Shown here piece by piece: positions 1 to 32,000 of a stretch of DNA of 32,000 nt (positions within the stretch are counted from its first letter, which is position 1; the number at the start of each line of letters is the position of its first letter). The stretch spans positions 16,108 through 48,107 of the forward strand of contig DAOUKZ010000058.1 of NCBI GenBank assembly GCA_034420775.1. The letters are read 5' to 3'. Below the pieces are notes generated by a model. The model saw nothing but the letters and a program-made list of their open reading frames with translations. It had not been told where the DNA came from and searched no databases. The translations under genes were made by a program, and so were the position numbers. This DNA comes from Dehalococcoidia bacterium (lineage in GTDB: Bacteria; Chloroflexota; Dehalococcoidia; SHYB01).

Positions 1-344
1 TTCCGGCCATACGCGAGCTGTACTGCGCCGAGACGACCGAGCAGGCGCTCATGGAGGCCGCGCCCTACGTGGGCGCCAAGTACGCCGCCTACGCCGATTG
101 GGGCCAGGACAAGACGATCAGCCCGACGGAGGACTTCCGCCGGGAGCTTGCCAAGCTCATGGAAGGCCGGTTCATCATCGGCAGCCCCGACGATTGCGCC
201 GCCGACCTCGCGCGGTGGGAGGCCTTGGGGCTTGGGCCCATCGTCCTGCGCATGCACTGGTCGGGCACGCCCTTCGAGCTCTCCCTCAAGAGCCTGCGGC
301 TCTTCGGCGAGCACGTCATCCCACGCTTCCGCGGCGCCGGTTGA
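1..344 (+). CDS. LLM-class (luciferase-like) flavin/F420-dependent oxidoreductase, C-terminal fragment (5' end outside window)
   Basis: The reading frame is open from base 3 (PAIRELYCAETTEQALMEAAPYVGAKYAAYADWGQDK...) and stops at 342-344. The C-terminal region is clearly paralogous to the end of the next gene (YxxYADWGQDK ... FIxGSxDD ...IPxFR). Confidence 0.7.
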   Translation, partial: PAIRELYCAETTEQALMEAAPYVGAKYAAYADWGQDKTISPTEDFRRELAKLMEGRFIIGSPDDCAADLARWEALGLGPIVLRMHWSGTPFELSLKSLRLFGEHVIPRFRGAG

Positions 345-387
345 CCCACACCAACCCTGTACACTAGGGCCGATACGGAGGATATCT

Positions 388-1407
388 ATGCGCTTCGGCA
401 TCATGGTCATGCCTCAACACCCCGCCACCGACTCGCCGGTCAAGCGGTTCCGGGAGACGGTCGAGTTGACGCGCATCGCGCGCGACGCGGGCTTGGACGG
501 CATCTGCGCCGGCCACCACTACCTCTCGCCTCCCTATCAGAACCTCCAGCACCTGCCCCTGCTGGCCCGCCTGGCCGCCGACTCGGGGGACATGGACGTC
601 ATCCTGTCCATCGTGCTCCTGGCGATCCTGAACCCCGTCGAGGTCGCCGAGAACGTGGCCACGCTGGACGTCATCACCGAGGGCCGCGCCGTCTTCGGCA
701 TCGGCCTCGGCTACCGCGACGTCGAGTACCAGGCCTTCGGGGTCCAGGTGAAGGACCGCGTCCCCCGCATGTACGAGGGGCTCGACCTCATTCGCCGCCT
801 ATGGACTGAGGACCAAGTCACCTTCCGCGGGCGGTTCTTCAACCTTACCGACGCGACCTGCACGATTCGGCCCATTCAGAAGCCGCATCCGCCCATCTGG
901 GTGGCCACCAACAGCGACGGGGCCACCGAACGGATCGGCGCGCAGGGCTTCCCCTGGTTCGTCAATCCCCACGCCGCGCTGCCGACGCTGGAAAGCCAGG
1001 CCAAGCTCTACGAAGACGCCGCCGCCAAGGCGGGCACGCCGCTCCCCAACGCGCGACCCATCCTCAAGGAGATGCACGTAGCCGAGACCCGGGAACAGGC
1101 GATTCGCATCGCGCAGCCCTATCTCGCCGGGAAATACCAGCGCTACGCCGACTGGGGACAGGACAAGGTGCTCCCCGGCGACGAGAGCTTCCGCATTCCC
1201 TTCGAGGAGCTCTCCGCCGATGGGCGCTTCATCGTCGGCAGCGTCGACGACGTCATCCACCAGATCGAGCTGCACCGCGACCGGCTCGGCGTCGACTACT
1301 TCCTCTTCCGCATCTGGTGGCCCAGCATGGAGGCCTACCACGCCTACCGCGTCGTCGAGATCCTCGCCGAGCGCATCATCCCGCACTTCAGGAAGTCGGC
1401 GGCCTAG
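388..1407 (+). CDS. LLM-class (luciferase-like) flavin/F420-dependent oxidoreductase
   Basis: The ATG at 388 (MRFGIMVMPQH...) is in frame with ORF 148..1407 and is preceded by GGAG at 377-380. Elements typical of luciferase-like monooxygenase family proteins are present (GLDGICAGHHY, FGIGLGYRDVEY, PPIWVATNS). The 148-387 extension is Ala/Ser/Pro-rich and overlaps the upstream gene. Confidence 0.8.
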   Translation: MRFGIMVMPQHPATDSPVKRFRETVELTRIARDAGLDGICAGHHYLSPPYQNLQHLPLLARLAADSGDMDVILSIVLLAILNPVEVAENVATLDVITEGRAVFGIGLGYRDVEYQAFGVQVKDRVPRMYEGLDLIRRLWTEDQVTFRGRFFNLTDATCTIRPIQKPHPPIWVATNSDGATERIGAQGFPWFVNPHAALPTLESQAKLYEDAAAKAGTPLPNARPILKEMHVAETREQAIRIAQPYLAGKYQRYADWGQDKVLPGDESFRIPFEELSADGRFIVGSVDDVIHQIELHRDRLGVDYFLFRIWWPSMEAYHAYRVVEILAERIIPHFRKSAA

Positions 1408-1424
1408 CAGCTCCCCACCGGCGA

Positions 1425-2834
1425 TTACTCCTCCTTGTCATCGTCCTCGTCGTCTTCGGCTTCCGGCATGAGGACGAATTCGGGGTAGGCTTCGAGGCCG
1501 AGTTCGGCGGCATCCTGGCCGAGGCGCTCGACCTGCGGCGGCACCCGGAGCGTAATCGTCATGTCCAGTACGCGCCACAGTACCCACGAGACCGCGAAGA
1601 CGAACGCGCCGATCGTCACGATGCCGAGCAGTTGGACGCCGAAGTCTCCGCCGGCGGCGATGCAGACGGCCAGCGTTCCCCAGATGCCGGCGAACAGGTG
1701 GGCTGGTACGGCGCCGACCACGTCATCCAGCCGCAGCTTCTCGAAGAGCTTGAGGCCCAGGGTGCAGATGAGGCCTCCAATGGCGCCGATGACGACCGCC
1801 CAATAGTGGTCGACAAAAGTGGGACCCGCCGTAATCGACACAAGTCCCGCGATCGCCCCGTTCAGGCCGGCGAAAAGGTCTATGCGTCCGAGAATGTAGC
1901 GGGACACGGCGAGGGCGGCCATGACGCCGGCCGCCGCCGCCAGGTTGGTGTTGGCCAACACGTGGCTCATCGACACCGCGTCGGCCGCGCTTCCCAGCGC
2001 CAGCTGCGAACCCCCATTGAAGCCGAACCAACCGAACCAGAGGATGAAGACACCCAGCGTCACCACCAAGATGTTCGAGGGCGGCGTGGGCCTTGGGGTG
2101 CCGTCGCGGCGGAATTTGCCCAGCCTTGGCCCGATGACCAGGATGCCCGCGAGCGCCGCCCAACCGCCGACGCCGTGGACGATGGTCGACCCGGCGATGT
2201 CCTGGAACCCTTCCTGGTGAAGCCAGCCGCCGCCCCACGTCCAAGCCCCCACGATGGGGTAGATGATCGCGGTGAGCAGCAGCACGAACAGGAAGAACGT
2301 CCACATCTTCACCCGTTCGGCGAGCGCGCCCGAGACGATGGAGGCTGCCGTCGCCACGAATACCATCTGGAAGAACCAGTCCGACATCGTGGCGTAGCTG
2401 CTTCCTTCCAGAACGGCGGCCTCTGCGTTGCCGTCTCCCCCCACCAGCGCGATCTCCTCAGCGGTCGGTCCGTAGAGGAACGTGAACGAGCCGATCACGT
2501 TGCCCACGTCGACGTACATCAGGTTGTAGCCGATGAAGAAATAGGCGAGCCCGGCGATCGAGTACAGCCCGATGTTCTTCAGGCAGATCATCGACGCGTT
2601 CTTGGTGCGGACCGAACCCGACTCGAGCATGGTGAAGCCGGCGCACATCCACATCACCAATGCTCCCCAGATGAGGAACGAGAAGGTGTTGAAGACGAAC
2701 GCGGTCTCCTCTCCGACGCCCGTCGCATGGGCCACGGACGGGCGGGCCAGGAAGAGAATGATCGTCGCGACGCCGGTCGCGGCAAGGATGCTGGGAAGAC
2801 GGTGATGGGAAAGGACTCGTGTGAGCGTGTTCAA
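1425..2834 (-). CDS. amt: Ammonium transporter (Amt family)
   Basis: 469-aa polytopic membrane protein with Amt-type blocks (FNTFSFLIWGALVMWMCAGFTMLESGSVRTKN, IAGSTIVHGVGGWAALAG, WFGWFGFNGGS, VVGAVPAHLFAGIWGTL). It starts at TTG 2834, 6 nt after a GGAGG that overlaps the upstream stop codon. The C-terminal tail is acidic. Confidence 0.9.
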   Translation of the reverse strand: MNTLTRVLSHHRLPSILAATGVATIILFLARPSVAHATGVGEETAFVFNTFSFLIWGALVMWMCAGFTMLESGSVRTKNASMICLKNIGLYSIAGLAYFFIGYNLMYVDVGNVIGSFTFLYGPTAEEIALVGGDGNAEAAVLEGSSYATMSDWFFQMVFVATAASIVSGALAERVKMWTFFLFVLLLTAIIYPIVGAWTWGGGWLHQEGFQDIAGSTIVHGVGGWAALAGILVIGPRLGKFRRDGTPRPTPPSNILVVTLGVFILWFGWFGFNGGSQLALGSAADAVSMSHVLANTNLAAAAGVMAALAVSRYILGRIDLFAGLNGAIAGLVSITAGPTFVDHYWAVVIGAIGGLICTLGLKLFEKLRLDDVVGAVPAHLFAGIWGTLAVCIAAGGDFGVQLLGIVTIGAFVFAVSWVLWRVLDMTITLRVPPQVERLGQDAAELGLEAYPEFVLMPEAEDDEDDDKEE

Positions 2835-2847
2835 GCCGTACCTCCTC

Positions 2848-3312
2848 TTACGTTTGCGCCCATCGCGCCAGTGCCTTTTCGGGCGACGCGATCTCTTCGA
2901 TTCGGGTGTAGTAGAAGTCCTGCCAGCCCTCTTCGGGCAGGCCGGTGAACAGCATCAGGTTGAGGGGGTAGGCCTCGCTGTCGGTAGCGCGGCGGAAATC
3001 GTCCCGGAAGAGGAAGGTCGGCTTGCCCAGCGCGATGGCCATGCCAAGCTCGACCATCACCCCCTCGTCCGGCGGCACGCCGTTGACCACCGCGAAGATC
3101 CCGTCGGACTCGACTACGTCGCGGAAGTCGCCCTGCCCGACACGGTAGGCCCACCCCGGCTCTGAGAGGTTCTCCGGGGCGTTGTTTCGAGAGAACGGCT
3201 CCCAGACCTCCAACTCCAACGCCTCCAGCGCCGCAGTCAGTGGCGGCAGCAGCGCCGCCCGCTGCTGTGCGGAGAAACCGTACGGATTCGCCAGGTAGAC
3301 CGTCTTCCCCAT
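2848..3312 (-). CDS. Nucleoside 2-deoxyribosyltransferase-like protein
   Basis: 154-aa protein with MGKTVYLANPYGF at the N-terminus and GIFAVVNG...DEGVMVELGMAIALGKP, a pattern typical of the nucleoside deoxyribosyltransferase (PF05014-like) fold. Its stop lies 13 nt upstream of the amt start, so the two are probably co-transcribed. Confidence 0.6.
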   Translation of the reverse strand: MGKTVYLANPYGFSAQQRAALLPPLTAALEALELEVWEPFSRNNAPENLSEPGWAYRVGQGDFRDVVESDGIFAVVNGVPPDEGVMVELGMAIALGKPTFLFRDDFRRATDSEAYPLNLMLFTGLPEEGWQDFYYTRIEEIASPEKALARWAQT

Positions 3313-3382
3313 CTCTGCGCGCCGCCCGCCTCACGCGAGATCGCCGACCCGCGTGGTGTGGCGGGTTAGATTGCCCGGCCGG

Positions 3383-3787
3383 CTAGGCTTCCCTGTACAT
3401 GTAGAAGGCGCTCGACCCCAGCACGAGCGGCAGTCCAACGTCGATGACGACCCAGAACTGACCGTCCCCGCCGTTGCCCCACTTCAGGTCCACCCAGTTC
3501 CACAGGAGGAGCAAGAGCAACGCCGCCGCTGCGTAGAAGGTGACATTTCCCGCAATGAACTCCTTGACGTCCGTCCGGGTGTGCATGAGGCGCAACCGCG
3601 CGATCCCCCCGATGACGGCAAACGCGACGGCGGCGATCATGCAGTAATTGAGGATGTCCCAGATTGTCCGCGCGGTCTCCTCCACGTTGGGGTCGTAGAT
3701 TGGCGTCGCGACGAAGTGGCCCGCCACCGCCACCGCCACGAGCATCATGAATATCGCCGCCACCCGTGTCAGCCCCGATACGACCAT
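3383..3787 (-). CDS. Small integral membrane protein, unknown function
   Basis: 134 aa with about four hydrophobic helices. A GGGAGGG Shine-Dalgarno lies 4-5 nt upstream of ATG 3787. No recognisable family motif. Confidence 0.5.
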   Translation of the reverse strand: MVVSGLTRVAAIFMMLVAVAVAGHFVATPIYDPNVEETARTIWDILNYCMIAAVAFAVIGGIARLRLMHTRTDVKEFIAGNVTFYAAAALLLLLLWNWVDLKWGNGGDGQFWVVIDVGLPLVLGSSAFYMYREA

Positions 3788-3942
3788 AACGCCCTCCCGT
3801 CGGTAAGAGTCCGCGGACCTGCGGCACAGTGTAGGCGAACCTCAAACCGCGTTCAATAACGCTACCCGCGTCTCCTGCGGCCCCACGCCGCTGCCCTCCC
3901 GTAGAATTAAGGCGCCGCGGCCCGCGGCCGAGGAGGAGCACC

Positions 3943-4335
3943 ATGCCCGACGGCGCGTTCACCCTGTTCAAGACCTTCGTCCACCTCGAGGATGGCCCGG
4001 GGGCGTCCGAGGTCGCCGTCGGCGACCGGTTCTGGGAGGAGATCGGCAGCCGCGCCGACCTTCAGGAAGGACGCCTCGTCACCGCCGCTCATTGGGAGGA
4101 GGATTGGTCCGTCTGGGAGCGCCACCCCGCCGGCGACGAGATCGTCTTCGTCCTCTGGGGCCGTGCCGACCTCGTCCTGCAAGAAGACGGCGGCGAACGC
4201 ATTGTCCCCCTTCCCTCTGGCCATGCCTGCATCGTGCCTCGGGGCGTCTGGCACACCGCCCGCGTTCCCGAGCCCACCAACGCCCTCGCGATCACGCGCG
4301 GCGCCGGCACCGAGCACCGCCCCATAGCGGGGTAG
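3943..4335 (+). CDS. Cupin-domain protein
   Basis: 130 aa with the two cupin motifs (WERHPAGDEIVFVLWG and PSGHACIVPRGVWHTA). A strong GAGGAGGAG ribosome-binding site lies upstream. Confidence 0.7.
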   Translation: MPDGAFTLFKTFVHLEDGPGASEVAVGDRFWEEIGSRADLQEGRLVTAAHWEEDWSVWERHPAGDEIVFVLWGRADLVLQEDGGERIVPLPSGHACIVPRGVWHTARVPEPTNALAITRGAGTEHRPIAG

Positions 4336-4394
4336 TATCGCAACCGCCGCCGAAGTCGTAGAATAGCCTCAATATCGTAGATAGGAGTGGTGCA

Positions 4395-5027
4395 ATGTCT
4401 GAACTACGCGATGCTCAGATCGACCTCGAACAGTCCCTGCTCAAGCCCATCACCGACGCCTTTCCCCAGGCCAGGGGCATCAACATCGAGGTCGAAATCT
4501 GGCAGGACAACCGGCGGAAGCGCGGCGACGCTGCCCTCGAAAGCTGGCAACCCGGCAGGGACGGCGAGATCAGGATCCGCTTCGCCGCCCCGGCCCGCTC
4601 CGGTTCGTGGTCACGCGACTACGACGCGGCCGGCGCCGAAAGCGCCGAGCCCCCGCTCGACCCAGAAGACCTGCGCCGCGACCTCCTTGAGTCGCTGGAG
4701 ATCGCGGAGCGCCGGCCCGGCTTCGACTTCGTCGCCCTCAAATGGTTCCGCGACCTCTTCCTGCCCGCCGAATGTCCAGAATGGGCGGAGTCTCGCGCGC
4801 TCCGCGACCGGGCCGTCCGCAGCGCCATCGAGGACGGGGTGATCCTCACCAACAAGGTGCCGAACCCTAAGAACCCTGCCTTCCCCGTGACCGCGATCCG
4901 CGTGAACCGGGCCCACCCGGAGGTCATCGGCCTGCTGGGCGAGGACGATTCCGACGGCCCGCGCTTCCGCCCCGTCTCCATGCGGGGCGAGCCGCTCTCC
5001 AAGACGGTGCTCGACGAAAGACGCTAG
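4395..5027 (+). CDS. Hypothetical protein; putative atypical (long) antitoxin partner of the downstream PIN toxin
   Basis: 210-aa ORF with AGGAG 7 nt upstream. It stops 3 nt before the PIN-gene start. The C-terminal tail (RPVSMRGEPLSKTVLDERR) resembles my recollection of toxin-binding tails on PIN-associated antitoxins. The central part (FVALKWFRD...AIEDGVILTNKVPNPKNPAFPVTAIRVN) looks wHTH-like. These are inferences only. Confidence 0.45.
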   Translation: MSELRDAQIDLEQSLLKPITDAFPQARGINIEVEIWQDNRRKRGDAALESWQPGRDGEIRIRFAAPARSGSWSRDYDAAGAESAEPPLDPEDLRRDLLESLEIAERRPGFDFVALKWFRDLFLPAECPEWAESRALRDRAVRSAIEDGVILTNKVPNPKNPAFPVTAIRVNRAHPEVIGLLGEDDSDGPRFRPVSMRGEPLSKTVLDERR

Positions 5028-5030
5028 GCG

Positions 5031-5477
5031 GTGGCGCTCTACTACCTCGACACGAGCGCGCTGGTCAAGCTCTACGTTGCCGAACCCGGCACCGAGCGCA
5101 TGTTGGACCTCGCCGACAGCGAGGATGCTAACCAGTTCGCGGTGCTCTCCATCGCCCAGGCCGAGCTCTGGTCGGCGTTGGGCCGACGCCAGCGGGACGG
5201 CGCCATCGACGATGAGGAGGCCTCCGACCTCCTCGACCGCTTCAGCGAGGACCTGGAGTCGTTCTTCCTTCGCCAGAACGTCAACGACGCCGTGATCGAC
5301 CTCGCCTGCGCCCTTCTGGAGCGCCACCCGCTGCGGGCCGACGACGCGCTGCAGCTCGCAGGCTGCCTCACCCTCAGGCCGGCGGCTCCCGACACGCCGG
5401 TGTTCACCAGCGCCGACGACGACCTGCTCGACATCGCCGAGGAGGAAGGGCTGCGCACCTTCAACCCCGTCGAGTAG
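5031..5477 (+). CDS. vapC: PIN-domain ribonuclease toxin (VapC-like)
   Basis: It starts at GTG with the typical PIN N-terminus (ALYYLDTSALVKL). Additional conserved acidic positions are present (AQAELW, RADDALQLA, SADDDLL). Size is 148 aa and the gene is tightly coupled to the upstream ORF. Confidence 0.75.
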   Translation: MALYYLDTSALVKLYVAEPGTERMLDLADSEDANQFAVLSIAQAELWSALGRRQRDGAIDDEEASDLLDRFSEDLESFFLRQNVNDAVIDLACALLERHPLRADDALQLAGCLTLRPAAPDTPVFTSADDDLLDIAEEEGLRTFNPVE

Positions 5478-5510
5478 CGCAGCGGTCCAGTTGGCGACGC
5501 TGTCCCGCCG

Positions 5511-5539
5511 TTGACAGGGAAGAAGCCGTCTCCTAGACT
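5511..5539 (+). promoter_or_regulatory. Putative sigma70-type promoter of the DUF35-thiolase gene pair (TTGACA-N17-TAGACT)
   Basis: Perfect -35 TTGACA at 5511-5516, a 17-nt spacer, then TAGACT at 5534-5539. It lies about 25 nt upstream of ATG 5564, which has no obvious Shine-Dalgarno, so the leader would be short. Confidence 0.4.
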
Positions 5540-5563
5540 CGCGGCGCCCCCAGCGCGCTTCCT

Positions 5564-5977
5564 ATGACCTCTTCGCCACGCACCCGGCCGCTACCCGTTC
5601 CCACCGACTTCTCGCGCCCATTCTGGGAGGGGACGCGGGCCGGACGGCTGCTGGTCCCTAGGTGCTCCGACTGTGGCTTCTACCGCTGGACGCCGCAGCC
5701 CGCCTGCCCCCGCTGCCTCTCCGAGGCCTTCGAGTGGACCGAGGTCAGCGGGCGGGGTGAGATCTACAGCTTCTCCGTGATCTACCGTTCCGCCGACCCC
5801 GTCGTCTTTCCCGACCCCTATGTGGTCGCCGTCGTCCGGCTGGAGGAAGGCCCGGCCATGCTCAGCACCATCGTGGGCTGCCCGTTCGAGGAGCTACGGG
5901 TCGGGATGGCCGTCGAGGTGTCCTTCGAGAAGGTGACTGACGAAATCACCCTCTACCCCTTCAGGCCGGCCTCCTGA
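5564..5977 (+). CDS. Zn-ribbon/OB-fold protein (DUF35 family), thiolase partner
   Basis: 137 aa with the FWEG motif, a four-Cys rubredoxin-like ribbon (CSDCGFYRWTPQPACPRC) and then an OB-fold region. Its stop overlaps the thiolase start (ATGA at 5975-5979). Confidence 0.8.
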   Translation: MTSSPRTRPLPVPTDFSRPFWEGTRAGRLLVPRCSDCGFYRWTPQPACPRCLSEAFEWTEVSGRGEIYSFSVIYRSADPVVFPDPYVVAVVRLEEGPAMLSTIVGCPFEELRVGMAVEVSFEKVTDEITLYPFRPAS

Positions 5978-7209
5978 TGCCGGCGCCCCGCGACGCGGCC
6001 ATCGTCGGCCTCTACACGACGAAGCAGACGCGCGGCGAGGGCCGCAGCGGCTTTTCGCACGCCATGGAGGCGCTCCGCGGCGCCCTGGACGACGCGGGTC
6101 TGACCATCCAGGACGTCCAGGGCCTGTTCGTCCAGCTCGATGCCTGGCCGCAGAATCCGGCGGCGCCCGTCTACGGCATGAAGGCGAACTGGCCGTACCT
6201 GTTGGGCATTCCGCTTCGCTGGCAGACCGGCGCGGTCAACGCCGCCGACAGCGGCGCGCCGGCCATCATCGACGCCGCCGCGGCGATCAAGACCGGCAAC
6301 GTCGACACGGTCGCCATCATCCTGGGGCGGGGCATGACCCAGCCCCCAGACGGCCGCACCGCCCCGTGGACGCGCCACGTCCAGGAGTTCACCGGCTGGA
6401 CGGGCTCCTACACCGCGATCCAGTTCGCGCTCGTCGCCTCGCGGCACATGGCGGTCTACGGCACGACGCCCGAGCAGCTTGCCGCGGCCTCGGCCACGGT
6501 GCGCAACTACGGCAACGTGAACCCGCAGGCGTTGATGTACGGCCGGGGCCCCTACGATGTCGACCGTGTCGTCAACGCCCGCATGATCGCGACGCCGCTC
6601 ACCGTGCTGATGTGCGCCCAGGTCAACGACGGGGGCGGCGCCATGATCATCACCACCGCCGAGCGGGCGCGCGACCTCAAGAAGCCGCCGGTGCACATCC
6701 TCGGGGGCGGCGACCAGCTTTCCTATCCCGCCTACACCGAGGCGCCGCTGCTTGAGCACCACCTCGGCGGCCCCTTCGCCACGGACTGGGTCGACAAGGG
6801 CTTCGCCCGCGCCGGGGTGACCCGCGACGACGTCGACTTCGTCGAGCTGTACGACGGCTTCGCCATCTGGATGCTGACCCAGTGGGAGATGCTCGGCTTC
6901 TGCAAGCCCGGCGAGGGCGGGCCGTTCGTCGAGAGTGGCGTCATGGAGCTCGACGGGCGCTATCCCACCTGCACGGACGGCGGCTGCATGTCGTTCAGTC
7001 ACAACGGCACGCCGTCGCTCTTCCGGCCCATCGAGGCCGCCCGCCAGCTCCGGGGCGAGGTCATGGACGACTGCCCCGGCTGGGAGCGGGGCGAGCATTC
7101 CTACCTGAAGGGCGCCTGCCGGGCCGTCAAGGACGCCAAGATCGGCATGGCGGTGACGATGGGCCCGCCCACCGGCGGCGGCAACTTCGTCCTCCTCGCC
7201 AAGGACTAG
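5977..7209 (+). CDS. Thiolase-superfamily protein, SCP-x / lipid-transfer-protein type
   Basis: 410 aa. The C-terminal region (ELYDGFAIWMLTQWEMLGFCKPGEGGPFV...TDGGCMSFSHNG) is typical of the non-classical thiolases that pair with DUF35 proteins. Confidence 0.8.
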   Translation: MPAPRDAAIVGLYTTKQTRGEGRSGFSHAMEALRGALDDAGLTIQDVQGLFVQLDAWPQNPAAPVYGMKANWPYLLGIPLRWQTGAVNAADSGAPAIIDAAAAIKTGNVDTVAIILGRGMTQPPDGRTAPWTRHVQEFTGWTGSYTAIQFALVASRHMAVYGTTPEQLAAASATVRNYGNVNPQALMYGRGPYDVDRVVNARMIATPLTVLMCAQVNDGGGAMIITTAERARDLKKPPVHILGGGDQLSYPAYTEAPLLEHHLGGPFATDWVDKGFARAGVTRDDVDFVELYDGFAIWMLTQWEMLGFCKPGEGGPFVESGVMELDGRYPTCTDGGCMSFSHNGTPSLFRPIEAARQLRGEVMDDCPGWERGEHSYLKGACRAVKDAKIGMAVTMGPPTGGGNFVLLAKD

Positions 7210-7304
7210 GCGCTCGCCGCTTTTCCCCCAGGGCTTGCCCCTTCTCCGCCGCCGAAGCTACCATGCGCCGCAGTCCCGGGATGGGATGACGGGAGGCGAG
7301 AGCT

Positions 7305-8108
7305 ATGGCTTCGTGGACGGGGAAAGTTGCGTTCGTGACGGGTGCGGGGATGGGGATCGGGCGCGCGACGGCGGTCCGGTTCGCACGGATCGGGGCGAAC
7401 GTGGTGGCGGTCGACGTGGACGACGAGGCCGGGCGCGAGACGATCGGCGAGATCGGCCATGGGGACAGCAAGGCGATCTTCGTCCAGGCCGACGTGTCGT
7501 CGGAGAGCGACGTGGCCGGGGCGGTCGAGAAGGCCGTCTCCACCTTCGGGCGCATCGACCTGCTCCATAACAATGCAGCCATCATGCGCCGGCACGACTC
7601 GCTCGAAGCGTGGCCCATCGAGGAGTTCCGCCGCGTGATCGACGTCAACCTGAACGCGCCCTTCCTGGTGGCCAAGGTGGTCGCGCCGGTGATGCGCGAC
7701 GGCGGGGGCGGCGTCATCATCAACATGTCGTCGCAGGGCGGGCTGGTCTCGGTGCCGTACTCGCCGAGCTACGCCGCGGCGAAGGCGGGCGTGATCTCGC
7801 TCACGCGCACCCTCCCCGACATGCTCCGGGGGACGAACATCCGAGTGAACGCGATCTGCCCCGGCTTCACCGACACGCCCATGACCCGGAACCCGCGGGC
7901 GCGGGCCAACCTGGGGTCCGTGGCGATGGCCCCGATGGACGCCGACGACCTCGCCCGCGCGGTGCAGTACCTCGCCGAGCGCGAGGACCTCGACCGCTTC
8001 ATGATGGTCGTGGCCCGCGACGCTGAAGGCAGGGTCGAGTACCTGCAGGTCCAAGACCCGCCCGCGCAGACCGCCATCGGCTTGGCCGACGACATCGGCC
8101 CCCAATGA
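7305..8108 (+). CDS. Short-chain dehydrogenase/reductase (SDR) 1
   Basis: TGAGMGIGRA glycine-rich NAD(P) motif, NNAA, and the YSPSYAAAK catalytic Yxxx(x)K region. GGGAGG Shine-Dalgarno upstream. Confidence 0.85.
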   Translation: MASWTGKVAFVTGAGMGIGRATAVRFARIGANVVAVDVDDEAGRETIGEIGHGDSKAIFVQADVSSESDVAGAVEKAVSTFGRIDLLHNNAAIMRRHDSLEAWPIEEFRRVIDVNLNAPFLVAKVVAPVMRDGGGGVIINMSSQGGLVSVPYSPSYAAAKAGVISLTRTLPDMLRGTNIRVNAICPGFTDTPMTRNPRARANLGSVAMAPMDADDLARAVQYLAEREDLDRFMMVVARDAEGRVEYLQVQDPPAQTAIGLADDIGPQ

Positions 8109-8893
8109 ACCGCGCCGACGGCAAGGTTGCCATCGTGACCGGGGCCGCCGGCGGCATCGGCCGCGCCTCGGCGCTGCTCTTCGCCGAACGCGGCGCGAAG
8201 GTCGTTGTCGTTGACCTGAAGGAAGAGGAGGGCGCGGAGACCGCTCACATGATCGCCATGAGCGGCGGCGAGGCCATCTTCGCCGCGGCCGACGTCTCCG
8301 ACGTACCCCAGGTGCAGGAGCTGGTGGGCACGGCGCTGACCGCCTACGGGCGGGTCGACTACCTCCACAACAACGCCGCGATCATCGCCCACCACCGCGA
8401 CGTCGACGAGATCGGCGTCGACGAGTGGCGGCGCATCATCGACGTCAACCTGTCTTCGCTTTTCATCTGCTCCAAGGCCGTCATCCCGATGATGCGGACG
8501 CAGGGCGGCGGCGCCATCGTCAACACCTCGTCGGGCGCGGGGGTGGCGGCCTACGGCATCGCCCTCGCCTACTCCGCCGCCAAATTCGGCGTTCTGGGCC
8601 TGACCCAGGGTCTGCAGCAGCTCGTCGAGGGCGACAACATCCGCGTGAACGCGGTGCTGCCGGGCATGACGCGGACGCCGATGCTCGAGGTCTCCGACAC
8701 GGGCCGCGCCGCCCTCCAGAAGCCGGAGATGCTCCTCGACCCCATGGACCTCGCCCGCGCGGTCTTCTACCTCGCGGTCAACGAGGAGATGCGCGCGGCC
8801 CTAGTCTACACGAGCCTGGGCGACGACGGCCCGGTCTACGATCTCGTGCTCCCCAACCAGTACGAACGCCTGAGCGGCGTGGAGGCATTCTGA
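8105..8893 (+). CDS. Short-chain dehydrogenase/reductase (SDR) 2
   Basis: TGAAGGIGRA, NNAA and YSAAK motifs. The start overlaps the SDR1 stop (ATGA). Confidence 0.85.
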   Translation: MNRADGKVAIVTGAAGGIGRASALLFAERGAKVVVVDLKEEEGAETAHMIAMSGGEAIFAAADVSDVPQVQELVGTALTAYGRVDYLHNNAAIIAHHRDVDEIGVDEWRRIIDVNLSSLFICSKAVIPMMRTQGGGAIVNTSSGAGVAAYGIALAYSAAKFGVLGLTQGLQQLVEGDNIRVNAVLPGMTRTPMLEVSDTGRAALQKPEMLLDPMDLARAVFYLAVNEEMRAALVYTSLGDDGPVYDLVLPNQYERLSGVEAF

Positions 8894-9684
8894 TGGGTCA
8901 ACTCGACGGAAAAGCTGCCATCGTCACCGGCGCGGGGTCGGGCATGGGACGCGCCACCGCGGCGCTGCTCGCCTCGGAGGGCGCCAAGGTCGTGGTGGCC
9001 GACGTCGACGAGGCCGGGGCCGCCGAGACGGTCTCCCAGATCGCCGCGGCGGGCGGCGAGGCCGTGGCGGTGGTCGGCGACCACTCGGTGAACAAGGACG
9101 TGCAGGAGGTCGTGGGCACGGCGCTGTCGAACTACGGCGGCGTCGACGCGCTCCACAACAACGCGGGCATCCTGCGCAGCTACGGGAGCATCGAGGAGCA
9201 CCCCGAGGACGTGTGGCGGCGCGTGGTCGACGTGAATCTGACCGGGTACTTCCTGATGTCGCGGGCGGTCCTGCCCCTGATGCGGGCCGGCGGCGGCGCG
9301 ATCGTCAACACGGCCTCGATGGCCGCCATCCATCCCTACGCGCCCGGCCCGGCCTATTCGGCCTCCAAGGCGGGCGTGCTGGGCCTGACCACCGCGTTCG
9401 CCGAGGCCGGGGCCGCCGACGGCGTCCGCGTCAACGCCATCTGCCCCGGCGGCGTCGACACCGCCATCCTGAGGTGGGCCTCGGTGCCCGTCCCCGACGA
9501 CCGCTCCGGCCTCGGCCTCATGGATCCCGGCGACATCGCCCGCCTCGTCCTCTACTTCGTCACCCACCCCGACATCACCGGCCAAGCCATCGCCGCCCGC
9601 AAGATCGACGGCGAGACCCGCTATCACTACGTGGATGTGCTGGTGAGCGAGCGGGAGCTGGTGATCGGTAAGGGGGGCCCCTAG
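8893..9684 (+). CDS. Short-chain dehydrogenase/reductase (SDR) 3
   Basis: The internal ATG at 8893 of ORF 8425..9684 gives MGQLDGKAAIVTGAGSGMGRA. NNAG and YSASK motifs are present. ATGA overlap with the SDR2 stop. The 8425-8892 extension overlaps SDR2 in another frame and is Arg/Pro/Gly-rich. Confidence 0.85.
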   Translation: MGQLDGKAAIVTGAGSGMGRATAALLASEGAKVVVADVDEAGAAETVSQIAAAGGEAVAVVGDHSVNKDVQEVVGTALSNYGGVDALHNNAGILRSYGSIEEHPEDVWRRVVDVNLTGYFLMSRAVLPLMRAGGGAIVNTASMAAIHPYAPGPAYSASKAGVLGLTTAFAEAGAADGVRVNAICPGGVDTAILRWASVPVPDDRSGLGLMDPGDIARLVLYFVTHPDITGQAIAARKIDGETRYHYVDVLVSERELVIGKGGP

Positions 9685-9725
9685 CCCCTTTTCGGGAATA
9701 CCACCATCAACCTAGGAGCGATTCA

Positions 9726-11951
9726 GTGGCACGAGCGTTCGTGACGTATTCACAGAAGGACTCAGAATTCGTGGATAAGTTGGTTACCGACCTTGAGAGT
9801 GCGGGCCAAGCCTTGGTGCTGGATAAACGGGTGATGCTCCCAGGCGATTCGTTGATGAAGATCTTTGAAGAGATCGGCACAGTCGAATTCTTGTTGGCCG
9901 TCTTGTCTCCGGACGCAGTGAAGAGTAACTGGGTGAAGAAGGAACTTGCAGGTGCAGTCATTCGGGAGATCGAAGAGCCGGGCTTCAAAGTCATCCCCAT
10001 TATCAAGGAGGGCTGCCAGCTACCCACAGCATTAAGGCAAGCCATACGCGACAAATACCAGGCCCGCTTTGATGAAAAGGACCACGATGTGGTAACGAGA
10101 GAGATCCTGGAGGCTCTCTCGGCGGCCAATGATCCTCGAATGCTATATTCCGAATCTCAAGGGCCACGTAGTGGCAATCCATTCCGACGTGTCCGCGCTG
10201 AGTATTTTGAGAGCATAAGGACTCTTGCACGATCATATTCGGAACCGGAAGCCGCTCGCTACGAAAGAATAGTGGAAACCAAACCTGTCATTCTTGAAGG
10301 AGGCAGAGGGTCGGGCAAGACGATGACCTTGAAGTCGATGCTCTTGCAAGCCTTGCTTTCTCGCTTCCGCCGACAAACCTTGGATGAGACAAACATCTCC
10401 TACTTTGGCGTATACCTTCGCTTCGTTCCCGGTTCATTCGCCACCCAGTCACAAGCAGTGGAGGAGATCGTTGGGATGGACCGTTGTATCGCTCTATTTA
10501 TGAGCGAAACGATTCTCAAATTAACACATGCGTTGGTAGAAGAACTAAAATCCTGTGCGGACGCAGGCGTTGTCCAAACCAGTAGTAGTCGGGAGCGCCA
10601 ACTCGTTTCGGAGATTACCAACATTGTAAGACCATCAGTTCAGGGCGATCCACAGACAACTGACCTGGAAACTCTGAGCAGGATGTTATCCATAGAAATC
10701 CGGTTTATAACAGACTACGTGAACCGCCAATTGTTCGGAGAAAGCAGCGAATACAAAGGGGTATTCCTCCGTGTTGAAGACCTGAAGCGAATTTGTCATG
10801 CTACGACTAGCATATACCTGGCGAGACCCGAAGCGACAGTCTACTTCCTTTTGGACGAATTCGAAAGCCTGTTGGTTTTTCAGAAAGTAGTGACTAACAG
10901 CATCCTTAAAGCTAGCGAGTCCGGACACTACTCGGTGAAAATCGCGACCAAGAAGGCCGCTTTGGCGACATCTAGTACACTTGAAGCTCAAGAGATCGAA
11001 GAACCTCACGATTACACCTCAGTTGATGTCGACTACAACATTTCCGACTCTCAGGAGCGCCAGAATTACAAAGATCTACTAATCACGATCTGTGAGAACA
11101 GCCTGTCCAACGAAGCCTTCAGCGAAACGAGGATCGACCAGCTTTTGGAACCCCGGCTTGACTGGGACGGACTGAATAGAGAAGAGGTTGACGATGAGAT
11201 AACCAGTGTTTTAGGAGACCGTCCTGTAACGGCCGAGGATCGACACAGACTAGGACATGCTGCCGTCTTTAGGCTGCTTCACCGACAGAGAGGCAAGAGG
11301 AAGCAGTTTGCTGGTTTTGATGACTTGGTTACTCTTTCCTCCGGAATAATCAGGTTATTCTTGGAGCTAGCAGGCTTGTCCTATCACTTTGCAGTACAAG
11401 AGAATATTGACGTGAAGGGAGGACAGCCAATTGGACGCAGCCACCAAACTAGCGCAGCATACGCACTTTCGGATTACTATTTGACGACCATCAGAAGCAA
11501 TGTCGCGACAGTAGGACCTCAGATTCAGCAACTTGTTGTTGACTTGGGAGATATATTTCGAGCGAAGCTGCTCAAACATACCAGCGAGCCAGAAGGGTCG
11601 CGGTTAGCTATCCATGATCCGCATTTGCTAGAAGAGTCGGCCTCCAAAGAGGCTGAGATGGTGCTTACGCAAGCTGTAATCCATTCAATCTTTCAGAACC
11701 CTGAACAACGAGGCGGGATGCGACCAAAGCACCTGACCGACATTCAACCACAGGAGTATATCCTCAACCGGGTCTATAGTCCCAGCCTCGGCATTTCGCC
11801 TCGACCTCGCTGGCGCACGCGAATCAGCACCAAGGACCTGCTTGAACTCATGGATCCAACCCTTCGGCAGAAAACCAAATCTAGATTGACGAGATTGGTT
11901 AGTCGTTCGAGTGCAATGCAATCGGAGTTGCCGCTGGAGGCCGGCTCATGA
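9726..11951 (+). CDS. TIR-domain / P-loop NTPase fusion protein (candidate NADase-type defence effector-sensor)
   Basis: GTG start with AGGAG 7 nt upstream. Residues 1-135 form a TIR domain (AFVTYSQKDSEFVDKL..., LLAVLSPDAVKSNWVKKELAGA, with the conserved Glu at codon 73, nt 9942-9944). Walker A is GGRGSGKT (nt 10299-10322). The Walker B-like element is VYFLLDEFESL (about nt 10845-10865). About 360 further residues have no motif I recognise. Confidence 0.8.
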   Translation: MARAFVTYSQKDSEFVDKLVTDLESAGQALVLDKRVMLPGDSLMKIFEEIGTVEFLLAVLSPDAVKSNWVKKELAGAVIREIEEPGFKVIPIIKEGCQLPTALRQAIRDKYQARFDEKDHDVVTREILEALSAANDPRMLYSESQGPRSGNPFRRVRAEYFESIRTLARSYSEPEAARYERIVETKPVILEGGRGSGKTMTLKSMLLQALLSRFRRQTLDETNISYFGVYLRFVPGSFATQSQAVEEIVGMDRCIALFMSETILKLTHALVEELKSCADAGVVQTSSSRERQLVSEITNIVRPSVQGDPQTTDLETLSRMLSIEIRFITDYVNRQLFGESSEYKGVFLRVEDLKRICHATTSIYLARPEATVYFLLDEFESLLVFQKVVTNSILKASESGHYSVKIATKKAALATSSTLEAQEIEEPHDYTSVDVDYNISDSQERQNYKDLLITICENSLSNEAFSETRIDQLLEPRLDWDGLNREEVDDEITSVLGDRPVTAEDRHRLGHAAVFRLLHRQRGKRKQFAGFDDLVTLSSGIIRLFLELAGLSYHFAVQENIDVKGGQPIGRSHQTSAAYALSDYYLTTIRSNVATVGPQIQQLVVDLGDIFRAKLLKHTSEPEGSRLAIHDPHLLEESASKEAEMVLTQAVIHSIFQNPEQRGGMRPKHLTDIQPQEYILNRVYSPSLGISPRPRWRTRISTKDLLELMDPTLRQKTKSRLTRLVSRSSAMQSELPLEAGS

Positions 11952-12898
11952 CGGTTCGACAGCTGTCTTCACTGGGTCCCGTAGTCGAGGAGCGAGCCGA
12001 GGTGTTCATTGGGTGCGCTAGCTTTGAAGAACGCTGTCTGGGCGGTTTGAGCTTGCTCCCCCCAGCGTACCGTTTCGCCCATAGCTACCTGTGCATCTAT
12101 GACGACTTCAATGAAGCCAGGCAGCCAAATGTCAGGGCTATGACCGAAGTTCTTCAGGGGCATGGGCCATTGAGCACAGTCGAGGCCTCTGAGGAAAATC
12201 CCTCTCGTTCGATCGCCGAGTTGCTAAGTGGCATTCGTGCCCTTGCTGCGCTATCGGAGATCAGAGTCACTTTGGACGCGTCCACCTTCACGAAACGACA
12301 TCTGCTGCTATTGCTGCATGCTTTAGATGATGCTGGACTATGGCGTTCATTGAGGATTCTCTACACTGAACCTAAGGAATACGTTGTTGATATGTACCTG
12401 CCAATGTCCATGGGGATTAAAGAAGTGGCACCTATACCCGGCTTCACGAATGTAAAGCCTCCTGACAAGCCTGTACTTTTAGTGATTATGCTCGGCTATG
12501 AAGGTGATCGGTCGATGGCTCTCTTTCAAACGATTGAACCCAACGAAACAGTGCTTCTGGTGCCGAAACCTGCTTACCGCCCCGAGTGGGAGGGGCGAAC
12601 TGAGGAACTCAATGGACAGCTAGTCTCACTCTTGGGTGAAGATGCTATAGAATACGCCGACTCTCGGGATCCCCTTCAAGTCAAAACGGCCCTCGACAAA
12701 GTGTTGGGCAATCGGTACTCGACAAAGGACTGGACTTGTCTAGTATCGCCGTTGGGAACGAAACCCCAAACAGTCGGCCTCTATGCGTTTTGGCGAGAGA
12801 AGCCTGATTCTTGCGCATTGATATATGCGCAACCACTGAGACACAACGAAAGGTACTACTCCAAAGGTTCAGGCCCGACTTGGGAGTTGGGAATCTGA
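11948..12898 (+). CDS. Hypothetical protein with two tandem Rossmann-like (CARF/SAVED-like?) modules
   Basis: ATGA overlap with the upstream stop. Two internally similar halves each open with a strand-Gly-aromatic-Glu-x-acidic-Arg element (VFIGCASFEERCL and LLVIMLGYEGDRSM). About 85-90 residues later each has a strand followed by a polar-xxx-Lys element (VTLDASTFTKRHLL, which fits the CARF signature [DN]x[ST]xxx[RK], and CLVSPLGTKPQTV). The fold assignment is inference. Confidence 0.55.
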   Translation: MTVRQLSSLGPVVEERAEVFIGCASFEERCLGGLSLLPPAYRFAHSYLCIYDDFNEARQPNVRAMTEVLQGHGPLSTVEASEENPSRSIAELLSGIRALAALSEIRVTLDASTFTKRHLLLLLHALDDAGLWRSLRILYTEPKEYVVDMYLPMSMGIKEVAPIPGFTNVKPPDKPVLLVIMLGYEGDRSMALFQTIEPNETVLLVPKPAYRPEWEGRTEELNGQLVSLLGEDAIEYADSRDPLQVKTALDKVLGNRYSTKDWTCLVSPLGTKPQTVGLYAFWREKPDSCALIYAQPLRHNERYYSKGSGPTWELGI

Positions 12899-14172
12899 TG
12901 AGGAGACGTCAGACCATTGAACCACAATCGATAGACCTAAAGAATCGATCTGATGTGGCGCTTGATCGAATAGCGATGCGACTTCATCAGCTTGACAAGT
13001 ATCCAGCGAAGATGATTCCTCACATGGCCCGGTTTTTGATTGAAAGGGTATCGGAACCGGGCGACACGGTATTGGATCCCTTTTGCGGTACTGGCACGGT
13101 GGTTCGCGAAGCGCTCGCGCTTGGCCGCAATGCTATAGGACTGGATGTGAATCCATTAGCCACACTTTTTACCCATGTGAAGGTTCAGAATTACCACCGC
13201 AAGGCACTAGAGAGACAATTGGCAGAACTGCTGGAGGAATTTAGGAGGCAAAAACCAACCATTGTTTTCGGCTTCCCGAACGCGGAGTACTGGTTTACTC
13301 CAGCGACTCTACGAAAACTAGCGATCATACGGTCTGTAGTGGATCGATTGCCCCAGAAAGTGCCGAGCCCATATCCAGACTTTTGGCGGGCCGTACTGGC
13401 ATCTATTGTGCGCCAAGCGAGTAGAGCAGATAATCGAGGTCCGAAGCCCTTTATTTCGAAAAGAGCGCGCGAGAGGAAGAAGGGGATAAATTGCAATCCA
13501 TTTACATTGTTTGCACGTGCAGGTCAAGCTCGCATTGACCTGCTAGGCTCGAGCGCTGACAAATTCGGCGACAGTCGAGTTGAAGTGATGCACGGTAATG
13601 CCAAGACACTGCCCACTAGCATGAGGACAGTCGGTGTCGATGCAGTTGTGACGTCGCCTCCGTACCTAAACGCTCAGGACTATTATAGGTCGTGCAAACT
13701 AGAACTATGGGTCCTTGGACTCCTTGGAGTAGACGCGAATATGAAGTGGGCCCGTGATGAGATCATAGGGACTGACAGAATGCGCATCGACCATCGACTG
13801 TTCGACCTCCCAATGCCTTCACCCACAAGTGTCGCCGCCCGCGAGAGCCTGGTATCCGCTAATCCCAAGAGCGCATGTATTTTGACGAAATACACCTTAG
13901 ATATGGCGAAGGTACTTTCCCAAATAGAACAAGTGCTGAAGCCAGGAGGGTATTGTGCAGTAGTCTCAGGGGACAACACTCTTTCCGGCATGCCCGTGCA
14001 AACTCACAAGATCATCACGGAACTCGCACTGCACTCGGGCTTCCGATTAACGCATCACTATGTGGACGCCATACGAGATCGGTGGGTACCTCCTTCCCGT
14101 AATGGTCACAACGGAGTGATCCTTGAGGAACATATACAAATCTTCCAAACCCCCTTGTCTATCAGCAGTTAA
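12898..14172 (+). CDS. DNA methyltransferase, N4-cytosine/N6-adenine (amino-MTase) family, motif I before motif IV
   Basis: The ATG at 12898 overlaps the upstream stop (ATGA). The AdoMet-binding block is YPAKMIPHMARFLIERVSEPGDTVLDPFCGTGTVVREALALGRNAIGLDVNP (DPFCGTGT at nt 13075-13098). The catalytic motif IV is VVTSPPYLNAQDY (SPPY at nt 13654-13665). About 185 residues separate the two motifs. The 12811-12897 extension overlaps the previous gene. Confidence 0.8.
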   Translation: MRRRQTIEPQSIDLKNRSDVALDRIAMRLHQLDKYPAKMIPHMARFLIERVSEPGDTVLDPFCGTGTVVREALALGRNAIGLDVNPLATLFTHVKVQNYHRKALERQLAELLEEFRRQKPTIVFGFPNAEYWFTPATLRKLAIIRSVVDRLPQKVPSPYPDFWRAVLASIVRQASRADNRGPKPFISKRARERKKGINCNPFTLFARAGQARIDLLGSSADKFGDSRVEVMHGNAKTLPTSMRTVGVDAVVTSPPYLNAQDYYRSCKLELWVLGLLGVDANMKWARDEIIGTDRMRIDHRLFDLPMPSPTSVAARESLVSANPKSACILTKYTLDMAKVLSQIEQVLKPGGYCAVVSGDNTLSGMPVQTHKIITELALHSGFRLTHHYVDAIRDRWVPPSRNGHNGVILEEHIQIFQTPLSISS

Positions 14173-14230
14173 TGTCGTACCTGGAGAGTTGATAGAGGGC
14201 GCCTGCCATCGCGGCGCGACTTCCCTGATT

Positions 14231-14265
14231 GGCCCCCTTCCCCCACCCCAGCCCCCCGCCCTCGC
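14231..14265. repeat. C-rich tract (G-quadruplex-capable on the minus strand) at the island / dnaJ-promoter junction
   Basis: The plus strand reads GGCCCCCTTCCCCCACCCCAGCCCCCCGCCCTCGC. The complement therefore has five or more closely spaced runs of 3-6 G. Confidence 0.5.
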
Positions 14266-14294
14266 TTGTCGCTACCCTTGGCGCTCCCTATAAT
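14266..14294 (+). promoter_or_regulatory. Putative sigma70-type promoter of dnaJ (TTGTCG-N17-TATAAT)
   Basis: TTGTCG at 14266-14271, a 17-nt spacer, and a perfect TATAAT at 14289-14294. It lies 30 nt upstream of ATG 14324. Confidence 0.45.
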
Positions 14295-14323
14295 TCAGGG
14301 TTGGGAGAGTGGGCGAGCCGGGT

Positions 14324-15457
14324 ATGGCGACGACGAAGCGCGATTACTACGAGGTCCTCGGCGTGGGGCGGGATGTCTCCGAGGACGATCTTCGGAAGGC
14401 CTTCCGCAAGAAGGCGTTCGAGTACCACCCCGACCGCAACAAGGAGCCGGAGGCCGAGGCGAAGTTCAAGGAGTGCGCCGAGGCGTACGAGGTGCTCCGC
14501 GACGGCGAGAAGCGGGCGAAGTACGACCGCTTCGGGCATGCCGGGCCCAACGGCGCCGGCGTCGGGTTCGAGGGGTTCGGCGGCTTCTCGGACATCGGCG
14601 ACATCTTCGACGCCTTCTTCGGCGGCGGGGCCTTCGGCGGGCGGCGGTCGCGGGCGACGGCCGCCGAGCGCGGCGACGACCTCGCGGCCAGCGTCGCGAT
14701 CGAGTTCGAGGAGGCCGCCTTCGGCACGGAGAAGCAGTTCGACTTCTCGCGCCTCGAGACCTGCTCACGCTGCCACGGCGCGCGGTCGGAGCCCGGCACC
14801 AGCACCGCCACCTGCGCCACCTGCAAGGGCCAGGGTCAGGTCCGGCAGTCGCAGCGCAGCATCTTCGGGCAGTTCGTCAACGTCACCACCTGTCCAGCCT
14901 GCCGCGGCGAGGGGACGACGATCTCGAACCCGTGCACCGCGTGCCGGGGCCAGGGCCGGACGCGCAACGAGGCGAACATCGTGGTGAAGATTCCGCCGGG
15001 GATCAGCCACGGCTCGCAGGTGCGGCTGACGTCGCAGGGCGGCGCCGGTCGCAACGGCGGCCCCACCGGCGACCTGTACATCACGGTGCAGGTCAAGGAG
15101 CACGAGATCTTCGACCGCGAGCGCGACGACGTGGTCTACACGCTGCCGCTGAACATCGCGCAGGCCGCGCTCGGCGACGAGCTGGAGATCCCCACCCTCG
15201 GCGGCGAGACGCGGCTCAAGGTCCCGGCGGGGACGCAGCCGGGCCAGATGTTCCGTCTGAAGGGGAAGGGGATCCAGCGGCTGCGGGGCGGCGGTCGGGG
15301 GGACCAGGTCGTCTACGTCGACGTGGTGGTGCCGTCGAAGCTGGACTCGAAGCAGAAGAAGGCGTTTGAGGCGCTGGACGGTCTGCTCAAGAAGCCCGAC
15401 CTGACCCACAAGCAGGACAAGTCGATCTTCGACCGGATCAGGGATACGCTGGGGTAG
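14324..15457 (+). CDS. dnaJ: Molecular chaperone DnaJ (type I Hsp40)
   Basis: J domain (DYYEVLGV...YHPDRN), a G/F-rich linker, and four Cys-pair zinc-finger motifs ([30 protein letters not shown]). I chose ATG 14324 (MATTKRDYY) over the GTG at 14309. Confidence 0.95.
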
Positions 15458-15765
15458 GCGTCGGGCGCCGAGGGGGGCAGGGTTCTTCCGTTGGCCCCGG
15501 AGACCACCCCTGGGCAACCACAAGAGTTGCCCCTACAGGGATTTCTGCGAAGTGGGGCTGCGGGCGGCGTTGAGGTTGGCGTGCCCCTCCCGGCCCCCCG
15601 CCTCCGACGCGCCTGACGGCGCGCACCCTCTTTCAGTTTCCCCCATGGAGGGGGAAAGGCCGGAGGGGACGGGCGATTCGCTAGGCGCCCCTACGGGAGG
15701 GGACGTTACGCGGCGCAGTTATGCAAAGGTCTCCAGAGGGTGAGAGGTTTAAGGTGGGCGCTGCG

Positions 15766-16773
15766 TCAGTGCCCTCCCTCAGTCCCTCCCACAAGGGGAG
15801 GGAGGTCTAAGGTGACCGCCTCGGGCTCTTTGGCGCCGGGGACCGGGACGCCGTCGGCCTTGAGGGCGTTTTCCATGGCGGCGATGGCGACCTCGATCTG
15901 GTCGTCGTCGGGCTTGCGGGTGGTGAGCTTTTGGAGCGCGACGCCGGGCGCGATCAGCATGCGGGCGACGGCCCAGTCGCCGTGGGCGGCGTTGAAGCGG
16001 ATGATCTCGTAGCTGACCGCCGCGATCACGGGGACGAGCACCACCCGAGACAGGACCAGGAGCCAGAGCTCGGGGCGTCCCAGGAAGGTGAAGGCCAGGA
16101 TCGAGACGATGATGACGATCATCAGGAAGGCGGTCCCGCAGCGGGGGTGCTCCTTGGGGTGCTTGCGGATCGCGTCGACCTGCAGCGGGTCGCCGTGCTC
16201 GTGGGCGGCGATGGTCATGTGCTCGGCACCGTGATAGGCGTAGACGCGGCGCATGTCGGGCATGAAGCCGATCGCCCAGACGTAACCTATGAAGATGACG
16301 AAGCGGAGGCCGCCCTCGACGAGGTTGCTCAGGATGGCGCTCTCGACGACCCGCTCGATGCCAACGGAGGCGAACAGCGGGATGAGGAAGAAGACGACGA
16401 TGGCGATGGCGAGCGCGATGGCGAGCATCAGGGCCTGCGACCAGCCCGACATCTCCTCGTCTTCCTTGCCCTCCTCCTCCATCGCCGCGTTCGCCGAGAA
16501 CATGAGGGCCTTGAGGCCGAGGATGAGCGTTTCGACGAGGACGATGATCCCGCGCACCAGGGGCACGTTGCGCATCGGTCCCGTGTAGAACGACGACAGG
16601 GCCTCGCAGCGCGTGCGCACCTCGCCGTTGGGCCGGCGCACCGCGACGGAGACGGCCTCCCGCCCGCGGATCATGACGCCTTCGATGACCGCCTGGCCGC
16701 CGTAGTTGAAGGGTTTGGGCGGCGCCCCTACGCAAAAGGAGCGAGGCTCGCCCGCTCCTTTCGGTTTCCTCAC
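15766..16773 (-). CDS. DUF1385-family membrane protein (the family often found between rpmE and prfA/prmC)
   Basis: YGGQAVIEGVMIRG near the N-terminus, multiple TM helices, and YHGAEHM and HPRCGT motifs. I chose the GTG at 16773 because the longer ORF (to 16947) overlaps rpmE. Confidence 0.75.
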   Translation of the reverse strand: MRKPKGAGEPRSFCVGAPPKPFNYGGQAVIEGVMIRGREAVSVAVRRPNGEVRTRCEALSSFYTGPMRNVPLVRGIIVLVETLILGLKALMFSANAAMEEEGKEDEEMSGWSQALMLAIALAIAIVVFFLIPLFASVGIERVVESAILSNLVEGGLRFVIFIGYVWAIGFMPDMRRVYAYHGAEHMTIAAHEHGDPLQVDAIRKHPKEHPRCGTAFLMIVIIVSILAFTFLGRPELWLLVLSRVVLVPVIAAVSYEIIRFNAAHGDWAVARMLIAPGVALQKLTTRKPDDDQIEVAIAAMENALKADGVPVPGAKEPEAVTLDLPPLVGGTEGGH

Positions 16774-16790
16774 GATTGTGTCCGCCGCGC

Positions 16791-16991
16791 CTATTGCAGG
16801 CCGTAGCGCCTCTTGAAGCGCTCGACGCGCCCCTCGGTGTCGATGATGCGCTGCTCGCCGGTGAAGTAGGGGTGGCAGGAGCTGCACACCTCGATCTTCA
16901 GCACGGGCTTGGTCGAGCGCGTCTCCCACGACTTGCCGCAGGCGCACTCGACGCGCGCATCGACGTAGTCGGGATGGATGCCGGTCTTCAT
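16791..16991 (-). CDS. rpmE: 50S ribosomal protein L31 (Zn-binding type)
   Basis: [10 protein letters not shown]..., with Cys pairs CAC and [10 protein letters not shown]. 66 aa. Confidence 0.95.
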
Positions 16992-17014
16992 GGTCTCTGC
17001 CCTTGGTGGATTCT

Positions 17015-17290
17015 CTAGCCGACGGGGTGGACGCTGACCCTGCGGCGGGTTGGGGTGAAAGGCTCGTACTTCTTGAAGGTGTCGTACTTGACCTTGCCGT
17101 CGATCTTGGCCCAGAGGGTGAAGTCGCTGCCCCGGCGCACGTTCTCGCCCGGGTGAATCTTCGTGCCCCGCTGGCGCACCAGAATGCTGCCGGCGGTGAC
17201 GACCTGCCCGTCGTAGATCTTCACGCCGAGCCGCTGCGACTGGCTGTCGCGGCCGTTCCGGCTGGTTCCCGATCCCTTCTTGTGTGCCAT
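17015..17290 (-). CDS. rpmA: 50S ribosomal protein L27
   Basis: [24 protein letters not shown]... is the canonical L27 N-terminus, with no Firmicute-type propeptide. Confidence 0.95.
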
Positions 17291-17305
17291 GAGGTATCCG
17301 CCTCG

Positions 17306-17659
17306 CTAGCTTTTCTCGGCCTTCGCCACGGCGCCGCCCGGGGTCTCGATCTCTTGGATCGAAATCCTGGCGAACCGCTGACGGTGGCCCTTCTTGCGCC
17401 GGTACCGGATCTTCGGCTTGTACTTGAAGACGAGGATCTTCTTCGCCCGGCCTTCCTCTTCCACCTTCGCGACCACGCGCGCGCCGTCGACGTAGGGTGC
17501 GCCCACCGAGACGTCGCCCTCGTGGCTGACCACGAGCACGTCGTCGAAGTTGACGGTGTCGCCGGGCTCGTGGTCCTTCATCCGCTCGACGTCGATGACG
17601 TCGCCGGGGGCCACGCGGTACTGCTTACCGCCGGTCTGGATAATCGCGTAGCTGGACAT
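17306..17659 (-). CDS. rplU: 50S ribosomal protein L21
   Basis: [13 protein letters not shown]...[17 protein letters not shown] is the canonical L21 sequence. Confidence 0.95.
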
Positions 17660-17702
17660 GGAGAGGAAGCTCGTTCAGCCCTTCTAGAACTGCAACCCTT
17701 AG

Positions 17703-17731
17703 ATTCTATCGGCCCCCTGGGGGAGTGTCAA
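17703..17731 (-). promoter_or_regulatory. Near-consensus sigma70-type promoter of the rplU-rpmA-rpmE-DUF1385 operon (TTGACA-N17-TAGAAT on the minus strand)
   Basis: The minus strand reads TTGACA (17731-17726), then the 17-nt spacer CTCCCCCAGGGGGCCGA, then TAGAAT (17708-17703). It lies about 45 nt upstream of the rplU ATG. The spacer contains the palindrome CCCCC-N-GGGGG. Confidence 0.55.
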
Positions 17732-17773
17732 CGGAAGCGGGGGCGGGGTGCCGTAGCGGCTTCAAGTCCTATT

Positions 17774-18238
17774 TCATTCGGGCACGGCCGTTCTCTTGTA
17801 GGTAGCAAGGCGGTCAGCAAGGTTCTGCATTGCTTCCTTTGGTACTTGCCCGTCTTCCAGAAGCAAATCACGGATTCTATCGGCCTTGTCTGATGGGGAG
17901 TCCCACCAATCAAGAAAGGTGAAGGTGAGCCACTCACCAGCTCCTAAGTCGGTGAAGGCAGTCTCGTCTTCCGATAGCATGGAGCGCAGGGTCTCCTCGT
18001 CAAGCCGGATGCCGTACTCCAAACTCAAGAAGGTCAATGCCTCGGAGACGTATTCGATGACACGCTGCCTGCTGTCGTCCGCGACCGAATCACCTCCTGA
18101 TTGCCCCTCGTTGACCGTCTCTCGTGTGCTCCCGTCTCCCGCTTGCAAAATGAGAACAAGGACAATTAGGCCGATCCCTGCCCAGACCCACCATTTGATT
18201 CCCTGCAACCAGTAGAGAAACTCAGATAGCTTATCCAT
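17774..18238 (-). CDS. Hypothetical membrane-anchored protein with an acidic C-terminal domain
   Basis: 154-aa ORF with one N-terminal hydrophobic helix (WWVWAGIGLIVLVLIL) followed by an Asp/Glu-rich soluble region. It is noticeably AT-richer than its neighbours. No family recognised. Confidence 0.5.
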   Translation of the reverse strand: MDKLSEFLYWLQGIKWWVWAGIGLIVLVLILQAGDGSTRETVNEGQSGGDSVADDSRQRVIEYVSEALTFLSLEYGIRLDEETLRSMLSEDETAFTDLGAGEWLTFTFLDWWDSPSDKADRIRDLLLEDGQVPKEAMQNLADRLATYKRTAVPE

Positions 18239-18435
18239 GGGTCTCTGTTGGTCGCCCGTGTCAAACTTCCTGCGGAACCGCGTCTAGGTCCAGTCGATAA
18301 CGCTTCAAACCAAGACTCCACTAGGAAGGCGCCGCCGTCGCCGCAGCGCCATGGCCATCCTCGCGTTGACGCCTTAGCCGCCGCGTCCTTAAGATAACGC
18401 GGCATTCCAAGACCGGTTTCCCAGAAGGAGGCCAG

Positions 18436-19602
18436 GTGTACGACACGAAAGAGCTTAGCGACAAAGCGGCCATCGTCGGCATCGGCGAGACGACGTATTC
18501 GCGCAAGTCGGGGATGAGCAACCTCACCCTGCAGTTGACCGCCTGCATGCGGGCGATCGAGGACGCGGGCATCCAGCCGGGCGACATCGACGGCATCCTG
18601 CCGCAGGCGGCAGGGGCGACGTCGGAGGACATCGCGACGAACCTCGGCGTCAAGGACCTGAAGTTCTCGGCGGCGATCAACATGGGCGGCGCGAGTCCGT
18701 GCGCCGCGCTGCAGAACGGCGTCCTCGCGGTCGCCTCGGGGGTCTGCGACTACGTCCTGCTGGTATCGGGACGGAACGGCTACTCCGGGGCGCGGACGGC
18801 CCAGTCGCTCGCCGCCGGTGGGCTGCAGGGACCGATGCGGGCCATGGGCGAGTTCGAGTACATCTACGGCCTCGTCGCGCCGATGCTGTGGTACGGCCCC
18901 ATGGCGCGGAAGCACATGGAAACCTACGGCACCACCAGCGAGCAGTTCGGCGAGGTCTCCGTCGCCATGCGCAAGCACGCCTCGATGCAGAGCAACGCGC
19001 AGATGAAAGACCCCATCACGCTCGAAGACCACCAGAACTCGCCGATGCTCGCCGACCCGTTCCGGCTGCTGGACTGCTGCCTGCAGACGGACGGCGCGGC
19101 GGCCTGCGTGATCACGCGCGCCGACCGGGCCAAGGACCATCCGCGGAAGCCGGTCTACATCAGCGGCTTCGGCGAGGCCCACCCCGACTCGCCGAGCTCG
19201 ATCACGCAGCGCCCCGACATGACCACCTTCGGCATCGCCAAGCTCGCGCCCCGCGTCTTCGGCATGGCGGGCATCACTCCCCAGGACATCGACGTGGCGC
19301 AGATCTACGACTGCTTCACCTTCACCGTCATCAACCAGCTCGAAGACCTCGGCTTCTGCAAGAAGGGCGAGGGCGGCGGCTTCGTCGAAGGCGGACGGCT
19401 CCAGATCGGCGGCGACCTGCCGGTGAACACCCACGGCGGGTTGCTCTCCCAGGGCCACATCATGGGCATGAACCACGTCATCGAGGGCGCCAAGCAGATC
19501 CGCGGCTCGAGCGACGTGCAGGTCGAGGGCGCCGAGCACTGCCTCGTCAGCGGCTACGGCGACTTCGGCGACGGCGCGCTCGCCATCTTCAGGGGGAACT
19601 GA
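18436..19602 (+). CDS. Thiolase-superfamily protein, SCP-x / lipid-transfer-protein type (second copy)
   Basis: GTG start 5 nt after AAGGAGG. Related to the 5977..7209 product (QIYDCFTFTVINQLEDLGFCKKGEGGGFV...NTHGGLLSQGH). Confidence 0.8.
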   Translation: MYDTKELSDKAAIVGIGETTYSRKSGMSNLTLQLTACMRAIEDAGIQPGDIDGILPQAAGATSEDIATNLGVKDLKFSAAINMGGASPCAALQNGVLAVASGVCDYVLLVSGRNGYSGARTAQSLAAGGLQGPMRAMGEFEYIYGLVAPMLWYGPMARKHMETYGTTSEQFGEVSVAMRKHASMQSNAQMKDPITLEDHQNSPMLADPFRLLDCCLQTDGAAACVITRADRAKDHPRKPVYISGFGEAHPDSPSSITQRPDMTTFGIAKLAPRVFGMAGITPQDIDVAQIYDCFTFTVINQLEDLGFCKKGEGGGFVEGGRLQIGGDLPVNTHGGLLSQGHIMGMNHVIEGAKQIRGSSDVQVEGAEHCLVSGYGDFGDGALAIFRGN

Positions 19603-20027
19603 TGAACCCGACCAATGAGTACAAGAAGCCGATCCCCAGGCCCACGGAGGACACCCAGCCGTTCTGGGACTTCTGCAAGAAGCACGAGCTCCGCTTCCAG
19701 CGGTGCACCGACTGCGGGGTCTTCCGCCACTACCCGCGCCCCCTGTGCTCGGTTTGCCCCTCCTTCAACTTCGAGTGGGTCAAGGTGGCCCCGAAGGCGA
19801 CGGTGCACTCGTGGGTGACCGCCCACCGGCCCTTCCACCCCGGCTTCGCCGACGAGATGCCCCTGTCCATCGTCATCGCCGACGTGGACGAGGCGCCGGG
19901 CGTGCGCCTCATGGGCAACTTCATGGACGGAACCAGCCCGGACGACCTGTCGATCGGCATGCCCGTCGAGGTAGCCTTCGACGACGTCACCGAGGACTGG
20001 ACGCTCCCCAAGTTCAAGCGGACATAG
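19602..20027 (+). CDS. Zn-ribbon/OB-fold protein (DUF35 family), second copy
   Basis: The ATG at 19602 overlaps the thiolase stop (ATGA). FWDF motif and four-Cys ribbon (CTDCGVFRHYPRPLCSVC), followed by an OB-fold region. The long 18699-start ORF is an out-of-frame shadow over the thiolase. Confidence 0.8.
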   Translation: MNPTNEYKKPIPRPTEDTQPFWDFCKKHELRFQRCTDCGVFRHYPRPLCSVCPSFNFEWVKVAPKATVHSWVTAHRPFHPGFADEMPLSIVIADVDEAPGVRLMGNFMDGTSPDDLSIGMPVEVAFDDVTEDWTLPKFKRT

Positions 20028-20046
20028 GCCCCCCACAAAGGGCCGT

Positions 20047-20076
20047 TTGACAGGTGTGGGGAGCCCATGCTAGCTT
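20047..20076 (+). promoter_or_regulatory. Putative promoter of the dxs-hopanoid cluster (TTGACA-N18-TAGCTT)
   Basis: Perfect TTGACA at 20047-20052 and TAGCTT at 20071-20076. It lies about 75 nt upstream of the dxs ATG. Confidence 0.35.
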
Positions 20077-20152
20077 CTACCCTCGTTAGCCGATGTATCC
20101 CGCCAGTTTCGGTGCTTTCCGGCGGGGCGGCCGACGCGGCAAGGAGGTCGAA

Positions 20153-22063
20153 ATGACCAACCTGTTGGAACGGATCGACGCACCGGAAGATCTCAAGCCG
20201 CTCACGCACGACGAGCTCGCCCAAGTAGCCAAGGACGTGCGCGAGACCATCATCTCCGTGATCACCGAGCGCGGGGGGCACCTGGCCTCGAACCTCGGCG
20301 TGGTCGAGCTCACCTTGGCGCTTCACCGCGCGTTCGACAGCCCCGTCGACCGCATCGTGTGGGACACCACCAACCAGTGCTACACGCACAAGCTCGTGAC
20401 GGGACGGCGCGACGAGTTCAAGGACATTCGCCTTGAAGGCGGCCTGTCCGGGTTCGGCGAGCCCAGCGAAAGCGAGCACGACACGCTCGCCGCGGGGCAC
20501 GCCGGCACCGGCCTCTCCATCGCCCTCGGCATCGCGGAGGGCGCCGCCATCCGCAAGGAAGGCTCCTGGACCATCGCGGTCGTCGGCGACGGCGCGATGA
20601 CCTCCGGATCGAGCTTCGAGGCGCTGAACAACATCGCGCACCTCAACCCCGAGCGTCTGGTGATCATCTTCAACGACAACGGGATGTCGATCTCGGAGAA
20701 CGTCGGCTTCCTGACCAACTGGCGCCGGCGCGTGATCAGCCATCCCGAGTACCGCGCGATGATCGACCGCGCCCGGCAGTTCTCGAAACGGCTGCCCACG
20801 GGCGAGGCGCTCTACCGTATCGCCCAGCGTTTCAGGGACGGCCTGGAAGGGTTCATGCTGCCCACGACGTTCTGGACCGAGATGGGCTTTAACTACCTGG
20901 GCCCCGTCGACGGCCACGACTTCCGTCAGCTCGAGCAGACGCTCCAACAGGTCAAGACCTCCAAGGGGTCCGTCTCCCTCGTCCACGTGATCACGCACAA
21001 GGGCCGGGGCTACGAGCCCGCCGAGGTCGACCCCGTCAAGTTCCACCAGCCGAGCTCGCCGCTGGGATCGGGGACGGGCGCGCCCACCTATTCAAAGGTC
21101 TTCGCCCAGACGCTGACCCGGATCATGGGCGACGACAAGTCGGTCGTCGGCATCAGCGCGGCCATGCTGGAGGGGACCGGCCTGGTTGAAGTGCAGGCGG
21201 AGTTCCCCGACCGCGTCTTCGACGTCGGCATCGCCGAGCAGCACGCCGTGAGCATGGCCGCCGGTATGGCCGCGGGCGGGCTGTCGCCCTTCGTTTCCAT
21301 CTACTCGACCTTCCTCCAGCGGGCGTTCGACCAGGTCGTCCACGACGTCTGCCTACAGGACCTGCCCGTGACGATGATCGCGGACCGCGCCGGCATCGTC
21401 GGCGAGGACGGTAAGACGCACCACGGCGCCTTCGACATTTCCTACCTCCGCTGCCTGCCCAACGCCGTCGTCGCCGCCCCCATGGACGAAAACGAGCTGC
21501 AGCACCTGGTCTACACCGCCTACAAGCACGACGGCCCCTTCGCGATCCGCATCGCGCGCGGCCCCGGCGTGGGCGTGCCGCTAGACGAGGAGCTGCGCGA
21601 GCTACCGTTGGGCAAGGGAGCCGCCGTCCGCGAGGGCAGCGACGTCGTCATCTTCGGGCTCGGCAAGTCGGCGCACATGGCGCTGGAGGCCGCGGAACGG
21701 CTCGCCGCCGACGGCATTTCCTGCGCCGTGGTGAACCCCCTCTTCGTCAAACCGCTCGACGTGGACCTGCTCCTGGAATGGGCCCGCCGGGTGCCCCGCA
21801 TCGTGACCGTCGAGGAGAACGTCCTCGCTGGCGGGTTCGGTGCGGCCGTCCTCGAAGAGCTGGCCGCGGCGGGCGTCGAGGACGTCGCCGTGCACCGCAT
21901 CGGCATACCGGACTCCTTCGTCGAGCACGGCACCGCCGACGCCCAGCGCCGCCGGCTGGACCTGGACGCCGAGGGAATCGCCGCGCAGATTCGCGACGTC
22001 TTCTTCAAAGCCCCGCCGAAATCAAAGGCGAAAGCCTCGCGTGAGGCGGCGGCGAGCGGCTAG
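20153..22063 (+). CDS. dxs: 1-deoxy-D-xylulose-5-phosphate synthase (cluster-associated copy, divergent at a catalytic His)
   Basis: ATG 20153 is preceded by AAGGAGG. Full-length colinearity with my recollection of E. coli DXS (GGHLASNLGVVELTLALH, GDGAMTSG, NDNGMSISENVG, GFNYLGPVDGHD, GRGYEPAE, FDVGIAEQHAV, IYSTFLQRAFDQ). Confidence 0.9.
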   Translation: MTNLLERIDAPEDLKPLTHDELAQVAKDVRETIISVITERGGHLASNLGVVELTLALHRAFDSPVDRIVWDTTNQCYTHKLVTGRRDEFKDIRLEGGLSGFGEPSESEHDTLAAGHAGTGLSIALGIAEGAAIRKEGSWTIAVVGDGAMTSGSSFEALNNIAHLNPERLVIIFNDNGMSISENVGFLTNWRRRVISHPEYRAMIDRARQFSKRLPTGEALYRIAQRFRDGLEGFMLPTTFWTEMGFNYLGPVDGHDFRQLEQTLQQVKTSKGSVSLVHVITHKGRGYEPAEVDPVKFHQPSSPLGSGTGAPTYSKVFAQTLTRIMGDDKSVVGISAAMLEGTGLVEVQAEFPDRVFDVGIAEQHAVSMAAGMAAGGLSPFVSIYSTFLQRAFDQVVHDVCLQDLPVTMIADRAGIVGEDGKTHHGAFDISYLRCLPNAVVAAPMDENELQHLVYTAYKHDGPFAIRIARGPGVGVPLDEELRELPLGKGAAVREGSDVVIFGLGKSAHMALEAAERLAADGISCAVVNPLFVKPLDVDLLLEWARRVPRIVTVEENVLAGGFGAAVLEELAAAGVEDVAVHRIGIPDSFVEHGTADAQRRRLDLDAEGIAAQIRDVFFKAPPKSKAKASREAAASG

Positions 22064-22081
22064 GAGGCGACGACGACCGGC

Positions 22082-23116
22082 ATGCCCACCACCATGCGCG
22101 TCCCCGACGTCTTCACCCGCTACCGTCCCGCGGTGGAGGCCGGGCTGCGCAGCGCCCTCGACGAGGACGCCCCGTTGTTCGGCATGCTCCGCTACCACCT
22201 GGGCTGGACCGACGAGTCCGGCGCCCCGATCGAGGCCAACAGCGGCAAAGCGGTCCGCCCCGCGCTCTGTCTGTTCAGCGCCGAGTCGGTCGGCGGCTCG
22301 GTTGAGCAGGCCCTCCCCGCCGCCGTCGCCCTCGAGCTCATCCATAACTTCTCGCTCGTCCACGACGATATCCAGGACGGCGATACCCAGCGCCGCCACC
22401 GCCCCACCGTATGGAGCCTTTGGGGCATCAGCCACGGACTCAACGCCGGGGCCGCGATGAACGTCGCCGGCTACCTCGCCGCCCTGCAGCGGCCCAGCGG
22501 CCTCTCCGCGGAGACCTCCCTGCGCGTTAGCCGCATCCTGACCCACGCCTGCGCCGAGATGATCGCCGGGCAGGTGCTCGACGTCAGCTTCGAGCAGCGC
22601 CCGCGCGTGGGCGTCGACGACTATCTGACCATGATCGGGAAGAAGACCGGCGCGCTGCTCGAGGCCGCGCTCCACATGGGCGCGGTGACCGGTACCGACG
22701 ACGAGGAGACCATCGAGGCGATGCGCTCCCTCGGCCAGGGGCTCGGCCTGCTCTTCCAGGTCCGCGACGACATGCTCGGGGTCTGGGGGAAGGAAGAGGA
22801 CACCGGCAAGCCCAAGGCCAGCGACATCCACCGGCGCAAGAAGTCGCTGCCCATCGTCTACGCGCTCAACGCCGCCGAGGGCGACGCCCGCGAGCGTCTG
22901 CGCCAGGTCTACGATACCGACCGTCCCCTGAACGACGACGACGTCGCCGAGGTGTTCGGCGTTCTCGAAGACCTGAAGGCCGATGCTTTCTGCCGCGACC
23001 TGGCCGAGACGCACGCGGCGCGCAACTACCAGGCGGTGGACTCCATAGAAATCAGTCCCGAGGCCCGCGCCGAGTGCCGCGAGCTGACCCAATTCTTGCT
23101 CGAACGCGACTACTAG
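22082..23116 (+). CDS. Polyprenyl diphosphate synthase (FPP/GGPP synthase family)
   Basis: First Asp-rich motif LVHDDIQDGDTQRRHRPT. Second motif FQVRDDMLGVWG, the DDxxG variant I recall from actinobacterial-type enzymes. GKPKASDI. Confidence 0.85.
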   Translation: MPTTMRVPDVFTRYRPAVEAGLRSALDEDAPLFGMLRYHLGWTDESGAPIEANSGKAVRPALCLFSAESVGGSVEQALPAAVALELIHNFSLVHDDIQDGDTQRRHRPTVWSLWGISHGLNAGAAMNVAGYLAALQRPSGLSAETSLRVSRILTHACAEMIAGQVLDVSFEQRPRVGVDDYLTMIGKKTGALLEAALHMGAVTGTDDEETIEAMRSLGQGLGLLFQVRDDMLGVWGKEEDTGKPKASDIHRRKKSLPIVYALNAAEGDARERLRQVYDTDRPLNDDDVAEVFGVLEDLKADAFCRDLAETHAARNYQAVDSIEISPEARAECRELTQFLLERDY

Positions 23117-23126
23117 GAAGGGAACC

Positions 23127-24146
23127 ATGAGCGTCCCCGCCTCACAGGCCATGGCCGTCACGCTGTACGTCCTCAAGCAGAAGCTGCGGAGGAAGAAGCG
23201 CTATCCGCTCGTGCTCATGCTCGAGCCCCTCTTCCGGTGCAACCTGGCCTGCGCCGGGTGCGGCAAGATCCAGTACCCGCCGCAGCTGTTGAAGAAGAGC
23301 ATGCCCGTCGAGCAGGCGCTCGCCGCCGCCGATGAGTGCGGCGCGCCGATGGTGAGCATCGCCGGCGGCGAGCCCCTGATGCACCCGGAGATCGGCGAGA
23401 TCGCCGCCGGGCTCGTCGAGCGCAAGAAGTACGTTTATCTCTGCACCAACGCGATCCTCCTCCAAGAGCGGCTCGAAGAGGGCATCTTCACCCCCTCGGA
23501 CTACTTCAGTTTCAGCGTGCACCTCGACGGGCTCGAAGAGGACCACGACGAGGCGGTCTGCCGCGATGGGGTCTATGAGCAGGCCGTCGCCGGCGTCCGC
23601 GCCGCCCTCGACCGCGGCTTCCGCGTCACAACGAACACCACGCTGTTCGACAATGCGGACCCGCTGCGCGTCCGCGACTTCTTCGACGAGATGACCGTCC
23701 TGGGCGTCGACGGCATGATGCTCTCGCCGGGGTACAGCTACTCGAAGGCCCCCGACCAGGAGCACTTCCTCCGGCGGGAGCGGACTCACAGCCTCTTCCG
23801 CGACATCCTCAAGGATCGCAAGCGGGAGTGGAGCTTCAACCAGTCGCCGCTCTTCCTGCAGTACCTCATGGGCAAGCAGGACTTCGAGTGCACCCCTTGG
23901 GGGAACCCGCTTTACAACGTCTTCGGGTGGCAGCGCCCCTGCTATCTGCTCCAGGAGGGCTATGCGGCCACGTTCGAGGACCTGATGGACGACACGGGCT
24001 GGGACGAGTACGGGCGGGCCAGCGGCAACCCCAAGTGCCGCGATTGCATGGTGCATTCCGGCTACGAGCCGACGGCGGTGAACGCCATGTTCACGCCGAA
24101 GGGGATGAAGGACGCGGTGGCGGCCATGGTCACCGGCAAGCTGTAG
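23127..24146 (+). CDS. hpnH: Radical-SAM adenosylhopane synthase HpnH
   Basis: LEPLFRCNLACAGCGKIQYP carries the CxxxCxxC radical-SAM cluster motif. Size is about 340 aa, the C-terminal region is typical (NPKCRDCMVHSGYEP), and the gene sits in a hopanoid context. Confidence 0.85.
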   Translation: MSVPASQAMAVTLYVLKQKLRRKKRYPLVLMLEPLFRCNLACAGCGKIQYPPQLLKKSMPVEQALAAADECGAPMVSIAGGEPLMHPEIGEIAAGLVERKKYVYLCTNAILLQERLEEGIFTPSDYFSFSVHLDGLEEDHDEAVCRDGVYEQAVAGVRAALDRGFRVTTNTTLFDNADPLRVRDFFDEMTVLGVDGMMLSPGYSYSKAPDQEHFLRRERTHSLFRDILKDRKREWSFNQSPLFLQYLMGKQDFECTPWGNPLYNVFGWQRPCYLLQEGYAATFEDLMDDTGWDEYGRASGNPKCRDCMVHSGYEPTAVNAMFTPKGMKDAVAAMVTGKL

Positions 24147-24155
24147 GAGCCGTCG

Positions 24156-24494
24156 ATGAGCGAAGAGAGCTTGGAGGGATGGGTCCCTGAGATCGGGCCC
24201 GACCTCACGCTTGAACAGGTGATCGACCACGCCTTCGACTACCGGGGGAACACCACCCTCGTCTTGGCCGATGGCGAGGAGCGGGTCGCCTACGTCTCCA
24301 ACCGCGACGCCTCCGCGCCTGATCCGTTCATCCAGATCTTCGACGAAGGGGGCGAGGGGCCCTTCACCATCCCCTACGCCGACATTCGCGCCATCAAGTT
24401 CACCGGCAAGGACACCGCCGCGGGAAAGAGCTGGGAGGCGTGGGTTAAGCGCAAGGCGGCCGAGAAACTGGCCGCGGAGCAAGGAGGCCGGTAA
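24156..24494 (+). CDS. Small hypothetical protein embedded in the hopanoid cluster
   Basis: 112-aa ORF with TAGGAG 6 nt upstream. Composition matches the host. It lies between hpnH and hpnG with 9-nt and 3-nt gaps. No motif recognised. Confidence 0.55.
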   Translation: MSEESLEGWVPEIGPDLTLEQVIDHAFDYRGNTTLVLADGEERVAYVSNRDASAPDPFIQIFDEGGEGPFTIPYADIRAIKFTGKDTAAGKSWEAWVKRKAAEKLAAEQGGR

Positions 24495-24497
24495 CCG

Positions 24498-25268
24498 ATG
24501 CTTGTCTTCATTGGTTCGATACGCCGCGAGATCGCCGGCCTCGAGCCGTTGGTAAGCGACCCGGAGACGGAGCGGTTTGGCTCTTCCATCGTCATGGAAG
24601 GAACGGCCGACGGCCGACCGGTGGCCTTGGTCCGGAGCGGCATCGGACGGGAGCGGTCCGAGGCCGCCTTCCGCGACCTTCTGCTTGCCGAGATCCGTCC
24701 CCGCGCCATCGTCTCCCTCGGCTTTGCCGGCGGCGTCGCCCCCGACGTCTACGGCGGCGACCTCGTCGTCCCCCGCACCATTCGCGGCCTCGATTACTCA
24801 GGCGCCCCCGACGGCGCCATCACGCCGGACCCCTACCTCTTCGACTCGGCGCTCGAAGCGCTCGAGGACGAGTTCATCGCCGTCCACACCGATGAGGTCG
24901 TCACCGTACCCCAGACCCTCTTTACCCTCGAGCAAAAGGAGCAGTTCGCCTCCTCGCCCCGCACGAAGGCCGTCGACATGGAGTGCTACTGGGTTGGCAA
25001 ACTGGCATTAGAGGCGCGGATCCCGTTTCTCGCCGTCCGCGCCATCTCCGACGAAACGGAAGACGCCCTCCCCAACTATCCCCTTTTCCTCGACGACATG
25101 GGAGAGGTGCGACCCCTTGCCGCGGCCAGGTACTACGCGACGCACCCCTGGCACATCTTCGACGCGCCCCGCCTGGCGGGGAACGCGAGGAAAGGAGCAC
25201 GGAACCTCGCCGTGTTCGGGGAAGCCTTCGTCAAGAAGGTGTACCGGGCGGCGCCGGTCGCGACATGA
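24498..25268 (+). CDS. hpnG: Hopanoid-associated phosphorylase/nucleosidase HpnG (PNP/MTAN family)
   Basis: PNP_UDP-type blocks (SLGFAGGVAPDVYGGDLVVP, AVDMECYWVG, FLAVRAISDE) and position next to hpnH. Confidence 0.7.
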   Translation: MLVFIGSIRREIAGLEPLVSDPETERFGSSIVMEGTADGRPVALVRSGIGRERSEAAFRDLLLAEIRPRAIVSLGFAGGVAPDVYGGDLVVPRTIRGLDYSGAPDGAITPDPYLFDSALEALEDEFIAVHTDEVVTVPQTLFTLEQKEQFASSPRTKAVDMECYWVGKLALEARIPFLAVRAISDETEDALPNYPLFLDDMGEVRPLAAARYYATHPWHIFDAPRLAGNARKGARNLAVFGEAFVKKVYRAAPVAT

Positions 25269-26254
25269 AGGCCGCCGTCACCGGGGCCACCGGGTTCATC
25301 GGGGGCAACCTGGTGCGAGAACTCCTCGACCAGGGGGCTTCGGTCCGGGCGATGGCGCGGCCGGGGAGCGACCACAGAGCGATCGAAGGGTTGAACGTGG
25401 AGATTGCCGAAGCGGACCTGTTGGGTGAGGAAGAGCCGATGCGGCGGGCGCTGAGCGGGTGCGACGCGCTCTTTCACGCCGGCGCGCTCTACGCCTACTG
25501 GCCGCCGGACCACGGCCTCGCCTACCGGACCAACGTCGAGGGGACGAAGAAGATCTTGAGCGCGGCGAGCAAGGCGGGCGTCAAGCGCGTCGTCCACACC
25601 AGCTCTTCGGCGGCGATCGGCCTGCCGAAGGACGGCTCGCCGGGCACCGAGGAGACGCCGGTCGATACCCGCCAGCTTCTCGCGGGGTACAAGCGCTCGA
25701 AGTACCTGTCCGAGCTGGAGGCGCTGAAGGCGGGCATCAACGGCCTAGAGACGGTGATCGTGAACCCCACCACGCCGGTCGGGCCGGGCGACGTGAAGCC
25801 AACGCCGACGGGCAGGATCATCGTGGACTTCCTGAAGCAGCGCATGTTCGGCTATCTGGAGACGGGGCTCAATCTCGTGCACGTGGGCGACGTCGCCAAG
25901 GGGCACGTCCTCGCGTACGAGAAGGGCAAGCCGGGACACCGCTACATCCTCGGCAACCGGAACATGACGCTGCGCGAGATCTTCCAGACACTGGCCCGCA
26001 TCACCGGCCTCAGGCCGCCGAAGGTGCGCATCCCCTACTGGCTGGCCTTGGCCTTCGCTCATGCCGACGAGTTGATCGAGGGCCGCCTGCTGCGCCGGAC
26101 GCCGCGCGCCACCACCGCCGAAGTGCAGCTCGCCAGGAAGCGGATGTTCTTCGATCCGGCGAAGTCGCGCGCGGAGCTCGGCCTTCCGCAAACCCCAGTC
26201 GATGACGGTCTCGCCGAGGCGGTCGGCTGGTTCCGGGAGCATGGCTACGTATGA
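25265..26254 (+). CDS. hpnA: Hopanoid-associated NAD-dependent epimerase/dehydratase-family protein HpnA
   Basis: The ATG at 25265 overlaps the hpnG stop (ATGA). MKAAVTGATGFIGGNLV Rossmann motif and YKRSK catalytic pair. Immediately upstream of shc. Confidence 0.7.
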   Translation: MKAAVTGATGFIGGNLVRELLDQGASVRAMARPGSDHRAIEGLNVEIAEADLLGEEEPMRRALSGCDALFHAGALYAYWPPDHGLAYRTNVEGTKKILSAASKAGVKRVVHTSSSAAIGLPKDGSPGTEETPVDTRQLLAGYKRSKYLSELEALKAGINGLETVIVNPTTPVGPGDVKPTPTGRIIVDFLKQRMFGYLETGLNLVHVGDVAKGHVLAYEKGKPGHRYILGNRNMTLREIFQTLARITGLRPPKVRIPYWLALAFAHADELIEGRLLRRTPRATTAEVQLARKRMFFDPAKSRAELGLPQTPVDDGLAEAVGWFREHGYV

Positions 26255-28266
26255 TCTCTTCCACCCAGAGAACACAAGTCGCCAACCACACGCCATACAG
26301 GAACGGGACAGCGCCCCGTTTGGGCGCCATCCCGTTCGCCGAAAAGCTCGACAGGACGATCGACCGCGCCGTCGGTCACCTCTTCGACCTGCAATACGAC
26401 GACGGCTACTGGTGGGGCGAGCTCGAAGCCAACTGCGCCATCCACGCCGAGTACCTGCTGCTCACCCACTTCATGGACCTGCCCGATCGCGAGCGCTGGC
26501 GCAAGATCGTCAACTACCTGAAACAGATGCAGCTGGAGGACGGCGGCTGGCCGATCTGGTACGGCGGGCCCAGCGACCTCAGCATCGCGGTCGAGTGTTA
26601 CTTCGCCATGAAGCTCGCCGGCGAGCCCTACGACGACCCGGCGCTCGCCAAGGCCCGCGAGTTCATCCTGTCCAACGGCGGCGTCCCCGAAACCCGGGTC
26701 TTCACCAAGATGTGGCTCGCCCTCTTCGGCCAGTGGGAGTGGGAAGCCACGCCGGTGTTGCCCGTCGAGATCATGCATCTCCCCGCGTGGTTCCCGCTCA
26801 ACATCTACGAGTTCGCCAGTTGGGCGCGGGGGACGATCGTCGCCTGCACGATTCTCATGACAGAGAAGCCGCTCCGGAGCGTGCCGGAGTGGGCCGACAT
26901 CGACGAGCTCTACCCCGACGGGCGGGAGAGGACGGAATACACGTTCGGCACGAACGGGAGGCTGCTCAGCACGGGGACCTTCTTCAAGGCCGTCGACCGC
27001 GCCCTGCGGCTGCTCGAATGGCGTCCTTTCCGCACGGTGCGCCGTCCCTTCAAGAACTCCGCGCTGAAGAAGGCCGAAGAGTGGATCGTCAGACGCCAGG
27101 AAGAGGATGGGTCGTGGGGCGGCATCCAGCCGCCGTGGGTCTATTCGCTGATGGCCCTCCGCACCGTGGGCTACGACAACGACCACCCCGTCATCCAAAA
27201 GGGCCTCAACGGCTTCAAGGGCTTTGCGCGAGAGACGGACGATACCTTCCGCACCGAGCCGTGCATCTCGCCGGTGTGGGACACCTGCCTCGCGATGATC
27301 GCCTTGCAGGAAGCCGACGTTGCGGTCGACGACCCGCGCTTGGCCAAGGCGGCGGAGTGGCTGCTCGACGAACAGATCCTCGAATACGCCGGCGACTGGC
27401 AGGTGAAGCGGCCGGAGCTGAAGCCGGGCGGCTGGGCGTTCGAGTTCGCCAACGACGTCTATCCCGACATCGACGACACCGCGATGGTCATGATTGCCCT
27501 CCACAACATGGGTCGGAGTGGAGACCCGCGCATGGACCTGGCGCTGGAGCGCAGCCGGGACTGGCTTGAAGGGATGCAGAGCAAAAACGGCGGGTGGGCC
27601 TCCTTCGACGCCGACAACCTGAAGCGGTGGGTCTCCACCATCCCGTTCTGCGACTTCGGCGAAGTGGTCGATCCCCCCAGCGAGGACGTCACGGCCCACG
27701 TGCTAGAAATCCTGGGACGCATGGGCTATAACAGTTCCCGGGCGAGCGTCAATGCGGGGCTCGACTTCCTGAAGGAGACCCAGGAACTCGACGGTTCGTG
27801 GTGGGGCAGATGGGGCGTGAACTACATTTACGGGCTTGGGGCGGTGCTTCCCGCGCTGCGGCATATCGGCGAGGACATGAACCAGCCCTACATCCGAAAG
27901 GCCCTCGATTGGATCGTCGCGCACCAGCGCGAGGATGGCGGCTGGGGCGAAGGCGTCGAGTCTTACATCGACCCATCGCTACGCGGCAAGGGGCCGAGCA
28001 CGAAGTCGCAGACGGCGTGGGCCCTGCTGGGGCTGATCGCCGGCGGCCGGGAAGAAACGGAGAGCGTGAAGCGCGGCGTCGACTACCTCATCCGCAGCCA
28101 GCAGGACGACGGCTCGTGGGACGAGCCGGAGTTCACCGGCACCGGCTTCCCCCGGGACTTCATGATCAACTACCACCTCTACCGCAACTACTGGCCGCTC
28201 ATGGCGCTCGGGCAGTACCGCAGGGCCATCCGTGCTGGGAAGAGGACCATCCGTAGCTATGGCTAA
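26251..28266 (+). CDS. shc: Squalene-hopene cyclase
   Basis: DxDD catalytic motif ([10 protein letters not shown]), ISPVWDT, and several QW repeats ([60 protein letters not shown]). ATGA overlap with hpnA. Confidence 0.95.
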
Positions 28267-29548
28267 AGGGGCGAAACGGGCGCTGCCCATCGCGCAACCC
28301 TCGCCGCCGGCGGGCGCCGCCAACGGGCACGTCTCCGCGCGGCGGCGGCTGTCGAAGGTCGCCATGGTGGGCGGCGTGCCCATCGGCGGGATGAACCCCA
28401 TCGTGGTCCAGTCGATGACCGACACCGACACCGCGAACGTCGAGGCCACGACGGCGCAAGTGAAGCTGCTGGCCGACGCGGGCAGCGAGTTGGTGCGCGT
28501 GACGGTCAACAACGACGACGCGGCCCGCGCCGTGCCCGAAGTCCGCAAGCGGCTCGACGCCGAGGGCTGCTTCGTGCCGCTCATCGGTGATTTTCACTTC
28601 ATCGGCCACCGGCTGCTGCGCGACCACGCCGACTGCGCCAAGACGCTCGCCAAGTTCCGCATCAACCCCGGCAACGTGGGGCGGGGCCCGCGCCACGACG
28701 AAAACTTCCGCGCCTTCATCGAGGTGGCCCGTGACCTCAACAAGCCGGTGCGCATCGGCGTCAACGCGGGCAGCCTCGACCCCGACATCCTGGCGCGGCG
28801 CATGGACGAGAACTCGCGGCTTCCCAACCCCGCCGACGGCGACACCGTCGAACGGGCGGCGCTCGTCGAGAGCGCCATCGAGAGCGCCGCGGCGGCGGTC
28901 GATCTCGGCCTGCCGGAAGAGAACATCATCATCTCGTGCAAGGTGTCGCGGCTGCCCCAGATGGTCGAGGCCTACCGGGAGATCGCGGCGCAGTGCGACT
29001 TCCCCCTGCACCTGGGCCTCACCGAGGCCGGCATGGGGACGAAGGGGATCGTCGCGACGACCGCCGCCCTCTCCGTCCTGCTCTACGACGGCATCGGCGA
29101 CACGATCCGGTCGAGCCTGACCCCGGAGCCGGGCGGCGACCGCGCCCGCGAGGTCCGCCTCTGCCAGGAGGTCCTTCAGGCCCTACATCTTCGGTCCTTC
29201 CGGCCCGCAGTGACCGCCTGCCCCGGTTGCGGCAGGACGACGTCGACGCTGTTCCGCGAGCTCGCCCGCGACATCCAGGTGCACCTCGACGAGAAGATGC
29301 CCGTGTGGCGGGGCAAGTACGCCGGCGCCGAGACGCTCACGGTCGCGGTCATGGGCTGCGTGGTGAACGGGCCCGGCGAGTCCCGCGCCGCCAACATCGG
29401 CATTTCCCTGCCCGGCAGCGGCGAGGCGCCCCGCGCGCCGGTCTTCGTCGACGGTGAGCGCAGCCGCTTCTTGGAAGGCGCGACGATCGCCGACGACTTC
29501 ATTGGGATGGTCGAGGAGTACGTGGAGCGGCGCTGGGGCGGCGCGTAG
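28259..29548 (+). CDS. ispG: 4-hydroxy-3-methylbut-2-en-1-yl diphosphate synthase IspG (cluster-associated copy)
   Basis: [19 protein letters not shown] and LHLGLTEAG blocks, plus the Fe-S Cys ligands CPGCGRT and [10 protein letters not shown] chose ATG 28259, which overlaps the shc stop by 8 nt, because the conserved [17 protein letters not shown] segment lies upstream of the next Met. Confidence 0.85.
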
Positions 29549-29587
29549 CCGCGGGCCCGGCCCCGCCGACACAGGGGCGTCACCGTC

Positions 29588-30475
29588 ATGGCCGCCGACT
29601 CCCTGCCCACCGTTCCCGAGGCGTACGAGGCCTGCCGGGCCCTGGTGCGGGAGCGCGCCACCAACTTCTACTACGCCTTCCTCCCCCTGCCGCCGCCCAA
29701 GCGGCGCGCCATCTATGCCGCCTACGCCTTCAGCCGCGCCTGCGACGACTACTCCGACGAGCCGCTGCCGCTCGACGAAAAGCAGAGCCTGCTGGAAGAA
29801 CACCGCCGCCGCCTCCATGAGACCTACGAGGGCCGCCCCTGCGACGCCACCTTCGTGGCGCTCTGGGACGCGGCGCAGCGCTACGCCATTCCGCGCGAGT
29901 ACTTCGACAGCCTCATCGACGGCGTGGTGATGGACCTGACCATCAATCGGTACGAGACCTTCGACGACCTGCGCCGTTACTGCTACCACGTCGCCTCGGT
30001 GGTAGGCTTGATCTGCATCGAGATCTTCGGCTACCGCGGCGAGCAGGCCAAGGAGTACGCCATCGACCTCGGCATCGCCATGCAGCTCGTCAACATCATG
30101 CGCGACGTGAAAGAGGACGCCGAGCGGGACCGCATCTACCTGCCGCAAGACGAGCTGCGGCGGTTCGGCTACGGTGAGGACGACCTCATAGCGGGCGTCG
30201 TCAACGGCCCGTTCGTCGAGCTCATGCGCTTCCAAGCGGAGCGGGCCCGAGAGCACTTCCGAAACGGCGGGATGCTCCTCCCGCTCGTGCCGACGCGCTC
30301 GCGAGTGTGCCCCGCCGTCCTGCGCGCCCTCTACTCGAAGGTCCTGCGCCGGATCGAGGCGAACGGCTACGACGTCTTCAGCGAGCGGGCCGCCCTCTCG
30401 ACCGGCGGCAAGCTGCTCACCGTCCTGCAGACGTGGAGCGGCGTCGTGGCCCGGAGCCTGCTCCCGTGGCGGTGA
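29588..30475 (+). CDS. Squalene/phytoene synthase-family protein (HpnD-like presqualene diphosphate synthase or squalene synthase)
   Basis: NFYYAFLPLPPPKRRAIYAAYAFSRACDDYSDE carries the first Asp-rich motif and MQLVNIMRDVKEDAERDRIYLP the second. 295 aa. Confidence 0.8.
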   Translation: MAADSLPTVPEAYEACRALVRERATNFYYAFLPLPPPKRRAIYAAYAFSRACDDYSDEPLPLDEKQSLLEEHRRRLHETYEGRPCDATFVALWDAAQRYAIPREYFDSLIDGVVMDLTINRYETFDDLRRYCYHVASVVGLICIEIFGYRGEQAKEYAIDLGIAMQLVNIMRDVKEDAERDRIYLPQDELRRFGYGEDDLIAGVVNGPFVELMRFQAERAREHFRNGGMLLPLVPTRSRVCPAVLRALYSKVLRRIEANGYDVFSERAALSTGGKLLTVLQTWSGVVARSLLPWR

Positions 30476-31476
30476 ACGGGGCGCTGGTACTCGCGCCCTT
30501 TGACGCCGCAGGCCTCGACCGGCTCCGCGCCGCGGGCCTCTCTGTTACCTACGAAAGCTGGCTCGACACCGGGGAGCTCCAAGACCCCGAGGAACTGGGC
30601 CGCAGGCTCGACGCCGAGGGCAAAGGCTACGTCGTCGTCGAGGCCGACTTCGTCTTTGAGGAGACGATGGACCTGGCCCCCGGCCTCAGACTCGTCGGGA
30701 TCTGCCGGAACGCTCTCAACCACGTCGACATCGACGCCGCGACGGAGCGGGGCGTGCTCGTGGTCAACACGCCAGGCCGGAACGGGGCCGCCGTCGCCGA
30801 GCTCACCATCGGGCTGATGCTCGGCCTCGCGCGGCGCCTCCCCGCCGCCGACGCCTGGGTGCGCGGCCGCAAGTGGTCCGACCCCGCGGCCGGCTATGCC
30901 GAGTTCCGGGGCGCCGAGATTCAGGGGAAGACCGTCGGCATCATCGGCCTCGGCGCAATCGGGCGGATGGTCGCCGAGCGGCTCTCCGGTTTCGGCGCTT
31001 CGCTCGTCGCCGCCGACCCCTACGTCGACGCGAAGGCGGCGGCCGGCCTCGGCGTGCGGCTGATTGCACTCGACGAGCTGCTCGCGGCCTCCGATTACGT
31101 CCTTGTGCACGTGCCTCCCGGCGAGTCGACGCTCGGCCTCATCGGCGAGCGCGCCCTCGGCGCCATGAAGCGGACAGCCTTCCTTGTCAACGTCTCCGCC
31201 TCCAGCGTGGTCGACGAGGCGGCACTGGCCGGCGCGCTGCGCGGGGGAGTCATCGCCGGCGCGGCCCTCGACGTCTTCGATGGCCACCCGCTGCCGGAGT
31301 CGAGCCCGCTCCTCGATCTGGACAACGTGATCCTGACGCCGCACATCGGCGGCGCGACCCACGAGACCGTCGAGCGCCAGTCGGCGATGATCGTGGAGGA
31401 CATCCTGCGCGTCGAGGCCGGTGAGCGGCCCGAGCGGCTGGTAAACTCCGCGGCATGGGACCGGCGGCGCACCTGA
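30472..31476 (+). CDS. D-isomer-specific 2-hydroxyacid dehydrogenase (PGDH-like)
   Basis: GKTVGIIGLGAIGRMVA NAD motif, VVNTPGRNGAAVAEL, and PHIGGATHE with the catalytic His. The start is uncertain (GTG 30466 or 30472); GTG 30472 overlaps the upstream stop. Confidence 0.75.
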   Translation: MNGALVLAPFDAAGLDRLRAAGLSVTYESWLDTGELQDPEELGRRLDAEGKGYVVVEADFVFEETMDLAPGLRLVGICRNALNHVDIDAATERGVLVVNTPGRNGAAVAELTIGLMLGLARRLPAADAWVRGRKWSDPAAGYAEFRGAEIQGKTVGIIGLGAIGRMVAERLSGFGASLVAADPYVDAKAAAGLGVRLIALDELLAASDYVLVHVPPGESTLGLIGERALGAMKRTAFLVNVSASSVVDEAALAGALRGGVIAGAALDVFDGHPLPESSPLLDLDNVILTPHIGGATHETVERQSAMIVEDILRVEAGERPERLVNSAAWDRRRT

Positions 31477-32000
31477 GACGCCCACCGGCGGCCCGCGCCG
31501 CCGGGAAAGGGCGATGCGTCGCCGCCATCGACATGGGCGGCTCGTCGATTCGCGCCGGCCTGTTCGACGAGCGGGGCCGGCTTCTGGCCCTCCGCTCCCG
31601 CCCACTTCACTTCAGCGTCCTTGATGGCGGCGACCCGCGAGGCTTCGACGCGGACGCCGTCTGGCGATCCGCGAGGTCCGCACTTCGCGGTGCGATTCGC
31701 GCCGCCGGCGTCCGCGCCAAGGACGTCGAGGCCGTGGCGGCGACGGGACAGCGCCACGGCTTGGCCCTGATTTCAGGCGATGGGCGCACCCTCTACCTGG
31801 GTCCGACGGCGGAGCACCGGGCCTTCTTCCATGGCCAGGCGATCGATGAGGAGCACGGCGCCGAGATCTACGCCGCGACGGGTCATCTGCCCGCGCTGAT
31901 CGCCGCCCCCGCGAAGCTGCGCTGGCTGGCGGAGTCGCTGCCGGACTTCGACCAAGCGCGGCGTGTCCTCACGCTCGACGGCTGGCTCGCGCACCGGCTG
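31455..32000 (+). CDS. FGGY-family carbohydrate kinase, N-terminal part (3' end outside window)
   Basis: This open frame is absent from the ORF track because it has no stop in the window. It reads MGPAAHLRRPPAARAAGKGRCVAAIDMGGSSIRAGLFDERG...AVAATGQRHGLALISGDG...TGHLPALIAAPAKLRWLAE...LTLDGWLAHRL, which matches the FGGY_N pattern. The choice of ATG 31455 as start is tentative. Confidence 0.65.
   Translation, partial: MGPAAHLRRPPAARAAGKGRCVAAIDMGGSSIRAGLFDERGRLLALRSRPLHFSVLDGGDPRGFDADAVWRSARSALRGAIRAAGVRAKDVEAVAATGQRHGLALISGDGRTLYLGPTAEHRAFFHGQAIDEEHGAEIYAATGHLPALIAAPAKLRWLAESLPDFDQARRVLTLDGWLAHRL

Follow-up and report, generated by a model that had tools for sequence, protein, structure and literature searches.

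A predicted TIR-ATPase, tandem-CARF and DNA methyltransferase cassette as one version of a modular, candidate anti-invader operon class

BREX, Hma/DUF499 'BR' and MADS combine a methyltransferase with a large ATPase but have no classical restriction endonuclease, and self-marking is presumed (PMC12839542). In other described systems a TIR domain is fused to the N-terminus of an ORC/STAND-clade NTPase (TIR-STAND, Avs, bNACHT and plant TIR-NLR), is governed by a CARF-fold sensor (Cat1, a CARF-TIR protein, and type III CRISPR CARF effectors) or, as ThsB, is paired with the SLOG effector ThsA (Thoeris). We analyzed a 32,000-nt stretch of DNA (the window, in whose positions all coordinates are given) containing an operon that resembles each of these in part. 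As in BREX, Hma/DUF499 'BR' and MADS, a DNA methyltransferase accompanies an ATPase of the ORC/Cdc6-like or AAA+ type, and an REase is missing (PMC12839542). However, PglZ, BrxA, BrxB, BrxL, helicase and DUF499 are absent from the operon, mad2 and mad8 match it only weakly and in part (5e-16, confined to motif I, and 2e-4), and its effector is a predicted NADase rather than a DNA-directed one. Gene 1 has the N-terminal TIR and ORC/STAND-clade NTPase of TIR-STAND and NLR receptors and would likewise be expected to undergo ligand-triggered oligomerization that activates the TIR. Unlike them, it lacks a NACHT/NB-ARC signature and C-terminal repeat sensors, the PADLOC TIR-NLR match covers only aa 1-95 (E = 9e-5), sensing would fall to a separate CARF protein, and a methyltransferase shares the operon. 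With Cat1, the best PDB match of the TIR (7e-14), the operon has in common a CARF-fold sensor that would govern a TIR NADase, but Cas10 and a cOA synthase are missing, the CARF and TIR domains belong to separate proteins with the ATPase between them, and the CARF protein is an apparent single-chain pseudo-dimer. Thoeris also pairs a TIR protein with a Rossmann-like nucleotide sensor, whereas here SIR2, Macro and TM effectors are missing, the operon also encodes an ATPase and a methyltransferase, and the TIR occupies the position of effector rather than signal generator. The claim of the sequence-only reading that the trio fits none of Thoeris, CBASS, SPARTA, Avs or classical R-M was upheld.

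The three genes lie in an island (Table 1) whose distinct composition, first noticed in the sequence-only reading, was evident on calculation. Mean GC was 0.508 in its eight 500-nt windows against 0.677 (sd 0.031) in 53 flank windows (z = -5.4), GC3 of the three genes was 0.52-0.55, compared with 0.94-0.96 for the adjoining SDR and dnaJ genes, and codon usage was strongly different. The drop in GC begins at the stop codon of the SDR gene (TAG, 9682-9684) and GC is back up just 3' of the gene 3 stop (TAA, 14170-14172); for two homologous cassettes, L001 and L002, homology to the window is confined to positions 9710-14159. As had been stated, the island holds exactly three same-strand, translationally coupled genes, the ORF list yielding no further credible ORF in it; minus-strand ORFs are at most 140 aa and all fall within genes 1 to 3. 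Both overlaps of stop and start codons had been placed correctly, and the first is indeed ATGA; the second had somewhat loosely been called ATGA and is TGATG. No tRNAs, integrase genes or flanking repeats were found at the island, which is apparently a horizontally acquired, mobile cassette.

Table 1. Features of the operon and their positions in the window.
Feature	Position	Strand	Basis or remark
Low-GC island, ~4.49 kb	9685..14172	+	Between SDR operon and dnaJ; GC, GC3, homology borders
Shine-Dalgarno-like AGGAG	9714..9718	+	7 nt 5' of gene 1 GTG; read off sequence
Gene 1, 741 aa, GTG start	9726-11951	+	
TIR domain, gene 1 N-terminal, aa 1-135	9726..10130	+	Pfam TIR_2 3e-15
ORC/Cdc6-like ATPase and conserved C-terminal helical region, gene 1 aa 151-741	10176..11951	+	PF24389 4e-71
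Gene 1 stop / gene 2 start overlap, ATGA	11948..11951	+	
Gene 2, CARF6-family tandem-CARF, 316 aa	11948..12898	+	PADLOC CARF6--CARF_CARF_CARF 6e-32
Gene 2 stop / gene 3 start overlap, TGATG, 1 nt shared	12896..12900	+	
Gene 3, DNA amino-methyltransferase, 424 aa	12898..14172	+	Pfam N6_N4_Mtase 2e-18
Gene 3 motif I, DPFCGTGT	13075-13098	+	
Gene 3 motif IV, SPPY	13654-13665	+	

The proposed fusion of a TIR domain to a P-loop NTPase in gene 1 was confirmed by Pfam (Table 1), as was the retention of the catalytic-type glutamate, Glu73 in the motif SNWVKKEL, which is at least 90% conserved across the family. After Cat1, the best PDB sequence matches of the TIR were AbTir, BtTir and PdTIR, and Foldseek gave a probability of 1.0 to bacterial and plant TIR domains. 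Walker A (GGRGSGK198T) and Walker B (LLD377E378) of the ATPase are invariant in 23 homologues. Foldseek matches of the AF2 model (pLDDT 85) included RdrA, ORC/Cdc6, MalT and the RPP1 TIR-NLR, the last being the top match of the whole chain. The C-terminal region of the ATPase had no PDB sequence relative, and global Foldseek matches were uninformative on DNA-binding there.

Gene 2 matches eight PADLOC CARF6 profiles at E <= 1e-15, among them CARF6--CARF_STK_AAA and, as the best and over its full length, the profile in Table 1. The CARF6 clade of the CARF superfamily reportedly goes back to work by Makarova et al. in NAR in 2020. The AF2 model (pLDDT 91) has two Rossmann-like halves (N-half ~aa 1-168, C-half ~aa 169-316), with Foldseek probability 1.0 to the CARF domains of Csm6, Cam1, Csa3 and Can2, and a Pfam CARF_Card1 match falls on one half or the other depending on the homologue. 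Profiles, model and fold search agree on the tandem CARF-like Rossmann protein that had been suspected. Unlike the CARF6 clade, it has no CRISPR-cas or Cas10 context and stands alone, neither domain search nor the AF2 model revealing an effector domain. In each half, invariant residues lie in the beta1-alpha1 and beta4-alpha4 loops, the polar ones occupying the canonical CARF ligand loops, and the modeled protein looks like a ligand-binding pseudo-dimer. Gene 3 is matched over its full length by PADLOC MTase_II (8e-41), and PDB alignments place its motifs in a permuted order when compared with enzymes of the beta class. DPFCGSG and TSPPYxNAQ are invariant in 45/45 cassette methyltransferases, which together with the Pfam and PADLOC matches substantiates the assignment as an SPPY amino-methyltransferase. 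By its motifs it is predicted to be of the permuted N6/N4 type, probably with DNA as substrate.

Homologous loci were collected via gene 2, giving 51 genome loci. The trio proved co-conserved: ATPase, CARF6 and methyltransferase genes follow in the same order in 43 of them, across many bacterial and archaeal phyla, and the identities of the three proteins are correlated across loci (Spearman 0.43-0.58, p <= 0.01). Flanks are unrelated even between cassette relatives at 70-80% identity and in almost all loci tested the cassette is lower in GC than its host, suggesting that the trio moves as a unit. Four loci (L017, L024, L035, L031) have the TIR-ATPase gene or the operon disrupted by transposases, and the repeated interruption there with the methyltransferase left intact suggests that the effector gene is costly. 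A link to defense islands was found in part, since type I R-M S subunits, PglX, GmrSD, BrxL, DarTG and BrxABC-like genes are among the neighbors; however, many neighbors are housekeeping genes, so by this survey the enrichment is modest.

Judged from sequence, the trio is one version of a wider modular class in which an effector is followed by a PF24389 ATPase, CARF6 and a DNA methyltransferase. Beside the ATPase-CARF6 pair, the TIR is replaced by HD-CE (L055, L059-L061), by PRTase-CE with or without dUTPase_2 (L064-L067), by a ParA-like domain (L068) or by a Ser/Thr kinase (L054), the last a kinase-ATPase variant mirrored in the profile name CARF_STK_AAA. The HD-CE and PRTase-CE operons share with the present cassette the ATPase family, a CARF6-like middle gene (HMM E-values 1e-8 to 1e-73), the order ATPase-CARF6-methyltransferase and a compact mobile form. 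They differ in that the effector is a separate gene, whereas here the TIR is fused to the ATPase N-terminus, in that the methyltransferase is C5 or gamma-N6 rather than permuted SPPY N6_N4, and in their Thy1 or dUTPase_2 accessory genes, which the present cassette lacks. Across the class the last slot is filled by three unrelated families, SPPY N6_N4, gamma N6_Mtase/Eco57I and C5 DNA_methylase (sometimes fused to an HhH-GPD glycosylase), suggesting that DNA methylation as such is needed by the system. In one case (P0379) CARF6 and the methyltransferase are fused. The class is widespread and modular across phyla and is probably anti-phage.

It does appear that this class matches no named or experimentally tested system. 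It has very probably been predicted in silico already, because PF24389 adjoins PRTase-CE (PF24390) and HD-CE (PF24391), effectors of the same class; the likely authors are Nicastro et al. in 2023. A paper of that year in NAR by Nicastro, Burroughs, Iyer and Aravind is said to be the probable source of all three families. The term "undescribed" was right with respect to named and tested systems but overstated, as CARF6 PADLOC profiles and a Pfam family for the ATPase exist; with its parts already catalogued, the operon is less novel than first thought. The attribution to Nicastro et al. draws on the consecutive Pfam accessions and on ref. 8 of PMC12871103.

We favor, with about even confidence, a self-contained mobile anti-invader cassette, most likely acting by methylation-linked abortive infection and triggered by DNA that lacks the cassette's methyl mark. 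The methyltransferase would mark the host's own DNA, and the tandem-CARF protein would provide the ORC/Cdc6-like ATPase with a sensor or adaptor module. Either the methyltransferase or the C-terminal region of the ATPase would read DNA, with CARF6 coupling the two. On triggering, the ATPase would switch and oligomerize in an ATP-dependent manner, gathering the N-terminal TIR domains to hydrolyze NAD+ and stop the infected cell. The retained Glu73 and the NADases Cat1 and AbTir as closest solved relatives argue for this effector role. Several observations count against the reading: CARF6 is without a compelling role when unmethylated DNA is the trigger, the cassette methyltransferases have no hypervariable target-recognition segment, unlike most R-M-type arms races, many neighbors are housekeeping genes, and five loci (L008, L009, L041, L054, L065) have no methyltransferase, so the two-gene core may work without a mark of its own.

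A possible, if doubtful, alternative gives every part a clear role. With the parts unchanged and the trigger turned round, the methyltransferase would again mark host DNA, and degradation of the chromosome by a phage would let methylated (deoxy)nucleotides or short oligonucleotides build up. Binding of these putative ligands in the pocket of the pseudo-dimeric CARF6 would lead to ATPase assembly and TIR NADase activity. The conserved residues in the CARF6 ligand loops would fit, the alternative effectors are all abortive and small-molecule- or nucleotide-targeting with no DNA nuclease among them, and loci without a methyltransferase could draw on the host methylome. A direct precedent is PUA-Cal-HAD, in which Dam-derived m6-dAMP triggers dNTP depletion (PMC12871103). 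The two may share a logic in which a danger signal arises from the methylome and switches on an abortive effector that depletes nucleotides or NAD, but only by analogy; the sensor there is PUA and not CARF, there is no ATPase, and the methyltransferase is host Dam rather than cassette-encoded. CARF6 clades and pocket motifs also differ between systems with different methyltransferase families, but this co-variation is confounded with effector type and phylogeny, and the strict operon position, the coupling and the fusion P0379 suggest a physical complex that such a model does not need.

It is unlikely that two modules merely lie side by side, a TIR-ATPase and CARF6 for abortive infection with a methylation-independent trigger and an orphan methyltransferase that hitch-hikes along, for instance to shield cassette DNA from other restriction systems or as an epigenetic or addiction element. 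The two-gene versions and the interchangeable, unrelated methyltransferase families speak for this. However, the methyltransferase is always last and directly 3' of CARF6, stop and start codons usually overlap (~45 loci, in bacteria and archaea), and its identity values vary in step with those of the other two genes. That different methyltransferases were recruited to this position repeatedly and independently points to a requirement for function.

More improbable still is a role outside defense, as a selfish cassette (addiction or toxin-antitoxin-like) or an epigenetic regulatory module kept by post-segregational killing. The compactness, mobility and low GC of the cassette would fit, IS elements often inactivate the effector gene, and the many insertion sites amid housekeeping genes include the SDR operon/dnaJ site of the window; against this, all parts come from families otherwise linked with immunity (TIR NADases, STAND/ORC-like switches, CARF sensors, HD-CE/PRTase-CE effectors), R-M, BREX or DarTG genes adjoin some loci, and addiction and defense are compatible, as R-M systems show.

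Signaling in the manner of Thoeris or type III CRISPR, with a TIR-made ADPR-derived signal binding CARF6 to control the ATPase or the methyltransferase, is highly improbable: TIR domains are able to produce cADPR isomers, nucleotides of a kind bound by CARF and SLOG folds, and a TIR with a Rossmann-fold sensor recalls ThsB/ThsA (PADLOC ThsB match E = 0.011, TIR region only), but the cassette encodes no downstream effector, CARF6 has no effector domain, and the ATPase-CARF6 pair persists with HD-CE, PRTase-CE or kinase, none able to make the same signal. This swapping of effectors around a constant pair argues for the TIR as effector rather than generator of a signal, and the signaling output that the sequence-only reading had allowed beside NAD+ depletion was removed.

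The block between the SDR operon and dnaJ is sharply bounded. Its GC content was 0.508 (8 windows of 500 nt) compared with 0.677 (sd 0.031) in 53 flank windows, which corresponds to z = -5.4, and GC3 was 0.52-0.55 in g1-g3 compared with 0.94-0.96 in the adjoining SDR and dnaJ genes. Codon usage differed as well, AAA accounting for 43% of lysine codons in the island and 15% in host genes, and AGA plus AGG for 32% and 4% of arginine codons, respectively. The compositional shift noted by eye in the sequence-only reading is therefore real when computed from sliding-window GC and codon usage. No flanking direct or inverted repeats, tRNA or integrase were found at the island borders, and the neighbours on this contig are ordinary housekeeping genes. 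The best sigma-70-like promoter match of the region lies in host-type sequence between the island and dnaJ. No comparable site was present upstream of g1, so the cassette may be transcribed by read-through from the SDR operon or from an unrecognised promoter. A second, milder GC dip elsewhere in the window spans the genes for ribosomal proteins L21, L27 and L31 together with a short ORF that has no Pfam match.

Coordinates of features in the window and in the numbered genome loci (L) that carry related cassettes
Feature	Locus	Position	Strand	Details
Low-GC island	window	9685-14172
g1	window	9726-11951	+	GTG start, AGGAG ahead of start, 741 aa
g2	window	11948-12898	+	316 aa
g3	window	12898-14172	+	424 aa
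g1/g2 junction	window	11948-11951	+	ATGA
g2/g3 junction	window	12896-12900	+	TGATG
SDR gene stop	window	9682-9684
dnaJ ATG	window	14324
Sigma-70-like match	window	14266-14294		TTGTCG-17-TATAAT, 10/12
Milder GC dip	window	17000-18500		GC 0.57-0.65; AT skew -0.33 at 17001-17500
ORF within dip	window	17774-18238	-	154 aa
Transposase insertion	L017	5175-6614
Transposase insertion	L024	5666-6439
Transposase insertion	L035	5249-6880
Transposase insertions	L031	6285-7727 and 8886-10328
Insertion, type not assigned	L014	5533-6968
CARF6 remnant	L049	8001-8159		last ~55 codons
Thy1 (ThyX)	L059	8762-9409
Thy1 (ThyX)	L060	8859-9644
Thy1 (ThyX)	L061	8187-9137
Entered together with the Thy1 genes	L054	11421-13034
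C5 methyltransferase-HhH-GPD fusion	L059	6921-8729
C5 methyltransferase-HhH-GPD fusion	L060	6992-8842
PRTase-CE operon	L064	2147-7670		Moraxella osloensis pNP7-2, NZ_CP024445.1 79318-84841
PRTase-CE operon	L065	577-6588		Burkholderia gladioli plasmid NZ_CP023524.1
Genes upstream of HD-CE variant	L055	1-3358	-	276, 187 and >1147 aa
thyA	L004	6574-7365	opposite to trio
thyA	L005	10253-11044	opposite to trio
thyA	L011	10161-10952	opposite to trio

We scanned the g2 alignment against one genome per species and recovered 51 loci. These were distributed over Chloroflexota, Acidobacteriota, Planctomycetota, Verrucomicrobiota, Spirochaetia, Nitrospirota, Latescibacterota, Hydrogenedentota and others, and included archaeal hosts (Methanoregula, Bathyarchaeia, Thermococci and Thaumarchaeota). 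The genes for the ATPase, CARF6 protein and methyltransferase followed one another in this order in 43 of the 51, mostly overlapping or nearly abutting, and the identities of the three proteins were correlated from locus to locus (Spearman 0.43-0.58). The nearest cassettes, L001 and L002 (70-80% amino-acid identity), match the window over exactly the trio, with unrelated flanks, and cassette GC was below host GC in almost every locus (for example 0.52 vs 0.72 in L045). The 91 flanking ORFs of the cassettes include type I S subunits, PglX, Eco57I/MmeI-type methylases, GmrSD, BrxL, a PstI-type REase and integrases, and also much housekeeping. Thus the predicted co-conservation of the three genes was found, while the expected defence context is present to a modest degree only.

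Profile and structure searches agreed with the domain calls made from the sequence for all three genes: TIR_2 plus PF24389 in g1, a CARF6 profile and CARF fold in g2, and an N6_N4 methyltransferase in g3. Residues 5-116 of g1 match Pfam TIR_2 (E = 3e-15), and its ATPase matches the ORC-CDC6-like family PF24389 with 240.9 bits against a gathering cut-off of 27 (E = 4e-71). When 23 homologues were aligned, the Walker motifs A (GGRGSGKT) and B (LLDE) did not vary, nor did several motifs in the C-terminal part, and the catalytic-type Glu73 was at least 90% conserved. The surrounding segment, SNWVKKEL, aligns to KEWPQKEL of PdTIR and conforms to the alphaC motif SxW..xEL. The N-terminus of the AF2 model (pLDDT 85) resembles bacterial and plant TIR NADases, with Foldseek probability 1.0 for the TIR fold to AbTir, SARM1 and others, and the overall fold is like those of the TIR-NLR RPP1, RdrA, ORC/Cdc6 and MalT. 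Among solved TIR structures, that of Cat1, a CARF-TIR NADase, is nearest in sequence (7e-14); the ATPase region has no sequence relative in the PDB. On its fold and catalytic glutamate, the g1 TIR is a predicted NADase-type domain.

The g2 protein has no Pfam or NCBIfam match of its own and no sequence relative in the PDB, and the viral fold library yielded no meaningful structural match for it. It matches the PADLOC CARF6--CARF_CARF_CARF profiles, the best of them along its entire length (6e-32), and its AF2 model (pLDDT 91, pTM 0.91) has two Rossmann-like halves. Foldseek gave probability 1.0 over ~140 residues to the CARF domains of Csm6, Cam1, Csa3 and Can2; whole-length matches were tandem USP-like folds and proteins. 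The Pfam family CARF_Card1 scored above cut-off in the homologous proteins P0057, P0113 and P0053, the match falling in the N-terminal half of some homologues and the C-terminal half of others. The two halves of g2, which may form one ligand pocket as a single-chain pseudo-dimer, align to each other in a sensible register, but the alignment is not significant (hhalign E = 0.13). Invariant residues (E27, R29, G32; D110, K116, H118; G183, Y184, E185, G186, R188; P268, G270, T271, K272, P273, Q274) cluster, in both halves, in the loops beta1-alpha1 and beta4-alpha4, the canonical CARF ligand loops. By fold and profile, g2 is a member of the CARF6 clade of the CARF superfamily. Its operon encodes no synthase for an oligonucleotide ligand.

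The g3 protein matches PF01555 (2e-18) and, over its full length, PADLOC MTase_II (8e-41), and is of N6_N4 type. Motif I is N-terminal and TSPPY follows ~190 residues later, an order permuted relative to beta-class enzymes. Motif I DPFCGSG (DPFCGTGT in g3) and TSPPYxNAQ were invariant in 45 of 45 cassette methyltransferases, among which no hypervariable segment stands out. Its PDB neighbours include N4C and N6A enzymes, with tRNA m2G methyltransferases matched through motif I only. Motifs I and IV identify g3 as a predicted N6/N4 DNA amino-methyltransferase; the SPPY motif leans to N4-cytosine methylation.

We compared the cassette with named systems by their signature genes, and none fits, as had been proposed for Thoeris, CBASS/Pycsar, SPARTA, Avs and classical R-M; MADS and BREX fail in the same way. 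The Thoeris signature is a ThsB-type TIR with a ThsA effector (SIR2, Macro or TM, plus SLOG), whereas here the ThsB profile was weak (E = 0.011), Thoeris III ThcB4 reached 17 bits against a cut-off of 220, and no ThsA-like gene was present. Signalling as in CBASS, Pycsar and type III CRISPR needs a CD-NTase, a pyrimidine cyclase or Cas10, and neither the island nor the conserved cassette of other genomes encodes one. STAND receptors (Avs, bNACHT, TIR-NLR) are defined by an NTPase of NACHT or NB-ARC type that carries repeats or a sensor domain at its C-terminus; g1 has neither Pfam match, the PADLOC TIR-NLR match covers only residues 1-95, and the resemblance to RPP1 is at the level of architecture only. 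PglZ and BrxC (BREX), mad1-8 (MADS) and DUF499 with a helicase (Hma) are all absent from the island, where matches to mad2 and mad8 were partial or weak. The SPARTA signature genes are missing, and a classical type II R-M system is rejected because the three genes include no restriction endonuclease or other nuclease domain, as in the 43 homologous loci.

The trio belongs to a wider operon class, which we define by an effector, fused or upstream, followed by the PF24389 ATPase, a CARF6-like gene and a DNA methyltransferase. The window has this architecture, as do L001-L048, L055-L062, L064 and L066-L068. The middle proteins of all variants match the CARF6 HMM, with E from 1e-8 to 1e-108. The CARF6 profile matched 2962 cluster representatives among 1.84 billion when the limit was E <= 1e-3, and 1434 when it was E <= 1e-10, nearly all stand-alone proteins of ~310-345 aa. 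In a single representative, P0379 (643 aa), the last two thirds of CARF6 continue into an N6_N4 methyltransferase; this protein is either a true fusion or an artefact of assembly, a frameshift or gene calling where the two genes overlap.

Variants of the operon class and related loci
Effector	Methyltransferase	Extra gene	Loci
TIR fused to ATPase N-terminus	SPPY N6_N4, last	none	window, L001-L048
TIR at ATPase C-terminus	SPPY-type (N6_N4), last	none	L057
HD-CE (PF24391)	C5 DNA methylase, last, sometimes HhH-GPD fusion	usually Thy1	L055/56, L059-61
PRTase-CE (PF24390)	gamma-type N6_Mtase, last	dUTPase_2 in L064 only	Moraxella osloensis pNP7-2 (L064), Lachnospiraceae (L066/67)
ParA-like fusion	N6_Mtase, last	none	L068
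Ser/Thr kinase fusion	none	none	L054 (archaeal)
PRTase-CE	none	none; adjoins DarTG	Burkholderia gladioli plasmid (L065)

The Thy1 gene of the HD-CE variant directly follows the C5 methyltransferase; its GC is island-like rather than flank-like in L060 and L061, and in L061 the two genes overlap at the stop codon of the methyltransferase. The HhH-GPD glycosylase domain fused to the C5 methyltransferase probably repairs T:G mismatches arising from m5C deamination, a mismatch-glycosylase-type domain being the usual companion of m5C methylation. The three genes upstream of the HD-CE variant in L055 have no Pfam match on record, and by size and order look like candidates for BrxA, BrxB and BrxC.

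The exchange of parts within the class bears on mechanism. Since TIR, HD-CE, PRTase-CE and kinase domains share one slot around a constant ATPase-CARF6 pair, the TIR would be an effector, and on account of this swapping we reject a role as signal generator. Three unrelated DNA methyltransferase families fill the same terminal slot, from which we infer that DNA methylation itself is probably required by the system. We propose that the cassette is a methylation-linked abortive-infection system, in which CARF6 would act as sensor or adaptor, the ORC/Cdc6-like ATPase as switch and assembly platform, the TIR as a proximity-activated effector that destroys NAD+, and the methyltransferase as the self-marking enzyme. 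By analogy with BREX, MADS and Hma, which we count as precedents, unmethylated invader DNA is slightly favoured as the trigger, and the tight coupling of CARF6 to the methyltransferase fits this.

The strongest rival, which we consider rather unlikely, is an alarm derived from the methylome. Here the ligands of CARF6 would be nucleotides or short oligonucleotides that carry the methyl mark and are set free as the host's own chromosome is degraded, with the methyltransferase as signal factory, CARF6 as receptor, the ATPase as switch and the TIR NADase as executioner. This reading gives a role to every cassette part and is compatible with the loci that carry no methyltransferase; PUA-Cal-HAD, with m6-dAMP, is a direct precedent for it (PMC12871103). 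If it is true, the cassette would be a portable alarm fed by the methylome, CARF sensing would no longer be limited to cyclic oligoadenylates, and DNA methyltransferases would gain a new role in immunity. Independent modules lying side by side, a Thoeris-like reading and a purely selfish element are less likely.

Epigenetic self-marking and CARF-type sensing are normally separate immune logics. Should the cassette be confirmed as a defence system, it would combine the self-marking of R-M and BREX with the way in which type III CRISPR and Thoeris set off an abortive NADase, by CARF-type sensing of small molecules. It could reveal a new CARF ligand and a new route of TIR activation through an ORC/Cdc6-like switch, and could explain why methyltransferases are so often found in defence systems that do not rely on a nuclease. 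Members of the class occur in both bacteria and archaea, with interchangeable effectors and methyltransferase families around its constant core.

Several copies of the cassette are disrupted. In L017, L024, L035 and L031, transposases (DDE_Tnp_1, ISL3 and UPF0236, the last in two copies) break up either the operon or its TIR-ATPase gene, and an insertion of non-assigned type has the same effect in L014. The methyltransferase is intact in all five, which suggests recurrent inactivation of a costly effector gene. The ATPase is lost in L029 and L042. In the Dehalococcoidia locus L049 only the end of CARF6 persists, at 85% identity to the window and with neither ATPase nor methyltransferase, as a remnant of the cassette left by deletion.

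As to earlier description, the PADLOC CARF6 profiles derive, to judge by their names, from Makarova et al. 2020. Pfam accession PF24389 is consecutive with those of PRTase-CE and HD-CE, names that ref. 8 of PMC12871103 indicates were introduced by Nicastro et al. 2023. Because its PRTase-CE and HD-CE effectors occur in this operon class, Nicastro et al. 2023 very probably predicted the class. The literature on ORC-CDC6-like, Sll1717, HD-CE and PRTase-CE proteins, a scope outside which Nicastro 2023, Makarova 2020 and Burroughs & Aravind 2020 lie, contained no description of the operon, and nor did papers of the same school on Dnd, BREX and NAD+ systems. The term "CARF6" had no relevant occurrence in the literature searched, a scope that does not take in Makarova 2020, and no experimental work on any class member was found in the literature searched. 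The suggestion of an undescribed system thus holds in that no named system fits, but its parts are already catalogued (PADLOC CARF6 profiles; PF24389, PRTase-CE and HD-CE in Pfam), and we rate the cassette as a variant of a predicted, uncharacterised kind.

Two genomes of Pyrinomonadaceae and one of Verrucomicrobiae carry a canonical thyA (Thymidylat_synt, E ~1e-122) immediately downstream of a TIR-type trio. It was not counted as a cassette part, its GC looking host-like in L011 and uninformative in L004 and L005, and its position may reflect a shared insertion hotspot or coincidence. Versions of the class occur in the cultivable hosts Planctomicrobium sp. SH661 and Prosthecobacter fluviatilis KACC 12649, and on the Moraxella osloensis and Burkholderia gladioli plasmids. 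The Burkholderia plasmid carries PRTase-CE, ATPase and CARF6 genes beside a DUF4433 and macro-domain (DarTG-like) pair, with no adjacent methyltransferase in a PLSDB gene table that is incomplete and could miss one. The Moraxella genes, all annotated merely as hypothetical proteins, run in the order dUTPase_2, PRTase-CE, PF24389 ATPase, CARF6-like and N6 methylase, with an IS3 element and queuosine-type genes downstream.

Follow-up and report, generated by a model that had tools for sequence, protein, structure and literature searches.

The question raised by this locus is what kind of machine is formed when a TIR domain is joined to an NTPase whose Walker A and Walker B motifs lie unusually far apart, and whether that machine works by itself. 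The window analyzed here is the whole 32,000-nucleotide stretch of a Dehalococcoidia contig (DAOUKZ010000058.1, positions 16,108 to 48,107), and an earlier note had described one of its open reading frames, here called gene 1, as a TIR-NTPase fusion with a large unassigned C-terminal region. The elements named at that time are all present within 9726-11951, and the fusion is borne out by matches of both Pfam TIR_2 and PF24389 to gene 1. The reading frame begins with GTG. Given that its homologues fill 96 clusters (best E = 0) and that its motif residues are conserved, gene 1 is no chance ORF; PF24389 is carried by all of the homologues. Judged from these profiles and from an AF2 model (pLDDT 86.8, pTM 0.84), gene 1 is a predicted NAD-cleaving-type TIR domain fused to an ORC/Cdc6-type ATPase. 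Its features and those of its neighbors are collected in Table 1.

Table 1. Features of the gene 1 locus (positions are those of the window; aa, residues of gene 1).
Feature	Position	Strand	Remarks
Low-GC island, exactly three co-directional genes	9685..14175	.	~51% GC vs 68% in flanks
Shine-Dalgarno AGGAG	9714..9718	+	7 nt 5' of gene 1 GTG; direct reading
Gene 1, TIR + ORC/Cdc6-like AAA+ ATPase, 741 aa	9726..11951	+	ORF, Pfam, AF2, homologues
TIR domain, aa 1-131	9726..10118	+	putative NADase site T7-Y8-S9-Q10, D33, S67, E73
NPFRRVRAE, aa 151-159, N-terminal ATPase-module element	10176..10202	+	N151, P152, F153, E159 invariant
Walker A GGRGSGKT, aa 192-199	10299..10322	+	invariant columns; after strand 188-192 in model
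Helical insertion, aa 243-364	10452..10817	+	helices 251-279, 287-301, 314-336, 350-364; model
Walker B strand TVYFLLDE, aa 371-378, D377/E378	10836..10859	+	D377 invariant, E378 at least 90%; strand 371-377
LSSGIIR, aa 537-543, sensor-2-like, helical lid	11334..11354	+	S538, S539, R543 invariant
C-terminal alpha/beta region, aa 561-741	11406..11948	+	helices + three short strands (model)
Gene 2, two-lobed CARF-like, 316 aa	11948..12898	+	PADLOC CARF6, AF2, Foldseek; start overlaps gene 1 stop
Gene 3, DNA methyltransferase, 424 aa, SPPY	12898..14172	+	Pfam, PADLOC; start overlaps gene 2 stop

The ATPase module is recognized by the Pfam profile PF24389 ("ORC-CDC6-like") with E = 4e-71 and 240.9 bits against a cut-off of 27. 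The match begins at aa 151, that is, with NPFRRVRAE, and as this element is invariant in TIR-less relatives as well, it opens the ATPase module and is not the linker feature that it had been taken for. In an alignment of 43 sequences N151, P152, F153, G192, R194, G195, G197, K198 and D377 are invariant, R194 being an arginine within the P-loop of Walker A, and E378 is conserved in at least 90%. The DEFE element of the segment VYFLLDEFESL (aa 372-382), previously proposed as Walker B, is a true one by its conserved acidic pair and its position at the end of a strand. From K198 to D377 there are 179 residues, and the Walker A-B distance is 168-221 aa in 43/43 sequences; on this alignment the long spacing is a trait of the whole family.

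That spacing had been thought to signify either an inserted domain or an ABC/OLD-like architecture. The first half of this proposal holds: the motifs are far apart because a helical insert of four helices is placed, in the AF2 model, between strand 226-232 (strand 2) and strand 371-377 (strand 3). The second half is contradicted by the PF24389 match and by structural matches to Orc1 and Cdc6. An insert after strand 2 is a hallmark of ORC-Cdc6 AAA+ proteins (PMC12839542), and consistent with membership in this clade we found that: (i) the model has a helical insert after strand 2; (ii) the alpha/beta core carries Walker A at strand 1 and Walker B at strand 3; and (iii) Foldseek returned Orc1 (7jgr_A, 7e-5; 7tjf_A, 3e-4; 5zr1_A, 4e-4) and archaeal Cdc6/Orc1 (2qby_A, 2e-3, TMt 0.41), the TM scores being modest because whole chains were aligned. 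Profile searches of the PDB returned TIR domains only and no solved relative of the ATPase. At ~120 aa the insert is much bigger than the canonical ORC/Cdc6 one, and it is the fastest-evolving part of the protein, with a mean pairwise identity of 27% compared with ~50% in the core.

Other NTPase classes were considered and set aside. NACHT, NB-ARC, ABC, OLD and KAP profiles gave no match at E <= 1 in Pfam, PADLOC or NCBIfam, which agrees with the earlier failure to see NACHT/NB-ARC signatures. For an ABC/OLD ATPase there was also no Toprim profile, and no such protein appeared among the 50 Foldseek matches listed; for a KAP NTPase, the confident model shows the insert as soluble, amphipathic helices. 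Membership in the STAND, Avs or bNACHT groups was rejected on the absence of their profiles and on a C-terminus that is conserved and repeat-free.

Residues 400-741 had been suggested to be a separate sensor or DNA-binding part. This division is not supported, as PF24389 spans the region in relatives and a putative Cdc6-like sensor-2 motif, LSSGxxR, lies inside it; we take this motif to resemble the GDAR motif of Cdc6/Orc1. In relatives, the profile (571 positions) covers the equivalent C-terminal region in one run, and the C-terminal part is well conserved, with 44% mean identity. Going by the profile, the C-terminal region belongs to the PF24389 module, and we infer that it is possibly winged-helix-like. 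These observations weigh against the idea that gene 1 is an NLR/Avs-like receptor, the C-terminal half of which would bind a phage protein, with STAND-like oligomerization causing the TIR domain to fire and with neighbors that are unrelated. The layout from TIR to NTPase to C-terminal region is what such a receptor would have, and there is a general likeness to TIR-STAND/NLR proteins (RPP1, ROQ1, Avs, bNACHT and PADLOC TIR-NLR) in that an N-terminal TIR domain is joined to an oligomerizing P-loop NTPase, with activation by proximity presumed. Furthermore, the first Foldseek match was the plant TIR-NLR RPP1 (E = 4.5e-7). However, this match aligns whole chains (TM 0.22-0.29) and is raised by the common TIR domain, and the PADLOC TIR-NLR match is weak (8.8e-5) and limited to the TIR domain (aa 1-95). 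The NTPase is of the ORC/Cdc6 AAA+ type, Avs profiles are absent along with those for NACHT and NB-ARC, the conserved C-terminus differs from hypervariable, repeat-type sensors and the neighbors, obligate CARF-like and methyltransferase partners, are not unrelated: gene 2 follows the ATPase in 72/73 loci. We regard a receptor of this kind as very unlikely.

The TIR domain itself appears to be of the catalytic type. Pfam TIR_2 matches aa 5-116 (E = 3e-15), the fold ends at approximately aa 131 in the AF2 model and the top PDB sequence match is Cat1, a CARF-TIR fusion. In a profile alignment to the Cat1 TIR domain (E = 2e-14), E73, S67 and D33 fall on Cat1 E74, S68 and D33, residues that mutagenesis has shown to be needed for Cat1 NADase toxicity (PMC12162218). 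E73 is kept in most homologues, as is the motif W-x-x-K-E-L. By this alignment with experimentally tested residues the catalytic site is intact and NADase-type, as the note's reading of the fusion requires, and NADase activity is predicted. The Cat1 NADase site arises on multimerization, between two stacked TIR domains (PMC12162218). Retron TIR models matched as well (PADLOC RT-TIR_XII, 1e-3; NCBIfam Retron_TIR, 9e-8).

As to whether gene 1 works by itself, its description as a gene was sound but its operon context had been overlooked: gene 1 heads a conserved three-gene cassette. The cassette occupies a low-GC island between a short-chain dehydrogenase gene and dnaJ. Genes 1 and 2 overlap by ATGA and genes 2 and 3 by TGATG, the start of gene 3 following the contig's own gene call and a reading of the sequence, and the three genes are translationally coupled. 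With CARF-like and methyltransferase partners, gene 1 is better read as one subunit of a system linked to methylation than as a TIR-NTPase sensor acting alone.

Gene 3 matches Pfam N6_N4_Mtase (2e-18) and PADLOC MTase_II (1e-40). Its SPPY catalytic motif is found in 15/15 orthologues, and methyltransferases from all three families that occur at such loci retain an intact motif IV (68/68); gene 3 is predicted from these motifs to be a catalytically intact DNA methyltransferase. A methyltransferase adjoins the ATPase and gene 2 in 67/73 loci, and two of the other six end at contig edges. The loci designated L016, L018 and L019 are without one, and L019 looks decayed. Apart from the ATPase and gene 2, the families that recur across the 73 neighborhoods are PRTase-CE, methyltransferases, ThyX and dUTPase, and no others. 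The ATPase and its CARF-like partner form a near-obligate core in bacteria and archaea (hosts include Chloroflexota, Acidobacteriota, Methanoregula, Bathyarchaeia and Nitrosopumilaceae), and the modification enzyme is interchangeable, being drawn from three methyltransferase families. The effector is interchangeable as well. TIR-less loci, from Bacteroidota, Clostridia and Gammaproteobacteria, carry PRTase-CE (PF24390) 5' of the ATPase; in L052 it is fused to the ATPase, and in one protein (P0280) the TIR domain is at the C-terminus, so that the effector is TIR fused N- or C-terminally or PRTase-CE separate or fused. PRTase-CE matches the effector of type III-A retrons (PADLOC PRTase_III-A, 4e-26).

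We lean toward a reading in which a horizontally transferred set of three genes provides defense keyed to methylation, with gene 1 as its sensor-effector subunit; the cassette is probably an uncharacterized anti-phage system of this kind. The analogy is with BREX and MANTIS, in which an ATPase of the ORC/Cdc6 clade, helped by a small co-regulator, loads the methyltransferase onto DNA before licensing an effector. Accordingly, the ATPase and the CARF-like protein would cooperate with the methyltransferase, which would mark host DNA, and the ATPase complex would recognize unmodified sites on incoming DNA. ATP-dependent oligomerization on such DNA could then gather TIR domains into a composite NADase site, and the resulting NAD+ depletion would arrest or kill the infected cell (abortive infection). 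The helical insert, at the position where ORC, Cdc6 and DnaA carry a DNA-contacting initiator-specific motif, is the likeliest candidate for a DNA- or partner-contacting specificity element.

There is precedent for wiring of this kind. In MANTIS (formerly Gao_RL, BREX-related type 2; MtsA, MtsB, MtsC and MtsD), the methyltransferase MtsC is loaded by the ORC/Cdc6 AAA+ protein MtsA together with MtsB; once the three recognize DNA as MtsABC, the effector MtsD is triggered (10.64898/2026.09.23.753747). The gene logic of the cassette matches that of MANTIS, in which an ORC/Cdc6-clade ATPase is combined with a small obligatory co-regulator, a methyltransferase and a toxic effector; methylation, the self mark in MANTIS (10.64898/2026.09.23.753747), would have that role here too. 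The cassette differs in that a predicted TIR NADase or PRTase-CE is fused to the ATPase in place of a PLD-nuclease/helicase, a CARF-like protein of 316 aa stands in place of DUF3870, and the ATPase is of PF24389 and not DUF499. The BREX ATPase (BrxC/PglY) is likewise an ORC/Cdc6-clade protein that has its insert after strand 2 and also contains a helical bundle and a wHTH (PMC12839542), and BREX too sets such an ATPase alongside a methyltransferase (PglX) for self/non-self discrimination. Unlike BREX, the cassette has three genes, a TIR effector and no PglZ, BrxA, BrxB or BrxL; TIR and PRTase had 0 occurrences in a BREX survey (PMC12839542). Membership in either system was not supported, with no PADLOC BrxC or Pfam DUF499 match to the ATPase, and kinship with BrxC/SspC-type ATPases was undetectable at an hhalign probability of 0.2%, a weak test given its single-sequence template. 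With no detectable similarity to BrxC/DUF499-type ATPases, the analogy holds at the clade level only.

The mechanism we favor is an analogy, then, and some observations sit uneasily with it: TIR domains can also make signaling nucleotides besides depleting NAD+, a few loci lack a methyltransferase, and the conserved, ligand-pocket-like residues of the CARF-like partner are unexplained by a pure co-regulator role. The last point turns on gene 2. PADLOC CARF6 models match gene 2 over its full length (6e-32 to 7e-15), whereas Pfam-A gave no match, and in one homologue there is a faint precomputed match to CARF_Card1. In the AF2 model (pLDDT 92.8) gene 2 has two lobes, aa 17-162 and 176-314, each with the order b-a-b-a-b-a-b-a-b-b. 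Foldseek aligned ~145 residues with the CARF domains of Cam1, Csm6, Can2 and Csa3 at probability 1.0 (TMt 0.5-0.58). The definition of CARF domains includes this fold order and S/T and [DN]X[ST]XXX[RK] signatures (PMC4012209). In gene 2, S25 at the end of strand 1 is present in 36/40 sequences and the motif after strand 4 is D110-A-S112-T-F-T-K116, with D110 and K116 in 40/40; K116 is replaced by H or N in PRTase-type relatives, but every sequence has K/R272 following strand 4 of lobe 2. A tandem-duplication origin of the lobes was rejected, as they have topology alone in common and no detectable sequence similarity (hhalign probability 0.9%). Profile searches of the PDB found no solved relative of gene 2, and no viral structural relative was found.

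Gene 2 could accordingly be placed at the center of a different scheme, in which its Rossmann lobes, a SAVED-like intramolecular pair, bind a nucleotide-derived signal (an infection alarmone, or a product of TIR or PRTase-CE) and gate or amplify ATPase oligomerization and the effector, leaving the methyltransferase a secondary role in protection or addiction. This scheme is compatible with our preferred reading. In its favor: (i) gene 2 has the fold and the residues of a CARF domain; (ii) all 73 sequences share K/R272 together with many pocket-like residues; (iii) K116, Q274 and E219 switch with effector type, as expected for a partly effector-specific ligand; (iv) TIR and PRTase both act on ribosyl-nucleotide bonds; (v) the closest PDB sequence to the TIR domain is that of the CARF-TIR fusion Cat1; and (vi) a family is known in which a P-loop-arginine AAA+ of this type is fused to CARF (PMC4012209). 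Against it, no cyclic-oligonucleotide synthase (Cas10, CD-NTase or mCpol type) recurs across the 73 neighborhoods, gene 2 itself lacks an output domain, its lobes are unlike in sequence and the near-constant, active-type methyltransferase is left unexplained. No fusion of the ATPase to gene 2 occurred among the 360 proteins collected. We consider it unlikely that gating by a nucleotide signal is the principal function.

The distribution of the cassette bears on two further possibilities. The cassette is horizontally acquired. It is compact (three genes, 4.5 kb), its GC content is below that of the flanks in most hosts and it occurs in unrelated genomic contexts. No direct repeats, tRNA or integrase were found at the island edges. 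A compact, compositionally foreign cassette with a toxin (TIR) and an antidote (methyltransferase) is what would be expected of a selfish addiction module, for which post-segregational killing by R-M systems is the model; upon loss, methylation would be diluted, residual TIR-ATPase would kill and phage defense would be incidental. Yet the cassette is rare on plasmids (six weak matches only, annotated 'hypothetical protein') and had no match in phages, and addiction would be a corollary of methylation-keyed defense with no separate mechanism. As a reading of its own we hold it to be improbable. The ORC/Cdc6-clade fold might also suggest a role outside defense, in which the protein would initiate replication or maintain the DNA of an integrated element, accompanied by an orphan methyltransferase. 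This seems scarcely credible: the ATPase is fused to or paired with toxic effector classes (TIR and retron-type PRTase), the island contains no origin-like repeats, integrase or further element genes, and at other loci the cassette has defense neighbors, including a type IIG R-M enzyme, SspC and a retron HEAT-ARM protein.

A cassette of this composition has no counterpart in PADLOC or NCBIfam. It shares with Cat1 the active-site residues and the pairing of CARF with TIR, but its CARF-like protein is two-lobed and encoded by a gene of its own, the two functions are separated by an AAA+ ATPase, a methyltransferase is included and there is no type III CRISPR or cOA synthase. With retrons (type III-A PRTase, type XII RT-TIR) only the effector domains are in common, there being no reverse transcriptase or msDNA. 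MADS is an eight-gene system. The cassette resembles it in being methylation-linked and in drawing weak PADLOC matches, mad8 for the ATPase (2e-4, aa 183-388) and mad2 for the methyltransferase (6e-16), but the other mad components are absent and the NCBIfam MADS2 match is negligible (0.24). Membership in Thoeris was likewise not supported: matches were weak and at the level of the TIR domain (ThsB, 0.011; ThcB4, 0.0017), and the island has no ThsA-like gene. Within the literature covered, nothing relevant emerged on CARF6, PF24389, PRTase-CE or ORC/Cdc6 with CARF or PRTase, and Kaur et al. 2020 (eLife) do not mention the cassette.

R-M, BREX, DISARM, MADS and MANTIS are methylation-based and are known to end in DNA cleavage or a replication block. 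For the TIR systems Thoeris, CBASS, type III CRISPR, Avs and retrons, the triggers are proteins, RNA or second messengers. If our reading is correct, the cassette unites both logics, with an ORC/Cdc6-type ATPase and a methyltransferase feeding into a TIR NADase or PRTase, and so represents a new wiring of self/non-self discrimination to abortive infection; CARF-like domains would gain a role beyond cyclic-oligoadenylate signaling. As the point-mutant predictions are clear, the cassette is directly testable. More tentatively, and with more doubt than conviction, we raise the possibility of a distinct, unnamed immune class that combines R-M-style epigenetic self-marking with nucleotide-centered abortive infection, with cyclase-independent licensing by a CARF-like ligand and ribosyl-bond effectors. 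In such a class, the ORC/Cdc6-like lineage with its P-loop arginine and giant insert would read the modification state of DNA, the two-lobed CARF-like protein would bind a nucleotide ligand that licenses or amplifies the response, and TIR or PRTase-CE, as interchangeable ribosyl-bond enzymes, would carry it out. Such a protein would be the first sensor of the CARF type to act outside cyclic-oligonucleotide signaling and within a methylation-based system. As a separate observation, the ATPase is a natural case in which the initiator-specific insert of an AAA+ protein has become extremely large.

Gene 1, which encodes the TIR-ATPase, carries a TIR_2 domain at residues 5-116 (Pfam, E = 3e-15) and, from residue 151 onward, a far stronger match to the "ORC-CDC6-like" family PF24389 (Pfam, E = 4e-71). 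Its start codon is preceded, as read from the sequence, by an AGGAG Shine-Dalgarno element with a gap of 7 nt. The NPF, Walker A and VYFLLDEFESL motifs described in the earlier note are all present at the places it gave, and the interval of about 180 residues that it gave for the two Walker motifs measures 179 residues from K198 to D377. Across 43 aligned homologues (identity down to 21%) NPF, the Walker A residues and D377 do not vary, and E378 is at least 90% conserved. The two Walker motifs lie 168-221 residues apart in all of these homologues, which makes the long spacing a property of the family.

Features of the island and of the gene 1 protein (nucleotide coordinates are window positions; AF2, AlphaFold2)
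Feature	Position	Strand	Basis or remark
Gene 1, TIR-ATPase	9726-11951	+	ORF, 741 aa, GTG start
Gene 1/gene 2 overlap, ATGA	11948-11951	+	sequence
Gene 2/gene 3 overlap, TGATG	12896-12900	+	sequence
dnaJ	14309-15457		directly downstream of island
NPF motif	N151-P-F153	+	gene 1 sequence
Strand 1	aa 188-192		gene 1 AF2 model
P-loop and helix	from aa 192		gene 1 AF2 model
Walker A, GGRGSGKT	G192-T199	+	gene 1 sequence
Strand 2	aa 226-232		gene 1 AF2 model
Insert, four helices	aa 251-279, 287-301, 314-336, 350-364		gene 1 AF2 model
Strand 3, D377 at end	aa 371-377		gene 1 AF2 model
Walker B, VYFLLDEFESL	aa 372-382, D377/E378	+	gene 1 sequence
Strand 4	aa 402-409		gene 1 AF2 model
Strand 5	aa 431-434		gene 1 AF2 model
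Helical lid	aa 442-560		gene 1 AF2 model
Alpha/beta C-terminal region	aa 561-726		gene 1 AF2 model

Two explanations had been offered for this spacing, an inserted domain or an ABC/OLD-like ATPase, and the AlphaFold2 model of gene 1 (built on the 43-homologue alignment; pLDDT 86.8, pTM 0.84) points to the former. Given the order of its elements, the roughly 120 extra residues between the Walker motifs are predicted to be a helical insert after strand 2. ORC/Cdc6-clade AAA+ proteins have their characteristic insert at this same position, and it has been described as a hallmark of BrxC and BrxD (PMC12839542). The insert is also the fastest-evolving part of the protein, with a mean pairwise identity of 27% versus about 50% in the core. 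Searches of Pfam, PADLOC and NCBIfam returned no ABC, OLD, KAP, NACHT or NB-ARC profile match for gene 1, which leaves the ABC/OLD-like alternative without a profile and agrees with the first reading, in which no NACHT/NB-ARC signatures were seen. Residues 400-741, previously left without a named motif, are part of the same module, since the 571-position PF24389 profile spans the whole region unbroken in relatives (for example, residues 204-758 of the homologue P0297). Within the helical lid, LSSGxxR is invariant at residues 537-543, and we take it to resemble the sensor-2 motif of Cdc6/Orc1. The P-loop of gene 1 contains an invariant arginine (R194), and AAA+ proteins of this P-loop-arginine type were reported in 2014 as fusions with CARF and wHTH domains (PMC4012209).

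By sequence, PDB profile searches return TIR domains only and no solved relative of the ATPase. Foldseek matches of the gene 1 model in the PDB include Orc1 (7jgr_A, 7tjf_A, 5zr1_A) and archaeal Cdc6/Orc1 (2qby_A, TMt 0.41), as well as RdrA, NtrC-type AAA+ proteins and the TIR-NLR RPP1. The RPP1 match is a low-TM alignment of whole chains, aided by the common TIR, and we consider protein sensing in the manner of an NLR to be a less likely function.

Against the PDB, the family profile scores best with the TIR domain of Cat1, a CRISPR-associated CARF-TIR NADase (E = 2e-14). In the profile alignment, T7-Y8-S9-Q10 of gene 1 falls on S7-H8-N9-N10 of Cat1, and D33, S67 and E73 fall on D33, S68 and E74. 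The aligned residues line the NADase site of Cat1, whose toxicity is abolished by each of N10A, D33A, S68A and E74A; this site arises at the interface of two stacked TIR domains, so that activity depends on multimerisation (PMC12162218). By this comparison the gene 1 TIR looks catalytically competent. E73 is kept in most family members, and the motif is altered in a divergent subgroup (P0075-P0083).

The earlier note missed the three-gene context. Gene 1 is the first gene of a 4.5-kb island (9685-14175; GC 51% versus 68% for the genome) made up of three genes only, in which the stop codon of one overlaps the start codon of the next, flanked by a short-chain dehydrogenase gene on one side and dnaJ on the other. 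Upstream, on the forward strand at 7305-9684, are three short-chain dehydrogenase/reductase paralogues in a row (7305-8108, 8105-8893 and a third ending at 9684). With these paralogues and dnaJ as its immediate neighbours, the island interrupts an ordinary housekeeping context; neither repeats nor a tRNA gene nor an integrase was found at its edges. Gene 2 (316 aa) has no Pfam match and matches the PADLOC "CARF6" models along its full length (E = 6e-32). It is modelled (pLDDT 92.8) as a pair of Rossmann-like lobes, each b-a-b-a-b-a-b-a-b-b, and Foldseek matches the model to the CARF domains of Cam1, Csm6, Can2 and Csa3 with probability 1.0. In lobe 1, strand 1 is followed by S25 and strand 4 by D110-x-S-x-x-x-K116, which together make up the published CARF signature (PMC4012209). 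The third gene (424 aa) encodes a DNA methyltransferase of the N6_N4 family that has an SPPY motif.

We collected 73 non-redundant loci from context look-ups and from a scan of 185,579 reference genomes. In 72 of these loci gene 2 comes after the ATPase, and in 67 a methyltransferase adjoins the core; the six lacking an adjacent one include L044 and L051, both cut by contig ends. The methyltransferases fall into three families, with motif IV intact throughout (SPPY 15/15, NPP[FY] 44/44, SPPF 9/9). TIR-fused ATPases occur in Chloroflexota, Acidobacteriota, Methanoregula, Bathyarchaeia, Methanomassiliicoccales and Nitrosopumilaceae, and TIR-less versions in Bacteroidota, Clostridia and Gammaproteobacteria. 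In the latter a PRTase-CE gene (PF24390), whose product matches the effector PRTase of type III-A retrons, lies directly upstream of the ATPase; in L052 it is fused to it. Mesophilic orthologues of the cassette include L014 from Pyrinomonadaceae and the PRTase-type L068 from Pseudomonas mosselii. The ATPase family comprises 653 representatives at E <= 1e-30 and 1,608 at E <= 1e-10 (50% clustering, out of 1.84 billion). GC of the cassette is below that of its flanks in most hosts, and known defence genes are among the neighbours of some cassettes; we regard a non-defence role as less likely.

From this architecture we infer a mechanism, which as a whole we hold to be somewhat better than an even bet by analogy with known systems. 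The ATPase and its CARF-like partner would cooperate with the methyltransferase, so that host DNA is marked and unmodified DNA is recognised; ATP-dependent oligomerisation on unmodified DNA would then assemble the TIR active site, leading to NAD+ depletion. A pure addiction module is a less likely reading of the same genes. The CARF-like protein encoded by gene 2 retains a pocket-like group of residues that are conserved universally, while a few positions (K116, Q274, E219) switch with effector type, so that a nucleotide ligand is conceivable. Such signalling, although we think it rather improbable, would be compatible with methylation-linked recognition.

The closest characterised logic is that of MANTIS (Gao_RL), whose ORC/Cdc6 AAA+ protein MtsA loads the methyltransferase MtsC together with MtsB, after which DNA recognition by MtsABC triggers the effector MtsD (10.64898/2026.09.23.753747). 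BREX has a similar design with BrxC at its centre. The cassette would appear to work like both, yet it is a member of neither: there is no detectable BrxC/DUF499 similarity and no PglZ, MtsB or MtsD. Membership of Thoeris, Avs and MADS was also rejected, the sole links to MADS being weak matches to mad8 and mad2. Most likely, judging from these analogies, the cassette is a defence system linked to methylation and built around an ORC/Cdc6-type ATPase. Its parts are already catalogued (PF24389 and PF24390 in Pfam, CARF6 models in PADLOC), and annotated records name the ATPase relatives "hypothetical protein". PADLOC 2.0 and NCBIfam (June 2026) hold no system-level model of it, and our literature search found no publication describing it; a computational prediction in an earlier survey is possible.

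Several loci and proteins depart from the common layout. L019 (7079-10256, Nitrosopumilaceae) looks like a decaying copy because its TIR-ATPase is split in two ORFs and it has no methyltransferase; L016 (163-2352, Nitrospinota) has a solo TIR-ATPase, with neither CARF-like gene nor methyltransferase, beside an RHS-repeat gene. In L047 (2482-11889, Spirochaetia MAG) PRTase-CE, ATPase and CARF-like genes come before DUF4007, SspC (PADLOC E = 0) and PAPS reductase; there is no methyltransferase, and a phosphorothioation (Ssp) module takes the place where it normally sits. This could be a swap of modification modules or simply an adjacent Ssp system. Among the proteins, P0280 has its TIR at the C-terminus and an unannotated N-terminus of ~210 aa, P0285 and P0284 are extended at the C-terminus by ~330 and ~160 aa, and P0297 and P0340 have ~200-aa N-terminal extensions with no Pfam match; these layouts may represent further effector types. 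The 938-aa relative P0096 combines ParA/MinD-type P-loop domains (PF10609, PF01656, PF13614) with PF24389.

Directly beside the cassette lies a ThyX-type thymidylate synthase gene (PF02511) in L005, L015, L024, L036, L037, L064 and L074, and a dUTPase gene in L036, L039 and L050. These neighbours recur across several unrelated hosts and may have to do with the nucleotide pool or with base modification. Finally, an extra gene pair separates the CARF-like gene from the methyltransferase in L026 (9855-12420) and L043; in L048 the pair lies downstream of the methyltransferase. One member (282 aa) has no Pfam match and the other (570 aa) has a PF24389-like P-loop start, an nSTAND3 match and a zinc ribbon.

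Follow-up and report, generated by a model that had tools for sequence, protein, structure and literature searches.

The window, a 32,000-nucleotide stretch of a contig from a Dehalococcoidia bacterium, contains an island of low GC content at positions 9685–14300 (0.51, against 0.68 in both flanks) that carries a cassette of three genes, all on the forward strand. Gene 1 (9726–11951) encodes a 741-aa protein in which a TIR domain precedes an ORC/Cdc6-like NTPase, gene 2 (11948–12898) a 316-aa tandem-CARF protein, and gene 3 (12898–14172) a 424-aa N6-adenine/N4-cytosine DNA methyltransferase. The stop codon of gene 1 overlaps the start of gene 2 as ATGA, and that of gene 2 overlaps the start of gene 3 by 1 nt as TGATG. 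The order NTPase, tandem CARF, methyltransferase is kept in ~ 47 of 57 loci from many bacterial and archaeal phyla. These overlaps and this conserved order tie gene 2 closely to both of its neighbors, the TIR-NTPase gene and the methyltransferase gene. The cassette is poorer in GC than its surroundings in most of the related loci, and its flanks show no synteny from one genome to another. Around it, between −4.5 and +10 kb, the gene calls are for housekeeping functions. The cassette is mobile and has spread by horizontal transfer, with gene 2 in its middle.

Gene 1 begins with GTG preceded by AGGAG. Its N-terminal head matches Pfam TIR_2 at aa 5–116 (3e-15; 9738–10073) and carries a putative catalytic glutamate, E73, in the motif S..W...E; of 38 orthologues, 34 retain E73 and 35 retain W69, and TIR_2 makes up the N-terminal head at 34 of 39 loci. 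The NTPase belongs to the ORC-CDC6-like family PF24389 (4e-71; 240.9 bits against a cutoff of 27). In its Walker A motif GGRGSGK (G192–K198, 10299–10319), G192, R194, G195, G197, and K198 are invariant among 38 orthologues, as is the Walker B pair D377-E378 (10854–10859). Gene 3 starts at ATG 12898, also the start in the gene call of locus L001, and matches Pfam N6_N4_Mtase (2e-18) and PADLOC MTase_II (1e-40); a methyltransferase gene occupies the same position in ~ 45 loci.

The reading frame of gene 2 runs from ATG to TGA, and the same protein is called on two public contigs. Profile searches with Pfam and NCBIfam did not recognize it. It matched 12 PADLOC CARF6 models over its full length, with the best score for PDLC01917 (6e-32; aa 17–310 against model positions 15–296 of 308). 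The reference set here is PADLOC-DB v2 models PDLC01910–01924 ("CARF6--CARF_CARF_CARF"). Each half of the protein maps only to its own half of these models, in register. Gene 2 protein is thus a member of the CARF6 clade of the CARF superfamily, a clade that has already been catalogued, and it shares with the models a length of ~ 300 aa and a two-lobed layout. It is a standalone protein, and of the 150 representatives listed nearly all are 300–345 aa long. Sister proteins from other cassettes, described below, match CARF6 models at 1e-75 to 1e-131; as gene 2 protein has a top score of only 6e-32, the TIR-linked branch lacks a dedicated model. This branch also differs from the other CARF6 branches in an invariant motif, EWxGRTExxN, that they do not have.

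The protein had been proposed to consist of two tandem Rossmann-like halves of CARF type, and the predicted structure bears this out. The AlphaFold (AF2) model (pLDDT 93.6, pTM 0.92) contains the unit β-α-β-α-β-α-β-α-β-β twice, ten secondary-structure elements recurring between the halves at an offset of 151–161 residues. The N-terminal CARF domain (~ aa 15–165; 11990–12442) corresponds to positions 14–155 of the CARF6 models, and its modeled elements are β17–23, α28–36, β45–51, α56–71, β75–80, α85–100, β105–110, α116–128, β135–145, and β154–162. The C-terminal CARF domain (~ aa 172–316; 12461–12895) corresponds to model positions 155–300 and was predicted with a pLDDT of 88.8 when modeled by itself. 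CARF domains are defined by a six-stranded Rossmann-like core in which strands 5 and 6 form a β-hairpin (Makarova et al, 2014, PMC4012209), and in both modeled halves two long adjacent strands follow the β-α-β-α-β-α-β-α series.

In Foldseek searches with the full model and with the C half alone, the confident, low-rmsd matches (probability 1.00) were exclusively CARF domains, and the solved domains matched by the two halves include Card1, Can2, Cam1, Csm6, and Csa3. For the C half, the top 32 matches in the PDB were all CARF domains at probability 1.00 (TMq 0.51–0.66), among them Card1 at 7.5e-6 and Can2 with an rmsd of 2.9 Å; Csm6-2 (9w3w) was also found. The full-length model aligns differently to the same CARF targets, so those matches probably fall on the N half, and Pfam CARF_Card1 and HFX_2341_N match the N half in the homologues P0057, P0113, and P0095. 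The duplication is much fainter in sequence. BLASTP of one half against the other gave no match, and hhalign with two independent alignments gave a collinear alignment of 133–139 columns in the predicted register that was not significant (P = 0.056–0.06). The case for an internal repeat accordingly fails at the sequence level but is clear in the predicted structure, which we take to override the sequence result: the evidence for the duplication is structural, and it comes from the models. These present the protein as a single chain in which two diverged CARF domains form a pseudo-dimer, and the pTM of 0.92 indicates that the predicted halves pack in a fixed manner.

Four short motifs had been singled out as CARF-type signatures: IGCASFEERC (aa 21–30), DASTFTK (110–116), MLGYEGDRS (181–189), and SPLGTKPQ (267–274). 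All lie at these positions, with the expected spacing of about 85–90 residues between the paired motifs (87 from R29 to K116 and 84 from R188 to K272), and they turned out to be the most conserved columns of the family. The invariant residues among its 68 members include E27, R29, D110, G183, Y184, R188, P268, G270, T271, K272, P273, and Q274. In the N half, the segment that follows β1 is S25-F-E27-E-R29-C-L-G32 (12020–12043; S25 in 63 of 68 members, G32 invariant), and the segment that follows β4 is D110-A-S-T-F-T-K116-R-H118 (12275–12301). Their counterparts in the C half are G183-Y-E-G-D-R188 (12494–12511; E185 in 66 of 68) and P268-L-G-T-K272-P-Q274 (12749–12769). A further motif, E213-W-E-G-R-T-E219-E-L-N222 (12584–12613), is the one confined to the TIR-linked branch, in which W214, E219, and N222 are invariant. 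The common opening G-x-x-[FY]-E-x-[ED]-R proposed for the two halves holds only in part: a hydrophobic strand followed by an acid-Arg pair is present in both, but the N half does not fit literally, as it reads F-E-E-R, one residue shorter, with the glycine one position further from the aromatic residue.

The protein contains a single copy of the CARF signature [DN]x[ST]xxx[RK], namely DASTFTK. Since 24% of shuffled sequences of the same composition also contain it, its occurrence by itself proves nothing. At this alignment column, all 68 of the 68 family members carry the signature (D110-x-S/T112-xxx-K/R116). Two features of CARF domains are a polar S/T residue ending strand 1 and a conserved basic residue just past strand 4, often within this signature (PMC4012209). 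Only the N half has such an S/T residue, S25, which follows β17–23; the C half has G183-Y184 there. Past strand 4, the C half lacks the literal signature, and SPLGTKPQ is a near fit in the sense that K272 follows β4′ within an invariant G-T-K-P-Q. The invariant residues of both halves cluster at the loops after strands 1 and 4, the CARF ligand site (PMC4012209). The most conserved residues of gene 2 protein therefore sit at the loops where CARF dimers bind their nucleotide ligand, and by this precedent the four motifs would face one shared pocket.

The TIR-NTPase has relatives in catalogued conflict systems. With PF24389 above its gathering score and the Walker motifs intact, the NTPase is of the kind found in the ORC-CDC6-like conflict cassettes (PF24389 with PF24390, PRTase-CE, or PF24391, HD-CE; examples are Moraxella osloensis pNP7-2 and Agrobacterium salinitolerans pDG3-1c), which share with our cassette the NTPase family, a tandem-CARF partner, and a DNA methyltransferase. 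Such sister cassettes were present among our loci: PRTase-CE with the ORC-CDC6-like NTPase, a CARF6 protein, and a methyltransferase in L054, L055, and L061; HD-CE with the NTPase, a CARF6 protein, and a C5 methyltransferase in L062; and, among the genes scanned in L058, NTPase, CARF6 protein, and methyltransferase. The nucleotide-targeting effector of the window cassette, TIR, forms the N-terminal part of the NTPase protein; in the PRTase-CE and HD-CE cassettes, the effector is encoded by a separate, adjacent upstream gene. Unlike these, the window cassette has no dUTPase or ThyX neighbor. The methyltransferase varies in class between cassettes (N6_N4, the type in the window; Eco57I-like N6; C5) and is not adjacent to the tandem-CARF gene in L055 and L058. 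R29, D110, G183, T271, and K272 are conserved across the TIR, PRTase-CE, and HD-CE types, D110 and K272 without exception. Conservation of E27, H118, Y184, Q274, H299-N300, and EWxGRTExxN, all invariant in the TIR branch, does not extend to the PRTase-CE and HD-CE relatives, so branch-specific ligands or interfaces are possible. Gene 2 protein is an obligate partner of the ORC/Cdc6-like P-loop NTPase. Because PRTase-CE or HD-CE replaces TIR while core pocket residues are kept, the TIR effector is exchangeable, and the ligand is unlikely to derive from TIR.

The suggested analogy with SAVED proteins did not hold beyond architecture: two CARF-like lobes do occupy a single chain, as in SAVED proteins, but no PADLOC SAVED model matches gene 2 protein at E ≤ 1, no SAVED structure was among the best 50 fold matches of the full model or the C half, and no SAVED-type fused effector or CD-NTase/SMODS partner was present, with no cyclase among the conserved cassette neighbors. 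The sole SAVED-named PADLOC match, "SAVED5--SAVED_TIR", is to gene 1 through its TIR domain. Can1, Csm6-2, and the SAVED proteins Cap4 and CalpL likewise have two CARF-type lobes per polypeptide, which form one asymmetric pocket (PMC13187428; bioRxiv 784280); they differ in carrying fused nuclease or protease effectors and in being wired to Cas10 or a CD-NTase, whereas gene 2 protein is standalone, carries no effector domain, as had been predicted, and lies in cyclase-free surroundings. The canonical link of CARF proteins to type III CRISPR-Cas and Cas10 is absent as well, the neighbors being the TIR-NTPase and the methyltransferase (~ 47 loci) with housekeeping genes beyond. Thoeris (ThsB TIR with ThsA) also combines a TIR carrying a catalytic glutamate with a separate Rossmann-like nucleotide sensor. 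The window cassette differs from it in the fusion of TIR to an NTPase switch, the effector-less sensor, the methyltransferase, and the exchangeable TIR; it has no ThsA-like (SIR2, TM, or Macro) gene, and the PADLOC ThsB model reaches only E = 0.011 on gene 1. BREX couples the ORC/Cdc6-clade ATPase BrxC to the DNA methyltransferase PglX with no obvious restriction nuclease (PMC12839542), and the window cassette also pairs an ATPase of this clade with a DNA methyltransferase. Its NTPase, however, is much smaller and of another Pfam family; PglZ, BrxA, BrxB, and BrxL are missing; cassettes of its type have nucleotide-targeting effectors and a tandem-CARF subunit; and no PglZ or Brx model was among the PADLOC matches listed for the three cassette proteins (for gene 3, the best 25 of 73). 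PUA-Calcineurin-CE-HAD, which is triggered by m6-dAMP from degraded Dam-methylated host DNA (preprint PMC12871103), similarly combines a nucleotide-targeting conflict effector, a small-molecule sensor, and DNA methylation, but it uses a PUA sensor, host Dam, and no NTPase switch, in place of the CARF protein, own methyltransferase, and NTPase of the window cassette.

Taken as a whole, the combination of TIR-NTPase, tandem CARF, and DNA methylase looks like an anti-phage system. Our preferred reading, to which we give slightly less than an even chance, is that gene 2 protein regulates the NTPase switch as one of its subunits and is gated by a nucleotide-derived ligand, with TIR as the effector. 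Single-chain tandem CARF and CARF-like sensors bind one asymmetric ligand, as in Csm6-2 with cA5, Cap4 SAVED, and CalpL (PMC13187428). By analogy, the two CARF halves would form one asymmetric pocket for a nucleotide-derived small molecule, and its occupancy would gate assembly or activation of the NTPase. The active NTPase would then gather its N-terminal TIR domains, leading to NAD+ degradation and arrest of the infected cell, and the methyltransferase may provide a reference for self versus non-self or for self-integrity. TIR is placed as effector and not as signal generator because sister cassettes fill the same slot with PRTase-CE or HD-CE. As the cassette has no signal-generating cyclase, a CARF-type ligand would have no obvious source.

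In the original prediction, the tandem CARF was a sensor of a TIR-derived or other nucleotide signal or, failing that, a regulator of a neighboring protein, and the latter is the better of the two. Were the signal TIR-derived, TIR would on activation make an ADP-ribose-derived signaling nucleotide, as ThsB does in Thoeris, and the tandem CARF, as its receptor, would in turn act on either the NTPase or the methyltransferase in a feedback. TIR does have its catalytic glutamate in 34 of the 39 loci of the branch, 25 of the 39 heads also match Pfam ThsB_TIR, and the loss of EWxGRTExxN and H118 where TIR is replaced would fit a TIR-specific ligand. We nonetheless consider this reading quite unlikely: the NTPase–CARF6 pair and its core residues persist where PRTase-CE or HD-CE stands in for TIR, and, were TIR the signal maker, the cassette would have no separate downstream effector for the signal to switch on. 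A TIR fused to an oligomerizing NTPase is, moreover, the usual effector arrangement.

Two other readings concern gene 2 protein itself. Where a CARF protein that stands alone and lacks an effector domain has been characterized, it is typically a ring nuclease, and gene 2 protein could be a ring-nuclease-like or other nucleotide-hydrolyzing enzyme that removes a signal or metabolite and so keeps the TIR-NTPase off. The unusual abundance of invariant charged and polar residues could, judging from sequence, point to catalysis instead of binding, the N half has a serine (S25) past β1 and a lysine (K116) past β4, and the fold searches include a match to the Crn1-type ring nuclease SSO1393 (3qyf; probability 0.94, 118 columns). 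However, the sensor CARFs Card1, Can2, Cam1, and Csa3 match better than SSO1393, the cassette has no source of cyclic oligoadenylate, and the sequence allows no catalytic motif to be assigned, which makes an enzyme rather improbable. The protein may alternatively be a ligand-independent adaptor that bridges the NTPase and a methyltransferase reading unmethylated sites, its loops being protein–protein interfaces inherited from a CARF ancestor. The position of gene 2 between these two genes, with overlapping codons, would suit such a role, as would the varied methyltransferase class, which fits generic use of a modification mark, and one representative, P0164, in which the C-terminal part of the tandem-CARF protein is fused to an N6_N4 methyltransferase. 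We regard an adaptor as unlikely, though, since in both halves the sharpest conservation falls on exactly the loops that form the canonical CARF ligand site and persists across very distant branches, a pattern that small-molecule sites show more typically than co-evolving interfaces do; the methyltransferase lies apart in some sister cassettes; and the P0164 fusion may be a frameshift artefact.

A further reading, which we put forward as a long shot, is that the cassette stands guard over the methylation mark that it sets. The host chromosome would be tagged by the cassette's methyltransferase, a phage nuclease degrading host DNA would free methylated pieces, and the asymmetric CARF pocket would sense these methylated (deoxy)nucleotides or short oligonucleotides and license the NTPase to gather its TIR domains, with NAD+ collapse as the outcome. 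The only precedent is the PUA-Cal-HAD system, which senses m6-dAMP (PMC12871103). If true, gene 2 protein would be the first CARF-family sensor of a modified non-cyclic nucleotide, cyclase-free and outside CRISPR and CBASS, and the mechanism would account for the presence of a dedicated methyltransferase in a nuclease-free abortive-infection cassette.

The AlphaFold2 model of the 316-aa window protein, built on a 68-sequence alignment, had a mean pLDDT of 93.6 and a pTM of 0.92. Its secondary structure runs β-α-β-α-β-α-β-α-β-β twice, each of the ten elements recurring at an offset of 151-161 residues. When the full model was compared with the PDB using Foldseek, whole-chain matches to assorted two-Rossmann proteins were poor (rmsd >13 Å); confident matches were half-length (probability 1.00, 131-153 columns, rmsd 4-5 Å) and all of them were CARF domains, from T. 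thermophilus Csm6, Cam1, Csa3, Can2 and Card1. The Crn1-type SSO1393 also appeared among the fold matches (probability 0.94). We modelled the C half alone from an alignment of slices of the protein matches (pLDDT 88.8), and its top 32 Foldseek matches in the PDB were again all CARF domains, with Card1 at 7.5e-6, Can2 at an rmsd of 2.9 Å and TM-scores of 0.51-0.66. Full-length and C-half alignments to the same target differ, as for Cam1 (8t66_B; 152 columns at 19% identity versus 139 columns at 14%), and we therefore infer that the full-length matches fall on the N half and that both halves are CARF-like. The tandem of CARF-type halves put forward in the original prediction is thus borne out by model and fold search. 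Homologues add weak, independent support: the Pfam models CARF_Card1 and HFX_2341_N hit the N half of some of them and the C half of another; HFX_2341 is Csa3a-like (PMC11434293). Sequence profile searches of the PDB with the full-length and half alignments returned nothing real, and nothing meaningful turned up in a viral structure library.

The four motifs from which the two halves had been proposed were all found in place, and in an alignment of 68 homologues (38-81% identity) no other part of the family is as well conserved. Residues E27, R29, D110, G183, Y184, R188, P268, G270, T271, K272, P273 and Q274 are invariant, S25 is kept in 63/68 sequences and K116 in 67/68. On the model, each half carries its motifs directly behind strands 1 and 4, the places to which the 2014 definition of CARF domains assigns the ligand site (PMC4012209), and conservation is focused on the canonical CARF ligand loops of both halves. 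The window protein contains the CARF signature [DN]x[ST]xxx[RK] a single time, and all 68 members keep it at that column, but since it arises by chance in 24% of shuffled sequences it means little alone. The other proposed signature, G-x-x-[FY]-E-x-[ED]-R, holds in the C half (G-Y-E-G-D-R) but not literally in the N half, which has F-E-E-R. The internal repeat, too, is not statistically detectable at the sequence level: BLASTP of N half against C half found no match, global hhalign gave a meaningless result, and profile-profile comparison of the halves from two independent family alignments was collinear over 133-139 columns, in the register originally proposed, with P≈0.06. It is the predicted structure, with its ten recurring elements, that settles the duplication.

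The window protein had no match in Pfam or NCBIfam, and a Pfam scan of the separate halves of ~50 orthologues gave only weak HFX_2341_N matches (2/50 and 1/49). In PADLOC-DB, twelve "CARF6" models of ~300 aa match the protein, the best at 6e-32 over its full length. The N half aligns only with model positions ~14-155 and the C half only with ~155-300, so the two-lobed unit is the standard form of the CARF6 clade and the duplication is old. Tandem CARF proteins of related cassettes match dedicated CARF6 models at 1e-75 to 1e-131, against 6e-32 here, which indicates that the TIR-linked branch has no CARF6 model of its own. At E≤1e-3 an exhaustive profile search collected 3,217 clusters (50% identity), of which 1,663 reach E≤1e-10, and nearly all of the 150 homologue representatives listed are standalone proteins of 300-345 aa. 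No SAVED model in PADLOC matches the window protein and no SAVED structure is among the top 50 of either fold search; membership of SAVED was rejected, and the comparison drawn with it stands as an analogy of architecture. MADS was likewise rejected: the mad8 and mad2 matches are weak, and MADS has eight genes.

The gene for the tandem CARF (gene 2, 11948-12898, + strand, ATG to TGA) is the middle one of three co-directional genes. Gene 1 (9726-11951) encodes a 741-aa TIR-NTPase with a TIR_2 domain at residues 5-116 and, from about residue 151 on, a match to the Pfam family ORC-CDC6-like (PF24389, 4e-71). At residues 151-161 (10176-10205), just before the P-loop module, the motif N-P-F-x3-R-x-E-x-F is invariant in 38/38 orthologues. 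Gene 3 encodes an N6_N4-type DNA methyltransferase of 424 aa; its longest ORF starts at TTG 12811 and would overlap gene 2 by 88 nt (12811-12898), but both the public gene call and the alignments of homologues point to ATG 12898 as the most likely start. The stop of gene 1 and the start of gene 2 overlap as ATGA, the stop of gene 2 and the start of gene 3 share a single nucleotide in TGATG, and a GGAGG lies 9 nt 5' of the gene 2 start. From these overlapping junctions and the GGAGG, the three genes look like one translationally coupled operon. The cassette forms a sharply bounded island with a GC content of 0.51, compared with 0.68 on each flank. Directly upstream, three short-chain dehydrogenase paralogues lie in tandem, their stops and starts overlapping or abutting (7305-9684), and the island begins ~40 nt past the last of them.

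A locus scan using one genome per species yielded 57 loci from Chloroflexota, Acidobacteriota, Planctomycetota, Nitrospirota, Verrucomicrobiota, Spirochaetia, Latescibacterota, Methanoregula, Bathyarchaeia, Nitrososphaerota and others. The order NTPase, tandem CARF, methyltransferase on a single strand is seen in ~47 of them. TIR_2 was found by Pfam scan in 34 of 39 NTPase heads (~140 aa); a tblastn reading in which only a subset of loci carried TIR was overturned, as tblastn had missed diverged copies. The catalytic glutamate of the TIR (S..W...E) is kept in 34/38 and Walker A and B are invariant, so the TIR and NTPase modules of gene 1 both look enzymatically active from their sequences. In most genomes the cassette is GC-poorer than its surroundings, and the flanks vary between genomes, which fits repeated horizontal transfer. 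At a Latescibacterota locus (L035), gaps of ~1.7 kb between NTPase and tandem CARF (6292-8001) and ~1.6 kb between tandem CARF and methylase (8879-10504), where the genes abut elsewhere, may contain an insertion. In a Dehalococcoidia metagenome-assembled genome (L052, 8001-8159), all that is left of a close homologue (85% identity) is its final 53 residues; neither an NTPase nor a methylase was found near it, and it may be a decayed cassette remnant. In one 643-aa homologue (P0164), a single ORF spans a C-terminal stretch of the tandem CARF (profile positions 110-318) and an N6_N4 methyltransferase domain; this may reflect either a genuine fusion or a frameshift where stop and start overlap.

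More distant tandem CARFs (24-29% identity) sit in sister cassettes with a different effector. Two metagenome-assembled genomes (L054 and L055) encode a methyltransferase, PRTase-CE (PF24390), an ORC-CDC6-like NTPase and a tandem CARF; plasmid pNP7-2 of Moraxella osloensis has a dUTPase, PRTase-CE, NTPase, tandem CARF and N6 methylase; and pDG3-1c of Agrobacterium salinitolerans has a C5 methylase, HD-CE (PF24391), NTPase and tandem CARF, with thyX adjoining. A further locus (L058) carries a methyltransferase, an ORC-CDC6-like NTPase and a CARF6 protein, its effector gene lying outside the scan. The comparison gives a constant core of ORC-CDC6-like NTPase and tandem CARF, joined by a DNA methyltransferase whose class varies, and a variable slot filled by TIR, PRTase-CE or HD-CE. 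"-CE" denotes nucleotide-targeting "conflict effectors", names that PMC12871103 credits to Nicastro et al. 2023. A gene for dUTP diphosphatase or a ThyX-like thymidylate synthase adjoins sister cassettes (L061, 2147-2812; L062, 6971-7909; L055, 8541-9554) and is absent from the TIR-type cassette; these neighbours hint that the sister cassettes are connected with the modification or metabolism of pyrimidine nucleotides. A phage-collection search gave two matches, both of them to one cassette in a single organism. The contig named 'Acinetobacter phage MD-2021a' (L063, CAKLQF020000018.1, 1-12519) carries efp, cstA, kamA and tRNA-Val and therefore looks like a bacterial chromosome contig; beside the tRNA-Val is a seemingly PRTase-type cassette of three unannotated ORFs, a tandem CARF (PADLOC 9e-126) and a methylase. 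On a 19-kb plasmid of Spirosoma rhododendri (NZ_CP051679.1), a CARF6 gene (1471-2439; PDLC01917, 2e-75) has no annotated NTPase or methylase beside it and may be an orphan, although the record ends just upstream and lists its genes incompletely.

The loci thereby show the tandem CARF to be obligately tied to an NTPase that looks active, to a methyltransferase and to a nucleotide-degrading effector that can be exchanged, with the TIR-branch gene order at ~47/57 loci. In Csm6-2, Cap4 SAVED and CalpL two lobes form one asymmetric pocket (PMC13187428), and by analogy the two CARF lobes would do the same. Ligand occupancy of this pocket would gate assembly of the NTPase, which would cluster the TIR domains and lead to NAD+ degradation, while the methyltransferase would supply the self reference.

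The original prediction had offered a TIR-derived nucleotide as one possible ligand. Several residues invariant in the TIR branch, among them the EWxGRTExxN motif, H118 and H299-N300, are indeed lost in the non-TIR branches, as might be expected of a TIR-specific signal. We nevertheless disfavour this ligand because the TIR is replaceable while D110, K272, R29, G183 and T271 of the core pocket persist in the non-TIR branches, and because a TIR acting as signal maker would leave the cassette with no downstream effector. A more novel but improbable reading is that the pocket senses methylated nucleotides set free as host DNA bearing the cassette's mark is broken down, which would parallel PUA-Cal-HAD, whose trigger is m6-dAMP (PMC12871103). 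Rival to any such sensor are a ring-nuclease-like enzyme and a ligand-free adaptor between methyltransferase and NTPase; for the adaptor, P0164, as the one fusion of tandem CARF and methyltransferase, hints that the two make contact.

Experiments have established CARF domains as receptors of cyclic oligoadenylates from type III CRISPR-Cas. The CARF6-type clade is large and spread over bacteria and archaea, with no cyclase and no cas genes beside its members. Computational catalogues already contain the CARF6 fold family and the partner families PF24389-24391; in the accessible papers we found no experiment on any of them, and no relevant paper under "CARF6" or "PRTase-CE". We rate the window protein as a member of a known, experimentally uncharacterised family. 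Since that family stands in Pfam, NCBIfam and GenBank records only as "hypothetical protein", the annotation is useful in itself. Cultured carriers of the three effector types, Planctomicrobium sp. SH661 (TIR), M. osloensis pNP7-2 (PRTase-CE) and A. salinitolerans pDG3-1c (HD-CE), make the ligand question directly testable. The identity of the ligand would tell what a CARF domain senses outside CRISPR, and how widespread methylase-linked, nuclease-free cassettes detect infection.
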